Notes under the pieces: model-generated | What the model was told of the DNA's origin: nothing | Seen by the model: the letters and a program-made list of their open reading frames with translations, nothing else | Database searches by the model: none | Shown: positions 1 through 64,000 of the stretch, in pieces | How the letters are laid out: the number at the start of each line of letters is the position of its first letter | Numbering within the stretch: the stretch's first letter is position 1 | NCBI GenBank assembly: GCA_944380405.1 | Contig: CALWHO010000181.1 | Span: forward strand, 74-64,073 | Direction: 5' to 3' | Length of the DNA: 64,000 bases | Origin: an uncultured Lachnospiraceae bacterium | GTDB lineage: Bacteria > Bacillota > Clostridia > Lachnospirales > Anaerotignaceae | Translations under genes and position numbers: made by a program

Positions 1-3
1 CTA

Positions 4-26
4 CCCCCAGTTGAACTGGGGGTTTT
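4..26 (+). terminator. intrinsic terminator-like hairpin at the window edge
   Basis: The stem cccccag/ctggggg has loop ttgaa and is followed by TTTT. It presumably ends a + strand gene lying upstream of the window. Confidence 0.45.
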
Positions 27-85
27 GTCATACCTGTTCGGCGTACAATAAAAATAAAGCGGAACGAAGTGTTCCACTTTTATTT

Positions 86-382
86 TTATATAATTTCTTT
101 TACTGTATGCTCTGTAAGTTCAGAAAGTATTTTTATTTTTTCGTTTATCATTGTTCTAAAGCAGTTTGGAAGGTGTTCCTGATGTGCTCTGTGTATTGCC
201 ACGCATTCTTTGCAGTTGCCGTGGTATCGGCAGCTTTTTGTGCAGCTGCAGTGGTCTTTTTGTGCAAATTCTTTTCTAAATTCTGCCGCAAATTCTTCCT
301 GTAATATAAGTCCTTTTTCTCTGTTGCCCTTATGAAATTCTTTCATGGCAGCTTTTTCTTTTTCATTTCCATCAATAATCAT
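86..382 (-). CDS. small Cys/His-rich putative metal-binding protein (98 aa)
   Basis: I trimmed the ORF to the ATG at 382, which follows a GGAGG-type RBS (ggaggtatttttt ATG). The C-terminal half carries CSC..C..HGNCKECVAIH..H..H..C spacing. I could not assign a family. Confidence 0.55.
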   Translation of the reverse strand: MIIDGNEKEKAAMKEFHKGNREKGLILQEEFAAEFRKEFAQKDHCSCTKSCRYHGNCKECVAIHRAHQEHLPNCFRTMINEKIKILSELTEHTVKEII

Positions 383-484
383 AAAAAATACCTCCCAAAG
401 AACTATATCTATAAAACAACATAAATATAATATCATATCAGGAGGGGTTATATCAATCTATATAGATATAAAATTTACTTATGT

Positions 485-1207
485 TTATATAAGCTTCATT
501 AATTTTGCTGCATTATTATAGAAAACATCTTCCATAGCCTTTTCATCAAGACCGCTTGAAAGTACTTTCTGTGCTTCAACAGCAGCAGGGTGGAAAGGTG
601 CATCTGTGCCGAACATTATTCTGTCGTGACCTATTGTTTCGTAGGCTTCTTTAATTTTTGATGGCATAGGCATGCCTGACATTTCAAGATAAATATTAGG
701 GTATCTTTTAGCCATTTTTAATGCTGCATCAATATAAACACCATGACCATGACCCATGTGTATCATAACAAGATTTACTTTTGGGTACCTTTCGGCTAAA
801 AGTCCAATGCTCCAAGGCAATGAGTATGGTGCGTGACCACTATGCATGAAAACTGGAATATTAAGATCTTCTGCAGCTTTCATAATAGGGTCCATTACTT
901 CACTGTCGGCAACATAAGCATGGCGTAAAGGATTGCATTTTATGCCCTTAAAGCCTTTATTTTGAACATAATCGTAAATTTCGTCAACAGCCTTTTCACC
1001 GTCATAAGGGTTAGGATAAACAAGTCCTATTATTCTCTCTGGATATGCATCCCTTGTTTTAAGGCAAAGGTCGTTTGGCTGTGCGCAAAGTATTGTTTTT
1101 TCTATTTCAAAATCGTCCATTTGTTTTATAAGCTCTTCAGGAGTTATTGAAACATTTGCCCAGCCACCAAATTCTCCTACATGAGCATGAGCGTCTATTT
1201 TTTTCAT
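485..1207 (-). CDS. amidohydrolase-family metal-dependent hydrolase (TIM barrel)
   Basis: The protein starts MKKIDAHAHVGEF, an HxH metal motif, and has later H and D motifs (MHSGH, IHMGHGHG, FGTDAP). The ATG at 1207 is preceded by GGAG. Confidence 0.8.
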   Translation of the reverse strand: MKKIDAHAHVGEFGGWANVSITPEELIKQMDDFEIEKTILCAQPNDLCLKTRDAYPERIIGLVYPNPYDGEKAVDEIYDYVQNKGFKGIKCNPLRHAYVADSEVMDPIMKAAEDLNIPVFMHSGHAPYSLPWSIGLLAERYPKVNLVMIHMGHGHGVYIDAALKMAKRYPNIYLEMSGMPMPSKIKEAYETIGHDRIMFGTDAPFHPAAVEAQKVLSSGLDEKAMEDVFYNNAAKLMKLI

Positions 1208-1211
1208 ATTA

Positions 1212-1721
1212 TTACATCTCCTTAACAAATTTAAGCACTTTTGATTTATCAAGTACTCCTACAAGTATAACGGCTATAATAATGCCGCAAATTGTCTGAA
1301 TTGTAAGCCCTGGAAGTCTTACTATGGCATAAGAAATACCGAAAAGAGGTATTTTTACTAAAGTATAGAGAGCTATCTGTATAATGCCGCCTATAACTGA
1401 CCCTGCAATATATCCCCATGATGATGAAGAAAGTATTTTTTCAGTAAATAATCCCATAACATATGCCATTATAAACTTAATTATAAATGTAGGAAGTATC
1501 CAAACAGCATATCCTCCTGCAAAGTCTGCAAGAGCAGCACCTATACCGCCTGCAAAAGCACCTTTTTGTCTGCCTAAAACAAGTACAGCAATAAGTATAA
1601 AAGCGTCACCTAAATGAGTATATCCATTTGGAGAAGGTATTTTAAATGTGTATGTGAATATGAAAACAAGGGCAGCCATTAAACCGCATTTAGCTATTTC
1701 TTTTGTGTTTAAGTTATTCAT
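1212..1721 (-). CDS. ECF-transporter substrate-capture (S) component, substrate unknown
   Basis: This is a 169 aa polytopic membrane protein starting MNNLNTKEIAK. It is Gly-rich (GYTHLGDA, GGIGAALADFAGGY), typical of ECF S components. The ATG at 1721 follows AAAGGAGGAA. Confidence 0.7.
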   Translation of the reverse strand: MNNLNTKEIAKCGLMAALVFIFTYTFKIPSPNGYTHLGDAFILIAVLVLGRQKGAFAGGIGAALADFAGGYAVWILPTFIIKFIMAYVMGLFTEKILSSSSWGYIAGSVIGGIIQIALYTLVKIPLFGISYAIVRLPGLTIQTICGIIIAVILVGVLDKSKVLKFVKEM

Positions 1722-1844
1722 ATATATTCCTCCTTTATTTTTTATTATAAAACGATACCATACAATATATTTAATATCTATATAAGTGACAAAAAACAGA
1801 TGAGTTGTATGGGTACAATATTTAGAATTGTAATAATACAATTT

Positions 1845-2145
1845 CGTCAAAGGCTCATTTCATTCAAGCCTTTGACGAGAAGACAGAAGTATAAAGCACA
1901 TGGTCAGCACTTTTCTTCGAAAAGTCAGCTTCGCTGACCCGCACATCTTTGTGGGTGCCAAGTTCCATCGGCTAAAAAGCCTTGAAACTCACTGTCGGCA
2001 TTTTCCTTTGGAAAACGGCTTTGCCGTCTTAGTTCGTCAGGTGCTTTGCTTTTACTCGTCGGAAGTGAATTCCGCCTGCGGATTCCATTTGGGAAACTCT
2101 TCGTTTCCCAAACCTTTCCGCTAACTAAATGTGATAAAAAATATT
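1845..2145 (+). repeat. E-family structured intergenic repeat, copy E1
   Basis: E1 is homologous to 4316-4511 (+) and to 23429-23711 (-). The shared right module is ctcgtcggaagtgaattccgcctgcggatt...gggaaactcttcgtttccc...cctttccgc. The shared left hairpin is tcaaaggc-tcatttcattcaa-gcctttga. Confidence 0.8.
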
Positions 2146-2149
2146 TTAT

Positions 2150-2182
2150 GTACAATAAAAAAGAAGAACATTTCTGTTCTCC
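2150..2182 (-). terminator. intrinsic terminator of the flavin reductase-like gene
   Basis: On the minus strand the hairpin agaaca-gaaa-tgttct is followed by a T-rich run. Confidence 0.6.
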
Positions 2183-2192
2183 TTTTTGATTA

Positions 2193-2690
2193 TTATTTTT
2201 CTAAAACATCAATTATTTCTGCTACATACATCATGTGGTAGTCTTTATTTGGGTACCATTTATCTATAATTGATTTATCAATGAAGTTTTCTTCTTTAAT
2301 TTCCTGTGAATACATTTTTTTGCAAATAAGAACGAGTCTGCCTTCTTCAAAATAAGGTGTGTTTTCGTCATGGGCAACTGTAAGACCTGTTTTTGCTATT
2401 TTGTCCTCGTCACGACCTGAAACTGTACCAAAGTAAGACATAGTTTCTCTGTAGCTTTCAGGAAGTATTGTTATTGAAAATGTATCGCCATTATCAACAA
2501 ATTCCTTTGTGTATCTCTGTGGACGAATACCTACTACAACGGCATTTTTGCCCCACATAACACCGCCAAAGCCCCATGAAGCTGTCATGGCGTTAACTTT
2601 GCCGTCTTTTTGGGCTGCTACAAGCATCCAGTCTTTGCCTATAAGCTTAAAAATGTTGTCGTTAATGTTTTCTGGTAATATTTTTTTCAT
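2193..2690 (-). CDS. flavin reductase-like (FMN-binding split-barrel) domain protein
   Basis: The 165 aa protein reads MKKILPEN...NAMTASWGFGGVMWGKNAVVVGIRPQRYT, which is typical of the flavin reductase family. Confidence 0.8.
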   Translation of the reverse strand: MKKILPENINDNIFKLIGKDWMLVAAQKDGKVNAMTASWGFGGVMWGKNAVVVGIRPQRYTKEFVDNGDTFSITILPESYRETMSYFGTVSGRDEDKIAKTGLTVAHDENTPYFEEGRLVLICKKMYSQEIKEENFIDKSIIDKWYPNKDYHMMYVAEIIDVLEK

Positions 2691-2695
2691 GTCTA

Positions 2696-3553
2696 TCAGT
2701 TCCTTTCTTCTTTGATTTTTTCTAAAAAGCTGTATGGTATTTTTAAATTGCCTTTTCCTGTGCCAAGGAATATATCTTTTTTGTTAAGACCATGGAAGTC
2801 ACTGCCGCCACTAAACAAAAGTTCTTCTTCTGTGGCTATGCGGGTAATTTCTCTTTCCTGCTCGCTTTTGTATGTGGAATACATTACTTCCATACCCTTA
2901 AGACCAATTTCTTTAAGGTCTTTTACCATATTTCTTATGTTGTGGTAGTCCATACCATAAAGAGTAGGGTGAGCAAGTATTGCTACTCCGCCGCTTTTTG
3001 TAATAATATCTATTGCTTCTTTGGGCGAAATAAGGTTTCGTGGCACAAAGCCAGGCATGCCAGAAGATATATATTTTTCAAAGGCTTCCTTTATTGTGGA
3101 TATATAGCCTTTTTTAACCATAAGCCTTGCATAATGGGCTCTTGTTATGTTTCCATAGTGTGAAAACTCCCTAAGCTCATCAAGTGTCATAGGAAAGCCT
3201 ATTGATGTAAGCTTTTCAGCCATTTTTTCATTTCTTGAAAGTCTTTCTGCACTTATTTCTTTTGTTTTTTCTATAATATATGGATTTAAATGGTCAACAA
3301 AAAGACCTACAATATGGATTTCTTTTTTATTGCCTAAAAAGTTATAGTATGCTGCAAGTTCTATACCGCTTATGGCTTCTACGCCGTATTTTTCGCCGGC
3401 TTTTTTAAAGTCTTCTATGCCGCTAACTGTGTCGTGGTCTGTAAGGGCAACAGCTTTTAAATTTAAATTTGATGCTTCTGCCATTATTTCCTCAGGGGTA
3501 TATGTTCCATCGGAAAATGTGGAATGTGTATGAAGATCAATATATTTTTCCAT
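2696..3553 (-). CDS. PHP-domain phosphoesterase (TrpH/YciV-like)
   Basis: The protein starts MEKYIDLHTHSTFSDG and contains ALTDHD and GGSDFHG motifs. The ATG at 3553 follows AAAGAGGTGA. The upstream part of the listed ORF has no support. Confidence 0.8.
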   Translation of the reverse strand: MEKYIDLHTHSTFSDGTYTPEEIMAEASNLNLKAVALTDHDTVSGIEDFKKAGEKYGVEAISGIELAAYYNFLGNKKEIHIVGLFVDHLNPYIIEKTKEISAERLSRNEKMAEKLTSIGFPMTLDELREFSHYGNITRAHYARLMVKKGYISTIKEAFEKYISSGMPGFVPRNLISPKEAIDIITKSGGVAILAHPTLYGMDYHNIRNMVKDLKEIGLKGMEVMYSTYKSEQEREITRIATEEELLFSGGSDFHGLNKKDIFLGTGKGNLKIPYSFLEKIKEERN

Positions 3554-3655
3554 ATAAATCACCTCTTTTAATATTAGATTATAACACAAAAAACTTGACC
3601 ATGAATATTTTTGTAATTTTTGGAATAAAATTTTACAAAAGGGAGGCGTATATTT

Positions 3656-4045
3656 ATGGCTGAAAAAAACAAACAAATAAATGGCTCATTTAAAAACTAT
3701 ATTAAGGCTGCTTTAGCAGCATATATAATTACGGCAGTAGTGTTTATAGTGTCTGCAATTCTTCTTACATATGGCAAGGCAAATGAAGACACAATAAAAA
3801 TACTTTCTTTTGTATCAACATTTATAAGTGCCGCTGCTGCCGGATATATAACGGCATCAGGTATGGAAAAAAGAGGCATACTTTGGGGTGCATTAGGCGG
3901 ACTTATATATGCGGCAATACTTATGGCTATATTTTATATATTTGGCAAAAATACAGATTTTACTTCTGGTAAGGTTTTATGCCTTGTATTTTCACTTATA
4001 GGAGGAGCCTTAGGCGGTATTTTTGGAATTAACACCAAAAAATGA
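3656..4045 (+). CDS. small four-TM membrane protein (YrzE-like)
   Basis: The 129 aa protein has four hydrophobic segments and follows a GGGAGG RBS. It lies immediately upstream of the SCIFF pair. Confidence 0.65.
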   Translation: MAEKNKQINGSFKNYIKAALAAYIITAVVFIVSAILLTYGKANEDTIKILSFVSTFISAAAAGYITASGMEKRGILWGALGGLIYAAILMAIFYIFGKNTDFTSGKVLCLVFSLIGGALGGIFGINTKK

Positions 4046-4066
4046 CTTTTCAAAATCTTATATACA

Positions 4067-4075
4067 TGATATAAT
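4067..4075 (+). promoter_or_regulatory. candidate extended -10 (TGaTATAAT) upstream of scfA
   Basis: catGaTATAAT lies about 45 nt upstream of the scfA ATG. I saw no clear -35 box. Confidence 0.3.
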
Positions 4076-4117
4076 GCAGTAAGATATTTTTGATTATTTT
4101 AAAGGAGGACGATATAT

Positions 4118-4258
4118 ATGAAACATGTTAAAACATTAAATACATGCATGCTTAAAAATACAATCGCTAAAGGCGGCTGCGGCGAATGCCAGACATCATG
4201 TCAGTCAGCTTGCAAAACATCATGTACTGTAGCAAACCAGGCATGTGAAAACAGATAA
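4118..4258 (+). CDS. scfA: SCIFF (six cysteines in forty-five residues) ranthipeptide precursor, 46 aa
   Basis: This gene is not in the ORF track because it is under 60 aa. My hand translation is MKHVKTLNTCMLKNTIAKGGCGECQTSCQSACKTSCTVANQACENR. It has an AAAGGAGGA RBS, matches the GGCGECQTSCQSACKTSC signature, and sits upstream of the cognate radical SAM gene. Confidence 0.9.
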   Translation: MKHVKTLNTCMLKNTIAKGGCGECQTSCQSACKTSCTVANQACENR

Positions 4259-4290
4259 TTTCTGTTTAAGTGATTAAGCTTGTTTAAGAC

Positions 4291-4313
4291 GGGTGCAGAA
4301 AGCTTCTGCACCT
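4291..4313 (+). terminator. hairpin HP-L (ggtgcagaa-agc-ttctgcacc), proximal copy of a duplicated hairpin
   Basis: A perfect 9 bp stem lies 33 nt after the scfA stop and is followed only by tatttta. It is a near-duplicate of the hairpin at 4514-4533. Confidence 0.5.
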
Positions 4314-4315
4314 AT

Positions 4316-4511
4316 TTTAGGCAAAATCAGGATTTTGCCTAGGTTACTGGCGGTATAAAAAGAAAGTTCCTGCGGCAATATCTGCCTTGAAACTTTCTTT
4401 TTTCCTCGACGGAAGTCAATTCCGTCTGCGGATTACAATAAGGAACCTCTTTGGTTCCCTATACCTTCCAGCTGTTTTATTTTTTTAAAATTATATTTGT
4501 TTTGAAGGTAT
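4316..4511 (+). repeat. E-family structured intergenic repeat, copy E2 (short variant)
   Basis: E2 shares with E1 and E3 the motif ggtataaaa, the stem agaaagtt/aactttct, and the module cctcgacggaagtcaattccgtctgcggatt...ggaacc-tcttt-ggttcc...ccttcc. Confidence 0.75.
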
Positions 4512-4513
4512 GG

Positions 4514-4544
4514 GGTGCAGATGTATCTGCACCTGAATTTTTTT
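4514..4544 (+). terminator. hairpin HP-R (ggtgcagat-gt-atctgcacc) plus T-run; attenuator/terminator between scfA and scfB
   Basis: A perfect 9 bp stem is followed by tgaattttttt and lies 37 nt upstream of the scfB ATG. Confidence 0.55.
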
Positions 4545-4580
4545 GTAACGAAGTTTTTTTGATTTGGAAAGGAGAACATC

Positions 4581-5948
4581 ATGATCCATAAATTTAGTAT
4601 GAATGGCGTTAATGTTGTTATGGACGTAAATAGCGGTGCTGTTCATGTGGTGGATGATATTATATACGACCTTGCAGATGCATTTGAAAACATGAGCGAG
4701 GCAGAAATTATAAATAAATTTTCAGACAAGTATTCTGAAGAAGAAATAAAAGAAGCCGTTTCTGAAATGAAAGAGCTTAAAGATAATGGCATGCTTTTTA
4801 CAGAAGACGAGTATGAAAACGTACTTGATATGGTAGGCAAAAGACAGCCAGTTGTAAAGGCGCTTTGCCTTCATATTGCCCATGACTGTAACTTAAAATG
4901 CAGATACTGTTTTGCAGAAGAAGGCGAATACCATGGTCACAGAAGCCTTATGAGTGCCAAGGTAGGAAAGGCTGCCATAGATTTTATAATCAAAAACAGC
5001 GGCTCAAGAAGAAACCTTGAAGTTGACTTCTTTGGCGGTGAGCCTTTAATGAATTTTGAAGTAGTTAAGGAAATTGTGGAATACGCAAGAGAGGAAGAAG
5101 TTAAATACGGCAAAAACTTCCGTTTCACAATTACTACAAACGGTATACTCCTTGATGACGAAATTCAGGACTACATAAATAAAAACATGCACAACGTAGT
5201 TATAAGCCTTGACGGTAGAAAAGAAGTAAACGACAGAATGCGTCCAAGAGCTGGAGGACAGGGCAGCTATGACGTTATAGTGCCTAAGTTTATAAAGCTT
5301 GCTGAAAGCAGAAATCAGACAGACTATTACATAAGAGGAACATTTACAAGACATAACCTTGATTTTTCAAAAGACGTTCTTCATATGGCAGATTTAGGTT
5401 TTAAACAGATTTCAGTTGAGCCAGTTGTAGGCGAAGAAACAGAAGACTATACAATAAGAGAAGAAGATCTTCCAAAGGTTTACGAAGAATATGAAAAGCT
5501 TGCATGTGAGCTTTATGAAAGACATAAAGAAGGCGGTAAGAGAGATTTTAATTTCTTCCACTTTATGATTGACCTTTCAGGCGGTCCATGTGTGGCTAAA
5601 AGACTTGTAGGCTGTGGCAGTGGTACAGAATATCTTGCCGTAACTCCAGAAGGCGACCTTTATCCATGTCATCAGTTTGTAGGTCTTGATGACTTCAAAA
5701 TGGGTACAGTTTTTGACGGCGTAGAAAGAATGGATATACGTGAAGAATTTGAAAAATGCAACGTATATGCTAAAGAGGACTGCAAAAAATGCTGGTGCAG
5801 ATTCTACTGCAGTGGCGGCTGTGCAGCAAATGCATATCAGCTTAACGGCGATATATTAAAGCCTTATAAGCTTAGCTGTGATTTACAGAAAAAACGTGTT
5901 GAATGTGCAATTATGATTAAGGCAAAGGAATTTCAGGAGGAAAACTAA
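4581..5948 (+). CDS. scfB: SCIFF radical SAM maturase (thioether cross-link forming, SPASM domain)
   Basis: The 455 aa protein has the CNLKCRYC radical SAM motif and a C-terminal Cys-rich SPASM region (CGSG...CHQF...CKKCWCRFYCSGGC). It is adjacent to scfA. Confidence 0.9.
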   Translation: MIHKFSMNGVNVVMDVNSGAVHVVDDIIYDLADAFENMSEAEIINKFSDKYSEEEIKEAVSEMKELKDNGMLFTEDEYENVLDMVGKRQPVVKALCLHIAHDCNLKCRYCFAEEGEYHGHRSLMSAKVGKAAIDFIIKNSGSRRNLEVDFFGGEPLMNFEVVKEIVEYAREEEVKYGKNFRFTITTNGILLDDEIQDYINKNMHNVVISLDGRKEVNDRMRPRAGGQGSYDVIVPKFIKLAESRNQTDYYIRGTFTRHNLDFSKDVLHMADLGFKQISVEPVVGEETEDYTIREEDLPKVYEEYEKLACELYERHKEGGKRDFNFFHFMIDLSGGPCVAKRLVGCGSGTEYLAVTPEGDLYPCHQFVGLDDFKMGTVFDGVERMDIREEFEKCNVYAKEDCKKCWCRFYCSGGCAANAYQLNGDILKPYKLSCDLQKKRVECAIMIKAKEFQEEN

Positions 5949-8090
5949 ATGAACAGCAAAGGTAAAAGCCTTGTAGTTCTTGCGGTGCTTGTTATAGCAG
6001 CTGCTCTTTTCTCTGTTGCAGCTTTCTTCGGTGTTAACTCAAACGGTCTTTTAAGCATAAGAGATATTAAGCTTGGTCTTGACTTAAGCGGCGGTGTATC
6101 TATTGTTTATGAGGCTCAAAAGGAAGATGTAACAGACGATGAAATGGCAACAGCCGTAAGTCTTATACAAAGGCGTCTTGACAGAAAAGGTTGGTCTGAA
6201 GCAGAAGCCGCAAGACAGGGCACAAACAGAATCAGGGTTGAAATACCTGGTGTTGAAGATGCAGAAGAAGCTATAAACGAGCTTGGAAAAACTGCACAGC
6301 TCCAGTTTTTAACAGAAGATGGCACAGTTGTACTTACAGGTGCTGAGGTTGAAGATGCAAGAAAAGAAGTAGGTAAGGTAAGCAAAGACTCAGCTTCTGA
6401 GCCGTATGTATCATTAAAGTTTGATGCAGAAGGTACAGCAGCATTTGCAGAGGCTACTAAAAATAACATCGGTAAGCCAATATTAATAGTTATGGACGAA
6501 GATGTTATAAGCTCACCTGTTGTTCAAAATGAAATATCAACTGGTGAATGTATGATTACAGGCAGCTTCACAGGTGAAAGTGCTGAAGACCTTGCAAGCC
6601 TTATAAGAGAAGGCTCCATGCCTTTTAATCTTTCTGTAATAGAAATGAGCAACATCGGTGCAAGACTTGGCGCTAATGCCCTTGAAACAAGTACTGTTGC
6701 AGCTGCAATAGGTATAGGTCTTGTATTCCTCTTTATGCTCCTTGCATATAGACTTCTTGGCTTTGCAGCAGACTGGGCTCTTTGCATATATCTTGCTCTT
6801 GAAATAATTATAATAAGTGCTTTAAATATAACTCTTACACTTCCTGGCATTGCCGGTGTTATACTTTCTGTAGGTATGGCAGTAGATGCCAATGTAATTA
6901 TATTTGAAAGACTTAAAGAAGAAGTACTTTCCGGAAAGACATTAAGAGTAGCTGTTAAATCAGGCTTTTCAAGAGCTCTTCCTGCAATACTTGACGGAAA
7001 CATAACAACATTTATAGCTGCTCTTGTACTTTATTTTATGGGTACAGGTACAATAAGAGGCTTTGCATATACTCTTATGATTGGTATTGTTGTTTCTATG
7101 TTTACAGCAATTGTTGTTACAAGACTTATAATTAAAGGCTTTATTGGTCTTGGTTTAACATCAAATGCGCTTTATGGCATTAAAGAAAACAAAAAAGAAG
7201 CTGCAGAAAAGAAATTTAATGTTGTTAAACACAGAGCTAAATATTTTGCTCTTTCAATAGTTCTTATAGCTTGTGGTATTGTATCTATGGCAGTTAATGG
7301 TGTAGGTGGAAAAGGCATATTTAACTACGACATAGAATTTACAGGCGGTACAGCAATTACTGTTGATATGGGTAAGGAATTTAATAATGATGATGTGGCT
7401 GCTGTATGCGAAGAAGTAACAGGTCAGTCAAATCCTCAAATCCAGAAGATACTTGGCACAAACGAAGTTTCTATTAAGCTTCAAAATATCGACAGCGAAA
7501 CAAGAACAGCTCTTACAGAAGCTTTTATAAATGAATTTGGTATTACAAAGGACAATATTTTAAGTATTGAAGATATAAGTGCAACAGTAAGCGGTGAAAT
7601 GCAGCAAAAGGCACTTATAGCTGTTTTAATATCATGTGCAGCAATGCTTATATACATCACATTTAGATTTAGTGATTTTAAAATGGGCGTAAGCTCAATA
7701 CTTGCCCTTTGCCATGACGTGCTTATAATGCTTGCTTTTTATGCAGTGTTCAGAATACCTGTAAATAACTCATTTATAGCGGCAGTGCTTACAGTTCTTG
7801 GTTATTCAATAAATGCAACTATAGTTATATTTGACAGAGTACGTGAAAACAAAAATATGGGCGAAAGGCTTTCTAATGAAGACCTTGTGGACATAAGCGT
7901 AAAACAGACTCTTAGAAGAAGTGTTTATACATCTTTAACAACATTTCTTGCCATAGGTGCCGTTTATGTATGCGGAGTTAATTCCGTTAAGGAATTTGCC
8001 CTTCCAATAATGGTTGGTGTAATAAGCGGTATGTATTCTTCAATATTCCTTTCAGGCTCTATGTTGTACATGATTAAAAAAGATAAATAA
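5949..8090 (+). CDS. secDF: protein translocase subunit SecDF (fused)
   Basis: The 713 aa protein has two six-TM SecD/SecF modules and periplasmic domains. Its ATG overlaps the scfB stop (TAAATG). Confidence 0.9.
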   Translation: MNSKGKSLVVLAVLVIAAALFSVAAFFGVNSNGLLSIRDIKLGLDLSGGVSIVYEAQKEDVTDDEMATAVSLIQRRLDRKGWSEAEAARQGTNRIRVEIPGVEDAEEAINELGKTAQLQFLTEDGTVVLTGAEVEDARKEVGKVSKDSASEPYVSLKFDAEGTAAFAEATKNNIGKPILIVMDEDVISSPVVQNEISTGECMITGSFTGESAEDLASLIREGSMPFNLSVIEMSNIGARLGANALETSTVAAAIGIGLVFLFMLLAYRLLGFAADWALCIYLALEIIIISALNITLTLPGIAGVILSVGMAVDANVIIFERLKEEVLSGKTLRVAVKSGFSRALPAILDGNITTFIAALVLYFMGTGTIRGFAYTLMIGIVVSMFTAIVVTRLIIKGFIGLGLTSNALYGIKENKKEAAEKKFNVVKHRAKYFALSIVLIACGIVSMAVNGVGGKGIFNYDIEFTGGTAITVDMGKEFNNDDVAAVCEEVTGQSNPQIQKILGTNEVSIKLQNIDSETRTALTEAFINEFGITKDNILSIEDISATVSGEMQQKALIAVLISCAAMLIYITFRFSDFKMGVSSILALCHDVLIMLAFYAVFRIPVNNSFIAAVLTVLGYSINATIVIFDRVRENKNMGERLSNEDLVDISVKQTLRRSVYTSLTTFLAIGAVYVCGVNSVKEFALPIMVGVISGMYSSIFLSGSMLYMIKKDK

Positions 8091-8193
8091 TGAAATATAA
8101 GCCGTCTTTTAGGTGTTTGAAAAAAGAGCATTATTTTTAGATGCCTTAAAAAACAGCCTTAAAGGCGGTTTTTGTTTCGGAGGACAGAAAAAT

Positions 8194-9957
8194 ATGGCAA
8201 AATGGGTTCTTAAAAGAAATAAGGCATATACAGAAAAAATAGCTGAGGTGTTTTCAATTTCTCAGGTTACGGCTAATGTCCTTGCAAATAGAGGTCTTGG
8301 CACAAAAGAGACTATAGAAAAGTTTCTTTACTGCCCAATGGAGGATATGTATGACGGCTATTTAATGAAGGATATGAAAAAGGGCATTGATATAATTGAA
8401 AATGCCATAAAAAATAATAAAAAAATAGTTGTTTACGGCGATTACGACGTTGACGGTGTAACAAGCACAGTTATACTTTATAAAACTATACGCCATTTAA
8501 ATGGCAACGTAAGCTATTATCTTCCGCACAGACAAAAAGAAGGCTATGGCATGAATATAGATGCCATACACCACTTAAAGGAAGAAAATACAGATGTTAT
8601 ACTTTGTTGTGATAATGGTATAGCTGCATACGAAGAAATTAAAGAGGCAGTATTTCTTGGTATGGAAGTAGTTATACTTGACCACCACGAAGCGCCTTTT
8701 GAAACAGAGGAAAATGGAGTGAAGCACGATGTTTTGCCACCTGCTTCTGCCGTTATTGACAACAAAAGAAGCGACTGTAATTATCCATTTAAAAAGCTTT
8801 GTGCCGGAGGCATGAGCTATAAATTTTCAAAACTTCTTTTTGAAAAAATGAACAGAGAATTTGTGTTTGATGATGAGTTTTTGTCATTTGCAGCCATAGC
8901 CACAATTTGCGATATTGTAGACCTTATGGACGAAAACAGGATAATTGCCAAAAATGGTCTTTATAAAGCCGCTGATTGTAAAAATAAAGGTCTTAAAGCC
9001 CTTATGGCAGAGGCAGGAATAGAAGGCCCTTTAAGGGAATACCATGCAGGGTTTATAATAGGGCCATGTATAAATGCCACAGGCAGGCTTGAGGAGGCAA
9101 AAGAGGCTGTTGAGCTTTTTATAGAGGAAGACGGCAAAAAAGCCATGGATACGGCAGCGTACCTTGCAAGGCTTAATAACGAAAGAAAGGCTATGACAAC
9201 AAAGGCTGTTGAAGAGGCAGTTGAAAATGTTGAGAAAAATGGTCTTAATAAAGACAGCGTCCTTGTTATATACTGCCCTGATGTACACGAAAGCATAGCA
9301 GGTATTGTGGCAGGCAGGGTAAAAGAAATTTATTATAAGCCGGTTATACTTCTTACAAAGGGTGATAAAATGGCTAAAGGCTCTGCAAGAAGCATTGAAA
9401 GCTATAATATATTTGAGGAGCTTTCAAAATGCAAAGACCTTTTTTATAAGTTTGGCGGTCACCCTATGGCAGCAGGTCTTTCACTTGAAGAAAAAAATAT
9501 TGATGTTTTAAGGCAAAGGCTTAACGAAAATTCTCCTCTTACAGAAGATGACCTTACAGAAGTAACAAGAATAGAGCAAATACTTGATTTTAACCAGATT
9601 ACAATGGAGTGTGCTTATGAATTAGAGCGTCTTTCGCCTTTTGGCAAAGAAAATCCATCACCTGTGTTTGCTTCTGTTGGCGTAAAATGCATTAAAGTTA
9701 CTCTTATGGGCAAAAATAGGGATATGATGAAAATGCTTTTTAAGGACAAAAATGGCGATTATATGGAGGGCGTAAGCTTTAAGGGATACGATATGTTCTG
9801 CACAGAAATAGAAAAGCGTTTTACAAAAAATGAAGTAAAAAGGATTTTAAGCGGAGATAATATTGAAGTAGAAATGGATATCCTATATAATATTTCCGTA
9901 AACCGTTTTAATGGAATGGAAAATATTCAGCTTACCATAAAAGATATGCGTTTTTGA
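8194..9957 (+). CDS. recJ: single-stranded-DNA-specific exonuclease RecJ
   Basis: DHH (GDYDVDG, DNG, DHH) and DHHA1 (GGHPMAAG) motifs are present. I chose the ATG at 8194 after GGAGGA. The listed ORF start at 8113 is an alternative-codon extension. Confidence 0.85.
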   Translation: MAKWVLKRNKAYTEKIAEVFSISQVTANVLANRGLGTKETIEKFLYCPMEDMYDGYLMKDMKKGIDIIENAIKNNKKIVVYGDYDVDGVTSTVILYKTIRHLNGNVSYYLPHRQKEGYGMNIDAIHHLKEENTDVILCCDNGIAAYEEIKEAVFLGMEVVILDHHEAPFETEENGVKHDVLPPASAVIDNKRSDCNYPFKKLCAGGMSYKFSKLLFEKMNREFVFDDEFLSFAAIATICDIVDLMDENRIIAKNGLYKAADCKNKGLKALMAEAGIEGPLREYHAGFIIGPCINATGRLEEAKEAVELFIEEDGKKAMDTAAYLARLNNERKAMTTKAVEEAVENVEKNGLNKDSVLVIYCPDVHESIAGIVAGRVKEIYYKPVILLTKGDKMAKGSARSIESYNIFEELSKCKDLFYKFGGHPMAAGLSLEEKNIDVLRQRLNENSPLTEDDLTEVTRIEQILDFNQITMECAYELERLSPFGKENPSPVFASVGVKCIKVTLMGKNRDMMKMLFKDKNGDYMEGVSFKGYDMFCTEIEKRFTKNEVKRILSGDNIEVEMDILYNISVNRFNGMENIQLTIKDMRF

Positions 9958-9991
9958 TAAAATTTAAAATTACTGCGGAGGTAAAGGTTTT

Positions 9992-10504
9992 ATGGATTTA
10001 TCATCAAAAATAAGAGACATAAAGGATTTCCCTATGGAAGGAATTATATTTAGGGATATAACAACACTTCTTAAAGACCCTGAATATATGGTTGAAGCTA
10101 TAGACAGAATGGTTGAAAACTTAAAGAAGTTTGATTTTGATTATGTTATAGGTGCTGAAAGCCGTGGCTTTTTATTTGGCATGCCTGTAGCTTATGCCAT
10201 GAAAAAAGGCTTTATTCCTATTAGAAAAAAGGGCAAACTTCCAGCAGAAACAGTAAGCACAAAATACAGCCTTGAATATGGTGAGGCAGAAATCGAAATA
10301 CATAAGGATGCCATTAAAAAAGGCACAAAGGTAGTTATTATTGACGACCTTATTGCCACAGGCGGTACTGCAAAGGCAGCAGCAGAGCTTGTTGAAAGCC
10401 TTGGTGGTAAGGTTATGGCATTTGAATTTTTAATTGAGCTTGAAAATCTTAACGGCAGAGACCTTCTTGATGGATATGCTGTTGAGTCTATTATTAAATA
10501 TTAA
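9992..10504 (+). CDS. apt: adenine phosphoribosyltransferase
   Basis: The 170 aa protein has the PRPP-binding motif VVIIDDLIATGGT, and the recJ-apt synteny is typical. Confidence 0.9.
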   Translation: MDLSSKIRDIKDFPMEGIIFRDITTLLKDPEYMVEAIDRMVENLKKFDFDYVIGAESRGFLFGMPVAYAMKKGFIPIRKKGKLPAETVSTKYSLEYGEAEIEIHKDAIKKGTKVVIIDDLIATGGTAKAAAELVESLGGKVMAFEFLIELENLNGRDLLDGYAVESIIKY

Positions 10505-10533
10505 AAATAGGCTGTAATTAAATTAAAAAAGCC

Positions 10534-10562
10534 TTGCAAAAGTGGACTTTATGTGATAACAT
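10534..10562 (+). promoter_or_regulatory. candidate sigma-A promoter of rplS
   Basis: The -35 box is TTGCAA, followed by a 17 nt spacer and an extended -10 box, TGaTAACAT. Confidence 0.4.
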
Positions 10563-10647
10563 ATTTTCCGTATTGTATTAAGGACGGTCCGCTGTCATTG
10601 TATGGATATGGCAAGAACGTCTGTGTAGTTTTAGGAGGACGTTAAAA
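10563..10647 (+). promoter_or_regulatory. rplS 5' leader, possible L19 autoregulatory leader
   Basis: This is an 85 nt UTR in which aacgtc can pair with gacgtt immediately 3' of the GGAGG RBS. I did not verify the family assignment (Rfam L19_leader). Confidence 0.25.
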
Positions 10648-10998
10648 ATGGTTAACGAAGTAATTAAGAGCATTGAACAGGCTCAGCTTAAAAGCGAAAT
10701 CCCTGCATTTAATGTAGGTGACACAATCCGTGTTTACGCAAAGGTTGTAGAAGGTACAAGAGAAAGACTTCAGATGTTTGAAGGCGTTGTTATCAAAAGA
10801 CAGAACGGCGGCGTTAGAGAAACTTTCACAGTTAGAAGAATCGCTTCAGGCGTTGGTGTTGAAAGAACATGGCCACTTCACTCACCAAGAATTGACCGTA
10901 TCGAAGTTGTAAGACGCGGTATTGTTAGAAGAGCTAAACTTTACTACTTAAGAGACAGAGTTGGTAAAGCAGCTAAAGTTAAAGAAGTTATAAAATAA
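10648..10998 (+). CDS. rplS: 50S ribosomal protein L19
   Basis: The 116 aa protein is highly conserved (FNVGDTIRV...[15 protein letters not shown]). Confidence 0.95.
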
Positions 10999-11005
10999 TC
11001 CATTT

Positions 11006-11040
11006 AAAGCCTGACGCAGTAAGCGTCAGGCTTTATGTTT
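11006..11040 (+). terminator. intrinsic terminator after rplS
   Basis: The hairpin aaagcctgacgc-agtaa-gcgtcaggcttt is followed by a T-rich stretch. Confidence 0.7.
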
Positions 11041-11061
11041 AGAAGAAAGGTATTAACTGCT

Positions 11062-11616
11062 ATGAGTGAACTTCGTAAAAAACGCAAGGAAAAAGAGGTT
11101 AAAGAGTGGATAATTTCCATAGTTGTGGTAGTTATAATTGCTCTTATAGTAAGAAATTTTATAGTATGCCCTGTTATGGTTAAAGGCTCTTCTATGGAGC
11201 CAAACTTCCATCATGGTGATATTGTACTGGCAAACAGGTTTGAATATATTATTTCAGAGCCTGAAAGAGATGATATTGTAATTTGTGATTACTCAGCTTC
11301 AACTGGTGAAAAACATATTATAAAAAGAGTTATAGGCGTTGAGGGTGACACAATAGACTTCCAGTGGACAGACCATATGTATTATAAATTAGTGCTTAAC
11401 GGCGAAGTAATTGACGAAGACTATACAAAAGAAGACATGTATTTTATTGGAGATATGAGTTTTCCATATACGGTGCCTGAAGACTGCTATTTTGTAATGG
11501 GAGATAACAGAAACGACAGTAATGACAGCCGTTATGTGGCAGTTGGGGCAATTAAGAAAAGTGACATGATAGGAAAGGTTTTTGTAAGTGTAAAACCTTT
11601 TAGAGTTATAGATTAA
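11062..11616 (+). CDS. lepB: signal peptidase I (S26)
   Basis: The GSSMEP and GDNRNDSNDSR motifs are present. I prefer the ATG at 11062 because the ATG at 11035 lies inside the rplS terminator T-tract. Confidence 0.8.
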   Translation: MSELRKKRKEKEVKEWIISIVVVVIIALIVRNFIVCPVMVKGSSMEPNFHHGDIVLANRFEYIISEPERDDIVICDYSASTGEKHIIKRVIGVEGDTIDFQWTDHMYYKLVLNGEVIDEDYTKEDMYFIGDMSFPYTVPEDCYFVMGDNRNDSNDSRYVAVGAIKKSDMIGKVFVSVKPFRVID

Positions 11617-11627
11617 AGAGGTGTTTT

Positions 11628-12353
11628 ATGAATATACAGTGGTATCCGGGACACATGACAAAAACAAGGCGTATGATGGAAGAAAACATATCCCTTGTTG
11701 ATGTTGTAATTGAGCTTATAGACGCCAGAATACCTTACAGCAGCAAAAATCCTGAAATAGACGAACTGGCAAAAAATAAGTACAGAATTATAGTTATGAA
11801 TAAATCAGACCTTGCAGATGACAGGGCAACTGAAATCTGGACAAAATATTTTGAAGATAAGGGCTTTAAAGTGCTTCTTACAGATGCTAAAAGCGGTAAG
11901 GGCGTAAACTCCGTAACAAATATGGCAAAAGACCTTATGGCTGAAAAAATAGCCCGTCTGAAACAAAAGGGCAGAATATTTGTGCCTGTAAGAGCCATGA
12001 TAGTAGGTATACCTAACGTAGGCAAGTCAACATTTATAAACAAGTATGTGGGCAAAACTACTGCTAAAACTGGGGATAAACCTGGCGTAACAAGAGGCAA
12101 ACAGTGGATAAAAGTAAAGAAAGACTTTGAACTTCTTGATACTCCTGGTATACTTTGGCCTAAGTTTGAAGACCCTGAAGTTGGTCTTAAACTGGCATTT
12201 ACAGGAGCTATAAATGACGATATACTTGATATGGAAACAGCTGCCTATGAGTTTATAAACCTTATGGTTGCAACATATCCAGACAGGTTAAGAGAAAGAT
12301 ATAATGTTGAGTTTGATACAATAGAGCCTGTTCATGAGATATTTGAAAAATAG
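11628..12353 (+). CDS. rbgA: ribosome biogenesis GTPase A (RbgA/YlqF), N-terminal 241 aa as the frame stands
   Basis: The circularly permuted GTPase motifs NKSDL and GIPNVGKST...DTPG are present. The ORF stops at a TAG immediately after the A5 run at 12346-12350. Confidence 0.85.
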   Translation: MNIQWYPGHMTKTRRMMEENISLVDVVIELIDARIPYSSKNPEIDELAKNKYRIIVMNKSDLADDRATEIWTKYFEDKGFKVLLTDAKSGKGVNSVTNMAKDLMAEKIARLKQKGRIFVPVRAMIVGIPNVGKSTFINKYVGKTTAKTGDKPGVTRGKQWIKVKKDFELLDTPGILWPKFEDPEVGLKLAFTGAINDDILDMETAAYEFINLMVATYPDRLRERYNVEFDTIEPVHEIFEK

Positions 12354-12574
12354 GCAAAGCAAGAGGTTTTGTTGTTAAGGGCGGCGAAATAGATCGTGGT
12401 AGATGTGCCAAAATACTTATGGACGAATTTAGAGGCGGTAAGCTGGGTAAAATGACTCTTGAACTTCCTGAAGACATAAAGGATATGACAGAAGAAATTA
12501 AGAAAAGAGAGCAGGAAAAAAAGCAGCGTGACAGAGAAAGAAAAGCTGAGTACAGACGAAAAAATAATAAGTAA
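12350..12574 (+). pseudogene. rbgA: C-terminal 74 aa of RbgA encoded in the -1 frame
   Basis: Hand translation from 12350 gives IGKARGFVVKGGEIDRGRCAKILMDEFRGGKLGKMTLELPED..., the conserved RbgA C-terminal domain. A sixth A in the run would fuse it in frame to 11628..12350. Confidence 0.75.
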
Positions 12575-12619
12575 TATTTTCTTAATTTAACGTATTGTTT
12601 ATATAAAGGAGATATTGCC

Positions 12620-14191
12620 ATGGAAATATGCAAAGATAAAACAAAAGAAGCCTTAAAAAACAAGAAAAACTCCATAAAGCGCTTCCTTCTTGGAAGGGCT
12701 GGATTTATGCTGTTTCTTCTTTTGATGCAGATATTTATACTTCTTTGGGGTGTTGATGTTCTTGGGGATATGTTTTCATATCTTTGGGGAAGTTTTAATA
12801 TTATAAGTGCTCTTGTTGTTGTTTATATTATAAATAGAAATGATAACCCGGCATATAAGCTGGCATGGATGCTGCCTGTGCTTATATTTCCTGTTTTTGG
12901 CGGTCTTTTGTATCTTTTTGTAAGGCTTAATATTCCTGCTATTGCTGTAAAAAACAGAATTTGGAGTATAGAGCTTAAAACAAGACCTATTATTTACAGA
13001 GATGATGAGGTTATAGAGCATATAGAAAATGCACATCCGCACCTTTCAAGAATAAGCAGATATATCGACTCCATAACTGGAATGAAAGTATATAAAGGCA
13101 GTAATATAAAATACTTCCCTACAGGAGAGGACAAGTATAAAGAGCTTCTTATTGAGCTTGAAAAGGCTGAAAAGTTTATATTTTTGGAGTATTTCATAAT
13201 AGAAGAGGGCTGTATGTGGAATTCTGTTCTTGAGATACTTGAAAGAAAGGTTAAAGAAGGCGTAGAGGTACGAATAATGTATGACGGTCTTGGTACACTT
13301 ACAAAGCTTCCTCATAACTATGATAAGTATTTAAGAAGCAAGGATATAAAAACAAAGGTATTTCTTCCTGTAGCACCTGTTTTAAGTACTATACAAAATA
13401 ACCGTGACCACAGAAAAATATTTGTTATAGACGGTAAATGTGCCTTTAATGGCGGTGTTAACCTTGCTGATGAATATATAAACGAAAAAGAAGTTTTCGG
13501 TCATTGGAAAGATTCTGCTGTAATGGTTACAGGCGAAGCTGTTCAAAGCTATACGCTTATGTTTCTTCAGATGTGGAACATAGACGAAAAGCAGCCAGAA
13601 GACTATAAAAGATATTTAAGTGAAACAGTTGAAGAAGAAGGCGAAGGCTATATATGTGCCTTTTACGATAACCCGCTTATATTTGACAGGGTAGGCAAAA
13701 CAGTCTATATGGACATGCTTAATACGGCAAAGGAATATGTCCATATTACAACGCCGTACTTTTTGCCCGATAACGAGCTTTTAACTTCAATGATAACTGC
13801 TGCCAAAAGCGGCATTGATGTAAAAATGATAATACCTCATATTCCTGATAAAAAAATACCTTTTATAATGGCAAGAAGTTATTATCAGCTTCTTATTGAG
13901 TCAGGTGTAAGGGTATACGAATATACACCAGGGTTTATACATGCCAAAAACTTTGTAAGCGATAACAAGCGAGCAGTTGTTGGTACAATAAACCTTGATT
14001 TTAGAAGTTTGTATCTTCATTTTGAGTGTGCCACATATTTTGAAGGCTGCAAGGCTGTTGGTGATGTGGAAGAAGATTTCCAGAAAACACTTGAAAAGTG
14101 CATACCTGTAACGTATGAATATATAAGTAAAATTCCTTTCTGGGAAAAGACACTGGGCAGATTTTTAAGGATATTTGCTCCGCTTATGTAA
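12620..14191 (+). CDS. cls: cardiolipin synthase
   Basis: The 523 aa protein has N-terminal TM helices and two HKD motifs (HRKIFVIDG and HAKNFVSDN). Confidence 0.9.
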   Translation: MEICKDKTKEALKNKKNSIKRFLLGRAGFMLFLLLMQIFILLWGVDVLGDMFSYLWGSFNIISALVVVYIINRNDNPAYKLAWMLPVLIFPVFGGLLYLFVRLNIPAIAVKNRIWSIELKTRPIIYRDDEVIEHIENAHPHLSRISRYIDSITGMKVYKGSNIKYFPTGEDKYKELLIELEKAEKFIFLEYFIIEEGCMWNSVLEILERKVKEGVEVRIMYDGLGTLTKLPHNYDKYLRSKDIKTKVFLPVAPVLSTIQNNRDHRKIFVIDGKCAFNGGVNLADEYINEKEVFGHWKDSAVMVTGEAVQSYTLMFLQMWNIDEKQPEDYKRYLSETVEEEGEGYICAFYDNPLIFDRVGKTVYMDMLNTAKEYVHITTPYFLPDNELLTSMITAAKSGIDVKMIIPHIPDKKIPFIMARSYYQLLIESGVRVYEYTPGFIHAKNFVSDNKRAVVGTINLDFRSLYLHFECATYFEGCKAVGDVEEDFQKTLEKCIPVTYEYISKIPFWEKTLGRFLRIFAPLM

Positions 14192-14203
14192 AAAAGACAT
14201 GTA

Positions 14204-14243
14204 AAAAGCCATATTACAATTAGAATGTTGTAGTATGGCTTTA
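14204..14243. terminator. bidirectional terminator hairpin between cls and XRE paralogue 1
   Basis: gccatattacaa / ttgtagtatggc forms a 12 bp stem with one G-T pair. It is flanked by an A-run and a T-run. Confidence 0.6.
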
Positions 14244-14246
14244 AAT

Positions 14247-14591
14247 TTACTCTTCTTCTGATGAAATAGATATTATTTCAAGGCAGGAATGAATTATTTT
14301 TTCCAACTGCTGGTGATATTTTGGGTCAATGTTATAGAAATGTTCGTTAAGGTCTATTTTGTCGATATTTTTCCAAAGTATTTTATCGGAGGATATACCA
14401 AGAACTTCGCATATTTTCTTTAATGTTGTAAGAGAGATACCTGCATAGCCTCTTTCAACGTCATAAAGAAAATTAATGCTCACATCTATTAATTCTGAAA
14501 GCTGTTCTCTTGTGTAGCCATTTTTTTCTCTGTAAAATCGAATATTTTGACCAACAAGAACGTTGATTTCTTTTTTCTCTTTTGCTCGCAT
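14247..14591 (-). CDS. XRE-family HTH transcriptional regulator, paralogue 1 (114 aa)
   Basis: The N-terminal HTH_XRE region reads VGQNIRFYREKNGYTREQLSELIDVS...ISLTTLKKICEVLGIS. The start is an ATG after GAGG. Confidence 0.8.
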   Translation of the reverse strand: MRAKEKKEINVLVGQNIRFYREKNGYTREQLSELIDVSINFLYDVERGYAGISLTTLKKICEVLGISSDKILWKNIDKIDLNEHFYNIDPKYHQQLEKIIHSCLEIISISSEEE

Positions 14592-14626
14592 AAAAACCTC
14601 AAATTAAAAAATATTTATATATTTGA

Positions 14627-14995
14627 TTAATTTCTCGCTTTTTTGTTATAATCATTTTTAGATGCAAGGGATATTATTTCTAATTGTTTTTGTATAAGTT
14701 CGTCTATAACACCCATATACTCATCTGGCAAATGGGATAAACGCTCAGAAATATCAATTTTATTATCAGTGTTTTTCCAAAGTAAACGGTCAGCAGAAAT
14801 GCCTAAAACTTCACACAACTTTTTTAATGTAGTTATAGAAATTCCAGTGCTGCCTGTTTCTGCATCGTATAAAAAGCGAGGACTAACTTCAATTAATTCG
14901 GCTAATTTTTCTCTGCTATAGCCTAATTTATCCCTATGAAGTCTTATATTTTCACCAACAATAATGTTTATTTCCTTTTTTTCTTTTGATAGCAA
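14627..14995 (-). CDS. XRE-family HTH transcriptional regulator, paralogue 2 (122 aa)
   Basis: It has the same architecture and is visibly similar to paralogue 1 across the HTH and C-terminal region. The start codon is TTG, after GAAAGG. Confidence 0.75.
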   Translation of the reverse strand: MLSKEKKEINIIVGENIRLHRDKLGYSREKLAELIEVSPRFLYDAETGSTGISITTLKKLCEVLGISADRLLWKNTDNKIDISERLSHLPDEYMGVIDELIQKQLEIISLASKNDYNKKARN

Positions 14996-15017
14996 TAAAA
15001 TCTACCTTTCATTTAAT

Positions 15018-15368
15018 TTATAGTTTTTTATTTAATAAAAGTGAAATCATTTCAAGTTGAGTTGTTATAATTTTTTCTAAATATGGGTGGTATTTTGGGT
15101 CAATATGTGCAATCATATCTTGTAGAGTTGTTGGTTGGTTTTGGTTATTCCAAAGTATATTATCGGCAGAAACACCCAGAACTTCGCATATTTTCTTTAA
15201 TGTTGTAAGAGAAATACCAACAAAGCCTAATTCACAATCGGCTAAAAAACGAGGGCTTACACCTATTAATTCAGATAATTTTTCTCTATTTAAGCCTGCT
15301 TTTTCTCTATAAAATCTAATGTTTTGTCCTACTGTAATATTGATTTCTTTTTTATCTTTAGCTCTCAA
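15018..15368 (-). CDS. XRE-family HTH transcriptional regulator, paralogue 3 (116 aa)
   Basis: I trimmed the ORF to the TTG at 15368, eight nt after GGAGGTGG. This gives (M)RAKDKKEINITVG, colinear with paralogue 1 (MRAKEKKEINVLVG). Confidence 0.7.
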   Translation of the reverse strand: MRAKDKKEINITVGQNIRFYREKAGLNREKLSELIGVSPRFLADCELGFVGISLTTLKKICEVLGVSADNILWNNQNQPTTLQDMIAHIDPKYHPYLEKIITTQLEMISLLLNKKL

Positions 15369-15425
15369 TAATACCACCTCCACTATATTGTCGTTTACTA
15401 CTACAATTTTATGTGTGGGTAATAG

Positions 15426-15454
15426 TTGAAAAAATGGAGTTTTAACAGTATAAT
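15426..15454 (+). promoter_or_regulatory. sigma-A promoter of the SLOG/DUF1273 gene
   Basis: TTGAAA, a 17 nt spacer and TATAAT. The listed ORF start at 15426 is the TTG of the -35 box itself. Confidence 0.55.
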
Positions 15455-15497
15455 TAAACTTGTAATACACGAATTATTATATAAAGAAGGTGTTCTT

Positions 15498-15983
15498 TTG
15501 TATTCTAAAGAAAATACAGTTTGTTTTACAGGTCACAGAAAAATAAGAAAGTCCGACAAGGATTTATATACAAAAATTTATAATGTTGTTGAAAGTCTTA
15601 TATTACAGGGGTTTTTATGCTTTTGTGCAGGTGGTGCAAGAGGTTTTGACACTATGGCAGCAGAGGCAGTTTTAAGTCTTAGGGAAAAGTACGCTGATAT
15701 AAAATTAGTGCTGGTGCTGCCCTTTTTGGAGCAGTATAAAAAAGAAGAGTCTTGGACTGATGAAGAAATAGATAGATTTATTAATTTGACCAAAAAAGCA
15801 GACAGCGTTGTTTATTTGCAAAGAGATTATTCAAAAAGCTGTTATTATAAACGAAATCAGCTTCTTGTGGAGTATTCTTCCGTTTGTGTTTGCTACAAAA
15901 GCAGAAAAAGCGGGGGAACGGCATATACTGTGGAACTGGCTCAAAAAGAGGGATTAAAAATTATAAATTTAATAGAGAAGTAA
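15498..15983 (+). CDS. SLOG-superfamily DUF1273 (YpsA-like) protein
   Basis: The sequence VCFTGHRK...GGARGFDTMAAEAVL...GGTAYTV is characteristic of DUF1273. I prefer the TTG at 15498, which follows GAAGGTG and lies downstream of the promoter. Confidence 0.7.
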   Translation: MYSKENTVCFTGHRKIRKSDKDLYTKIYNVVESLILQGFLCFCAGGARGFDTMAAEAVLSLREKYADIKLVLVLPFLEQYKKEESWTDEEIDRFINLTKKADSVVYLQRDYSKSCYYKRNQLLVEYSSVCVCYKSRKSGGTAYTVELAQKEGLKIINLIEK

Positions 15984-16016
15984 AAAAGAGAGGGCATAAG
16001 TCCTCTTTTTTTTTAT
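15984..16016 (+). terminator. intrinsic terminator after the SLOG gene
   Basis: The stem agagg/cctct has G-U and A-U extensions and is followed by a T run of about 10. Confidence 0.6.
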
Positions 16017-16021
16017 TTCTT

Positions 16022-16226
16022 GGCAAGGATTATAAATACTTTATTTTAAAAAGTATTTGCGAGAGGGCCCATCTCAGAGTTGCGAAGCCCGAAGTGCCCT
16101 CTCGTGCTCTCCCATCTTGGGCGACGCTTTTCGTATGTGTACGGCTCTTGCCATTTACAAAATAATATTTAAATTCTTTTTTACAAAAAAATAAACCCAT
16201 CAGCCATGAACAACAAAAGGCGTGGC
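16022..16226. repeat. F2 structured repeat, unit A
   Basis: The unit reads ggcaagNaYtataaat...aaaagtatttgcgagagggccc...gccctctcg...cttgggcgacgcttttcgtatgtgtacggctcttgcc...cccatcagccatgaacaacaaaaggcgtggc. It is nearly identical to unit C. Confidence 0.85.
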
Positions 16227-16270
16227 TTACTTCTTTTCTCTCTTACCCTTGAAAAAAGTTCTTATTTCTC

Positions 16271-16600
16271 GGTAAGAACTATAAATTCTATATTTTACAA
16301 AAGTATTTGCGAGAGGGCCCATCAATGCACCCGACGAACAAGGGCGGCAAAGCCGGTTTGCGAAGCAAAATGCTGACAGGGAGCCCCGAAGCCCTGACCC
16401 CCTCTCGCGCTCTCCCATCTTGGGCGACGCTTTTCGTATGTGTACGGCTCTTGCCCTTTACAAAATAAATTCTTTTTAACTTTACTTTAAATAAAAAATA
16501 ACCCACTATCCACGAAATACAAAAGGCGTGGCCATAGGGTTGGGGTTCAAGGGGAAGGGACACGGCCTTCGCAACTACGAGTTCTCCCTTCCCCTTGGAG
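16271..16600. repeat. F2 structured repeat, unit B, with inserted sub-module M and a G-rich hairpin extension
   Basis: It has the same framework as units A and C. The apex of the first hairpin is replaced by cccgacgaacaagggcggcaaagccggtttgcgaagcaaaatgctgacaggg. It is followed by the 12 bp stem aaggggaaggga/tcccttcccctt (16549-16596). Confidence 0.85.
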
Positions 16601-16707
16601 AAAACTTTATTGCCATTTATAAAAGCCAACTTCTCGTCGGCTTCTTCCTAAAGGAAGAAGGTCGGCGACCGTAAGCCAAATCTCTCCAACAAAACTCTCC
16701 ACTCCTC

Positions 16708-16980
16708 GGCAAGTACTATAAATCCTCTGTTTTACAAAAGTATTTGCGAGAGGGCCCATCTCAGAGTTGCGAAGCCCGAAGTGCCCTCTCGCGCTCTCCC
16801 ATCTTGGGCGACGCTTTTCGTATGTGTACGGCTCTTGCCCTTTACAAAATAATATTTAAATTCTTGTTTACAAAAAAATAAACCCATCAGCCATGAACAA
16901 CAAAAGGCGTGGCAAACAGGTTGGGTTTTAAGGGGAAAGAGCACAGCCTTCGCATACTTCGAGCGTCCCTTCCCCTTGAA
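16708..16980. repeat. F2 structured repeat, unit C, with the G-rich hairpin extension
   Basis: 16729-16913 is nearly identical to unit A. The extension at 16930-16977 is homologous to 16549-16596. Confidence 0.85.
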
Positions 16981-17007
16981 ATAAACTCTTTTCAAATTTC
17001 CATTAAT

Positions 17008-17048
17008 AAAAACATATCCCACCAGCCATGAATAACAAAAGGCGTGGC
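17008..17048. repeat. F2 partial unit D (terminal hairpin only)
   Basis: cccaccagccatgaataacaaaaggcgtggc matches the 3' end of units A-C. Confidence 0.7.
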
Positions 17049-17051
17049 AAA

Positions 17052-17080
17052 TAAAAAGCTGCCCCTCTGGACAGCCTTTC
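17052..17080 (-). terminator. intrinsic terminator of the dnaI-like gene
   Basis: On the minus strand the hairpin gctgtcc-aga-gggcagc is followed by TTTTT. Confidence 0.55.
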
Positions 17081-17082
17081 TT

Positions 17083-18066
17083 TTATCCTCTGAATTTTTT
17101 AAGTATCCTTATGTCGCTTCCTACAAACTTAAGTATCCTGTACTCACCCATAATACGGCTTGATACTCTTTCGCCGTATTTTGCCGCCAAATCCTCCAGT
17201 GTAAAATTGGTGGATATTATAACAGGCTTTTTGTCTATGCTTCTTGTGTTAATGATGTTGAAAAGTGCAGAAACAGTAAATGAAGTTGAAAACTCTGTTC
17301 CAAGGTCGTCTATAATAAGTAAGTCAGCAGAAGCGATGTCCTCCATGCAGTCGGAAAACTCTTTTTCCTCATCACCGAAACGCTCTTTTTCTAATTCCTT
17401 AAAAAGCTGTGACGCTGTTACATACATAACAGTAAAGCCTTTTTTAACAACTTCTTTTGCTATGGCACCACAAAGATATGTCTTGCCAAGACCAGGGTTG
17501 CCGTAAAAAAGCAGATTGCCGCTGTCTTTGCCCATGTTTTGAGCAAACTTTAAGCATGTGTTATATATTTTTTCTATATTTTTTCTATATGACATGCCAA
17601 AATCATTTTTTTCGTCACTGTAGTAAGAAAAATCGAAATTTTCAAATGTTTCGTACTTTCTTCCTACACCTGACATGTTGTATGCCGTATCCATAAGAAG
17701 CTGTGCAAAGCAGCTGCACATTTTGCCGTTAACAAAGCCAGTATCAGAGCATTTTTCACATTCGTACTTAATTTTAAGTTCGTCTTCGTCAATGTTATTT
17801 TCTTTTAAAAGCTCTTTTTTCCTGTTAATAAGAATGTCTTTCTCCTGCTGAAACGCCTCATTAGCGTTTTGGCTGTTGTCAGGTGAAAGAGCAGCTTTTT
17901 TTGCAGCCTCTATGCCAAGTATGTTTATTTTTCTGTCTATGTCTTCAATTTCAGGCACTTTTTTATAAACCTCGTCACGCCTTTGGTGCATCTGCCTTTG
18001 GGCGTTCATTCTTTTCTGGTCCATAAGTGAAAGTATTTTTTTGTATATAGCCAAACGACTTTCCAT
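17083..18066 (-). CDS. DnaI/DnaC-type helicase-loader ATPase
   Basis: It has an N-terminal Zn-ribbon-like CEKCSDTGF..GKMCSC, Walker A (GNPGLGKT) and Walker B (LLIIDDLG). Its ATG overlaps the stop of the upstream DnaD-domain gene (TAATG). Confidence 0.8.
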   Translation of the reverse strand: MESRLAIYKKILSLMDQKRMNAQRQMHQRRDEVYKKVPEIEDIDRKINILGIEAAKKAALSPDNSQNANEAFQQEKDILINRKKELLKENNIDEDELKIKYECEKCSDTGFVNGKMCSCFAQLLMDTAYNMSGVGRKYETFENFDFSYYSDEKNDFGMSYRKNIEKIYNTCLKFAQNMGKDSGNLLFYGNPGLGKTYLCGAIAKEVVKKGFTVMYVTASQLFKELEKERFGDEEKEFSDCMEDIASADLLIIDDLGTEFSTSFTVSALFNIINTRSIDKKPVIISTNFTLEDLAAKYGERVSSRIMGEYRILKFVGSDIRILKKFRG

Positions 18067-19001
18067 TATTCATTTTCCTTTCTAAGGTTTTCCATTTCAA
18101 GCTTCTCTATAAGAGAAAAATCGTATATACTGCCTACATTATTTGTTTTAGGTGCAGAAGTTTTTGGAGCAGTATTTTCTGCCTTTTGGTATCTTTCCTT
18201 TGCAAACTTTTCCTCTTCTGCCTTAACGCCATCAAGGGTAGTTATACCGCTATTTTTCCAATTAGTAATAATTTTATCTGCATAGCCAAAAGATGCCTTA
18301 CCTGTATTCATAACAGTCTTTTCACAGGCAAGCTCTATAACGTCCATAGGCATTTTGTATTCCTCAACCCATTTTTTCATTATTTTTTCTTCTGTATCAA
18401 TAGGGTTTCGGCTGCTTTGACCCATAGCACGCATTATCTGCCTGAAATCGTTATTATAAAGGTGAATTCGCTCAATAGCCTTATCCTTTGTTGTTATGCC
18501 GTTTTCTGCCCAGTCTATGGCTACACGCTCAATATATCGCATATTACGGTGGCCTTTTGATGTGCAGTATTCAAGCAGCAAATCAACAGCATCGGCATCA
18601 AGACCAAGCCAGTGATGAAAGCCGAATACTGCCGAAAGGTCGCTATGGGTAAGGAGTCTTCCAAGGTGTTTTTGGGCAGAGTCGAACATCTGTCTTATAT
18701 ATGGGTTTTTATCGGCGTATATTTGAAGCTCCTGAGCGTAATATGTAGGTCTTTCGTCAAATGAGAGCTTTTTTGTCTTTTTCTCCTGAGAAATAATAAC
18801 GCCCTTTTCATTCCAGAACTCCAACGCCATAGAAACCTTTAAAATATCGGCAGAAAGTATTTTGCTTAAATATTCTGCATCTGATATTCCTGTGCTTTTG
18901 GCACATATATAAACAGAAATATAAATTTCAGGCACAGAGCCAATATATTTTTTTATAAAACTGCCGTCTATATAGACAGCGTTAAATGTTGTATCGCTCA
19001 T
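18066..19001 (-). CDS. DnaD-domain replication initiation protein (DnaB/DnaD-like)
   Basis: The DnaD-type repeat region (...AIDWAENGITT..., ...IITNWKNSGITT...) is present. The gene is translationally coupled to the loader gene. The ATG at 19001 lies nine nt after GGAG. Confidence 0.7.
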   Translation of the reverse strand: MSDTTFNAVYIDGSFIKKYIGSVPEIYISVYICAKSTGISDAEYLSKILSADILKVSMALEFWNEKGVIISQEKKTKKLSFDERPTYYAQELQIYADKNPYIRQMFDSAQKHLGRLLTHSDLSAVFGFHHWLGLDADAVDLLLEYCTSKGHRNMRYIERVAIDWAENGITTKDKAIERIHLYNNDFRQIMRAMGQSSRNPIDTEEKIMKKWVEEYKMPMDVIELACEKTVMNTGKASFGYADKIITNWKNSGITTLDGVKAEEEKFAKERYQKAENTAPKTSAPKTNNVGSIYDFSLIEKLEMENLRKENE

Positions 19002-19069
19002 AGGTTTTTGCTCCAAGTTAAAATTATAATTTCAATTAAGTATACCATAAAAGCTCCTCTTTTGGACAA

Positions 19070-19110
19070 CAAAAAAAGCGGTACTCCAAAAAAGAGTATC
19101 CGCTTTTATT
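19070..19110 (-). terminator. intrinsic (bidirectional) terminator after the GT4 transferase gene
   Basis: The hairpin agcggtactc...gagtatccgct is flanked by an A-run and a T-run. Confidence 0.6.
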
Positions 19111-19113
19111 TTT

Positions 19114-20163
19114 TTAATGCTCATCGTCCTGATGCTTTATTTTTCTTCTGTTATTGAAGAAATAAATCAAAAGACTAAGTACAAAAATAGTAAGTATAAT
19201 TACAACGGCTGTCTGTGCGTTCTTAAACATAATAAGTATTGCCATAAGACCGCAGAATATGCTTATGCCGTAAAGTATCATTACCGCCTGTTTCTGGCTA
19301 AAGCCTCTGTCTATAAGACGGTGGTGAAGGTGACCCCTGTCAGCCTGCATAATAGGCTGTTTTTTTGCCATACGTCTAACCATAGCAAACATTGTGTCAA
19401 ATATAGGAAGACCAAGGCAAAGCATAGAAACAACAAGGGCAAGTATGGCATAGCCTTTAAACACGCCAAGTATACTTGATACAGCAAGGGTATAGCCTAA
19501 AAATGTTGCGCCTGTATCACCCATAAATATCTGGGCAGGGTTAAAGTTTCTTGGTAAGAATCCAAGGCATGAGCCTGCAAGAGCTGCCGTAAGAAGTATG
19601 GCTGTTTCTTCGCCAGTAAGTATACAAAGCACCATAATGCAAAGTGCCGCTATTGACGAAACACCTGCTGCAAGACCATCAAGACCGTCTATAAGGTTAA
19701 CAGCATTAGTAACGCCAACTATCCAAATAAGTGTTATAGGGCCGCTTAAATAGTCAAGGGCATGTGTAACTGGCCACATAACAACATTAATCTTTATGCC
19801 AAACATCATAGGCACAAGAGCTGCCAAAATCTGTACAAAAAACTTAAGCCTTGCTCTAAGGTTGTATATGTCGTCAAACATACCAAGTACAACTATCATT
19901 GCTGCACCTATCATAAAACCTATTAATTTTTTTGTTTCGCTGAATTCCACAAACCTGTATAAAAGCAGTACCGTAAATACAAAGCCAATTACTATGGCAA
20001 TACCGCCCATTCTTGGCATAGGCTCTTTATGCATACCCCTTGCCTTTGGGTAGTCAATGGCACCAAGCTTTATGGATATTGTCTTTGCCAAAGGCGTAAA
20101 GACATTGGAAACAGCAAATGCAGTTGAAAACGCTGCAATATATAAAACCCAGTTATGATCCAC
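19114..20163 (-). CDS. MraY/WecA-family undecaprenyl-phosphate N-acetylhexosamine-1-phosphate transferase (TagO/WecA-like)
   Basis: The 349 aa polytopic protein carries the FDDIYNL, NLIDGLDGLA and MGDTGATFLG motifs of the glycosyltransferase 4 family. Confidence 0.85.
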   Translation of the reverse strand: MDHNWVLYIAAFSTAFAVSNVFTPLAKTISIKLGAIDYPKARGMHKEPMPRMGGIAIVIGFVFTVLLLYRFVEFSETKKLIGFMIGAAMIVVLGMFDDIYNLRARLKFFVQILAALVPMMFGIKINVVMWPVTHALDYLSGPITLIWIVGVTNAVNLIDGLDGLAAGVSSIAALCIMVLCILTGEETAILLTAALAGSCLGFLPRNFNPAQIFMGDTGATFLGYTLAVSSILGVFKGYAILALVVSMLCLGLPIFDTMFAMVRRMAKKQPIMQADRGHLHHRLIDRGFSQKQAVMILYGISIFCGLMAILIMFKNAQTAVVIILTIFVLSLLIYFFNNRRKIKHQDDEH

Positions 20164-20183
20164 TTGAAAATCTCTCCCGAAAA

Positions 20184-20810
20184 TTATTTGGTGCCGAAAA
20201 TTCTATCTCCAGCATCTCCAAGACCAGGAACAATGTATCCGTTTTCATCAACTTTTGTGTCGTATGCTGCTGCATAAATGTCTACATCTGTATGAATATC
20301 CTGTATACCTTTTACGCCTAAAGGTGAAGCAACAATACAGATCATGGTTATTTTTTTAGCGCCTTTTTCTTTAAGGAATGTAATAGCAGCTTCTGCACTG
20401 CCGCCTGTTGCAAGCATAGGGTCAACAACAAATACTTCGCTTTCTTCTATTGAAGAAGGCACTTTGCTGTAGTATTCAACAGGAACAAGAGACTCAGGAT
20501 CTCTGTAGATACCTATATGACCTATTCTTGCATTTGGAAGAAGTGTTGTCATACCGTCAACCATACCGATACCTGCTCTTAGTATAGGCACAATTACAAC
20601 ATCTTCTGCAAGCTTTTCGCAGTCAGCAACTGCCATAGGAGTTTCAACCTTAACTGCTGTAAGAGGAAGATCTCTTGTAGCTTCGTATGTAAGAAGCATT
20701 GTAATTTCGTTTACAAGTTCTTTAAATTCTTTTGTGCTTGTGTTTTTATCTCTTAAAAGAGCCATTTTGCTTTTAATAAGAGGGTGTTCAGAAATAAAAA
20801 GTTTTCCCAT
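20184..20810 (-). CDS. upp: uracil phosphoribosyltransferase
   Basis: The sequence [16 protein letters not shown]...[12 protein letters not shown] is conserved. The ATG at 20810 follows GGAGG. Confidence 0.9.
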
Positions 20811-20826
20811 AGTATCAAACCTCCAA

Positions 20827-21255
20827 TTAACCTTCAATCTGTTTAATACGTCTTACATGTCTTTCGTCATTTGAAAATTCTGTGCCAAGGAAGCACTTTA
20901 AAATTTCAATGGCAAGACCAGGACCTGTTACTCTTGCACCCATGGCAAGCATATTTGCATCATTATGCTCTCTTGTTGCTTTTGCTGAAAAACAGTCGCC
21001 ACAAAGAGCACATCTTATGCCCTTAACCTTGTTTGCAGTAATGGATATACCAATACCTGTACCACAAATTACAATACCTTTATCGCATTCACCGCTTGCT
21101 ACAGCTTCTGCTGCCTTTCTTCCAAACTCTGGATAATCGCAGCTTTCTTCAGAATATGTTCCGAAGTTCTTATATTCAATGCCTTCTTTTTCAAGGTATG
21201 CTATTACCTCTTTCATAAGGACATAACCGCCATGGTCGCAGCCTAAAGCTATCAT
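20827..21255 (-). CDS. rpiB: ribose-5-phosphate isomerase B
   Basis: The sequence [10 protein letters not shown]...[10 protein letters not shown] is typical of RpiB/LacAB. The ATG at 21255 follows GAGAGGAG. Confidence 0.9.
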
Positions 21256-21282
21256 AATATAATCTCCTCTCAAAAAAACTAA

Positions 21283-21720
21283 TTATCTCTCAATAATATC
21301 TGCTGCTTCTGTTATATACTCTTTAAGCATATCAAAGCATTTTTCATAAACCTCAAGGCTACCGCCATAAGGGTCTGAAATATCTTCACTATGACCTGTA
21401 AACTCTGCAAGAGTAAATACAGGTTTATTAAGCCTGTTGCACACAGATGCTATCATTTGTTTGTGAGCACCTGTCATAGTAAATATAACATCGCTTTCGT
21501 TTATATCTTCTTCTGTTATCTGCTTAGAAACATGGTCTTCAAGCGAAAGCCCGTTTAACTGGGCTGCCTTTCGTGCATTTTCACTTGCCGGTGAAGGCTC
21601 AAAAACACTTATGCCTCTTGAAATAACTTCATATTCATCTGAAGGTAAAATACTTTTGGCAATAGCCTCAGCCATAGGGCTTCTGCATGTGTTGCCTGTG
21701 CATACAAACATTATCTTCAT
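21283..21720 (-). CDS. low-molecular-weight protein phosphatase (YwlE-like arginine/tyrosine phosphatase)
   Basis: The CTGNTCRS P-loop lies at the N-terminus, a DPYG motif is present, and the gene has ywlC-ywlE-rpiB-upp synteny. Confidence 0.85.
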   Translation of the reverse strand: MKIMFVCTGNTCRSPMAEAIAKSILPSDEYEVISRGISVFEPSPASENARKAAQLNGLSLEDHVSKQITEEDINESDVIFTMTGAHKQMIASVCNRLNKPVFTLAEFTGHSEDISDPYGGSLEVYEKCFDMLKEYITEAADIIER

Positions 21721-22776
21721 TTATATCACCTCTATAAAAGTATTTCCTGCCGCTTTTTTAAGCCTGTTCATAATAGCGGCACCTTCTCCCTGTTCCTGAA
21801 AAACTTCAGAATATACTATATCTATACCAAGGAAATCAAACTTTCTTAATATCTTAAATAAATTAGAGCCTATTTCCTCCTGGTCATCATATTTTCCAAG
21901 AGAAAGCACTGCATCAGCAGTATAAAACATAGCATTTTCATCTGTTGTCATTACTCCAACCTTAAAGCCAGCTTTTTGCTTTTCACATACAAAGTTATTT
22001 ATGCTTTCAATAACATTGTCTTTGCTGCCCTTTACAAGTATAACCTTTGCATTTGGTGAGTAATGAGTGTATTTCATTCCAGGTGCTTTAGGTGCTGCAT
22101 CAGTATTGCCCATACCGGAAATAGCAGGGTCAACATCTACATTTCCAACAACCTCTTCAAGCATTTCCTTTGTAATAGCTCCTGGTCTAAGTATTGTAGG
22201 AACGCCTGTACTTACATCTATTATAGTAGATTCAAGGCCAAAATGTGCAGCCCCTCCATCTATAATCATGTCTATTTTGCCGTCCATATCAAAAAGCACA
22301 TGGCTAGCCCTTGTAGGGCTTGGCTTACCTGAAATGTTGGCACTTGGTGCAGCAACAGGCACACCAGCAGCATTTATAAGGCTTCTTGCAATTTTGTTTG
22401 AAGGAAACCTTACAGCTACAGTATTAAATTTTCCTGTTACAGAATCAGGCACAATACTTTTCTTTTTAAATATAATTGTTATAGGTCCAGGCCAAAAAGC
22501 ATCCATAATCTTTTGGGCAGACTCTGGGATTTCTTCAGCAATAATATTAAGCTGCTCTCTTTCGCCTATATGAAGTATAAGAGGATTATCCGAAGGACGA
22601 CCCTTTGCTTCATATATTTTTCTGCAAGCCTCACCGTCAAGACCATTTGCTCCAAGACCATAGACTGTTTCTGTAGGAAAAGCTACCAACCCTCCTTTTT
22701 TGAGTATGTCGGCAGCTTCCTCAATAATTTTCAGATCAATATTTTCACTGTCAATAGTTTTAAATTTGGTTATCAT
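21721..22776 (-). CDS. tsaC: L-threonylcarbamoyladenylate synthase (Sua5/YwlC-type TsaC)
   Basis: The 351 aa protein has a YrdC domain ([12 protein letters not shown]...KGRP.DNPLI) plus a Sua5 C-terminal domain. Confidence 0.85.
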
Positions 22777-23273
22777 AAATTAGCTCCGCAGCATTTCTTA
22801 TACTTCTTGCCGCTTCCGCATGGGCATGGATCGTTTCTGCCGATTTTTTCGCCTTTTACGATAGTACGGCTGTTTCTCTGTTCTTTGTAAAGTTTATCTC
22901 TTTCAGCTTTTGTAAATACGTTATCCCACTGTGGGAGGTTATAAAGGTGGTCGGCTTTGTATTCAACCATCTTTTTGTAAAGCTTATCAAAAGCTATTTC
23001 AAGGTTAACTTCTGTATCTTCCTCAAGGCTGTTTACATCGTAAGGTGTTGGAAGAACTTCGTTTATACCATCAATAAAAGCTACTGCATATTCAACAGTC
23101 ATGTTAAATCTTTCAGCTATTTCTTTAACTGTACCGCTGATATTAGTTACTTTTTCTTCAAGTATATATTCATAAATTTTCTGTTCTGCTGGAAGGTATA
23201 AATCCCAAACAGCATCAACACTTCTTCCTTCTTTAGTAAAAGCTTTTGTAAGCCACTGTTCATAAATGCTCAT
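22773..23273 (-). CDS. SEC-C motif (SecA-type zinc-binding tail) domain protein
   Basis: The 166 aa protein ends in [19 protein letters not shown]. Confidence 0.75.
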
Positions 23274-23395
23274 TATATTTACTCTCCTTACATTTTTTAA
23301 ATCATAAAAAAATTCATTTAATAAAGAAATAATAATATATTATAGGTTATTATGCAACAAAAAACTTTCTTAAGACAGTATTTGCCACATTCCTT

Positions 23396-23427
23396 AAAAA
23401 GAACCTCCACTTTTGGAGGTTCTTTTT
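23396..23427 (-). terminator. distal copy of the duplicated pyrG terminator hairpin, with full U-tract
   Basis: aaaaagaacctcc-actttt-ggaggttcttttt. On the minus strand the stem is followed by TTTTT. Confidence 0.65.
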
Positions 23428-23428
23428 A

Positions 23429-23711
23429 AAGCAGTAGAAAAAATAGTTTTCACACCATTTTACTAATGCGGAAAGGCTTGGGAAACGAAGAGTTTCCCAA
23501 ATTTAATCCGCAGTAAAGAACCCGACGAACAAGGGCAGCACAGCTGTTTTGCGTAAGCAAAATTCCGACGGAATTCACTTCCGACGAGGAAAAACGACAA
23601 GTTTCTAGGCATAAATGCCTATGAAACTTACGTTTTATACCTATGTCTCTCGGCAAAGACTTGAATGTAATGAGTCTTTGCCGAAGGGTAGTGGACATCG
23701 TCCACACCCTC
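23429..23711 (-). repeat. E-family structured intergenic repeat, copy E3 (carries sub-module M)
   Basis: The reverse complement aligns with E1 and E2 at three points: the hairpin gcaaagac-tcattacattcaa-gtctttgc, the motif ggtataaaa, and the module cctcgtcggaagtgaattccgtc[insert]tgcggatt...gggaaactcttcgtttccc..cctttccgc. Confidence 0.8.
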
Positions 23712-23739
23712 AAAGAACCTCCGCTTTGGGAGGTTCTTT
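23712..23739 (-). terminator. proximal copy of the duplicated pyrG terminator hairpin, with weak U-tract
   Basis: aaagaacctcc-gctttg-ggaggttcttt starts 2 nt after the pyrG stop. It is identical to 23398-23425 at 26 of 28 positions. Confidence 0.55.
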
Positions 23740-23741
23740 AA

Positions 23742-25424
<1,683 letters not shown>

Positions 25425-25626
25425 TCACATTAAAGACAAGTTTTTATCTTTTAAATCCGCTTAAGAACATACTACCTCAATAATATTATTGATATATAAT
25501 ACCATATATTTTTTGTTTCCTCAACAAAATAATTGGCAAAATTACAACCAAAAAAATCCAGAAACATATATTATGATACTGCATATTTTAACAAATAACA
25601 TAACTTGTGTAATACTATTTTGCCGC

Positions 25627-25661
25627 AAAAAACCGCCGTATTCTATTTACAGCGGTTTTTT
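25627..25661 (-). terminator. intrinsic terminator after the cyclophilin gene
   Basis: The stem aaccgc...gcggtt is flanked by an A-run and a T-run. Confidence 0.6.
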
Positions 25662-25669
25662 AATATAAA

Positions 25670-26518
25670 TTATTGGTAAGGCACTATTTCTATTGATTCA
25701 ATAATTACATCTTCAACTGGCTTGTCATTTTCGCCTGTTTCACAGGCAGCTATGCTGTCAAGAACATCAAAGCCATCTATAAGCTGACCAAATATTGTGT
25801 ATCCAAAATCAAGGTCAGGTGTGCCACCAAGCTCATTATAATGTTCTATAGCTTCCTGAGAATAGTTAGTTCTGAACATTTTTCCTGTCTGCGAATTATA
25901 GAGAATTTCATTTTCACCATACTCGTCTACAACCTGCTGAACATATTCAAAATATCCATCGTAAATGCTTGGATTTTGAACTATATAAAACTGGCTGCCG
26001 TTTGTATCATCACCACTATTAGCCATGCAAAGAGCACCTCTGAAGTGATACATGTCACCTGTAAATTCGTCCTCAAATTTGTCACCCCAAATACTTGCAC
26101 CTCCTGTGCCGTCACCGTTTGGGTCACCGCCCTGTATCATAAAGTTTTCAATAACTCTGTGGAAAGTAAGGTTGTCATAATATCCGTCTTTTGAATGAGT
26201 TACAAAGTTTTCAACAGCCTTTGGAGCTTGCTCTGGGCAAAGCTTAAACTTCATTTCACCGTAGTTTGTTTTGATTACGGCTATTTCTTCACCTGCTTCA
26301 GGCTCTTCAAGCTGTGGAAATGCTGTACCTTCTGTAAAAAGAACCTCTTTAAGTGCTGCTTCTTCTGCTGAAGCATCTGCACTTTCTTCATCCTGAGAAG
26401 AGCTTGCACTTTCCTGAGATGATGCTGCACTTGAGCTTTCTGAAGCACTTGTCTCTGATGATGAACAGCCTGCTAAAACCATAACAGAAGCTGTTAATAT
26501 TAATAATAATTTTTTCAT
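25670..26518 (-). CDS. cyclophilin-type peptidyl-prolyl isomerase lipoprotein
   Basis: It starts MKKLLLILTASVMVLAGCSS (lipobox), has a Ser/Glu-rich linker, and then a cyclophilin core (FHRVI.NFMIQGGDP). Confidence 0.85.
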   Translation of the reverse strand: MKKLLLILTASVMVLAGCSSSETSASESSSAASSQESASSSQDEESADASAEEAALKEVLFTEGTAFPQLEEPEAGEEIAVIKTNYGEMKFKLCPEQAPKAVENFVTHSKDGYYDNLTFHRVIENFMIQGGDPNGDGTGGASIWGDKFEDEFTGDMYHFRGALCMANSGDDTNGSQFYIVQNPSIYDGYFEYVQQVVDEYGENEILYNSQTGKMFRTNYSQEAIEHYNELGGTPDLDFGYTIFGQLIDGFDVLDSIAACETGENDKPVEDVIIESIEIVPYQ

Positions 26519-26626
26519 TAAACCTACTCCTATCATTTATAATATTTCTAAATTGTAGTTTCAAAATATAGTTTTGTCAAATAAAAATATCTTAAGCTTT
26601 AATAAATAATGTTAATATTTTGAAAA

Positions 26627-26664
26627 CAAAAAAAGCCTTGAAGCATAATGCCTCAAGGCTTTTA
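26627..26664 (-). terminator. intrinsic terminator after maf
   Basis: The stem gccttga...tcaaggc is followed by a T-run on the minus strand. Confidence 0.6.
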
Positions 26665-26668
26665 AATA

Positions 26669-27271
26669 TTATTCAGCCCAGAATGATGTTATGTCTATAC
26701 CGTGTTCTTTAAGGCTCTTGTAAAGAAGAGGTATAGGAAGACCAACTACGTTGTCGTAGTTTCCATGTATGCACTCAATAAATATAGAAGCCTTGCCCTG
26801 TATAGCATATCCGCCGGCTTTGTCGCTAAATTCAAAAGTATCAACATACTTTTCAATAAGACCATCAGAAATGTTTGTAAACTCAACATCTGTGCCATCT
26901 ACATAAGTTTCTGAAGTTGAATTTCCATTTTCGTCTTTATAAACAACAGTAAGACCAGTATAAACTGTGTGGTGCTTACCCTGTAAAATCTTAAGCATTT
27001 CAATAGCTTCTGCTCTGTTTGATGGCTTGTTAAGTATTCTGCCAAGGTATGTAACAACTGTGTCTGCACCTATAATAACAGCTTCGCCTTCTATATCTTT
27101 TGCAACTGCACTTGCTTTTAAGTATGAAAGTTCTTTAACTCTTTCGTATGGTGAGTTTTCAACAGCAATATCTTCGTCTACTTCGCTGCCTATTACCTCA
27201 AAAGGAATATTAAGTCTTTCCAAAAGTGCCTGACGTCTTGGTGATGTTGATGCAAGTATAATTCTTTTCAT
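26669..27271 (-). CDS. maf: Maf-family nucleoside triphosphate pyrophosphatase
   Basis: The sequence MKRIILASTSPRR...GGYAIQG is conserved. The ATG at 27271 follows AAAGGAG. Confidence 0.9.
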   Translation of the reverse strand: MKRIILASTSPRRQALLERLNIPFEVIGSEVDEDIAVENSPYERVKELSYLKASAVAKDIEGEAVIIGADTVVTYLGRILNKPSNRAEAIEMLKILQGKHHTVYTGLTVVYKDENGNSTSETYVDGTDVEFTNISDGLIEKYVDTFEFSDKAGGYAIQGKASIFIECIHGNYDNVVGLPIPLLYKSLKEHGIDITSFWAE

Positions 27272-27309
27272 AATACAATCCGCTCCTTTAAAATATAACT
27301 TCAATTAAG

Positions 27310-27567
27310 TCACATTTTTCTATAAATAAATATAGCAATTATTATGCCCAGTATGCCGCCTATTGTAAATTTTACGCTAAAGGCAAACTGCATAGTCAAT
27401 ACACCTAAGTCAAGCATAAATGGAGATGTTATTCCAAATGCACTGCCATATCCAAGCCATGAAGCACCAGGAACATTTCCCAAAATCTCACTTAAAAAGC
27501 CGCCTATAACTATACCTGCCAGTATAAGCACAATAAGCACAATATTGTTTTTGCTTCCCTTATACAT
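27310..27567 (-). CDS. DUF4321-type small membrane protein
   Basis: The 85 aa protein has two TM segments. The ATG at 27567 follows GAAGGAGG. Its position next to maf and the mre-type genes is typical. Confidence 0.6.
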   Translation of the reverse strand: MYKGSKNNIVLIVLILAGIVIGGFLSEILGNVPGASWLGYGSAFGITSPFMLDLGVLTMQFAFSVKFTIGGILGIIIAIFIYRKM

Positions 27568-27694
27568 ACTGACCTCCTTCATATATAAAAGCATAACAAG
27601 TTTATTTCTTAAAACATTTTACATACAATAATAAAAATATTCAATATTTAATACTTAAATTATTAAATTTTTTTCATCAACTAAAAATACGCAT

Positions 27695-27726
27695 AAAAAA
27701 AGACGGTATTAAAACCGTCTTTTTTA
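27695..27726 (-). terminator. intrinsic terminator of the rnf operon
   Basis: The hairpin aagacggt-attaaa-accgtctt is flanked by an A-run and a T-run. Confidence 0.7.
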
Positions 27727-27737
27727 CTGCAAAATAA

Positions 27738-28643
27738 TTATTCTGCTTTGTTTTCTTCTGAAGCTGGAGCTTCCTCACTCTTCTGAGCTTCAGAAGCCTT
27801 AGCTGCTGCTTCTTCCTGAGCTTTTTTAGCCTTCATAGCTTCAATTCTTGGGTTGTAGATTACGTTCTTTGGACACTTCATTGCACAAAGACCGCAGTCT
27901 TTACATTTGCTGTAATCGATAGTAGCGATGTTGTTTTCAACATGGATAGCATCGAAGTTACAAGCCTTTTCACATATCTTACAGCCAATACAGCCTACAG
28001 AGCAGTTAGCGATAACTGTCTTGCCCATATCTTTTGAGCTACAGTTAACAACTGTCTTTTTGCTTTCTGGTTTAAGAGTAATAAGGTGTTTTGGACAAAT
28101 GTTAACACATTTACCACAAGATACACACTTTTCTTCGTCTACAACAGCTATGCCATCAACAATGTGTAAAGCATCAAAAGCACAAACATTTACACAGCTG
28201 CCAAGACCAAGACAACCATATGAGCAGCTCTTTGAACCGCCACCAGCAAGCTGGCTAGCCATTACACAGTCGCTCATACCGAAATATTCATATTTAGATT
28301 TAGCGTTTGAACATGTACCATTACAGTTAACATGTGCAACCATTTTTTCTGTTTCGCCGGCAGCAACGCCCATAACCTCAGCAATAGCTGCTGCTGATTT
28401 AGCGCCACCTACAGGACAACCGTTAACAGGTGCTGTACCAGCAACGATAGCTGATGCAAGACCACCACAACCTGGGTAACCGCAGCCACCACAGTTTGCA
28501 CCTGGGAGACATTCGAGAACCTGACCGATTCTTGGATCTTCTTCAACTGCAAACACTTTTCCAGCATATCCAAGGCCCGCACCAAAAACAAGACCTAAGC
28601 CGCCGACACTAAGTACCGGATATAAAATACTTGTTATGTCCAT
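27738..28643 (-). CDS. rnfB: Rnf complex subunit B (polyferredoxin)
   Basis: It has an N-terminal TM helix, CGGCGYPGC, and several CxxCxxCxxxCP ferredoxin motifs. It is the last gene of the rnfCDGEAB operon. Confidence 0.9.
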   Translation of the reverse strand: MDITSILYPVLSVGGLGLVFGAGLGYAGKVFAVEEDPRIGQVLECLPGANCGGCGYPGCGGLASAIVAGTAPVNGCPVGGAKSAAAIAEVMGVAAGETEKMVAHVNCNGTCSNAKSKYEYFGMSDCVMASQLAGGGSKSCSYGCLGLGSCVNVCAFDALHIVDGIAVVDEEKCVSCGKCVNICPKHLITLKPESKKTVVNCSSKDMGKTVIANCSVGCIGCKICEKACNFDAIHVENNIATIDYSKCKDCGLCAMKCPKNVIYNPRIEAMKAKKAQEEAAAKASEAQKSEEAPASEENKAE

Positions 28644-28661
28644 TTTTTGTCCTCCTTGTTA

Positions 28662-29234
28662 TTATATTAATCCCTGGAAACCTAAGAATGCAATTGACAT
28701 TAAGCCTGCTGCAACAAGAGCTGTAGGGAATCCTTCAAATGCCTTTGGCATGTTGTTGTACTGAATTCTTTCACGAATACCTGCAAAAAGAACGATTGCT
28801 AAAGCAAAACCAACTGCACCACCAAAACCGTTTAATACAGACTGAAGGAAGTTGTAGTCTCTCTGCATGTTTGTAACAGCAACACCAAGAACAGCACAGT
28901 TTGTTGTAATAAGTGGAAGGTAAACACCAAGTGCCTGATAAAGAGATGGTGAGCTCTTTTTAAGGAACATTTCAACAAGCTGAACGAGAGCTGCTATAAC
29001 AAGAATGAAAGCAATGTTGTAAAGGTATTCAATACCTAAGTTAACTAATATAAGGTTGTAAACAAAATATGTTACGGCAGAAGCAAGAGTCATAACGAAA
29101 ATAACCGCTGCACCCATACCTGCTGCTGTTTCAACTTTCTTTGATACACCAAGGAAAGGGCAGATACCTAAGAACTGTGATAATACATAGTTGTTTACGA
29201 AAATCGCTGCTAAAACTAATAACACGTAACTCAT
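28662..29234 (-). CDS. rnfA: Rnf complex subunit A
   Basis: The 190 aa polytopic protein is an RnfA/NqrE-type paralogue of the adjacent RnfE. Confidence 0.9.
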   Translation of the reverse strand: MSYVLLVLAAIFVNNYVLSQFLGICPFLGVSKKVETAAGMGAAVIFVMTLASAVTYFVYNLILVNLGIEYLYNIAFILVIAALVQLVEMFLKKSSPSLYQALGVYLPLITTNCAVLGVAVTNMQRDYNFLQSVLNGFGGAVGFALAIVLFAGIRERIQYNNMPKAFEGFPTALVAAGLMSIAFLGFQGLI

Positions 29235-29250
29235 TTATTTTCCCCCTCCT

Positions 29251-29850
29251 TTACGCTTTTTTATTTCTGAAGTAATTGAAAAGTGCCATAAGCATACCAA
29301 GAGCGAAGAACGCACCTGGAGCCATTATAAGTATAAGTGTCTGTGGGAATGTTTCAGGAAGTATCTGTACACCAAATGCTGTACCAGCACCAATAAATTC
29401 ACGAACAAGACCAAGTACACAAAGGGCGATAGTGAAACCAAGACCCTGACCAACACCATCAAAGAATGATGCTACTGCACCGTTTTTAGAAGCGAAAGCT
29501 TCAGCGCGGCCAAGAATAATACAGTTAACAACGATAAGTGGTATGTAAAGACCAAGAGCGTTGTAAAGGCTTGATGGAGCATATGCCTGAAGTATAAAGT
29601 CAACTATTGTAACGAAGCTGGCAATAACTACAACGAATGCAGGAATTCTAACCTTATCAGGAATGAAGTTTCTGATAAGAGAGATAACTACGTTAGCACA
29701 GATAAGAACTGCTGCTGTTGAAACACCCATACCAAGACCGTTAATAGCACTACTTGTTACGGCAAGTGTAGGACACATACCGATAACCTGTACGAATGTT
29801 GGGTTTTCATCTATAATACCATTTTTAATTATTTTAAGTGGATTTGCCAT
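29251..29850 (-). CDS. rnfE: Rnf complex subunit E
   Basis: It starts MANPLKIIKNGIIDENP. The ATG at 29850 follows GGAGGTG and overlaps the rnfG stop. Confidence 0.9.
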   Translation of the reverse strand: MANPLKIIKNGIIDENPTFVQVIGMCPTLAVTSSAINGLGMGVSTAAVLICANVVISLIRNFIPDKVRIPAFVVVIASFVTIVDFILQAYAPSSLYNALGLYIPLIVVNCIILGRAEAFASKNGAVASFFDGVGQGLGFTIALCVLGLVREFIGAGTAFGVQILPETFPQTLILIMAPGAFFALGMLMALFNYFRNKKA

Positions 29851-30398
29851 TAATTCGCACCTCCGTTTTCTGCAACCCAAGTAAGAGCTTCATTTACACC
29901 GTCTGTTACGGCTCTTGAAGTAATTGTTGAGCTTGTGATTGCTTTAATCTGACCGCCGTCTTTATCAACAGCAAGAGTTCCGCTTAAACCTTTAAACTGG
30001 TCTGTAAATGCAGGCTCTGTTGCTTTAGCACCAAGACCTGGTGTTTCTGAAAGGCTAAGGATTGTAATACCTGTAACTGTACCGTCAGCAGTTGCACCAA
30101 CCATAGTTGATACAGCACCACCGAAACCACTTGGGTTAACAGTAATTACATAACCTATTGTATTACCGCTAGCATCTTTAGCTTCTGATACAGCTGTAAT
30201 TGTGCCTGTAAATTCAGCACCTTCAACAGCTGCAAATTCTGTTGCATCTGGATAAACCTGAAGCATAGCTGCAGCTTCTGTTTCAGCTGCCTTTGTTGCT
30301 ATAGGACCTGCTGTTATACTCTGTATTACGCCAAGGAGAGCGGCAGCAATAGCTGTGATAATAAGCAGAATAATAGCTGGTTTAGTTATTTCTTTCAT
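29850..30398 (-). CDS. rnfG: Rnf complex subunit G (FMN-binding)
   Basis: It has an N-terminal TM helix and an FMN_bind region (...SGFGG..., TGITIL.. ETPGLG, SSTITSRAV). Confidence 0.9.
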   Translation of the reverse strand: MKEITKPAIILLIITAIAAALLGVIQSITAGPIATKAAETEAAAMLQVYPDATEFAAVEGAEFTGTITAVSEAKDASGNTIGYVITVNPSGFGGAVSTMVGATADGTVTGITILSLSETPGLGAKATEPAFTDQFKGLSGTLAVDKDGGQIKAITSSTITSRAVTDGVNEALTWVAENGGAN

Positions 30399-31351
30399 GC
30401 TTTTTTCGCCTCCTTTGGTAATGCGCCGAATATTGTTGGCTTAGTATATCTTTCAATAAGTGGTACACAGAGGTTCATAATAAGAATTGAGTATGAAACG
30501 CCTTCTGGGTAACCGCCAAAAATTCTGATAAGAGTTGTAAGAAGACCGCAACCCACAGCCATAATAATCTGACCTTTTGCAGTTACAGGGCTTGTAGCAT
30601 AGTCTGTAGCCATGAAGAAAGCACCAAGCATAAGACCACCTGTGCAAAGTTCATAAATAGGCATACGAACACCATTTCTGCCAATAAGAGCTGTAAGCAC
30701 AAATACTGTTACTATGTAGATTACAGGAATTCTCCAGCTGATAACGCCTCTCCAAATGAGGTAGATACCACCGATGATAAGTGCAAGAGCACATGTTTCA
30801 CCAATTGTACCGCCGATGTTTCCAAGGAAAGCATCTGTAAGAGATGGAAGCTGGTCAAAAGAACCTGCTTTTAAAAGTGCAAGTGGTGTAGCTGTTGAAA
30901 CAGCGTCAGCACCTGGTGTTACCCAGCTTGTCATAATAGTTGGGTATGAAGCAAGAAGGAACGCACGACCTGCAAGAGCAGGGTTTACGAAGTTCTGACC
31001 AAGACCACCAAAAAGCTGTTTAGCAATAACGATTGCAAAAACACTACCTACAATTGGCACCCACCAAGGAGCTGATGAAGGAATGTTCATTGCAAGAAGA
31101 AGACCTGTTACTACTGCACTAAGGTCTGAAATTGTAACTTTCTGTTTTGTGCCCTTCTGATAAAGAGCTTCAGCGATAACTGCTGCTGCAATAGAAATCA
31201 CAATAAGCAGCAACGCCTGTAAACGGAAATAAACTATACCCATCACAGTTGCAGGCAAAAGAGCTATTATAACATCACGCATAATGCTCTGTATAGATTC
31301 GCCAGAACGTATATGAGGGGTAGAGGAAATTGTTATATTAGTGTTATCCAT
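30395..31351 (-). CDS. rnfD: Rnf complex subunit D
   Basis: The 318 aa polytopic NqrB/RnfD-family protein has the SGGLMLGAFFMATD-type motif. Confidence 0.9.
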   Translation of the reverse strand: MDNTNITISSTPHIRSGESIQSIMRDVIIALLPATVMGIVYFRLQALLLIVISIAAAVIAEALYQKGTKQKVTISDLSAVVTGLLLAMNIPSSAPWWVPIVGSVFAIVIAKQLFGGLGQNFVNPALAGRAFLLASYPTIMTSWVTPGADAVSTATPLALLKAGSFDQLPSLTDAFLGNIGGTIGETCALALIIGGIYLIWRGVISWRIPVIYIVTVFVLTALIGRNGVRMPIYELCTGGLMLGAFFMATDYATSPVTAKGQIIMAVGCGLLTTLIRIFGGYPEGVSYSILIMNLCVPLIERYTKPTIFGALPKEAKKA

Positions 31352-31370
31352 TTTAAGTTGTCCCCCTTAA

Positions 31371-32756
31371 TTATTTTGCTGCTTCGGCAGCTTTCTTTTC
31401 TGCTTCTGCTTTAGCTCTTGCAGCTGCTGCAGCTGCTGCTTTCTTTCCTGCTTCAATTTTCTTAGTTGCTCTTATAGACTGAGCAAGCTGTCTCTTTGCA
31501 GGACAGATGTATGAACAGCTTCCGCATTCAATACAGTCAAGACCGTGGTTTTTAACAAAACCTTCGCCGTCTCCTCTAAGAATAAGTGCATTAAGCTCAA
31601 GAGGCATAAGACCCATTGGACAGTGGTCAACACATTTACCGCAACGGATACAGTTGCTTTCTTCTGGGATGTATGCTTCTTCTGGAGTTAAGCAAAGAAG
31701 GGCTGAACTTGTTTTAACAGTTGCCACATCTGTTGTATACATTGTAGGACCCATCATAGGACCGCCGGCAATCATTTTTGCAGGAGCAACCTTGAAGCCG
31801 CCAATCTGTTCCATAAGGTCTTTAAATGTCATACCGATACGAATCTGGTAGTTGCCTGGGTTAGCAGGAGCGCCGCCTGTAACTGTAACAACTCTTCTCA
31901 TAATTGGTCTGCCTAAAGCTACTGCGTTGTAGATGCTGATGATAGTGTCAACGTTGTCTACTATGCAGCCTGCTGATGCAGGAAGAGCACCTGAAAGTAC
32001 TTCTCTGCCAGTAATAGCTTTAATAAGATGTTTTTCTGAACCCTGTGGGAATTTAGCCTTAAGAGTAGCTACTTCGATATTAGGAATATCTTTGCAGGCT
32101 TCTTTAAGTTTAGCAATAGCCTCAGGTTTGTTGTCTTCAATACCGATTACGCCTTTTGCTTCTGGGTGAAGTTTAAGAACAATCTGAAGACCTTTTACAA
32201 GCTTATCTGTTTCTTCAAGCATAAGTCTGTAGTCGCATGTAAGATAAGGCTCACATTCTGCTGCATTAACAAGAACGTGGTCAATCTTTGTTCCTGGAGG
32301 TGGAGCAAGCTTAACCTGTGTTGGGAATCCGGCACCGCCAAGACCTACAACACCGCCTTCTTTAATTGCAGCTAAAATTTCTTCGTTTGTCATTGTAGTA
32401 TAGTCTCTTTGGGCCATACCTTCGTATTCTGTCATAAGTCCATCGTTTTTAATAACGATAGATGGGCTCATAGCACCGCCAGGTGTAAGAACAGGTCTGC
32501 CAACTTCCACAACTTCGCCTGAAATACTAGCGAAAATAGGAGAGCTTACAAAGCCGCCCGCTTCAGCTATCTTCTGTCCCACCTTAACATGGTCACCAAC
32601 CTGCACTATAGGCTGAGCTGGAGCACCTATGTGCTGTGACATTGGGAAAAACAGTTCTGAGTTTTCCTTTGGGAGTATCACTTTAATAGGTATATCTTTT
32701 GTTAAAGCTTTTCCATCTGGTGGATGAACTCCCCTTTTGAACGTTAAAGTTTCCAT
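31371..32756 (-). CDS. rnfC: Rnf complex subunit C
   Basis: The 461 aa protein has GLGGAGFPT and two CxxCGxCxxxCP clusters, plus an Ala/Lys-rich tail. Confidence 0.9.
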   Translation of the reverse strand: METLTFKRGVHPPDGKALTKDIPIKVILPKENSELFFPMSQHIGAPAQPIVQVGDHVKVGQKIAEAGGFVSSPIFASISGEVVEVGRPVLTPGGAMSPSIVIKNDGLMTEYEGMAQRDYTTMTNEEILAAIKEGGVVGLGGAGFPTQVKLAPPPGTKIDHVLVNAAECEPYLTCDYRLMLEETDKLVKGLQIVLKLHPEAKGVIGIEDNKPEAIAKLKEACKDIPNIEVATLKAKFPQGSEKHLIKAITGREVLSGALPASAGCIVDNVDTIISIYNAVALGRPIMRRVVTVTGGAPANPGNYQIRIGMTFKDLMEQIGGFKVAPAKMIAGGPMMGPTMYTTDVATVKTSSALLCLTPEEAYIPEESNCIRCGKCVDHCPMGLMPLELNALILRGDGEGFVKNHGLDCIECGSCSYICPAKRQLAQSIRATKKIEAGKKAAAAAAARAKAEAEKKAAEAAK

Positions 32757-33179
32757 AGTATCCCCCTCTGTTTTTTAGATTTTTGCATATGTCTTTGCAT
32801 ATACAAATTATATAGGTTTAAGTTAATAAATGAGTAATATAACTGCATAAACCGACTACTATTTTCACGTTCACCCAATAGACGCCAGTTTAAAATTAAC
32901 ATTACTTATTTTAATACAAAATAAAATATATAACAACACTTTTTATTATTTTTTGATAAAAAAATACTTTTTCTAAATAAGCGTCAAGTAAATCACCCTT
33001 TTACATAATTTTTAATATGCAATTTTCATATCTTTTATGTCTTACTTGTACCCCTTTTCACAATAAAAGTTTACTACTTTTATATAAAAGTGTAAACTTG
33101 AAATATTATTCACTTATTGAATTTTATGTAATTTAACACACTGCAATTTGGTAATAATATCAAATAAAGTAATAAAATA

Positions 33180-33208
33180 TTTAAATATATGTAAAAATGT
33201 AGTATAAT
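33180..33208 (+). promoter_or_regulatory. candidate sigma-A promoter of rpoN
   Basis: TTTAAA, a 17 nt spacer and TATAAT, about 35 nt upstream of the rpoN ATG. Confidence 0.3.
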
Positions 33209-33242
33209 TGTATTTGTTGGTAAAAAATAGGGAGGTGAAAAC

Positions 33243-34601
33243 ATGGATTTATCACTTAGCACCAGTCAAAAACTGCTTTTGTCCCAAAAAATGCTTCAGT
33301 CCACAGAAATACTGCAAATGAGCTCTGCAGAGCTTTTAGACTATGTAAAAGAAGCCTCTGTTGAAAATCCTGTTATGGAGCTGGAAGATAAGCATGACGA
33401 TAACGAAAAGTTTGACTTGCTTAAACGCAAAATAGACTACATAGAAGCCAGTGATGAGCAAAACAGAACATTCTACACCCAGGAAAAAGACGATGAAGAC
33501 GAAAATGATGACTGGAAATTTAAGCAAAATCCTGGACAAACCCTTGAGGAATACCTCTCCGAACAGCTGGAAGTTCTTCCTCTTGATAAAAAAAGCATGT
33601 CTATAGGTCATTATATAATAGGCTGTATAAACGGCAACGGATACCTTGATGTCAGTGCCGAAGAGATAGCTAAAAGCCTTAAAACAGACATTTCACAAAT
33701 CCAAAGAGTACTTGATATTATTAAAAAGTTTGAGCCAACAGGGGTAGGTGCTTCAAACTTAAAAGAATGTCTTAATATGCAGCTTGATAAAATAGGCTGT
33801 ACAAACGAAACAACACGTGCAATTATAAACGATTATCTTGAGCTTCTTGGCAAAAACCAGATACATATTATCGCAAAAAAACTCAAAAAAACTACAGAAG
33901 AAGTTATAGACGCTGCCTGTATTATTAAAAACTTAAATCCAAAACCAGGCAATAGCTTCGATAGCGGCAAAAGCCTTGATTATATAGTGCCTGATGCCCT
34001 TGTAGTTGAAAAAGACGGAAATTTTGAAATTATATTAAACGATTCATATCTTCCTAATATTTCAATCAATAGTTTCTATAAATCAATAATAAAAACAAGT
34101 AATGATACAGAAGCAAAGGAATATGTTTCACAAAAAATTCAGCAGGCTGAATGGATTATGAAATGTATATCTAAAAGAAGCTCCACATTAAGAAATACAC
34201 TTGAAGTAATAGTTGACTTCCAAAAGGACTTCTTTTCAAAAGGCAACGGAAATCTTAAACCTATGTGCCTTAATGACGCAGCATCTATACTTGGCGTACA
34301 TGAATCAACAATAAGCCGTGCCGTAAAGGATAAATACCTTCAGTGCAGACATGGTATATTCCCTCTTAACTATTTCTTTAAGGCGGCAGTGCCTACAAGC
34401 ACATCTTCTGAAGGCGTAACATCAGAAAAAATAAAACTGATGATTAAAGAAATAATTGAAAATGAAGATAAATCATCACCTTTAAGCGATAGAGCAATAA
34501 CAGAAAAGCTTAACGAAGAAGGCGTTGATATTTCAAGAAGAACAGTTGCAAAATATAGAGAAAGTATGGGAATACTTGGCACAAGCGGCAGAAAGAATTA
34601 A
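33243..34601 (+). CDS. rpoN: RNA polymerase sigma-54 factor
   Basis: The 452 aa protein has an N-terminal Gln/Leu-rich region, a core-binding domain, and a C-terminal HTH with an RpoN-box-like region (HESTISRAV...ARRTVAKYR-type). Confidence 0.9.
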   Translation: MDLSLSTSQKLLLSQKMLQSTEILQMSSAELLDYVKEASVENPVMELEDKHDDNEKFDLLKRKIDYIEASDEQNRTFYTQEKDDEDENDDWKFKQNPGQTLEEYLSEQLEVLPLDKKSMSIGHYIIGCINGNGYLDVSAEEIAKSLKTDISQIQRVLDIIKKFEPTGVGASNLKECLNMQLDKIGCTNETTRAIINDYLELLGKNQIHIIAKKLKKTTEEVIDAACIIKNLNPKPGNSFDSGKSLDYIVPDALVVEKDGNFEIILNDSYLPNISINSFYKSIIKTSNDTEAKEYVSQKIQQAEWIMKCISKRSSTLRNTLEVIVDFQKDFFSKGNGNLKPMCLNDAASILGVHESTISRAVKDKYLQCRHGIFPLNYFFKAAVPTSTSSEGVTSEKIKLMIKEIIENEDKSSPLSDRAITEKLNEEGVDISRRTVAKYRESMGILGTSGRKN

Positions 34602-34632
34602 AAAAACACGATTAAAAAATCGTGTTTTTTGT
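34602..34632. terminator. bidirectional terminator between rpoN and recO
   Basis: aaaaaacacgatt-aaaa-aatcgtgtttttt. Confidence 0.7.
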
Positions 34633-34634
34633 TT

Positions 34635-35387
34635 TTATAATATACTTTCGCATTTTTTAACGAAATCAAGTGTTTTTAAGTTGTCGCACATATGTATTTT
34701 TATAAAAATTTCAAATATATCAAAAAGCTCTTTTCTTACACTTTCAGAAATCTCAAAATTAAACATTTTTCTTCCAAAATTTCCTATTATATATTCAATG
34801 GCTTTTTTGGCTCCTGATGAAAGCCTTTTGCTGTCAAAAATATTATCTTTGCAGTTTTTGCATATAAATCCGCCGCTTTTACAGCTGAAATAATCCATGT
34901 TTTCGTTATATTCTCCACAGCTTGTACATACATTATCAATATCAAGTAAACCTGAAAGCTGTAAAAACTTAACCTGAAATATAATAGCTGCCGTACTGCT
35001 TTTAATTCTGCCCTTTGCCATAGCCTCCAAAGTCATGTATATAAGCCTTAAAACATCGTTTTCCTCCATGGCTTCCGGTATTGTTTTTTCTACCAGCTCC
35101 AATATATATGACCCGTAAGCAAGCTTTGTAAGGTCTGTTCGTATTTCGTAAAAGCTTTCTACTGCTTCGCCTTGAGATACTGTGTAAAAGTCTCCGCCTT
35201 TAAAAAGAACGTAATTACCATATGTAAAAAGCTGGCATGGGGCTAAGAGCTTGCTTTTTGTATTTTTAGCCCCTTTAGCAAATACATTTATAATGCCCTT
35301 TTCCATGCAAAACAGCTTCAGCCTTAAATTACTCTCTCCTGCATCAACTGTCTTTATTACCATTGCCGAAACTTTTTCCTGTGCCAT
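34635..35387 (-). CDS. recO: DNA repair protein RecO
   Basis: The 250 aa protein has an OB-fold N-terminus, a CxxC...CxxC zinc motif (CTSCGE...CKNC), and era-yqzL-recO synteny. The start is uncertain (35387 or 35363). Confidence 0.8.
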   Translation of the reverse strand: MAQEKVSAMVIKTVDAGESNLRLKLFCMEKGIINVFAKGAKNTKSKLLAPCQLFTYGNYVLFKGGDFYTVSQGEAVESFYEIRTDLTKLAYGSYILELVEKTIPEAMEENDVLRLIYMTLEAMAKGRIKSSTAAIIFQVKFLQLSGLLDIDNVCTSCGEYNENMDYFSCKSGGFICKNCKDNIFDSKRLSSGAKKAIEYIIGNFGRKMFNFEISESVRKELFDIFEIFIKIHMCDNLKTLDFVKKCESIL

Positions 35388-35496
35388 ATTTAAACTCCCT
35401 GCCCTCTTTTGTTTTTTCTTCCTCAAGGGCTTTTTTATATTTTAAATAACTTCTCACATCACCGCTTTTTATAAACTCATTCCAAAAACTGTCCAT
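35344..35496 (-). CDS. yqzL: YqzL-family small protein (50 aa)
   Basis: This gene is not in the ORF track. My hand translation is MDSFWNEFIKSGDVRSYLKYKKALEEEKTKEGREFKYGTGKSFGNGNKDS. It occupies the position between era and recO, as in Bacillus. It has a weak GGTGA RBS, and its 3' end overlaps the annotated recO start. Confidence 0.55.
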   Translation of the reverse strand: MDSFWNEFIKSGDVRSYLKYKKALEEEKTKEGREFKYGTGKSFGNGNKDS

Positions 35497-35577
35497 AATA
35501 ATCACCATTTATTTAAAATTAGTTATTATTATGTTTGTCAGTTGAAAAATTAAAATACTCCTAAAATCTTTCCATAT

Positions 35578-36483
35578 TTAAATCTTTTTGATGTCGTAAC
35601 CAAAATTTTTCAAAAGAAAATCGCTGTCACGCCAGTCTTTTTTAACCTTAACCCAAAGCTGAAGATTTATAGGTGAACCTAAAAGAGCCTCTATGTCGCT
35701 TCTTGCAGCAGCTCCTATTTTTTTAAGCATAGCACCCTGCTTGCCTATTATAATGCCCTTGTGGCTGTCTCTTTCGCAAAATATAGTTGCTTCCACATCA
35801 ACAAGGTCCCTGTTTTCTCTTTTTTTCATGCCCATTATTTCAACTGCTATACCATGAGGTATTTCGTCCTGTAAAAATCTAAGGGCTTTTTCTCTTATAA
35901 TTTCAGAAGCTATCTGTCTTTCAGGCTGGTCTGTAACCATGTCTTCCGGGAAATACTGTGGTCCTTCCGGAAGGTATTTTTTAATAACTTCAAGGAGCCT
36001 GTCTGTATTTTCACCGTTTAAAGCTGATACAGGCACTATTTCCTTAAAGTCATAAAGCTTTCTGTACATGTCTGTTACTTCAAGTATTCTGTCTTTGCCA
36101 ACTGTGTCAACCTTGTTAATAATAAGTATTACAGGTGTTTTTGTGCCTTTAAGCATTTCTATTATGTTTTCGTCTGCTGGAAGTACCTTTGGTGCTGGCT
36201 CAATAAGCATAAGTATTGAGTCTACTTCGCCAAATGTAGTCTGAGCAGCCTTAACCATATAGTTGCCAAGCTTGTGCTTTGGCTTATGTATACCAGGTGT
36301 ATCAATAAATACTACCTGAAAATCGTCTTTAGTAAGTATAGACTGTATTTTGTTTCGTGTTGTCTGTGGCTTTGGTGACATAATAGCTATTTTTTCGCCT
36401 ATAAGACAGTTCATAAGTGTAGATTTTCCAACATTAGGTCTGCCTATTAATGAAACAAAACCAGAATAAAATTTATTTGCCAA
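35578..36483 (-). CDS. era: GTPase Era
   Basis: The G1-G4 motifs GRPNVGKST, DTPG and NKVD are present, with a C-terminal KH domain. Confidence 0.95.
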   Translation of the reverse strand: MANKFYSGFVSLIGRPNVGKSTLMNCLIGEKIAIMSPKPQTTRNKIQSILTKDDFQVVFIDTPGIHKPKHKLGNYMVKAAQTTFGEVDSILMLIEPAPKVLPADENIIEMLKGTKTPVILIINKVDTVGKDRILEVTDMYRKLYDFKEIVPVSALNGENTDRLLEVIKKYLPEGPQYFPEDMVTDQPERQIASEIIREKALRFLQDEIPHGIAVEIMGMKKRENRDLVDVEATIFCERDSHKGIIIGKQGAMLKKIGAAARSDIEALLGSPINLQLWVKVKKDWRDSDFLLKNFGYDIKKI

Positions 36484-36503
36484 ACTCTGTTCCTCCTAAA
36501 AAA

Positions 36504-37064
36504 TCATAAATTATTCATTTCCAAATATTTATCTCGTATTTTTTTCAAATCTTCCCAAGCATGATATTTTTTGCTTGGGTCACGTAAAAGTGCTGACGGA
36601 TGATATGTAGCAATAAAATAATAGCCCTTTTTCTCATACCATATACCGTGCTGAGATGTAATTTTAAAATCAGGGCTTATAATAGCCTTTGCTGCAATTC
36701 TTCCAAGGCAAACTATTATTTTAGGCTCTATAAGTTTAAGCTGATACCTTAAATAATTCATGCATGCACTTTGCTCTTCTTCTTTTGGGTCACGGTTATA
36801 TGGCGGACGGCACTTAACAATGTTTGTTATGTATACATCTTCTCTTTTCATGTCTATGGCTCCAAGCATTTTATCCAGAAGTTTTCCAGCAGGACCAACA
36901 AAAGGCTGACCCTGCAAATCTTCCTGTTCTCCTGGCCCTTCGCCAACAAACATTATTTTTGAATTTTTATTGCCTGTCCCTACAACAACATTTGTCCTTG
37001 TTTCCCAAAGAGGGCATTTTTTGCATGATAAACAGGCACCTTCAAGTATTTCCCATGTTTTCAT
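36504..37064 (-). CDS. family 4 uracil-DNA glycosylase (4Fe-4S)
   Basis: The sequence CxxCxLW...VGEGPGEQED...GPAG is typical of the family. Confidence 0.85.
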   Translation of the reverse strand: MKTWEILEGACLSCKKCPLWETRTNVVVGTGNKNSKIMFVGEGPGEQEDLQGQPFVGPAGKLLDKMLGAIDMKREDVYITNIVKCRPPYNRDPKEEEQSACMNYLRYQLKLIEPKIIVCLGRIAAKAIISPDFKITSQHGIWYEKKGYYFIATYHPSALLRDPSKKYHAWEDLKKIRDKYLEMNNL

Positions 37065-37078
37065 ATTCCATCATCACC

Positions 37079-37459
37079 TTAAAGCTTAAATCCGTGAGGT
37101 ATAAGGTCTTTTATATCCACTTCAAATATTTTTCCGTTGTCGTCTTCAAGAACAACTTTCTTGTCTGCCATAAATTCAAATAAAGCCTGTCTGCACATAC
37201 CGCATGGATATGTGGCTTCACCTGATGATGAAACTATGGCTATTTTCTCAAAATCACGCCTGCCTTCGCTTACAGCCTTAAAAAGAGCCGTTCTTTCAGC
37301 GCATATTGTAACAGGGTATGAGCTGTTTTCTATGTTGCAGCCTGTGTATACGCTGCCATCACTTAAACAAATAGCTGCTCCCACATTAAAATTTGAATAA
37401 GGGGCATAAGAATTTTCCATAGCTTTTTTTGCAATAGCTATAAGCTCTTCGTTTGTCAT
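37079..37459 (-). CDS. cdd: cytidine deaminase
   Basis: The 126 aa protein has the zinc motifs CAER and PCGMCRQ. Confidence 0.9.
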   Translation of the reverse strand: MTNEELIAIAKKAMENSYAPYSNFNVGAAICLSDGSVYTGCNIENSSYPVTICAERTALFKAVSEGRRDFEKIAIVSSSGEATYPCGMCRQALFEFMADKKVVLEDDNGKIFEVDIKDLIPHGFKL

Positions 37460-37486
37460 AACCTCTGCCTCCTTTTTTAAAAAAAC

Positions 37487-37954
37487 TTACCTGCTTATTC
37501 CAAGATTTTCAAGTATGTCTTTTTGTCTTTTAAACATGTCCTTTTCTTCTTCAGGTGTCATGTGGTCATAACCCATAAGATGAAGCATACTGTGAGCTGT
37601 AAGAAAAGCCATTTCTCTTTCAAAACTATGACCATACTCTTTGCTCTGCTCCAAAGCCTTTTCTACTGAAATAATAATATCCCCAAGTATTATTTCACCC
37701 TCTTCGTTTCGGCTTATTTCTTCGTTTTCTTCAAATGTGAGCTGTGGAAAGCTTAAAACATCTGTTTCCCTATCTATATTTCTAAAATGCTTGTTTATGG
37801 TGTGTATCTCATCATTTGTAACAAATGATACACTTACTTCGCAGTTTAAATCAAAATCTTCATATCTAAGGCTTTCTTCAGCCACAGAATTTATAATCTC
37901 CATTATTTTTGGATTTATATCTTCATCAGTTCTGTTGTCAATTAGCACTGTCAT
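37487..37954 (-). CDS. ybeY: rRNA maturation endoribonuclease YbeY
   Basis: It has the HSMLHLMGYDH metal motif. The ATG at 37954 (MTVLIDN) overlaps the end of the upstream gene by 17 nt. Confidence 0.9.
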   Translation of the reverse strand: MTVLIDNRTDEDINPKIMEIINSVAEESLRYEDFDLNCEVSVSFVTNDEIHTINKHFRNIDRETDVLSFPQLTFEENEEISRNEEGEIILGDIIISVEKALEQSKEYGHSFEREMAFLTAHSMLHLMGYDHMTPEEEKDMFKRQKDILENLGISR

Positions 37955-40088
37955 TTTTATGCTCTGCCTCCCTTGCTTTTTCCGCCTGCTGTGCTTTTTT
38001 AATTTCTTCTGCCTTTGGATAAGCAACTCTTTCGTGATACATGCCCTTAAACATTTTCAAAAATGCCTTTTTAATAATGGCTATTTCTTTAAGGTCAAGC
38101 CTGCAATCGTTAAGCTGACCATCATCAAGCTTGTCCTGAACAAGAACATCGATGAGCTTTTCAACATCTTCTATTGTCTTACCTGCTGACATTGTGCTTC
38201 TTACAGCTGCCTCAACAGTATCTGCCAGCATAACAATAGCCGACTCCTTAGTCTGAGGTATAGGTCCTGGATAACGGAAATCCTCTTCCTTTGTTGTTTC
38301 GCAAGGCTTTTCTTTTGTGCTTTTCATGTAAAAATACTTAACAAGAGTTGTGCCGTGATGCTCTGCTATAATATCTTTTATGGCTTTAGGCAGTCTGTGC
38401 TTTTCAGCCAGTTCAAGACCATTTGAAACATGGTCTATAATCATTTTTGCACTTATGTAAGGATCAAGATCGTCATGGGCGTTTTTATCTATCTGGTTTT
38501 CACTGAAATATAACGGCTTAACAAGTTTTCCTATGTCGTGGTAATATGCACCTGCTCTTGCCAAAGACTCGTTGGCGTATATGTCATAAGCCGCAGTTTC
38601 TGCAAGGTTTGCAACAATAAGGCTGTGATGATATGTTCCAGGAGTTTCAATCATAAGCCTTCGCATAAGCTCATTATTAGGGTTTGTAAGCTCTGCAAGT
38701 CTGTATTTTGAGTTAACTCCAAACATGTTTTCCCAAATAGGTAAGCTTCCAACAGTTATTATAACAAGTACAACGCCCATTACACCTGCAAGAAGACTTT
38801 GATAAAATACACTCCAAGTAAGGCTCTTTGCCAAAAATACCTGTGATGCCATGTATGAAACAATGTTAACTGCTCCAACTGCTAATGACACAGGGAATAT
38901 AAGGGCTCTTCTTTGAGTATATTGAACAAGCACAACAGCAAATGTGCCTGACAAAAGAGCGTATATAAGAAAGTCAACACTGCCTCTGAATATTACAGTG
39001 CCTATTATAGACACAAAAAGATTAAGTGTTATGGCAGTCTTTGGCTTAATAAGCACCGTTGAAAGCATTGCAAAAAGGCTTACAGGCACAAGGGCAAAAC
39101 TTTCCATGTTGGCAGTAAGAGCAAGACCCAGTGCCTCAAAAATATAAATTGCAAAAAGAATTACAAATACATTTCCGCTTTCAAACATTTTCTTTTGCAT
39201 AGAATTAATGTAAAGATAAAATGCTCCAAATGTAAGAAGTATAATAACAACATTTGTGCAGAAAAGTATTATGTTTCCTGTAACCTTTGAATCTGTGTAT
39301 CCAAGAGCACTTAATATATCATAAGCCTCTTTTGTAATTATTTCGCCTTCATCAACTATTTTCTGGTCCTTAAGTATCATTACAGGCTGAACTTCTGCCA
39401 TTTTCTTCTGTCTTGCAGCCTCTATAGCCTCTTTATCCAATATAAGGTTAGGCTCAATAGCAGCCCTTGATACGGCTTTAGCCATATTTTTAAGACCTGT
39501 ATCCCAAGAAAGAGTATCTATAAATCCATCTGATATTTCATAAGACTTATCAAGGGTGTCTTCTGTTATGCCCTGCTCAAAAGCAGCAGCGGCAGCATTT
39601 TTAACATCCTGCTCAAATATTTCTTTTCCTTCTGATGTAAGCTCGTTATATGCCCTGTACTGGTCTGTGCTTACAACTACAGGAAGGCTTAAAGAAGTAG
39701 ATGGCTTGTAGTCACTGAAATCATCAGAGTTTATGTCATAAAGCCTATTTATTATTTCAAGTTCGTTGTTTACTTCGTCAAAATACTTTCCTATGGTAGC
39801 AATAGCTTCCTGGTCTACTTTATCATCATGCTCATAAAGAGGTCCAACAGTTGCCGCTGCTTCCTTCCTTAATTTTTCTGTAGCAACAGTATTTTCAACA
39901 GTTCTTTCTGCCACATATCTTTTAGGCGAAACAGATCCAACCTTTATAGGGTCTGTGCTAAATACAACGCTGTTTGTCAAAAGAAAACAAATTGTAATAA
40001 CACATGACAAAACAAACATAAATATGTTTCCAAATCTTTTTTTCTTTTTGGTACTATCTTTTTTATTTTTACTCATTTGTAATATCAC
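37938..40088 (-). CDS. 7TM-receptor/HD-domain membrane phosphohydrolase (YqfF/PgpH-like)
   Basis: It has an extracellular N-terminal domain, seven TM helices, and an HD domain (HSLIVANL...YHDIGK). The gene has phoH-yqfF-ybeY synteny. The start is either the GTG at 40088 or the ATG at 40076. Confidence 0.85.
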   Translation of the reverse strand: MILQMSKNKKDSTKKKKRFGNIFMFVLSCVITICFLLTNSVVFSTDPIKVGSVSPKRYVAERTVENTVATEKLRKEAAATVGPLYEHDDKVDQEAIATIGKYFDEVNNELEIINRLYDINSDDFSDYKPSTSLSLPVVVSTDQYRAYNELTSEGKEIFEQDVKNAAAAAFEQGITEDTLDKSYEISDGFIDTLSWDTGLKNMAKAVSRAAIEPNLILDKEAIEAARQKKMAEVQPVMILKDQKIVDEGEIITKEAYDILSALGYTDSKVTGNIILFCTNVVIILLTFGAFYLYINSMQKKMFESGNVFVILFAIYIFEALGLALTANMESFALVPVSLFAMLSTVLIKPKTAITLNLFVSIIGTVIFRGSVDFLIYALLSGTFAVVLVQYTQRRALIFPVSLAVGAVNIVSYMASQVFLAKSLTWSVFYQSLLAGVMGVVLVIITVGSLPIWENMFGVNSKYRLAELTNPNNELMRRLMIETPGTYHHSLIVANLAETAAYDIYANESLARAGAYYHDIGKLVKPLYFSENQIDKNAHDDLDPYISAKMIIDHVSNGLELAEKHRLPKAIKDIIAEHHGTTLVKYFYMKSTKEKPCETTKEEDFRYPGPIPQTKESAIVMLADTVEAAVRSTMSAGKTIEDVEKLIDVLVQDKLDDGQLNDCRLDLKEIAIIKKAFLKMFKGMYHERVAYPKAEEIKKAQQAEKAREAEHKNDSAN

Positions 40089-40113
40089 ATCCCATTTGTA
40101 TGGCAGATTTTTA

Positions 40114-41136
40114 CTATCTTCTTCTAAATACGCTTCTTGATGCCTTTTCTTCTATCTTTTCTCGTCTTGCCTGTTTTTTTGCATCTGCCTTTTCGTAGGC
40201 ATTTATAATTTTCTGTACAAGAGGGTGACGCACAACGTCTTTGTTTGTAAGATTCATAATGCCTATGCCCTCTATGTTTTTAACTATGTTTACGGCATCT
40301 GTAAGACCGCTTCTTTTGCCTTCTCCCAGGTCTATCTGTGTTATGTCACCTGTTATTACAGCCTTAGAACCGTAGCCAATTCTTGTAAGGAACATTTTCA
40401 TCTGTTCAGGAGTTGTGTTTTGGGCTTCGTCAAGTACAATAAATGCATTATCAAGTGTACGACCTCTCATGTATGCCAAAGGTGCCACCTCTATAAGACC
40501 TTTTTCCATGTTTTTCATAAACTGGTCAGCACCCATAATTTCATAAAGTGCGTCATAAAGAGGTCTTAAATATGGGTCAACCTTCTGCTGAAGGTCACCA
40601 GGAAGAAAGCCCAGCTTTTCACCTGCTTCTATGGCAGGTCTTGTAAGTATAATTCTGTTTACTTCGTTGTTTTTAAATGCAGTAATTGCCATAGCCATAG
40701 CAAGGTATGTCTTTCCTGTACCTGCCGGACCTATACCAAAAACAATGGTGTTGTTTTTAATCATGTCAGTGTATGCTTTCTGACCAACAGTTTTTGGTTT
40801 GAGAGGTTTGCCATTAACAGTCAGACAAATTAAATCATCATGAAGTTTGTCAATTCCCTCTTCATATTCGCTTTTTTCTTTAACTGCATCAATTGTGTAT
40901 ATTAAAGACTGCTCTGTTATTTCCTCGTTTTTTTCTGCCGCTGTTTTAAGATGCATCAAAACCTGAGCTGCCTTTTCTATGTCAGTGCCTTTTCCAACAA
41001 TCTTTATGCCTTCGTCCCTGTTTACAATACGGACGTTAAATTCCTTTTCTATTTTCTTTATGTTGCTGTCATACTGACCAAATATTGCTGCTATTTTTCC
41101 GCTTTCAACGGCTATTAATATCTCCTTTTGTTCCAT
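40114..41136 (-). CDS. phoH: PhoH-family ATPase
   Basis: It has Walker A (GPAGTGKTY) with an N-terminal KH-like domain. I prefer the ATG at 41136, which follows GAGGTGA. Confidence 0.9.
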   Translation of the reverse strand: MEQKEILIAVESGKIAAIFGQYDSNIKKIEKEFNVRIVNRDEGIKIVGKGTDIEKAAQVLMHLKTAAEKNEEITEQSLIYTIDAVKEKSEYEEGIDKLHDDLICLTVNGKPLKPKTVGQKAYTDMIKNNTIVFGIGPAGTGKTYLAMAMAITAFKNNEVNRIILTRPAIEAGEKLGFLPGDLQQKVDPYLRPLYDALYEIMGADQFMKNMEKGLIEVAPLAYMRGRTLDNAFIVLDEAQNTTPEQMKMFLTRIGYGSKAVITGDITQIDLGEGKRSGLTDAVNIVKNIEGIGIMNLTNKDVVRHPLVQKIINAYEKADAKKQARREKIEEKASRSVFRRR

Positions 41137-42346
41137 CTGTAACCATGTCACCTCGTATGTTATTTGTTGTCACTTCTTCCCCAATATTTTCTATAAGGGA
41201 TATGTATGTATGTATTATTACCTCATCATCAGTTTCATAAATCTCGTCTTTCTGGTCTGTTATAAAAGCATTTGAGTTTAAAAGCTCTTCTTTTTTGCTT
41301 TCTATAATGCTATAACATTCATTAAGAGCCTCTTCAGATGTAAGGCTTTTTTCTTTTTCCTCATAAAAAGATGTATTTATAATTTCTATATCAAAAGGTA
41401 TTTTAAAATCCCCAATAGAAGGACTTATAACCCTTGCTGTTGTTTCGTTATAAAGCTTATTTTCATCAGGCTTAAAAAGAGTCAAAACAGCTTCGCCTAA
41501 AGTAACTTTGTAATACTTGCCTGTTTCGCCTGTAAGCACGTTTTCTGCTTTGTTTTTATTGACCCTTGTTTCAAACTCAACAGCAGTCTTTGCCATTACA
41601 GTACCCTGGGCTTTTTCGTATTTTCTGCCTGTCTCAACTTCGCCGTCTTTTAATATCACCTGACCTTCTATAAGAACGTCACCTTTTTCAACAACATCTC
41701 CTGCTTTAACAACAGCCGTACCTTTTTCGGTCATAATGCTTTCTATAATGCCGTCTTTTTTTGCTATTATGTCCGAAGCATAGTCACCAGGCTCTATAAT
41801 ATCCATTTGCGGCAGTTTTTCCGAAACAGAAACTATAACCTTTGTGCCTTTTATGTTTACAGCTGCCCAGTTTACTGAGTCAAACTCAATTATAATGTCC
41901 TGACCCAGCTTTCTAAAATCGGCTCTATTAATAATACTTCCCGGATATACGCCGTTTTCTTTGCAAAATTCAAGTATTTCACTGTCTGTTACGCTTTTGT
42001 TGCCTTCCACTTCCACAATCCATACAAACCTTGTAAGTATAAATATGGCAAGTGCAAAAATAATAACTCCAACAGAAAAAACTCTCTTTTTGCCTGCTTT
42101 TTTAGCTTTAAAAGGCAAGCCATAGCTTTCCATAACTTCAACACTACATCCGCATTTTTTAGCTGTTTCAAAAATATTTTCAATATCTTTGTAACTAGCT
42201 TTCATCATACGGTCTCTGCCAAAGCTTTTAATGTCCCAAATTATATATCCCTTTAAAGCAGAAAGATTTATAAACCTTTCCACAGAAAAACCAGACACTT
42301 TAATAATAACATATCCCTTTAAATAATTCCACAACCACCAAAACAT
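41105..42346 (-). CDS. yqfD: sporulation protein YqfD
   Basis: The 413 aa protein starts WNYLKGYVIIKVSGFSVERFIN, has one central TM helix, and sits in yqfC-yqfD-phoH synteny. Confidence 0.85.
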   Translation of the reverse strand: MFWWLWNYLKGYVIIKVSGFSVERFINLSALKGYIIWDIKSFGRDRMMKASYKDIENIFETAKKCGCSVEVMESYGLPFKAKKAGKKRVFSVGVIIFALAIFILTRFVWIVEVEGNKSVTDSEILEFCKENGVYPGSIINRADFRKLGQDIIIEFDSVNWAAVNIKGTKVIVSVSEKLPQMDIIEPGDYASDIIAKKDGIIESIMTEKGTAVVKAGDVVEKGDVLIEGQVILKDGEVETGRKYEKAQGTVMAKTAVEFETRVNKNKAENVLTGETGKYYKVTLGEAVLTLFKPDENKLYNETTARVISPSIGDFKIPFDIEIINTSFYEEKEKSLTSEEALNECYSIIESKKEELLNSNAFITDQKDEIYETDDEVIIHTYISLIENIGEEVTTNNIRGDMVTDGTKGDINSR

Positions 42347-42363
42347 ATTCTGCTCCTTAAAAG

Positions 42364-42627
42364 CTATATAAATCTAAAACTTTCTATAATGCCTTCTGCA
42401 ATTATGCATTCTGGGCCCATTGTTTTAAGAACAATATTTTTTCCTGTTACTTCTGCAATGCCTATTGAAGTATTAACCCTTAAAATATCGCTTTCGTATT
42501 TTGCTATGCCTTTTGAGTTTTCAATTATAATTTTATCTTTTCCGGCAATTGTAATCAGGGGACAGCTGCCCACAGTTTCTGACGGTATTTCAATTACTTC
42601 CGAAATTATTTTTCTGACACCTTTCAT
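42364..42627 (-). CDS. yqfC: sporulation protein YqfC
   Basis: The 87 aa protein is YabP/YqfC-like and lies directly upstream of yqfD. Confidence 0.8.
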   Translation of the reverse strand: MKGVRKIISEVIEIPSETVGSCPLITIAGKDKIIIENSKGIAKYESDILRVNTSIGIAEVTGKNIVLKTMGPECIIAEGIIESFRFI

Positions 42628-42971
42628 ATATATCCCCCATATAATCTGTCTTTTATAAATATGATTTTATAAGTCAAAAAATACTTGTAAAAAAATTAAA
42701 GCTGTAATAAACTCTATTTTCAGCAAATTAATGAAATTTAATGTTTTTATTGGTCAATAATACTTAAAGAGCTTGAATTTCAATACTTTTTTCAGCTTAA
42801 TATTAACATTTTATTAATTGAAAAACTGTATAAACTGTTGTATTATATTTAATATGGATTTTTAGGCATATATTAAAGTATGTTTTTTTAATTTATACAT
42901 CTAAACTGTTTTTCCAATAAAAAAACAGTTTTTTATAGTTTATTTAATTTAATTTTCGGAGGTTATATAGT

Positions 42972-44000
42972 ATGTTTTCAAGAGATATGGGTATCGACTT
43001 AGGTACAGCAAATACCCTTGTGTATTTAAAAGGTAAAGGAATAGTTGTTAATGAGCCTTCTGTTGTGGCTGTTAACACACTTACAAAAGAAGTTCTTGCA
43101 GTAGGCAACGAAGCAAAAGAAATGATTGGTCGTACACCTGGAAATATTGTTGCTATACGTCCTATGAAAGATGGCGTTATTGCAGACTTTGATATAACAC
43201 AGGCTATGCTTAAATACTTCATAGGTAAGGCTTATACACGTTCACTTTTTGGTCCAAAGCCAAGAGTTGTTGTGTGTGTTCCTTCTGGCGTTACAGAAGT
43301 TGAAAAACGTGCTGTTATGGAAGCTACAATTGCAGCAGGTGCAAAAAGTAACGATGCATACCTTATAGAAGAACCTATGGCAGCATCTATTGGTGCAGGT
43401 CTTCCTGTAGAAGAACCAGCAGGCAGCATGGTAGTAGATATCGGCGGCGGTACAAGCGAAGTTGCTGTTATATCCCTTGGCGGTATAGTTACAAGCACTT
43501 CTCTTCGTGTTGCAGGTGATGAAATAGATTCTTACATAGTTGGCTATGTAAAAAAAGAATATAACCTTGCTATTGGTGACCGTACAGCAGAAGAAATCAA
43601 AATTTCAATTGGCTGTGCATACCCAAAAGAAACAGAAGAATCTCTTGATATAAGAGGCCGTGACCTTATAAGCGGTCTTCCAAAAACAATTACTATTACA
43701 TCAACAGAAATACTTGAGGCTATTGCAGAACCTATATCAGCTATTATCGACAGCATTAAACAGACTCTTGAATCAACACCACCAGAACTTGCTGCCGACA
43801 TTATGGAATACGGCATAACTCTTACAGGCGGCGGTGCCCTTCTTTCAGGTCTTGATAAGCTTATAACACAGGAAACAGGCATGCCTGTAAATATAGCAAA
43901 CGAGCCTCTTAACTGCGTTGCATTAGGTACAGGTATGGTTCTTGAACATATAGAAACACTTAAAACAGTTCTTCTTTCACCAAGAAAATTAAGAATGTAA
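42972..44000 (+). CDS. mreB: rod shape-determining protein MreB
   Basis: The actin-fold motifs DLGTANT and DIGGGT are present in the 342 aa protein. Confidence 0.95.
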
Positions 44001-44019
44001 TCACAAGGAGCGTTATAAA

Positions 44020-44865
44020 TTGAACTTTTTTAATGATTACAAAAAACAGATATTTACCATAGTGGCTGTTATTCTTGCAATAACAGCTGTTATATCTGTG
44101 GGCAAAAAGACAAACGCAACAATTATTGATAATGCCCTTGGCCTTGTGATCACACCTGTTCAAAGCATTACAACAACTGTTGGCGGATGGTTCAGCGAAA
44201 AAATAGGCAATATAAAAGGCGAAAACTCACTTGCAGCAGAAAACGAAGAGCTTCGTGCTCAGGTTGAGCTTTTGGAAACGGAAAATAAACGCCTTTCTCT
44301 TTATGAAGAAGAAAATAAGCGTCTTTCAGAGCTTCTTGAAATCTCACAAAAATACGCTGAATATGAAACAACAGGCGCTGATATCATAGCTAAAGACCCA
44401 AGCAACTGGTACTATACATTTGTAATTAATAAAGGCACAAAAGACTCTCTTGACTCTGAAATGGTACTTATTTCATCAGGTGGTCTTGTTGGCAAAATAA
44501 CAGAAACAGGCTATAACTACTCAAAATGCCAGTCAATACTTGACAGCCGTAGCTCAGTTTCTGCCATGAGCCTTAGAACAGGTGACTTAGGCGTTGTAAA
44601 GGGCGACTACTCACTTATGGATGACGGTCTTTGCAAAATGGAATATATAGACGCTGAAAGCGAAATAATGAAAGGTGACGAAATAGTTACATCAAACTTA
44701 AGCGAAATTTACCCTGCCGGAATTACAATAGGCTATGTTAAGGAAGTTGTTACAGATAACAACGGACTTACAAAATACGCCATTATAGAACCGGAGGTAG
44801 ACTTTAAGCATCTTTCAACACTTCTTGTTGTTATGGACAAAAAAGAAGAGGTGGAAATTAAGTGA
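44020..44865 (+). CDS. mreC: rod shape-determining protein MreC
   Basis: It has a TTG start after AAGGAG, an N-terminal TM helix, a coiled coil (ENEELRAQVELLETENKRL), and a beta-barrel C-terminus. Confidence 0.85.
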   Translation: MNFFNDYKKQIFTIVAVILAITAVISVGKKTNATIIDNALGLVITPVQSITTTVGGWFSEKIGNIKGENSLAAENEELRAQVELLETENKRLSLYEEENKRLSELLEISQKYAEYETTGADIIAKDPSNWYYTFVINKGTKDSLDSEMVLISSGGLVGKITETGYNYSKCQSILDSRSSVSAMSLRTGDLGVVKGDYSLMDDGLCKMEYIDAESEIMKGDEIVTSNLSEIYPAGITIGYVKEVVTDNNGLTKYAIIEPEVDFKHLSTLLVVMDKKEEVEIK

Positions 44866-45386
44866 GAAGAGTTTTAATTATATTTTTAATACTTGTAATA
44901 AATCTTATTTTCCAAACTTCTGTGCTTCCTGCATTTGCTATAAGAGGCATAGTTCCAAACACAGCCCTTATAATAATAATATCATTCTCACTTTTAAGAG
45001 GCAGCTTTGAAGGCTGTCTTGTGGGCTTTTTTGCAGGACTTTTGCAGGACATATTTTTCGGTGATACACTTTGCACATACGCCCTTTTGGGTACAGTGAC
45101 AGGCTTTTTTGCAGGTAAATTTAACCACGGTTTCTTTCGTGAAAACTATGCAACTCCTGTAATTATAAGCATGGCGTCAGCCGTAATATATGAAACTGCA
45201 GTATATGTAATAGGTTTTCTTTTTAAAGGAAACCTCCACTATTTTTATTTTGTAATAACAATTATAGTGCCAGAGGCTGTTTATACGGCTTTATGCACAT
45301 TTATAATCTACAGAATACTCTTTTCTGTAAATGACTATATTGAAAACAAAGAAAAACATAAACGTAAACTTTTCAGCATTAAATAA
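44862..45386 (+). CDS. mreD: rod shape-determining protein MreD
   Basis: The 174 aa polytopic protein has a GTG start that overlaps the mreC stop. Confidence 0.8.
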   Translation: MRRVLIIFLILVINLIFQTSVLPAFAIRGIVPNTALIIIISFSLLRGSFEGCLVGFFAGLLQDIFFGDTLCTYALLGTVTGFFAGKFNHGFFRENYATPVIISMASAVIYETAVYVIGFLFKGNLHYFYFVITIIVPEAVYTALCTFIIYRILFSVNDYIENKEKHKRKLFSIK

Positions 45387-45403
45387 ATGACTTTGGAGGA
45401 AAA

Positions 45404-48208
45404 ATGAGGAATTTATTAAATCGTATGCTGGAATTAGCCAAAAACAGACTGTTTGTTATGCTGGGAGGCATATTGGTAATGTTTCTCATAATCTCCCTTA
45501 GGCTTTTTTATTTGCAGGTAATAAATGGCGAAAGCTATCTGCAAAAATCAACAGCCAGTATTATGCAGACACTTTCAATACCCGCTTCCAGAGGCGTAAT
45601 TTATGACAGATACGGAAGACCATTAGCCACAAATCAGGTGGCTTTTTCCGTAAAGTTTGACGACAGCATTAAAATATCTCTTTCAAATAAAAATTCACAG
45701 CTCTCTGACGCAGTGCTTAAATACGAAGGTACAGAAAATGCAGTAAAAGATACTCTTCCAATAACAAATACTACTCCTCGGTCATTTACATTTACTACCG
45801 AAGAGGAAGAACAGCTTTGGAAAGAATCAATAGGTCTTAGCGGCAGAAATTTAAAAATGACAGCAGATGAGGTATATGATTATCTTTTGGAAAAATTCCA
45901 AATAGATGAAAGCCTTTCAGAAGATGTTAAAAGAAAAATAATGTCTCTTGGCATAAGTACAGATGAAAAAAATCTTCTTATACTTTCACTTATACAGCTT
46001 CTTGATGAAAACGGCGAAACAATATCAGATGAACTGCCTATTTCACAAACACAGCCTTATGAGTTCCTTTTTGACGGTAACGCCACAAAAGAAAACTCAT
46101 GGAAAAAAGAAGTTTCTATGGAAGATGAAGAGCTTAACTACTCTGCTGATGAAACAATAGAATATCTTGTGGACTTTTTTGATGTTCCTCAGTGCTTAAG
46201 CGACAGCACAAAACGCAAAATGCTCTCTATAAGATACTCTCTTTATCTTAAGCGATATAAAAAATATCAGCCTATAACAATAGCACTTAATATAAACACA
46301 AAAACAGTTGCAGCTATTGAAGAAAGAAGTGATATGTTCCCAGGGGTATATATCGACACAGAATCTTTAAGATATTATAATATGGGAGAGTATTTTTCAC
46401 ACATACTTGGATATATAGGCAAAATATCCGATGCCGAATACGAAGAATATAAAGATTATGGCTACTCAACAGACGAAATAATAGGTAAAAGCGGTGTTGA
46501 AAGCCTTTATGAGCTTCAGCTTAACGGTGTTGATGGCGAAATGGTTGTAGAAGTTGACGCATCAGGTCGAAGAATAAGCACACTTGAAACAAAAGAACCT
46601 GTTTCAGGTGACAACGTATTCCTTACTCTTGACTCAAAACTTCAAAAAGTAGCATTTGACAGCCTTGAAACACACCTTGCAGAAACACTTATTTATAAAC
46701 TTACATCTTCAAGGTCTTCAGATATGCCTATATCACTTAAAGAGCTTTTTGTATCAATGGTAAACGGAAATACAGTTTCTATGAAAGGCATATATAATTC
46801 AACAGAACCTGTTTCTTCTACAATACGCTCTATGATACTTGCTGAAATACCAGCATTTGACTATAATAACGAAGAACATGTTGAGCAGGCAAAAAATATT
46901 GTAATTACGGCAATAGAAAATAATACTCTTTCTTACCGTAACCTTACACTTCTTCTTATAGAGCAAGGCATAATTACGGCAGATGCAGAGTATAAAGCCT
47001 CAATAGAAAACGGCACACTCTCTCCTCTTTCTGTAATAATAGAAAAACTTCGTTCAAAGGACCTTCGTCCTTCTGAAACTCAACTGGACCCATGTACAGG
47101 CTCCGTTGTTGTAACAAATGTAAACACTGGCGAAGTTCTTGCCCTTGTAACATACCCTTCATACGACAACAATAAATTTGTAAATACATTTGATTCAGAG
47201 TATTACTCAAAGATATTACAAGACCCTACAACACCTCTTGTAAACAGACCTTTGTCACAGAAAAAGGCTCCTGGTTCAACATTTAAAATGATAACAGCAA
47301 TTGCAGGTCTTGAAACAGGTGCGATTACACCTTCAACACTTATTCAGGATACAGGAACATTTACAAAAGCAGGTACACCTTATGCCAGATGCTGGACAGT
47401 AACAGGCGGCAGTGCAAGCCATGGCTTTATTAATGTTTCAAAAGCCCTTGAAGTATCATGTAACTACTTCTTCTATGAAACATCATACCGTATGGGCAAC
47501 AGCGAAAACGGTACCACAGCAGAAGGTATAGCCGCTATTGCTGAATATGCAGAAGCCTTTGGTCTTGGCGACTACACAGGTATAGAAATAGGCGAAACAT
47601 CACCTAATATAGCTACTCCTGAATATAAAGAAGAAATAACAAAACGCCAGAACCCAGACGCTACATCAAGCCAGACAAGATGGACAGATGGCGATACAAT
47701 ACGTGCTGCCATAGGTCAGTCAGTTAATAACTACGCACCTGTGCATATGGCTAAATATATTGCAACACTTGCTAACGGTGGTACAAGATATACAATGCAC
47801 CTTATAGATAAGGTTGAAACATCAGATGGTACAATAGTAGAACAAAAAACACCTAATGTAGAATATCAGGTAGAAGTATCACCAGAAAACCTTGAAGCAG
47901 TGCATTCTGGTATGCTTGCCGTTACACAGGGCGTAAAAGGTACTCTTAGAACAAAGTTTACAGATTTTCCTATTGATGTAGCTGCAAAAAGCGGTACAGC
48001 ACAGGAAAACTTAAACCGTAGCTCACATACATGGTTTGTGGGTTATGCACCTTATGAAGATCCGCAACTTTCAATTGCCATTATGATTCCATTTGGAGAA
48101 AGCAGCTACTCACCTGCTGCTCTTGTGGCAAAAGATATTATTGCAGAATATATGGGCCTTAACTATGAGGCTGAAAACAATTATATGGATAATGTGCTTG
48201 CATATTAA
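45404..48208 (+). CDS. mrdA: penicillin-binding protein 2 (class B transpeptidase) with an extended N-terminal insertion
   Basis: The 934 aa protein has the SxxK (STFK), SxN (SCN) and KSG(T) motifs in its C-terminal half, and sits in mreBCD-pbp2-minCDE-rodA synteny. Confidence 0.9.
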   Translation: MRNLLNRMLELAKNRLFVMLGGILVMFLIISLRLFYLQVINGESYLQKSTASIMQTLSIPASRGVIYDRYGRPLATNQVAFSVKFDDSIKISLSNKNSQLSDAVLKYEGTENAVKDTLPITNTTPRSFTFTTEEEEQLWKESIGLSGRNLKMTADEVYDYLLEKFQIDESLSEDVKRKIMSLGISTDEKNLLILSLIQLLDENGETISDELPISQTQPYEFLFDGNATKENSWKKEVSMEDEELNYSADETIEYLVDFFDVPQCLSDSTKRKMLSIRYSLYLKRYKKYQPITIALNINTKTVAAIEERSDMFPGVYIDTESLRYYNMGEYFSHILGYIGKISDAEYEEYKDYGYSTDEIIGKSGVESLYELQLNGVDGEMVVEVDASGRRISTLETKEPVSGDNVFLTLDSKLQKVAFDSLETHLAETLIYKLTSSRSSDMPISLKELFVSMVNGNTVSMKGIYNSTEPVSSTIRSMILAEIPAFDYNNEEHVEQAKNIVITAIENNTLSYRNLTLLLIEQGIITADAEYKASIENGTLSPLSVIIEKLRSKDLRPSETQLDPCTGSVVVTNVNTGEVLALVTYPSYDNNKFVNTFDSEYYSKILQDPTTPLVNRPLSQKKAPGSTFKMITAIAGLETGAITPSTLIQDTGTFTKAGTPYARCWTVTGGSASHGFINVSKALEVSCNYFFYETSYRMGNSENGTTAEGIAAIAEYAEAFGLGDYTGIEIGETSPNIATPEYKEEITKRQNPDATSSQTRWTDGDTIRAAIGQSVNNYAPVHMAKYIATLANGGTRYTMHLIDKVETSDGTIVEQKTPNVEYQVEVSPENLEAVHSGMLAVTQGVKGTLRTKFTDFPIDVAAKSGTAQENLNRSSHTWFVGYAPYEDPQLSIAIMIPFGESSYSPAALVAKDIIAEYMGLNYEAENNYMDNVLAY

Positions 48209-48228
48209 AAATAATGGAGGTATTATTG

Positions 48229-48750
48229 ATGATTACTTTTGAAAATGATAATCAGGAAAAAAAATCATTAAAAGACGAAGGCGACTTTGAAATAGAAGTA
48301 GGCGTTGCAGAGTCTGGAGTTCCTGTTGGGGAAATAGTTGAAGCTGCTGATGAGGCTGCAAAAGAAGACACTTCAAAAAAAGAGGAAATCCGTGAAGAAA
48401 TAGAAAATGTATTTTCAATGGACGAAAATGTAACTCTTTTTCATAAAGGCAATTTAAGAAACGGTACATCTTTGGAATATGACGGAAGTGTTGTGCTTCT
48501 TGGGGATGTAAACCCAGGGGCACAGATTAAAGCAAGAGGCAATATACTTGTACTTGGTGCAATAAAAGGCACTGTACATGCTGGCTGCCTCGGTGACAGA
48601 GACGCTTTTGTTTTTGCCTTAAACATGAAGCCAGTTCAGCTTAGAATTGGGGATATTATAACTCGTTTTCCAGAAGAAGTTCTTAAAGGCGAAATTTTCC
48701 CTGAATATGCTTACATAGAAGACGGCAGAATTTACGTTTCAGAATTTTAA
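48229..48750 (+). CDS. minC: septum site-determining protein MinC
   Basis: The C-terminal beta-helix reads GDVNPGAQIKARGNILVLGAIKGTVHAG. The ATG at 48229 lies eight nt after GGAGG. Confidence 0.85.
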   Translation: MITFENDNQEKKSLKDEGDFEIEVGVAESGVPVGEIVEAADEAAKEDTSKKEEIREEIENVFSMDENVTLFHKGNLRNGTSLEYDGSVVLLGDVNPGAQIKARGNILVLGAIKGTVHAGCLGDRDAFVFALNMKPVQLRIGDIITRFPEEVLKGEIFPEYAYIEDGRIYVSEF

Positions 48751-48896
48751 TTGTACTTTTTGTCGAATTTTTTTAGTATTTGCTAAAAAAAAATGGTGCA
48801 AAATAGTAATATTTTTGCTAATATATATTTGTATAGCAATAAACTGACAATAAAGTTTTTTTACTTTTATTTTCATTAGTGGGAGGATTATAACAC

Positions 48897-49691
48897 ATGA
48901 GTGAAGTAATAGTTATAACAAGCGGCAAAGGCGGTGTTGGTAAAACAACAACAACTGCTAATATAGGCTGCGGTCTTGCAATGTCCGGCAAGAAAGTTGC
49001 CCTCGTAGATGCAGATATCGGACTTAGAAATCTTGACGTAGTTATGGGTCTTGAAAACAGAATAGTATATGACCTTGTAGACGTTGTTGAAGGCAACTGC
49101 AAGCTTAAGCAGGCACTTATAAAGGATAAAAGATATTCAGGTCTTTACCTTCTTCCAGCAGCTCAGACAAGAGATAAAGATGCTGTTTCTCCAGAGCAGA
49201 TGCAAAAACTTTGCGAAAACCTTAAAGAAGAAGAATTTGACTACATAATAATCGACTGCCCTGCTGGTATAGAACAAGGCTTTAAAAACGCTATTGCAGG
49301 TGCAGACCGTGCCCTTGTTGTTACAACACCAGAGGTTTCAGCAGTAAGAGATGCCGACAGAATTATCGGTCTTCTTGAAGCAAATGAGCTTAATAACCCA
49401 AGTCTTATACTTAACCGTCTTAGAATAGACATGGTTGAAAAAGGCGAAATGATGTCTATAGATGACGTAACAGAAATACTTGCTGTTGACATTATAGGCG
49501 TTGTTCCAGATGATGAAGCAATTGTTATTCAGACAAATAAAGGTGAACCAGCCGTAACAGTTGAAACATCAAAAGCTGGCCAGGCATACAGAAACATAAC
49601 AAGACGTATACTTGGTGAAGATGTTCCTCTTATGGAGCTTAAGAACGAAGAAACATTTATAGACAAGCTTAAAAAACTTTTTCACCGCTGA
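48897..49691 (+). CDS. minD: septum site-determining ATPase MinD
   Basis: It has the deviant Walker A motif SGKGGVGKTT and a C-terminal amphipathic helix. Confidence 0.95.
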   Translation: MSEVIVITSGKGGVGKTTTTANIGCGLAMSGKKVALVDADIGLRNLDVVMGLENRIVYDLVDVVEGNCKLKQALIKDKRYSGLYLLPAAQTRDKDAVSPEQMQKLCENLKEEEFDYIIIDCPAGIEQGFKNAIAGADRALVVTTPEVSAVRDADRIIGLLEANELNNPSLILNRLRIDMVEKGEMMSIDDVTEILAVDIIGVVPDDEAIVIQTNKGEPAVTVETSKAGQAYRNITRRILGEDVPLMELKNEETFIDKLKKLFHR

Positions 49692-49712
49692 TAATCGAAG
49701 GAGTTGAATAAA

Positions 49713-50009
49713 ATGGATCTTTTTGATTTTTTAGGTTTCTTTAAAAAGAAAGAGCCTGCATCTGGCTCTGTGGCAAAAGACAGACTTAAGCTTGTTCTTG
49801 TGCACGATCGTACTAATTGCTCAACACAAGTGCTGGAAATGCTTAAAGGTGATATTATAAAAGTTATTTCCAACTATATGGAAATCGACGAAGACGAACT
49901 TGACATCAACATCACAGAAACAAAATCTGAAGATAATTCAGGTACTGTACCTGTTCTTTACGCAAACATACCTATCAAGAGTATGCGTAGAAATTCAGGC
50001 GGCAATTGA
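49713..50009 (+). CDS. minE: cell division topological specificity factor MinE
   Basis: The protein reads MDLFDFLGFFKKK...AKDRLKLVLVHDR. The ATG lies nine nt after GAAGGAG. Confidence 0.9.
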   Translation: MDLFDFLGFFKKKEPASGSVAKDRLKLVLVHDRTNCSTQVLEMLKGDIIKVISNYMEIDEDELDINITETKSEDNSGTVPVLYANIPIKSMRRNSGGN

Positions 50010-50013
50010 TTAT

Positions 50014-50050
50014 AAACAGGTTCCTTTTTTCTATTGGAACCTGTTTTTTT
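50014..50050 (+). terminator. intrinsic terminator after minE
   Basis: The stem aacaggttcc...ggaacctgtt is followed by TTTTT. Confidence 0.7.
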
Positions 50051-50109
50051 AAACTTTGATTAAACTTGATAAATAAAGGAGATACTTTTTATATAAGGAA
50101 GAATTTTCA

Positions 50110-51252
50110 ATGAATATAAAACGTTCTTTGCGCTACTTTGACTGGTATCTTATAGTTGCCGTATGTATACTTTCAATATTTGGCATAGTATGTATAGGCT
50201 CTGCAACACATATAAACCTTGGGGAAAGTACATCAAACTACTATTCACAAATGGTGTGGTTTGCAGTAGGGCTTGGGATAATGGTATTTGTTTCACAGCT
50301 TAACTTGGAGCATATATCACAGTATTATCTGCCACTTTATGCCTTTAATATACTTTTGCTTGTAGCCGTACTTCTATTCGGTAGAAATGTAAACGGTGCT
50401 ACAAGATGGATATACTTTGGTCCTATAGGTATACAGCCGTCAGAGTTTACAAAAATTATAATGATTATATGCCTGTCAAAACTAATTGACAAAAATCGTG
50501 ATAGGATAAATAATATAAGTATATTGGCAGCAATAGGAATTTTTGTATTAATCCCTGTATTTCTAATACAAAGACAGCCTTCCCTTTCTGCAAGCCTTGT
50601 GCTTCTGGCTGTGCTTGTTGTGGAATTTTTTGTTGCTGGTATTGACTCCAAGTATATAATACGAGTTCTTGTTGTGGCTCTTCCAATAGTTGTATTCATA
50701 CTTTGGGATGTACAAAATGAGAATCCTATTATTGTTGACAAAATATTTCAGCCTCACCAGATTTCAAGACTTCTGTCATTTGTAAATCCTGTTGAGGGTT
50801 CTGATGCCTATTATCAGACAATGAAGTCCATAAATGCCATTGGATCAGGACAGGTTATGGGTAAAGGAATATATGAAGGCACATTAAATCAGCTTAGCTA
50901 TCTTCCAGAGCCACAAAATGACTTTATATTCTCTGTTATAGGAGAAGAGTTTGGCTTTATAGGCTGTATAGGTGTTTTGGTGTTACAGTTTTTTGTAATA
51001 CTAAGATGTATGCTTGTTTCATTAAACAGCCCAAATAACTTCTACCGTCTTGTAGCTGCCGGTATAGCAGGAATGCTTGCTTTTCAGGTATTTGTAAATA
51101 CAGGCGTTGCAACAGGAATACTGCCAAATACAGGTATGTCGCTTCCTTTTGTAAGCTATGGCGGAAGCTCTATGTGGACAAATATGGCATCAATAGGCGT
51201 AATATTAAATATAGACCTGAAAAGGTCAAGATCACTGTTTGAGGGGGTATAG
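50110..51252 (+). CDS. rodA: SEDS-family peptidoglycan polymerase RodA (FtsW/RodA/SpoVE family)
   Basis: The 380 aa polytopic protein has the motifs PSEF.K, DFIFSVIGEE and LPFVSYGGSS. Confidence 0.85.
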   Translation: MNIKRSLRYFDWYLIVAVCILSIFGIVCIGSATHINLGESTSNYYSQMVWFAVGLGIMVFVSQLNLEHISQYYLPLYAFNILLLVAVLLFGRNVNGATRWIYFGPIGIQPSEFTKIIMIICLSKLIDKNRDRINNISILAAIGIFVLIPVFLIQRQPSLSASLVLLAVLVVEFFVAGIDSKYIIRVLVVALPIVVFILWDVQNENPIIVDKIFQPHQISRLLSFVNPVEGSDAYYQTMKSINAIGSGQVMGKGIYEGTLNQLSYLPEPQNDFIFSVIGEEFGFIGCIGVLVLQFFVILRCMLVSLNSPNNFYRLVAAGIAGMLAFQVFVNTGVATGILPNTGMSLPFVSYGGSSMWTNMASIGVILNIDLKRSRSLFEGV

Positions 51253-51256
51253 ATAA

Positions 51257-51652
51257 GTGAATATAGCGTTAATAGCACATGATAATAAAAAGAAATTAAT
51301 GGAAAATCTCTGCATTGCATACAGACATATTTTAACTAAACATACATTATATGCAACTGGAACAACAGGTCGTCTTGTTGAAGAAGCCGCTAACCTTTCC
51401 GTTCATAAATATCTTGCAGGCCACCTTGGCGGTGAACAGCAGCTTGGCAGTCAGGTAGCAAATAACGATATTGACCTTGTTATTTTCCTTCGTGACCCTG
51501 TTGCACCAAAAAATTATGAGCCTAATATCAATAGCATACTTCGCCTTTGCGACCTTCATAATATTCCTCTTGCAAGTAACCTTGCTACAGCCGAAATACT
51601 TCTTTTGGCTCTTGATAGAGGTGACCTTGACTGGAGAAATGTGGTGAAATAA
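51257..51652 (+). CDS. mgsA: methylglyoxal synthase
   Basis: It has a GTG start and the sequence IALIAHDNKK...LYATGTTG. Confidence 0.9.
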   Translation: MNIALIAHDNKKKLMENLCIAYRHILTKHTLYATGTTGRLVEEAANLSVHKYLAGHLGGEQQLGSQVANNDIDLVIFLRDPVAPKNYEPNINSILRLCDLHNIPLASNLATAEILLLALDRGDLDWRNVVK

Positions 51653-51655
51653 AAG

Positions 51656-51925
51656 GTGCCTATATTACTTATATATTATCTGGCAATAAATATAATACTA
51701 TTTGCTGCCATGGGCATAGATAAGCGTCTTGCCATTAAAAATAAACGCCGCATACCAGAAGCTAACCTTTTTATAATGTCGCTTTTAGGCGGTGCCATTG
51801 GCGGACTTATAGCAATGAATGTTTTTCATCATAAAACTAAAAAAGTACAGTTTTATATAATATTCATTGTTTCACTTTTGCTTCATGGAGCACTTATTTA
51901 TACTATTGCCACAAAACTTGCTTAA
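51656..51925 (+). CDS. DUF1294 small membrane protein
   Basis: The 89 aa protein reads GIDKRLAIKNKRRIPE...GGAIGGLIAMNVFHHKTKK. Confidence 0.7.
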   Translation: MPILLIYYLAINIILFAAMGIDKRLAIKNKRRIPEANLFIMSLLGGAIGGLIAMNVFHHKTKKVQFYIIFIVSLLLHGALIYTIATKLA

Positions 51926-51982
51926 AACTCTAAATGCAGAATACAAACTTAGTTGTATTCTGCTTTTTTTATAGGTGATGAA

Positions 51983-52417
51983 ATGATTAATATAGAAAAG
52001 TTACAAAAATCAAATTTAGATACTGTAATGGCAATATGGCTTAATACAAATATAAACGCCCATAGCTTTATACCCAAAACTTACTGGGAAAGTAAATTTA
52101 ATATGGTAAAGGAACTTATACCAAAATCTGACGTATATTTATTACAATATAATAATAGCATAGCTGCCTTTATAGGCGTTTTAGATGGGTATATAGCAGG
52201 GTTATTTGTAAAGAGTAATTACCAATCAAAAGGCTTTGGAAAAGCTCTCTTAGACCATGTAAAAGCCATATATCCACGCCTTACACTTGATGTCTATGAA
52301 AAAAATAAAATAGCAGTTTTATTTTATAAAAGAGAGGGCTTTATAATAACAGAAAAATTTATTGATACAGCCGTAAATGAATATTCATATAAAATGGAGT
52401 GGTCAAAATCACTTTAA
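51983..52417 (+). CDS. GNAT-family N-acetyltransferase
   Basis: The acetyl-CoA-binding motif Q.KGFGKALL is present. The ATG at 51983 follows AGGTGA. Confidence 0.75.
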   Translation: MINIEKLQKSNLDTVMAIWLNTNINAHSFIPKTYWESKFNMVKELIPKSDVYLLQYNNSIAAFIGVLDGYIAGLFVKSNYQSKGFGKALLDHVKAIYPRLTLDVYEKNKIAVLFYKREGFIITEKFIDTAVNEYSYKMEWSKSL

Positions 52418-52432
52418 AAAGGAGTGATATAA

Positions 52433-53296
52433 ATGAAAAAAACACTTATTATTTTGTTGGTATTTTTATGCTCTGTTTCTTTATGCTCATGCCAAAATAA
52501 CGATGTAAATGAATCCTCTCTTTCTGACGCTAAAAGTTCGTACAATATTTCAGATGGCATAACAGCTTACTTGGAATTTGATAACTACCCAAAAGATGTA
52601 AAAAATTTAAAAGTATACTTAGAAAATAAATCAGACAATATTATTCTCTATGGAAATGGGTGGAGCTTTGAAAAATATACTGATGGTAAATGGGAAAGCC
52701 TTGAAACAAAGGAAAACTACGGCTTTACAGATGAGGGCTATACCCTTTACGAATATGACAAAAATGAGGTTATAATACCCCTTTCACACCTAAAAAAGTC
52801 CCTTTCAGAAGGTCTTTACAGGGTTACTGGCTCAAATATAAGCATAGGCAAAAATAATGAAGATATGTCTTCTTATAAAGATATTTCAGGGTATGTTTTG
52901 GAATTTAAAATTGAAAAAAGCTCATCTTCTCCGCCATATTCTGAAATAAGTGAGGACACAACAAAAGAGGACTGGCAGTATTATACTCCTTATGATGTTG
53001 AAAAAATATATACTGACAATGGATTATCTGTCTGGCGGTATATTAATTCCGGCAGTAGATATATAGCTTTGCTTTACAGAGAAAATACCCCTGAAAATGA
53101 ATATCTTAACGAAGGCGACAAACTTCTTCTTGATATATTTGACAGAAATACAGGCAAAATATATACAGTTTATTCCAAACCAGAAGTTTTAATAAACTCT
53201 GTAACTGCCGAAAATAACGGCTTTAATATTGAAAATAATGGAAATATATATTTTGCATTTATAGAAAACGATACACTTAATATATCTGAGAAATGA
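52433..53296 (+). CDS. hypothetical secreted lipoprotein
   Basis: It has a signal peptide with a lipobox-like VSLCSC. I recognise no family. Confidence 0.6.
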   Translation: MKKTLIILLVFLCSVSLCSCQNNDVNESSLSDAKSSYNISDGITAYLEFDNYPKDVKNLKVYLENKSDNIILYGNGWSFEKYTDGKWESLETKENYGFTDEGYTLYEYDKNEVIIPLSHLKKSLSEGLYRVTGSNISIGKNNEDMSSYKDISGYVLEFKIEKSSSSPPYSEISEDTTKEDWQYYTPYDVEKIYTDNGLSVWRYINSGSRYIALLYRENTPENEYLNEGDKLLLDIFDRNTGKIYTVYSKPEVLINSVTAENNGFNIENNGNIYFAFIENDTLNISEK

Positions 53297-53305
53297 GGAA
53301 TTAAA

Positions 53306-53653
53306 ATGGAAAACAAAAAAGTCTATTCAATGAAGCTTTCAAAAATATCCCCTCTTCTTGTTGCAAAAGCAGAAAAAAAGAACCGAACAAAATATGAAGT
53401 AAACAAAATTATATTTAATTTAACAGGCTATGATGATACTTCTCTTGAAAACCAGCTAAAAAAAGATGTGGACTACGAAACATTTTTTAATGAAGCCCCT
53501 CAATTTAATCCCAACTGGGAAAACATAAAAGGCACTATATGTGGCTGCCGTATAGAAGAAATAGAAGACCCACTTATGCGTAAAATACGCTGCCTTGATA
53601 AAATGGTTGATATGCTTGCAAAAGGCAAAGATATTGAAAAAATACTTATATAA
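53306..53653 (+). CDS. DUF2200 domain protein
   Basis: The sequence ...LTGYD...FFNEAP.FNPN...I.G.ICG.RIEEIEDPLMR..R.LDK.VD.LAKGK matches DUF2200 proteins as I recall them. Confidence 0.7.
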   Translation: MENKKVYSMKLSKISPLLVAKAEKKNRTKYEVNKIIFNLTGYDDTSLENQLKKDVDYETFFNEAPQFNPNWENIKGTICGCRIEEIEDPLMRKIRCLDKMVDMLAKGKDIEKILI

Positions 53654-53656
53654 ATA

Positions 53657-53694
53657 AAATGGCATAAAGACGTAAGCCTTTATGCCATTTTTTA
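53657..53694. terminator. bidirectional terminator between the DUF2200 gene and eno
   Basis: atggcataaag-acgtaagc-ctttatgccat forms an 11 bp stem with a T-run. Confidence 0.7.
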
Positions 53695-53704
53695 ATACTT
53701 TTAA

Positions 53705-55042
<1,338 letters not shown>

Positions 55043-55101
55043 TTATATATCTTAATAAAACATCTGTTTTAATAAAACCTGATTTTATTTTACTTTATTT
55101 T

Positions 55102-56643
55102 TTATTTACTTACAAGAAGTGATGTGCCTGTCATTTCTTCAGGAACAGGAATATCCATCATTTCAAGAAGTGTAGGTGCTATATCGGCAAGCTTACCGCC
55201 TTCTCTAAGACCAATACCATCTGTGTAATTTACAAGTATAAATGGCACAGGGTTTGTTGTATGAGCAGTAAAGGCTTCACCTGTTTCAGGGTCAACCATT
55301 TTTTTTTTTTTTTTTTGTTCAGCACATATAAACATTCTGCCGTTTACCTTCATAAGTGCTTCGTATGCTCTGCCTACGCACTCATCAACTGCTTCAACAG
55401 CCCTTTCAGCAGCTTCAAATACGCCTGTGTGACCTACCATGTCGCTGTTTGCATAGTTTACAACAATAAGGTCGTATTTTTCAGCAAGTATGTTTTCAAC
55501 AAGGGCATCTGTAACTTCGTAAGCACTCATTTCCGGCTTAAGGTCGTATGTGGCAACCTTTGGTGACGGAATAAGTATTCTGTCCTCGTTTTTGTTAGGC
55601 GCTTCAACACCGCCGTTAAAGAAAAATGTAACGTGAGCGTATTTTTCAGTTTCAGCAAGTCTAAGCTGTTTTAAGCCCTTTGATGCTATATATTCACCAA
55701 GGGTATTTTTAAGTGACTGTGGCTTAAATGCCACAATTTTATTTTCAATAGTTTTGTCGTATTCTGTAAAGCATACATAAGTAATGCCTGTAAGAACCTT
55801 TTCTCTTTCAAAGCCTTTAAAATCAACATCACAGAAGCAACGAGTAATTTCTCTTGCTCTGTCAGGTCTGAAATTAAAGAATATAATGGAGTCCTCTTTT
55901 TCAGCAACAGCTAAAGGCTTGCCGCTTTCGTCTGTAATTACGGAAGGCACTACAAACTCATCTGTAACGCCATTTTCGTAGCTTTTTTCAATACAGTCAA
56001 CAGCTGAAGTAAACTTATCGCCTTTGCCCATGGCAATGGCATTATAAGCCTTTTCAACTCTGTCCCAACGGTTATCTCTGTCCATGGCATAGTATCTGCC
56101 CATTACAGAAGCAATTTTGCCTGTGCCTATTTCCCTCATCTGCTCCTCAAGGGCTTCAATATAGCCTTTTCCACTTGTAGGAGCAGTATCTCTGCCGTCA
56201 AGGAATGCATGAACATATACCTTTTCAAGTCCATAGATTTTTGCAAGTTTCAAAAGTGCATAAAGATGGCTGTTGTGGCTGTGAACACCACCGTCTGAAA
56301 GAAGACCGTATATATGAAGACTGCTGCCCATATTTTTGCAGTTTTCAACAGCCTTTAAGAAACTTTCGTTTTCAAAAAAGTCACCGTCTTTAATGCTTTT
56401 TGTAATTCTTGTAAGCTCCTGATATACAACTCTTCCTGCGCCTATGTTAAGATGTCCAACTTCTGAGTTACCCATCTGACCTTCAGGAAGACCAACATCA
56501 AGACCGCTGGCATAACCCTTTACACATGGATATTTTTCCATAAGCATATCCATGTTAGGTGTTTTAGCCTGAGAAATAGCATTACCTTCTTTATTCTGGT
56601 TCATGCCATATCCGTCAAGTATCATTAATACTGTAGTTTTCAT
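55102..56643 (-). CDS. gpmI: 2,3-bisphosphoglycerate-independent phosphoglycerate mutase, with the ADHGN metal motif replaced by a poly-Lys run encoded by A18
   Basis: The 513 aa protein retains LDGYG, GNSEVGH, SDMVGHTG and TAHT. Where homologues have ITADHGNAEQM it reads ICAEQKKKKKM, encoded across the T18 run at 55299-55316 on the + strand. Confidence 0.85.
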   Translation of the reverse strand: MKTTVLMILDGYGMNQNKEGNAISQAKTPNMDMLMEKYPCVKGYASGLDVGLPEGQMGNSEVGHLNIGAGRVVYQELTRITKSIKDGDFFENESFLKAVENCKNMGSSLHIYGLLSDGGVHSHNSHLYALLKLAKIYGLEKVYVHAFLDGRDTAPTSGKGYIEALEEQMREIGTGKIASVMGRYYAMDRDNRWDRVEKAYNAIAMGKGDKFTSAVDCIEKSYENGVTDEFVVPSVITDESGKPLAVAEKEDSIIFFNFRPDRAREITRCFCDVDFKGFEREKVLTGITYVCFTEYDKTIENKIVAFKPQSLKNTLGEYIASKGLKQLRLAETEKYAHVTFFFNGGVEAPNKNEDRILIPSPKVATYDLKPEMSAYEVTDALVENILAEKYDLIVVNYANSDMVGHTGVFEAAERAVEAVDECVGRAYEALMKVNGRMFICAEQKKKKKMVDPETGEAFTAHTTNPVPFILVNYTDGIGLREGGKLADIAPTLLEMMDIPVPEEMTGTSLLVSK

Positions 56644-56660
56644 ATTTTAATCACCCTAAA

Positions 56661-57404
56661 TTAATAATTAACAATCTGAGCAAATTCTTCTTTAAGGCTT
56701 GCACCGCCAACAAGACCGCCGTCAATGTTTTCCATAGCGAAAAGCTCAGCTGCGTTTTTGCCATTTACACTTCCGCCATACTGTATTCTGATAACTTCTG
56801 CTGTCTTGTCGCCGTAAAGCTCTTTAATAACCTGTCTTATGGCTGCACAAATTTCTTCTGCCTGCTGGCTTGTAGCTGTTTTGCCTGTACCTATAGCCCA
56901 AATTGGTTCATAAGCTATAACTACCTTTTGGGCTTCTTCTGCACTTAAGCCTGCAAGACCGCATTTAACCTGTGTACGTATAAATTCTATTTCAATACCA
57001 AGCTCTCTCTGTTCAAGAGTTTCACCACAGCACATAATAGGTGTCATGTTATGCTCAAGTATTTTCTTTACCTTTTTGTTTACTGTTTCATCTGTTTCAG
57101 CAAAATATTCTCTTCTTTCGCTGTGACCTACAACAACGTATTTAACCCCTGCTTCTTCAAGCATAGCTGGTGAAATTTCGCCTGTGTAAGCACCGCTTTC
57201 TTCAAAATATACGTTCTGAGCGCCTACTGCAATATTTGTGCCTTTAAGTGCATCAACAACAGGAAGTATATTTATTGCAGGAACACAGAAAACAACATCA
57301 ACATTGTCTGTATCTACCTTGTCTTTAAGCATTGCTACAAGCTCCATAGCTTCCTTAGGAGTCTTGTTCATTTTCCAGTTACCTGCAACTATTTTCTTTC
57401 TCAT
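56661..57404 (-). CDS. tpiA: triose-phosphate isomerase
   Basis: The 247 aa protein has the NWKMN, GHSERR and [11 protein letters not shown] motifs. Confidence 0.95.
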
Positions 57405-57493
57405 TTTAAAATTCCTCCAAATTAAAAATTATATCCATATACCGTTCTTAAGCCCTGCACCAAAATTTAGTACAAGGCTTAAATTAACTGATT

Positions 57494-58687
57494 TTATTTA
57501 TCGTCTACTGCCGCAACACCAGGAAGTTCTTTGCCTTCAAGGAACTCAAGTGAAGCGCCGCCGCCTGTTGAAATATGGCTCATTTTGTCGCCAAATCCAA
57601 GCTGGTTTACAGCTGCCGCTGAGTCACCGCCACCAATAATTGTTGTTGCATCAATGTTTGCAAGAGCCTGAGCAACGGCTATTGTACCTTTTGCAAAGTT
57701 AGGCATTTCAAATACGCCCATAGGTCCGTTCCATACAACTGTTTTTGCATCTTTAAGAGTATCTGCAAAAAGCTTTCTTGTTTCAGGTCCAATATCAAGA
57801 CCTTCCCAATCTGCTGGTATTTCGCTTGCTTTAACAATCTTGCTTTCAGCGTCATTTTTAAATTCCTGAGCTATAACAACGTCAACAGGAAGAAGGAATT
57901 TAACATTCTTTTCATCTGCTTTTTTCATCATGTCTTTAGCAAAGTCAATGCTTTCTTCATCAAGAAGTGAAAGACCTATTTCATATCCCTTAGCTTTAAG
58001 GAATGTATAAGCCATACCACCACCAATTATAAGTATGTCAACCTTTTCAAGAAGGTTATTTATAACATTAATTTTGTCCTTTACCTTAGCACCGCCAAGT
58101 ATAGCAGCAAATGGTCTTACAGGGTTATTAACTGCATTACCAAGGTATTCGATTTCTTTTTCCATAAGATAGCCAACAGCTGATTCTTTTACAAACTTTG
58201 TAACACCTTCTGTTGAGCAGTGAGCTCTGTGGCTTGAGCCAAAAGCATCATCAACATATACATCTGCAAGAGAAGCAAGCTCTTTGCTGAAGTTTTCTTC
58301 GTTCTTTGTTTCTTCTTTTCTGAAACGTGTGTTTTCAAGAAGAATAACATCGCCGTCATTCATTTTTTCTACAGCAGCCTTTGCGTTTTCGCCAACAACT
58401 GTGTCATCTGCTGCAAATACAACTTCTTTGCCTAAAAGCTCTGAAAGTCTTGCAGCAACTGGTGCAAGAGAAAGTTCTTTTTTAACTTCGCCCTTTGGCT
58501 TACCCATGTGTGAGCAAAGTATAACCTTTCCTCCGTCATTAATAAGCTTTTTAATTGTAGGAAGAGCAGCTGTTATTCTGTTTTCGTCTGTAATTACGCC
58601 ATCTTTAAGGGGCACGTTAAAGTCACATCTTACAAGAACTTTTTTACCCTTTACATTAAGGTCATCAACGCTTTTTTTGTTAAGCAT
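57494..58687 (-). CDS. pgk: phosphoglycerate kinase
   Basis: The sequence RCDFNVP...GGGDS is conserved. The ATG at 58687 follows GAGGAGG. Confidence 0.95.
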
Positions 58688-58908
58688 AGTAAATTTACCT
58701 CCTCTAATATAAACCAAAACTTCAATTATAGTTTTAAAATTCCCAATATAAATAAAAATACTCTTTTACTTTTCAATAAGAAATATTTTTACGTTCATAT
58801 TATACTCCATAATTTACTAATATTCAAGCAATCCCTTGTAAATGTATGGATATATAATGCACAAATTTATAGAAAAAAATAATTGCTTATATACAAATTA
58901 TTATAACC

Positions 58909-59397
58909 TTAAAAAATACTTTTTATTTCTGTAACTGGCCATAACTTAATTATAGCCCTTGCTTTAATGTCTTCTTTTAAAATTTCGCCAAATTCTCGGC
59001 TGTCTGTGCTTTCGTCTGGGTTATCACCAAGGACAAAAACATAGCCCTCATCTATAGTAAATGAAAAATCATTTTTGCATAAATAGCCCTCTTGCTCTTC
59101 ACCATTTATATATAGTAAGCCATTTTCAGCCTCAACTTTATCACCCTCAACTGCAGCTATTCTTTTTATAACATTTATTTCTTTTTTCCCGTCTTCATAT
59201 TCAAACACAACTATGTCACCTTTGTCATATATGCCAGCAAAAGCCATAGCCCTGCTCATCATTATAATATCTCCATGTGATAATGTGTCTTCCATTGAAT
59301 TTCCTTCAACCTGTGCAGGATAAAAAAATATAAAAAGTGCCAAAAATATTAAAACAGCCTCCAAAATTTCGCTGCCGTATTTCTTCAAAAAAGTCAT
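58909..59397 (-). CDS. signal peptidase I (second S26 paralogue)
   Basis: The GNSMEDTL and GDNPDESTDSREFG motifs are present with an N-terminal TM helix. Confidence 0.8.
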   Translation of the reverse strand: MTFLKKYGSEILEAVLIFLALFIFFYPAQVEGNSMEDTLSHGDIIMMSRAMAFAGIYDKGDIVVFEYEDGKKEINVIKRIAAVEGDKVEAENGLLYINGEEQEGYLCKNDFSFTIDEGYVFVLGDNPDESTDSREFGEILKEDIKARAIIKLWPVTEIKSIF

Positions 59398-59572
59398 ATT
59401 GCTTATGCCTCCGCAAACATTCGTTTAAATAAGTATAGACAAAAAAAAGACTTATTTCAACAAGTTACCATAATAAAATATCAATGTATTTTTAAACCAT
59501 ATAACAAAATTTAATTTGCTAAAAAAATAACCGTTAATTATAATATAAATTGTTTTTTAGGAGGGATTTAAA

Positions 59573-60118
59573 TTGAAAGAGCTTATTTATCTTTTTATAA
59601 CATTTGCCAAAATAGGCAGTGTAACATTTGGCGGAGGCTATGCCATGCTGCCACTGCTTACAAGAGAATTTGTTGAAAAAAGAGGCTGGGTTACAGACAG
59701 CGAGCTTACAGATTACTTCGCCATAGGTCAGTGTACTCCCGGCATAATAGCCGTTAACGTGTCCACATTTATAGGCAATAAACGAAAAGGTCTTATAGGC
59801 GGCATTGTGGCAACAGTTGGCTTTGTTTCAATTCCAATTGTTATAATAACCGTTATTGCGGCATTTCTTACAAACTTTGCCGAATACGAAATAGTAAAAA
59901 ATGCATTTGCAGGTGTAAGAGCATGTGTGTGCGTGCTTATTATAAACGCTGTTTTAAGACTTTGGAAATCTTCCATAGTAGACAAAAAAACACTTCTTAT
60001 ATTTATTGCCGTGGCAGCAATATCTGTACTGCCAATAGATGTATCTCCTGCAATACTTGTTATACTTTCTGCTGTAGCAGGACTTCTTATTAAGTCAGTA
60101 GGAGGTAAAGAAAAATGA
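59573..60118 (+). CDS. chromate transporter family protein (ChrA half-size, N-type)
   Basis: The sequence FGGGYAMLPLL...GQCTPG is present. The gene overlaps its partner by 4 nt. Confidence 0.8.
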   Translation: MKELIYLFITFAKIGSVTFGGGYAMLPLLTREFVEKRGWVTDSELTDYFAIGQCTPGIIAVNVSTFIGNKRKGLIGGIVATVGFVSIPIVIITVIAAFLTNFAEYEIVKNAFAGVRACVCVLIINAVLRLWKSSIVDKKTLLIFIAVAAISVLPIDVSPAILVILSAVAGLLIKSVGGKEK

Positions 60119-60687
60119 TACTTCTTCAGCTTTATATTGAATTTGCAAAAATAGGTCTTTTTTCCATAGGAGGAGGTCTTGCAACACTGCCTTTCCTTTA
60201 CGATATTTCTGATAGAACAATGTGGTTTTCTCATGCAGATATAGTTAATATGATAGCTATATCAGAGTCTACACCAGGCGCCATAGGCATAAACATGGCA
60301 ACATACGCAGGCTACACAACAGCAGGCATAATAGGCGGTATAGTTGCTACACTTGGTCTTATAACGCCAGCCATAATTGTTATATACATAATAGCCAGAA
60401 TACTTAATATATTCATGGGCAATAAATACGTTGAAAATGCATTTTATGGACTTAGACCTGCTTCAATAGCACTTATAGCAGCAGCAGGCATAAGCGTTAT
60501 GAAAGTTTCAATGCTTAACCTTGATAAATATGCTCGGACAAATAATGCTTTGGATATATTCTCTTTTAAAGCAATAATACTTGTAATTGTGCTTTATGTT
60601 CTTCAAAAGAAATTTAATAAAGTACACCCTGTAGCATTTATAGCACTTTCTGCCGTAGTTGGTATTGTGTTTAACTTTGCAGCATAA
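60115..60687 (+). CDS. chromate transporter family protein (ChrA half-size, C-type)
   Basis: The sequence IGGGLATLPFL...ESTPGA marks a paired half-transporter. Confidence 0.8.
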   Translation: MILLQLYIEFAKIGLFSIGGGLATLPFLYDISDRTMWFSHADIVNMIAISESTPGAIGINMATYAGYTTAGIIGGIVATLGLITPAIIVIYIIARILNIFMGNKYVENAFYGLRPASIALIAAAGISVMKVSMLNLDKYARTNNALDIFSFKAIILVIVLYVLQKKFNKVHPVAFIALSAVVGIVFNFAA

Positions 60688-60725
60688 AAAAAGGTTTCGG
60701 AATTAATTTTCCGAAACCTTTTTTA
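60688..60725. terminator. bidirectional terminator
   Basis: aaggtttcgg-aattaatttt-ccgaaacctt forms a 10 bp stem flanked by an A-run and a T-run. Confidence 0.7.
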
Positions 60726-61463
60726 TTATTCTCCTCCAAAAAGCTCGCAAACTTCTTTGTAGCTCTTTGGTGTGCCTATGTCATAACATTCTTCGTTAAA
60801 CTTAAATGCATATACGTCCTTTTTGCTGCAAAGCCACTGAGCAAAATATCCAGGTGCATCTGGCTTATTGCCCTCTTCAATATATTCCTTAAACATAGGA
60901 ATAGTGTCCTTTTTGTACATGTATGCAGCATATACAACCATGTTGCTTTTTGGATTTTCAGGTTTTTCCTCTATTTCTATAACCTTGCCGTCATCTTCCA
61001 AAAGAGCTATACCAAATGACTTAAGAAGCTCTTCGTCGAAAAATGGCTTTACACAAACACAGTCACAGTCTTTTTCTTTGTAGAACTTATAATATTCCTC
61101 AAGAGAATATGTAAAGAAGTTATCTCCTGCCACAACAAATATTTCATCATCAATATTCATCTCATCTATTGTGTATAAAATATCGCCAATAGCACCTCTT
61201 CTTGTTTCTTCTGTTGTTGTGCCGTCATCAATAACCTTTATAGCTTTAGAGCATTTGTAGTCCTTTGCCCAATCTTCAAATTGCTGTGCAAACTTATGGT
61301 TAGAAACCATATAAATTTCGTCTACAGCATCAATTTTGTCTATTTCATCAATTATATACCCTGCAATGGCTTTTCCCTTAATAGGCAAAAGTGCTTTAGG
61401 TCTGTCTAAAGTAAGAGGATACAGTCTTGTTGCATATCCAGCAACCAAAATTATAGCTTTCAT
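60726..61463 (-). CDS. sugar-phosphate nucleotidyltransferase family protein
   Basis: The protein starts MKAIILVAGYATRLYPLTLDRPKALLPI, the G-x-G-T-R-L signature. The ATG at 61463 follows AAGGATGTGG. Confidence 0.8.
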   Translation of the reverse strand: MKAIILVAGYATRLYPLTLDRPKALLPIKGKAIAGYIIDEIDKIDAVDEIYMVSNHKFAQQFEDWAKDYKCSKAIKVIDDGTTTEETRRGAIGDILYTIDEMNIDDEIFVVAGDNFFTYSLEEYYKFYKEKDCDCVCVKPFFDEELLKSFGIALLEDDGKVIEIEEKPENPKSNMVVYAAYMYKKDTIPMFKEYIEEGNKPDAPGYFAQWLCSKKDVYAFKFNEECYDIGTPKSYKEVCELFGGE

Positions 61464-61482
61464 TATTCCACATCCTTGTCTT

Positions 61483-62454
61483 TTAAGCGCCAAAATAATC
61501 TCGTTTAATATTTTCTAAATAATCAGGCAAATCCGCCTTAAATTCCTTGCCGTAAAGATAGCCTAAAGGGCCTTCTTTCTCCTGCCATACAACCTTGTAA
61601 GCAAAAAGATACTGGTTATTAAGACCGTATTTGTCTTTAAACCTTCTGTTTATTCTTTCCTCACCGTATTTTCTGTCGCCTATTACAGGATAGTCCATTG
61701 ACTTAAGGTGTGCTCTAATCTGATGTGACTTACCTGTTATAAGGTCTATTTCAAGAAGTGAGTAGTTGTCCTTTACGCATAAAGGCAGAACCTTTGTAAA
61801 TATTTTTTTGGCACCAGGTGTTTCTTTTTTAAGCACCTTAACTTTGTTTGTAAACTCGTCTTTAATATGATATCCGTAAAGCTCCTTTTCCTCTTCAAAA
61901 GTGCCTCTTACCATTGTAATATAGTATTTCTTCACTTTTCTTTCGGCTATAGCCTTGTTGACTGCCTGAACAGCCTTTATGTTTTTACCAGCTATAACTA
62001 TACCGCCTGTGTTTCTGTCAAGCCTATTGCATACGGCAGGGGTAAAGGAACTATCCTTTGATGGCACGTACTGCCCTTTTTCATAAAGATAGTACAAAAT
62101 CTGGTCGATAAGGGTATTTTTATCATCGCTTTTTTCAGGATGTACCAAAAGCCCAGCAGGCTTTGAAACAATGAGTATATTATCATCTTCATAAACTATA
62201 CCAAAATGCCTTTCAGCCTTTGGCACAGCTTTTTCCTCCATAAAGCTATCCATTGTTTCCTCTGCAAGGTACATCTGCAAAGTATCGCCCTTTTTAATTA
62301 ATTCGCTGCCTTCTGCCTTTTTGCCGTTGTACTTAATACGCTTTTTTCTAAGCATTTTGTAAACGAAAGACTTTGGGGCAGTATTAAAATACTTGAAAAG
62401 GAATTTATCAAGTCTTTGATTTTCTTCCATTTCAGTAATGTTTAACTGTTTCAT
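61483..62454 (-). CDS. RluA/RluD-family 23S rRNA pseudouridine synthase
   Basis: It has an S4-like N-terminus, an HRLD-type catalytic motif (CNRLDRNTGG), and GKSHQIRAH. Confidence 0.85.
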   Translation of the reverse strand: MKQLNITEMEENQRLDKFLFKYFNTAPKSFVYKMLRKKRIKYNGKKAEGSELIKKGDTLQMYLAEETMDSFMEEKAVPKAERHFGIVYEDDNILIVSKPAGLLVHPEKSDDKNTLIDQILYYLYEKGQYVPSKDSSFTPAVCNRLDRNTGGIVIAGKNIKAVQAVNKAIAERKVKKYYITMVRGTFEEEKELYGYHIKDEFTNKVKVLKKETPGAKKIFTKVLPLCVKDNYSLLEIDLITGKSHQIRAHLKSMDYPVIGDRKYGEERINRRFKDKYGLNNQYLFAYKVVWQEKEGPLGYLYGKEFKADLPDYLENIKRDYFGA

Positions 62455-62471
62455 TACCCTTATCTCCTGTA

Positions 62472-63576
62472 TTATCCATGTATCCAGCTTAAGTAAGCAT
62501 TAATAAAGCTGTCTATGTTACCGTCCATAACTGACTGAATATTACCTGTTTCTTCACCTGTTCTAACGTCTTTAACCATTGTATAAGGCATAAATACATA
62601 GCTTCGTATCTGGCTGCCCCAAGCATTAATCTTAACATCGCCTCTGATTTCAGCAAGCTTAGCCATCTGTTCTTCAATCTTAAGCTCAAGAAGCTTTGAT
62701 TTAAGCATTTTCATAGCCATGTCTTTGTTGCTGTGCTGGCTTCTTTCGTTCTGACACTGAACAACAATACCTGTTGGGAAGTGTGTGATACGAATAGCTG
62801 AAGATGTTTTGTTAACGTGCTGACCGCCGGCACCGCTGGCACGGTATGTATCAACACGAATGTCATCAGGGTTTACCTGTATTTCTATATCGTCATCAAT
62901 TTCAGGCATTACGTCAGCAGAAGCAAATGATGTATGTCTTCTTCCTGAAGAGTCGAAAGGTGAAACTCTTACAAGACGGTGAACGCCTTTTTCGCTTTTA
63001 AGATAACCATAAGCATTCATACCTGAAACCTGGAATGTAACAGATTTTATACCAGCTTCATCGCCTTCAAGGTAGTCGAGAGTTTCAACAGAGAAGCCTC
63101 TTTTTTCTGCCCATCTTGTGTACATTCTAAAAAGCATGCTTACCCAGTCACAAGCCTCTGTACCGCCTTCACCTGCATGAAGTGTAACAATGGCATTTTC
63201 CTTGTCATATTCTCCATCAAGAAGTGTTGAAACTTTAAGCTCGTCATATTCCTGAAGGAATTCAGTTTTTAATGTCTTGGCTTCTTCAAGAAGTTCTTCG
63301 TCTGCTTCTTCTCTGCCCATTTCTATAATTGTGTTAATTTCTTCGTATTTTGCTACAAGGTCATCATAGCCCTGTACCTTTGATTTAAGAGCAGCTGTCT
63401 GCTGGAGTATTTTTTTACTCTTTTCCATATCGTTCCAGAAATCTGGATCGGCTGCTATTTCTTCAAGCTCACTTATCTTGTCACGGCATTGAGCGACGTC
63501 AAAGTAAAGCCCCCATTTCCTCTAATTTTTCGTCATAAGAGCTAAGCTCCTGAGCTATCTGTTCAAGCTCGAACAT
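62472..63576 (-). CDS. prfB: peptide chain release factor 2, requiring a programmed +1 frameshift
   Basis: ORF0 ([25 protein letters not shown]) ends at an in-frame TGA within CTT TGA C (63504-63498), preceded by the SD-like GGGGG. The body (62472-63428 plus upstream) contains the SPF and GGQ motifs. Confidence 0.9.
63498..63514 (-). promoter_or_regulatory. prfB +1 frameshift site (SD-like GGGGG plus CUU UGA C)
   Basis: The minus-strand sequence is atGGGGGctttaCTTTGAC. Confidence 0.85.
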
Positions 63577-63692
63577 AAATTATCAACTCCTTAAAAAACT
63601 AATTTTTTTCATATAGTGACAATAAATAATTATATATATTTAAATTACAGCCTGCAATAACTATTTTATCACAGGCTGTCTTTTAACGGTTT

Positions 63693-64000
63693 TTATTCAT
63701 TTCTTCCGCAGCAGTTTTTGTATTTTAATCCGCTTCCGCATGGACAAGGATCGTTTCTTCCAACCTTCTGTTCAGCTCTTTTTTTAGGAGCCTTTGCTAA
63801 TGAGTCGTCTTTATTTGTAAACATAGGCTGAGCTACTTCTTCTCTCTTTGGCTCTTCCTGTTTAACTATTCTTACATGGAAAAGACCTCTTACAGTTTCT
63901 TTCTGTATGTTGTAGCTAAGTTCGTTAAACATGTCATAACTTGCGTATTTGTACTCAATAAGAGGGTCTCTCTGGGCATAAGCATGAAGACCGATACCCT
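63693..64000 (-). CDS. secA: preprotein translocase ATPase SecA, C-terminal end (truncated by the window edge)
   Basis: The C-terminal tail ...[30 protein letters not shown] is the SecA zinc-binding motif. The frame stays open to 64000, and secA-prfB synteny is present. Confidence 0.85.

Follow-up and report, generated by a model that had tools for sequence, protein, structure and literature searches.

The window, by which we mean the whole 64-kb stretch of DNA that was analysed, carries on its minus strand the gene pyrG, recognised as a CTP synthase gene from the ORF list and from the Pfam domains CTP_synth_N (PF06418) and GATase (PF00117). In a homologue search the closest named relative of its product was the CTP synthase of Anaerotignum faecicola (85% identity), from a genus placed in the Lachnospirales, within the Clostridia. 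The pyrG stop is directly followed by a hairpin, then by a 286-nt MITE-like element (E3), by a second copy of the hairpin and by a gene for a SEC-C motif protein, which is the same downstream neighbour in all the relatives. This last gene starts 125 nt beyond the distal hairpin, and a promoter-like site lies ahead of it at 23301-23272. The features of the locus, including the parts of E3, are the following:

23742..25352, minus strand: pyrG (CTP synthase), the owner of the targeted terminator
23712-23739, minus strand: proximal hairpin AAAGAACCTCC-GCTTTG-GGAGGTTCTTT, with an 11-bp stem and a 6-nt loop, directly 3' of the pyrG stop
23426..23711, minus strand: E3, a 286-nt MITE-like non-autonomous element, with its 5' end at 23711 and its 3' end at 23426
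23685..23711, minus strand: 5' terminal palindrome of E3, GAGGGTGTGGACGATGTCCACTACCCT, a diverged form of the family's CAGGGTGTCGAAAAAGTCGACACCCT
23650..23684, minus strand: second hairpin of E3, TCGGCAAAGACTC...GAGTCTTTGCCGA, with compensatory changes relative to other copies
23595..23632, minus strand: third hairpin of E3, variable
23569..23588, minus strand: conserved core of E3, CTCGTCGGAAGTGAATTCCG, the pattern used to fish the family
23515..23568, minus strand: module M, a 54-nt secondary insertion within E3, without a flanking repeat, delimited by alignments
23468..23513, minus strand: fourth hairpin of E3, CTGCGGATT..GGGAAAC-TCTTC-GTTTCCC..CCTTTCCGC
23426..23467, minus strand: 3' tail of E3, ending in TTTTTTCTACTGCTTTAA, a degenerate form of the family right end TTTTTTGACAGTCTG
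23398-23425, minus strand: distal hairpin AAAGAACCTCC-ACTTTT-GGAGGTTCTTT, which has kept the original TTTTT tract and downstream flank
22773..23273, minus strand: gene for the SEC-C motif protein, next downstream

A sequence-only reading of this DNA had placed E3 between two 28-nt hairpins identical at 26/28 positions; both the coordinates and the identity were reproduced, and the two mismatches fall within the 6-nt loop. When the 11-nt arm pair was used as a search pattern, just these two sites were returned from the 64-kb window, and none from 100 dinucleotide-preserving shuffles. The claim that only the distal copy keeps a 5-T tract also stood: read on the pyrG strand, the distal stem runs into TTTTT, whereas the proximal stem runs into TTT and then GAGGGTG, with E3 starting after the TTT. 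The tail behind the proximal hairpin, formerly UUUUUAAGG, is now UUUGAGGG, while the distal copy retains the original one (hairpin tails TTTGAGGG, proximal, and TTTTTAAGG, distal). Neither pyrG hairpin was called by a simple terminator scan of the minus strand, because the stem absorbs the A/T runs. According to the ORF list no plus-strand gene ends near the distal hairpin, as had been stated.

The E3 interval folds as a chain of hairpins (z = -13.8 against shuffles) and is matched by the nhmmer model of the family described below. The GC-rich hairpin GTGGAC-GAT-GTCCAC, the family hairpins and module M, which the same reading had listed, were all found in the interval. That GC-rich hairpin forms the core of the 5' palindrome, where E3 has drifted from the family consensus, as it has at the 3' end (CTACTGCTTTAA); by its sequence, E3 belongs to the older copies of the family and is somewhat degenerate. 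Module M is present in the E3 of the window and of locus L013, and absent from the E3 of loci L001 and L002; pieces similar to it lie at 16324-16377 and 1994-2047. An 87-aa ORF across E3 (23450..23713) was considered as a coding candidate and dropped, its frame being unconserved among the copies.

Empty and occupied alleles at pyrG and scfA/scfB

Loci L001, L002 and L013 encode an identical PyrG and carry E3 between the same two hairpins. In L014, L015 and L016, whose PyrG is identical at 528/536 positions, E3 is absent and the spacer measures 151 nt as against 468 nt. These alleles contain a single hairpin, TAATTAAAGAACCTCC-CAAAGT-GGAGGTTCTTTTTAAGG (also written TAATTAAAGAACCTCC-CAAAGT-GGAGGTTCTTTTTAAGGAATG), which is what the sequence-only reading had expected of relatives without the element. 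The flanks of the empty and the E3-occupied alleles align base for base on both sides, with the proximal hairpin lining up with the one hairpin that the empty allele has, and the difference between them is exactly E3 plus one 28-nt hairpin copy. A farther relative (93% PyrG identity) is uninformative about the target, because neither the hairpin nor the element is found there.

Two more members of the family, linked with E3 by blastn inside the window (three copies), are:

4314-4512 (4291..4534 with its hairpins), plus strand: E2, between two copies of the scfA terminator/attenuator hairpin and without the 5' palindrome
1843..2153, plus strand: E1, a 5'-truncated family copy with no flanking duplication

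The hairpins that flank E2 read GGGTGCAGA-AAGCT-TCTGCACCT (4291-4313) and GGGTGCAGA-TGTA-TCTGCACCT (4513-4534), with none expected by chance, so the parallel already drawn between the architectures of E2 and E3 is borne out; E2 is likewise polymorphic. Its empty site was found in six contigs, all with one hairpin, GGGTGCAGA-AAGCT-TCTGCACCT, and a scfA-scfB spacer of 101 nt, as compared with 322 nt in the E2-occupied alleles and in the window, and contigs of both spacer lengths encode the 46-aa SCIFF peptide. One sample, ERZ27251022, supplied the empty sites of both E3 and E2. The 3' end of E1 abuts the terminator hairpin of a flavin-reductase gene (2193..2690, minus strand); no empty site was found for this copy, the sole other contig found being occupied. 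At the two housekeeping loci pyrG and scfA/scfB, these alleles provide a clean natural comparison of a target site before and after duplication of its whole hairpin.

Family members, their ends and the duplicated palindromes

In the species-representative genomes, 49 stretches contain the shared core CTCGWCGGAAGTSAATTCCG, with Anaerotignum lactatifermentans DSM 14214, Anaerotignum sp. MSJ-24, Chakrabartyella piscis, Clostridia bacterium UC5.1-1D10 and several MAGs of Anaerotignum, Clostridia and Oscillospiraceae among its carriers. A metagenome scan with the 5' palindrome gave at least 120 loci, and 5'-anchored copies from genomes and metagenomes were then called using an nhmmer model of the canonical element. 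This element measures 208-230 nt; it starts with (C/G)AGGGTGTCGAAAAAGTCGACACCCT, a perfect palindrome, continues with three further conserved hairpins and the core, and ends in TTTTTTGACAGTCT(G). Across the family the ends are 5' (C)AGGGTGTCGAAAAAGTCGACACCCT ... TTTTTTGAC(A/G)GTCT(G) 3', or in short form CAGGGTGTCG.../...GACAGTCTG, and together they make up a short, imperfect terminal inverted repeat, in which CAGGGTGTCGAAAAA matches TTTTTTGAC(A/G)GTCTG, taken as its reverse complement, at 11-12 of 15-16 nt. Copies range in size from 150 to 290 nt, the longer ones carrying extra modules inside a hairpin loop. The 5' palindrome (25 nt) was also found alone, for example as the sole hairpin between two convergent genes in locus L077, and it occurs on its own beside unrelated hairpins as well.

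No reading frame is conserved across the copies, the stop-free stretches of which differ in strand and frame, and the indels between subfamilies are not multiples of three. Rfam searches at gathering and at permissive thresholds gave no element match for the window, for E3 with its flanks, for a canonical copy or for the loci of the short family. Compensatory change was seen at 18 base pairs of the family stems.

The short family, of about 150 nt (one copy of 192 nt), was detected in 11 hits at ~10 sites; it has an unrelated interior, starts with CAGGGTGTCGAAAAAGTCGACACCCTG, ends with TTTTTTGACGGTCTG, and shows perfect hairpin duplications of 19-27 nt in all but one hit. That one pair of ends occurs on two unrelated interiors indicates that the ends are what is recognised; such a pattern is characteristic of non-autonomous elements that share one transposase. 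The perfect duplications in two families with the same ends point to a transposase that is currently active.

For the core-anchored genome copies, 16 of 50 evaluable ones had an element-spanning direct repeat scoring at least 18, a value reached by none of 156 random positions in the same loci (maximum 15). Among the matches listed, flanking repeats scoring at least 14 were detected in 62 of 128 5'-anchored copies, the control having a 95th percentile of 12 and one outlier at 34.5. With orthologous loci merged, these 62 copies correspond to ~34 distinct sites among the matches listed, each with its own different palindrome of 20-38 nt situated 0-2 nt from the element termini. The suggestion that a mechanism targets terminator hairpins and duplicates them, first made from the window, thus extends to ~34 independent sites among these matches, and dozens of independent sites now put numbers on the rule: duplication and palindrome agree to within 2 nt.

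The clearer sites have perfect stems of 7-14 bp, some sites have just 4-6 bp by a strict perfect-stem measure, and the loops span 3-11 nt. At 27 of the 34 sites (among the matches listed) the end of an ORF of 90 codons or more lies no farther than 200 nt away, on one side or the other, and most of the duplicated palindromes carry A- and/or T-runs; on these sequence features they are classed here as terminator-like hairpins. About half of the copies among the matches listed are without a detectable duplication. Loci L026 and L063 have the proximal hairpin only and L040 the distal one only, and in the orthologous pair L018/L030 the element sits inside a hairpin, with a repeat of only 6 bp.

Many recent copies have duplications that are perfect through the loop, indicating that the loop differences observed at E3 and E2 arose after insertion; the idea that these differences form part of the insertion chemistry was rejected on the same grounds. 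Copies with perfect duplications are present in the complete genomes of Anaerotignum lactatifermentans DSM 14214, Anaerotignum sp. MSJ-24 and Chakrabartyella piscis BP5G. In 16 non-identical hairpin pairs, the differences were enriched in unpaired columns (16/105 vs 21/346, Fisher p = 0.007), which implies either that the stems are constrained or that the loops mutate faster.

Relative to neighbouring ORFs, the elements among the matches listed were sense-only in 10 cases, antisense-only in four and in convergent contexts in 13; relative to the direction of the terminator, judged from A/T-tract asymmetry, seven were sense and seven antisense, again among the matches listed. The unbiased orientation indicates a symmetric reading of the target, as expected of double-stranded DNA. 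No asymmetry of G-T against A-C was detected in the element stems (7 vs 8 cells), and compensated stems without wobble asymmetry, together with the unbiased orientation, fit a double-stranded, symmetric target. RNA-specific folding was dropped as a candidate, there being no G-T against A-C asymmetry and no single transcribed strand marked. Co-orientation with pyrG, as noted in the sequence-only reading, is correct for E3 itself (both on the minus strand) but fails as a rule for the family: a general co-orientation of the element with the terminator or upstream gene was discarded, both orientations having been seen.

Proposed mode of insertion and its alternatives

E3 is small, non-coding, multicopy, flanked by a target duplication and variably present from strain to strain, as MITEs are, and its target duplication is unusual for a MITE in having the length of the whole palindrome. 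We consider it likely that E3 is a non-autonomous DNA transposon (MITE) of Anaerotignum-like gut Clostridia, served in trans by a transposase that duplicates its palindromic target. Such a transposase would act at both feet of a palindrome, in practice a Rho-independent terminator, and link each element end there to a different strand. The new insert would then be flanked on each side by the palindrome in the form of a single-stranded gap, and gap repair would fill both gaps, leaving the whole hairpin duplicated with one copy per side.

Palindrome and duplication agree in length within ~2 nt over lengths that vary twofold, indicating that the target is read as structure or symmetry, and that the joining points are set by the palindrome itself and not by a fixed stagger on B-DNA. 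We infer a cruciform geometry for the target: in its simplest form, an extruded cruciform would bring the two feet next to each other, and a short stagger between them would, after reabsorption of the cruciform, span the whole palindrome.

Several searches were made for a partner that could supply the transposase. Over ~1.3 Mb of loci, a search for IS-sized insertions with family ends (left and right ends 0.6-5 kb apart) returned only neighbouring small elements, and with E. coli InsI, the IS30 transposase, as query, tblastn against the window and all the loci produced no hit below E = 0.9. An all-against-all comparison of the sampled loci for repeated ORF-sized segments yielded orthologous loci only; identical hairpins 100-6000 nt apart in the sampled loci were limited to element-sized spacings and element-internal hairpins, with none but the element-internal ones at 400-6000 nt; and a scan of viral contigs for the element, together with plasmid BLAST, gave no match. 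The partner searches covered small neighbourhoods, ~1.3 Mb around ~180 copies, and a partner elsewhere in the genome would escape them. The trans-acting enzyme may be a DDE transposase of the IS30/IS1630-like type, which is our preferred, though tentative, candidate. It seems rather unlikely that the mover is instead a non-IS30 enzyme guided by the shape of the DNA (an extruded cruciform and its feet) and not by sequence, with the palindrome AGGGTGTCGA-N-TCGACACCCT as its putative binding site; were this the case, cargo could be integrated in a structure-guided manner at any terminator, with the terminator rebuilt on each side.

A related and unlikely explanation is that a structure-specific integrase other than an IS30-type DDE enzyme, for example a Cas1-like one of the casposase type or one of an uncharacterised family, produces the same insertion outcome. 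The element ends are CAG...CTG and not the TG...CA typical of many DDE elements, and the element 5' end is a perfect palindrome that also occurs alone. The repeat-insert-repeat layout is formally like CRISPR spacer integration, and no IS30-like gene was found in the 1.3 Mb around 180 copies; these loci are, on the other hand, small neighbourhoods in which a distant partner would be missed, and the only published precedent known for this exact outcome is that of IS30-family elements.

It is very unlikely that the element is primarily a structured RNA (3'-UTR or sRNA) with a host role, for instance in stabilising mRNA or regulating pyrG and scfB, and that the hairpin pair was selected as a processing or termination device instead of arising as an insertion by-product. 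The very strong folding (z = -13.8), the 18 base pairs with compensatory change and the tendency of hairpin-copy differences to favour unpaired columns (p = 0.007) would suit an RNA, as would the location of E2 between scfA and scfB, at which a hairpin could fix the peptide:maturase ratio. Set against this, there is no Rfam match, no wobble asymmetry marks a transcribed strand, both orientations relative to genes occur, presence and absence vary among near-identical strains, and an unrelated interior carries the same ends. Any host function of the elements could be secondary.

Strand-specific insertion through single-stranded DNA or RNA, following a group IIC intron or an IS200/IS605-type PATE model, is most improbable. 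Terminator hairpins are known targets of group IIC introns, and the element is hairpin-rich with asymmetric ends, but its 150-290 nt are far below the size of a group II intron (a six-domain ribozyme of at least ~600 nt), Rfam recognised no intron domain, and orientation is unbiased; moreover, group IIC introns and PATEs leave no target duplication, whereas here the whole hairpin is duplicated. An IS200/IS605-derived PATE was dropped as a candidate on the grounds that a duplication is present, there is no common target motif and orientation is unbiased. The possibility that the two hairpins are unrelated terminators, or products of local tandem duplication or slippage with E3 merely between them, is negligible: the distal hairpin, with A- and T-runs on both sides, could act bidirectionally, but no plus-strand gene ends nearby, the empty alleles (which refute the two-terminator case raised by the sequence-only reading) have exactly one hairpin with breakpoints that coincide with the family ends, and the same architecture recurs at ~34 unrelated sites among the matches listed.

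Since the proximal hairpin has lost its T-tract, transcription of pyrG probably continues across E3 and stops at the distal copy; weaker termination at the proximal hairpin would be the expected outcome, with a structured 3' extension of ~290-310 nt as a plausible result. With the landing site rebuilt on both sides, such insertions at gene ends can multiply with little harm to the host, adding a structured 3' UTR of 150-290 nt to the upstream gene, which matters for mRNA stability and for how terminators are annotated and operons predicted in these genomes.

Comparison with known systems

According to a 1999 abstract on IS1630, the repeats duplicated by this insertion sequence reportedly derive from the terminators of neighbouring genes. 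In two secondary accounts, IS1630, an IS30-family element of Mycoplasma fermentans, is given duplications of 19-26 bp (PMC2853133) and of 16, 23, 25 and 26 bp (PMC3317919), and ISMhom-1 of M. hominis, also of the IS30 family, is described in a third as behaving like IS1630 (PMC7648426). The elements described here resemble both in that an inverted repeat of variable length and sequence is duplicated on insertion, the duplications being of 28 bp at pyrG, 22-23 bp at scfA and 20-38 bp at the ~34 sites, against the 16-26 bp published for IS1630. Unlike IS1630 and ISMhom-1, which are autonomous, 1.2-1.4 kb long and equipped with their own transposase and 27-bp terminal inverted repeats, the elements reported here are gene-less, of 150-290 nt, with imperfect terminal repeats of ~15 nt, and reside in Clostridia. 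Terminal repeats of the IS30 type (~20-30 bp) are absent, the ~15-nt repeats being imperfect, and the 5' end is formed instead by a perfect 25-nt palindrome. In outcome the element works like IS1630, and kinship with the IS30 family is put forward as a candidate only. IS30 of E. coli itself has a preference for nearly palindromic hot spots and follows a copy-out-paste-in route via joined ends (PMC9333248); it makes a 2-bp duplication at a sequence consensus, whereas here any palindrome serves and is duplicated whole.

The elements are similar to Correia/NEMIS, RUP, BOX, bcr1 and ERIC in being small, non-coding, multicopy, hairpin-rich and intergenic, and in their modular sub-elements and strain-dependent presence (PMC3184786, PMC10969869). 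They differ from classical MITEs, which have short duplications of fixed size (TA or 5 bp), in that the whole target palindrome, of varying length, is duplicated.

Integration by Cas1-Cas2 and by casposons also leaves the insert between two full copies of a repeat, which is often palindromic: joining is staggered at the two repeat borders, and the gaps are then repaired. The target in CRISPR is one fixed, leader-adjacent repeat, whereas here it is any terminator-like palindrome, and cas genes are not implicated (on casposons, see PMC5137440). Stem-loops of terminators or REPs are also the landing sites of group IIC introns, IS1397, ISPpu9 and ISPpu10 (PMC1525189; PMC12288879; a 2026 bioRxiv preprint), but these insert next to the hairpin or into its loop and leave it unduplicated, producing at most a repeat of 2-4 bp, and they are strand- or sequence-specific, unlike the elements here.

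Hairpin-duplicating insertion is rare and is already known from IS1630; what is new is its occurrence in non-autonomous Clostridial families and the quantitative rule that relates duplication to palindrome. The behaviour of a few mycoplasma insertion sequences is thereby extended to abundant, transposase-less elements of human and animal gut Clostridia.

Module M and a repeat mosaic

Module M, a 54-nt unit of three small hairpins, lies inside E3, the MITE-like element downstream of pyrG, and at two further places in the window:
23515-23568, module M inside E3
1994-2047, module M
16324-16377, module M

The module is polymorphic: E3 contains it in the window and in locus L013 and lacks it in L001 and L002, and PyrG is identical in all four despite this difference. 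At L013 module M is followed by a second M-like piece at the contig end. Module M lacks a flanking repeat. Longer family copies (L042, L047, L051 and L056) contain a similar three-hairpin module in the opposite orientation within a hairpin loop, a likeness to M that was judged by eye from the layout, without alignment.

One of the copies of M falls in a non-coding region assembled from repeats, which together with its neighbours and a nearby gene array is laid out as follows:
14247-15470, minus strand, a run of three paralogous genes for HTH_3 (Cro/C1-type) regulators of 114, 122 and 150 aa
15426-15983, plus strand, YpsA/DprA-like gene, one neighbour of the mosaic
16000-17060, non-coding mosaic of 1.05 kb
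17083-18066, minus strand, dnaI-like gene, the other neighbour

The mosaic is composed of repeated modules from families other than those of E3, module M being the only one common to both. Its repeat units are 95-100% identical and spaced 303-687 nt apart, and the hairpin CCAYGAA..AAAAGGCGTGG is found four times (16204, 16510, 16891 and 17026). The HTH_3 genes constitute a 231-nt repeat family with 68-76% identity.

The 5' palindrome on its own

The 25-nt palindrome that opens canonical family copies (AGGGTGTCGA-N3-5-TCGACACCCT) was also present without the remainder of the element:
L077 8456-8480, lone 5' palindrome
L113, L153, L091, L102 and L137, further loci with a lone 5' palindrome

At L077 an NhaC-like gene and an ABC-F gene converge, and the palindrome is the sole hairpin between them; at the other loci it adjoins unrelated hairpins or different repeated interiors. 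Flanking duplications were absent at these lone palindromes.

Target hairpins and copies departing from the usual layout

At E2, the related element in the scfA-scfB spacer, the distal scfA hairpin copy (4513-4534) has the loop TGTA, whereas the loop reads AAGCT in the proximal copy and in each of the six empty alleles (L187, L190-L192, L194 and L195), a complex change of the loop. The stems and the entire 361-nt spacer are identical in the four occupied alleles, unlike the genes flanking the spacer, which differ by 1-3% between strains.

At L170 (11400-11900) a tRNA 3' end and its terminator hairpin are partly duplicated beside a family copy, so that the hairpin occurs three times within 470 nt. 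At L020 (900-1100) the 3' end of a 5'-truncated copy recurs in inverted form ahead of that copy (AAGACTGTCAAAATA ... TATTTTGACAGTCTT), which is thereby bounded by a perfect terminal inverted repeat. At L018 (4850-5069) and the orthologous L030, a full canonical element lies within the hairpin AGGCACAGAA...TTCTGTGCCT with a direct repeat of only 6 bp (AGAATT), and this insertion is an exception to whole-hairpin duplication.
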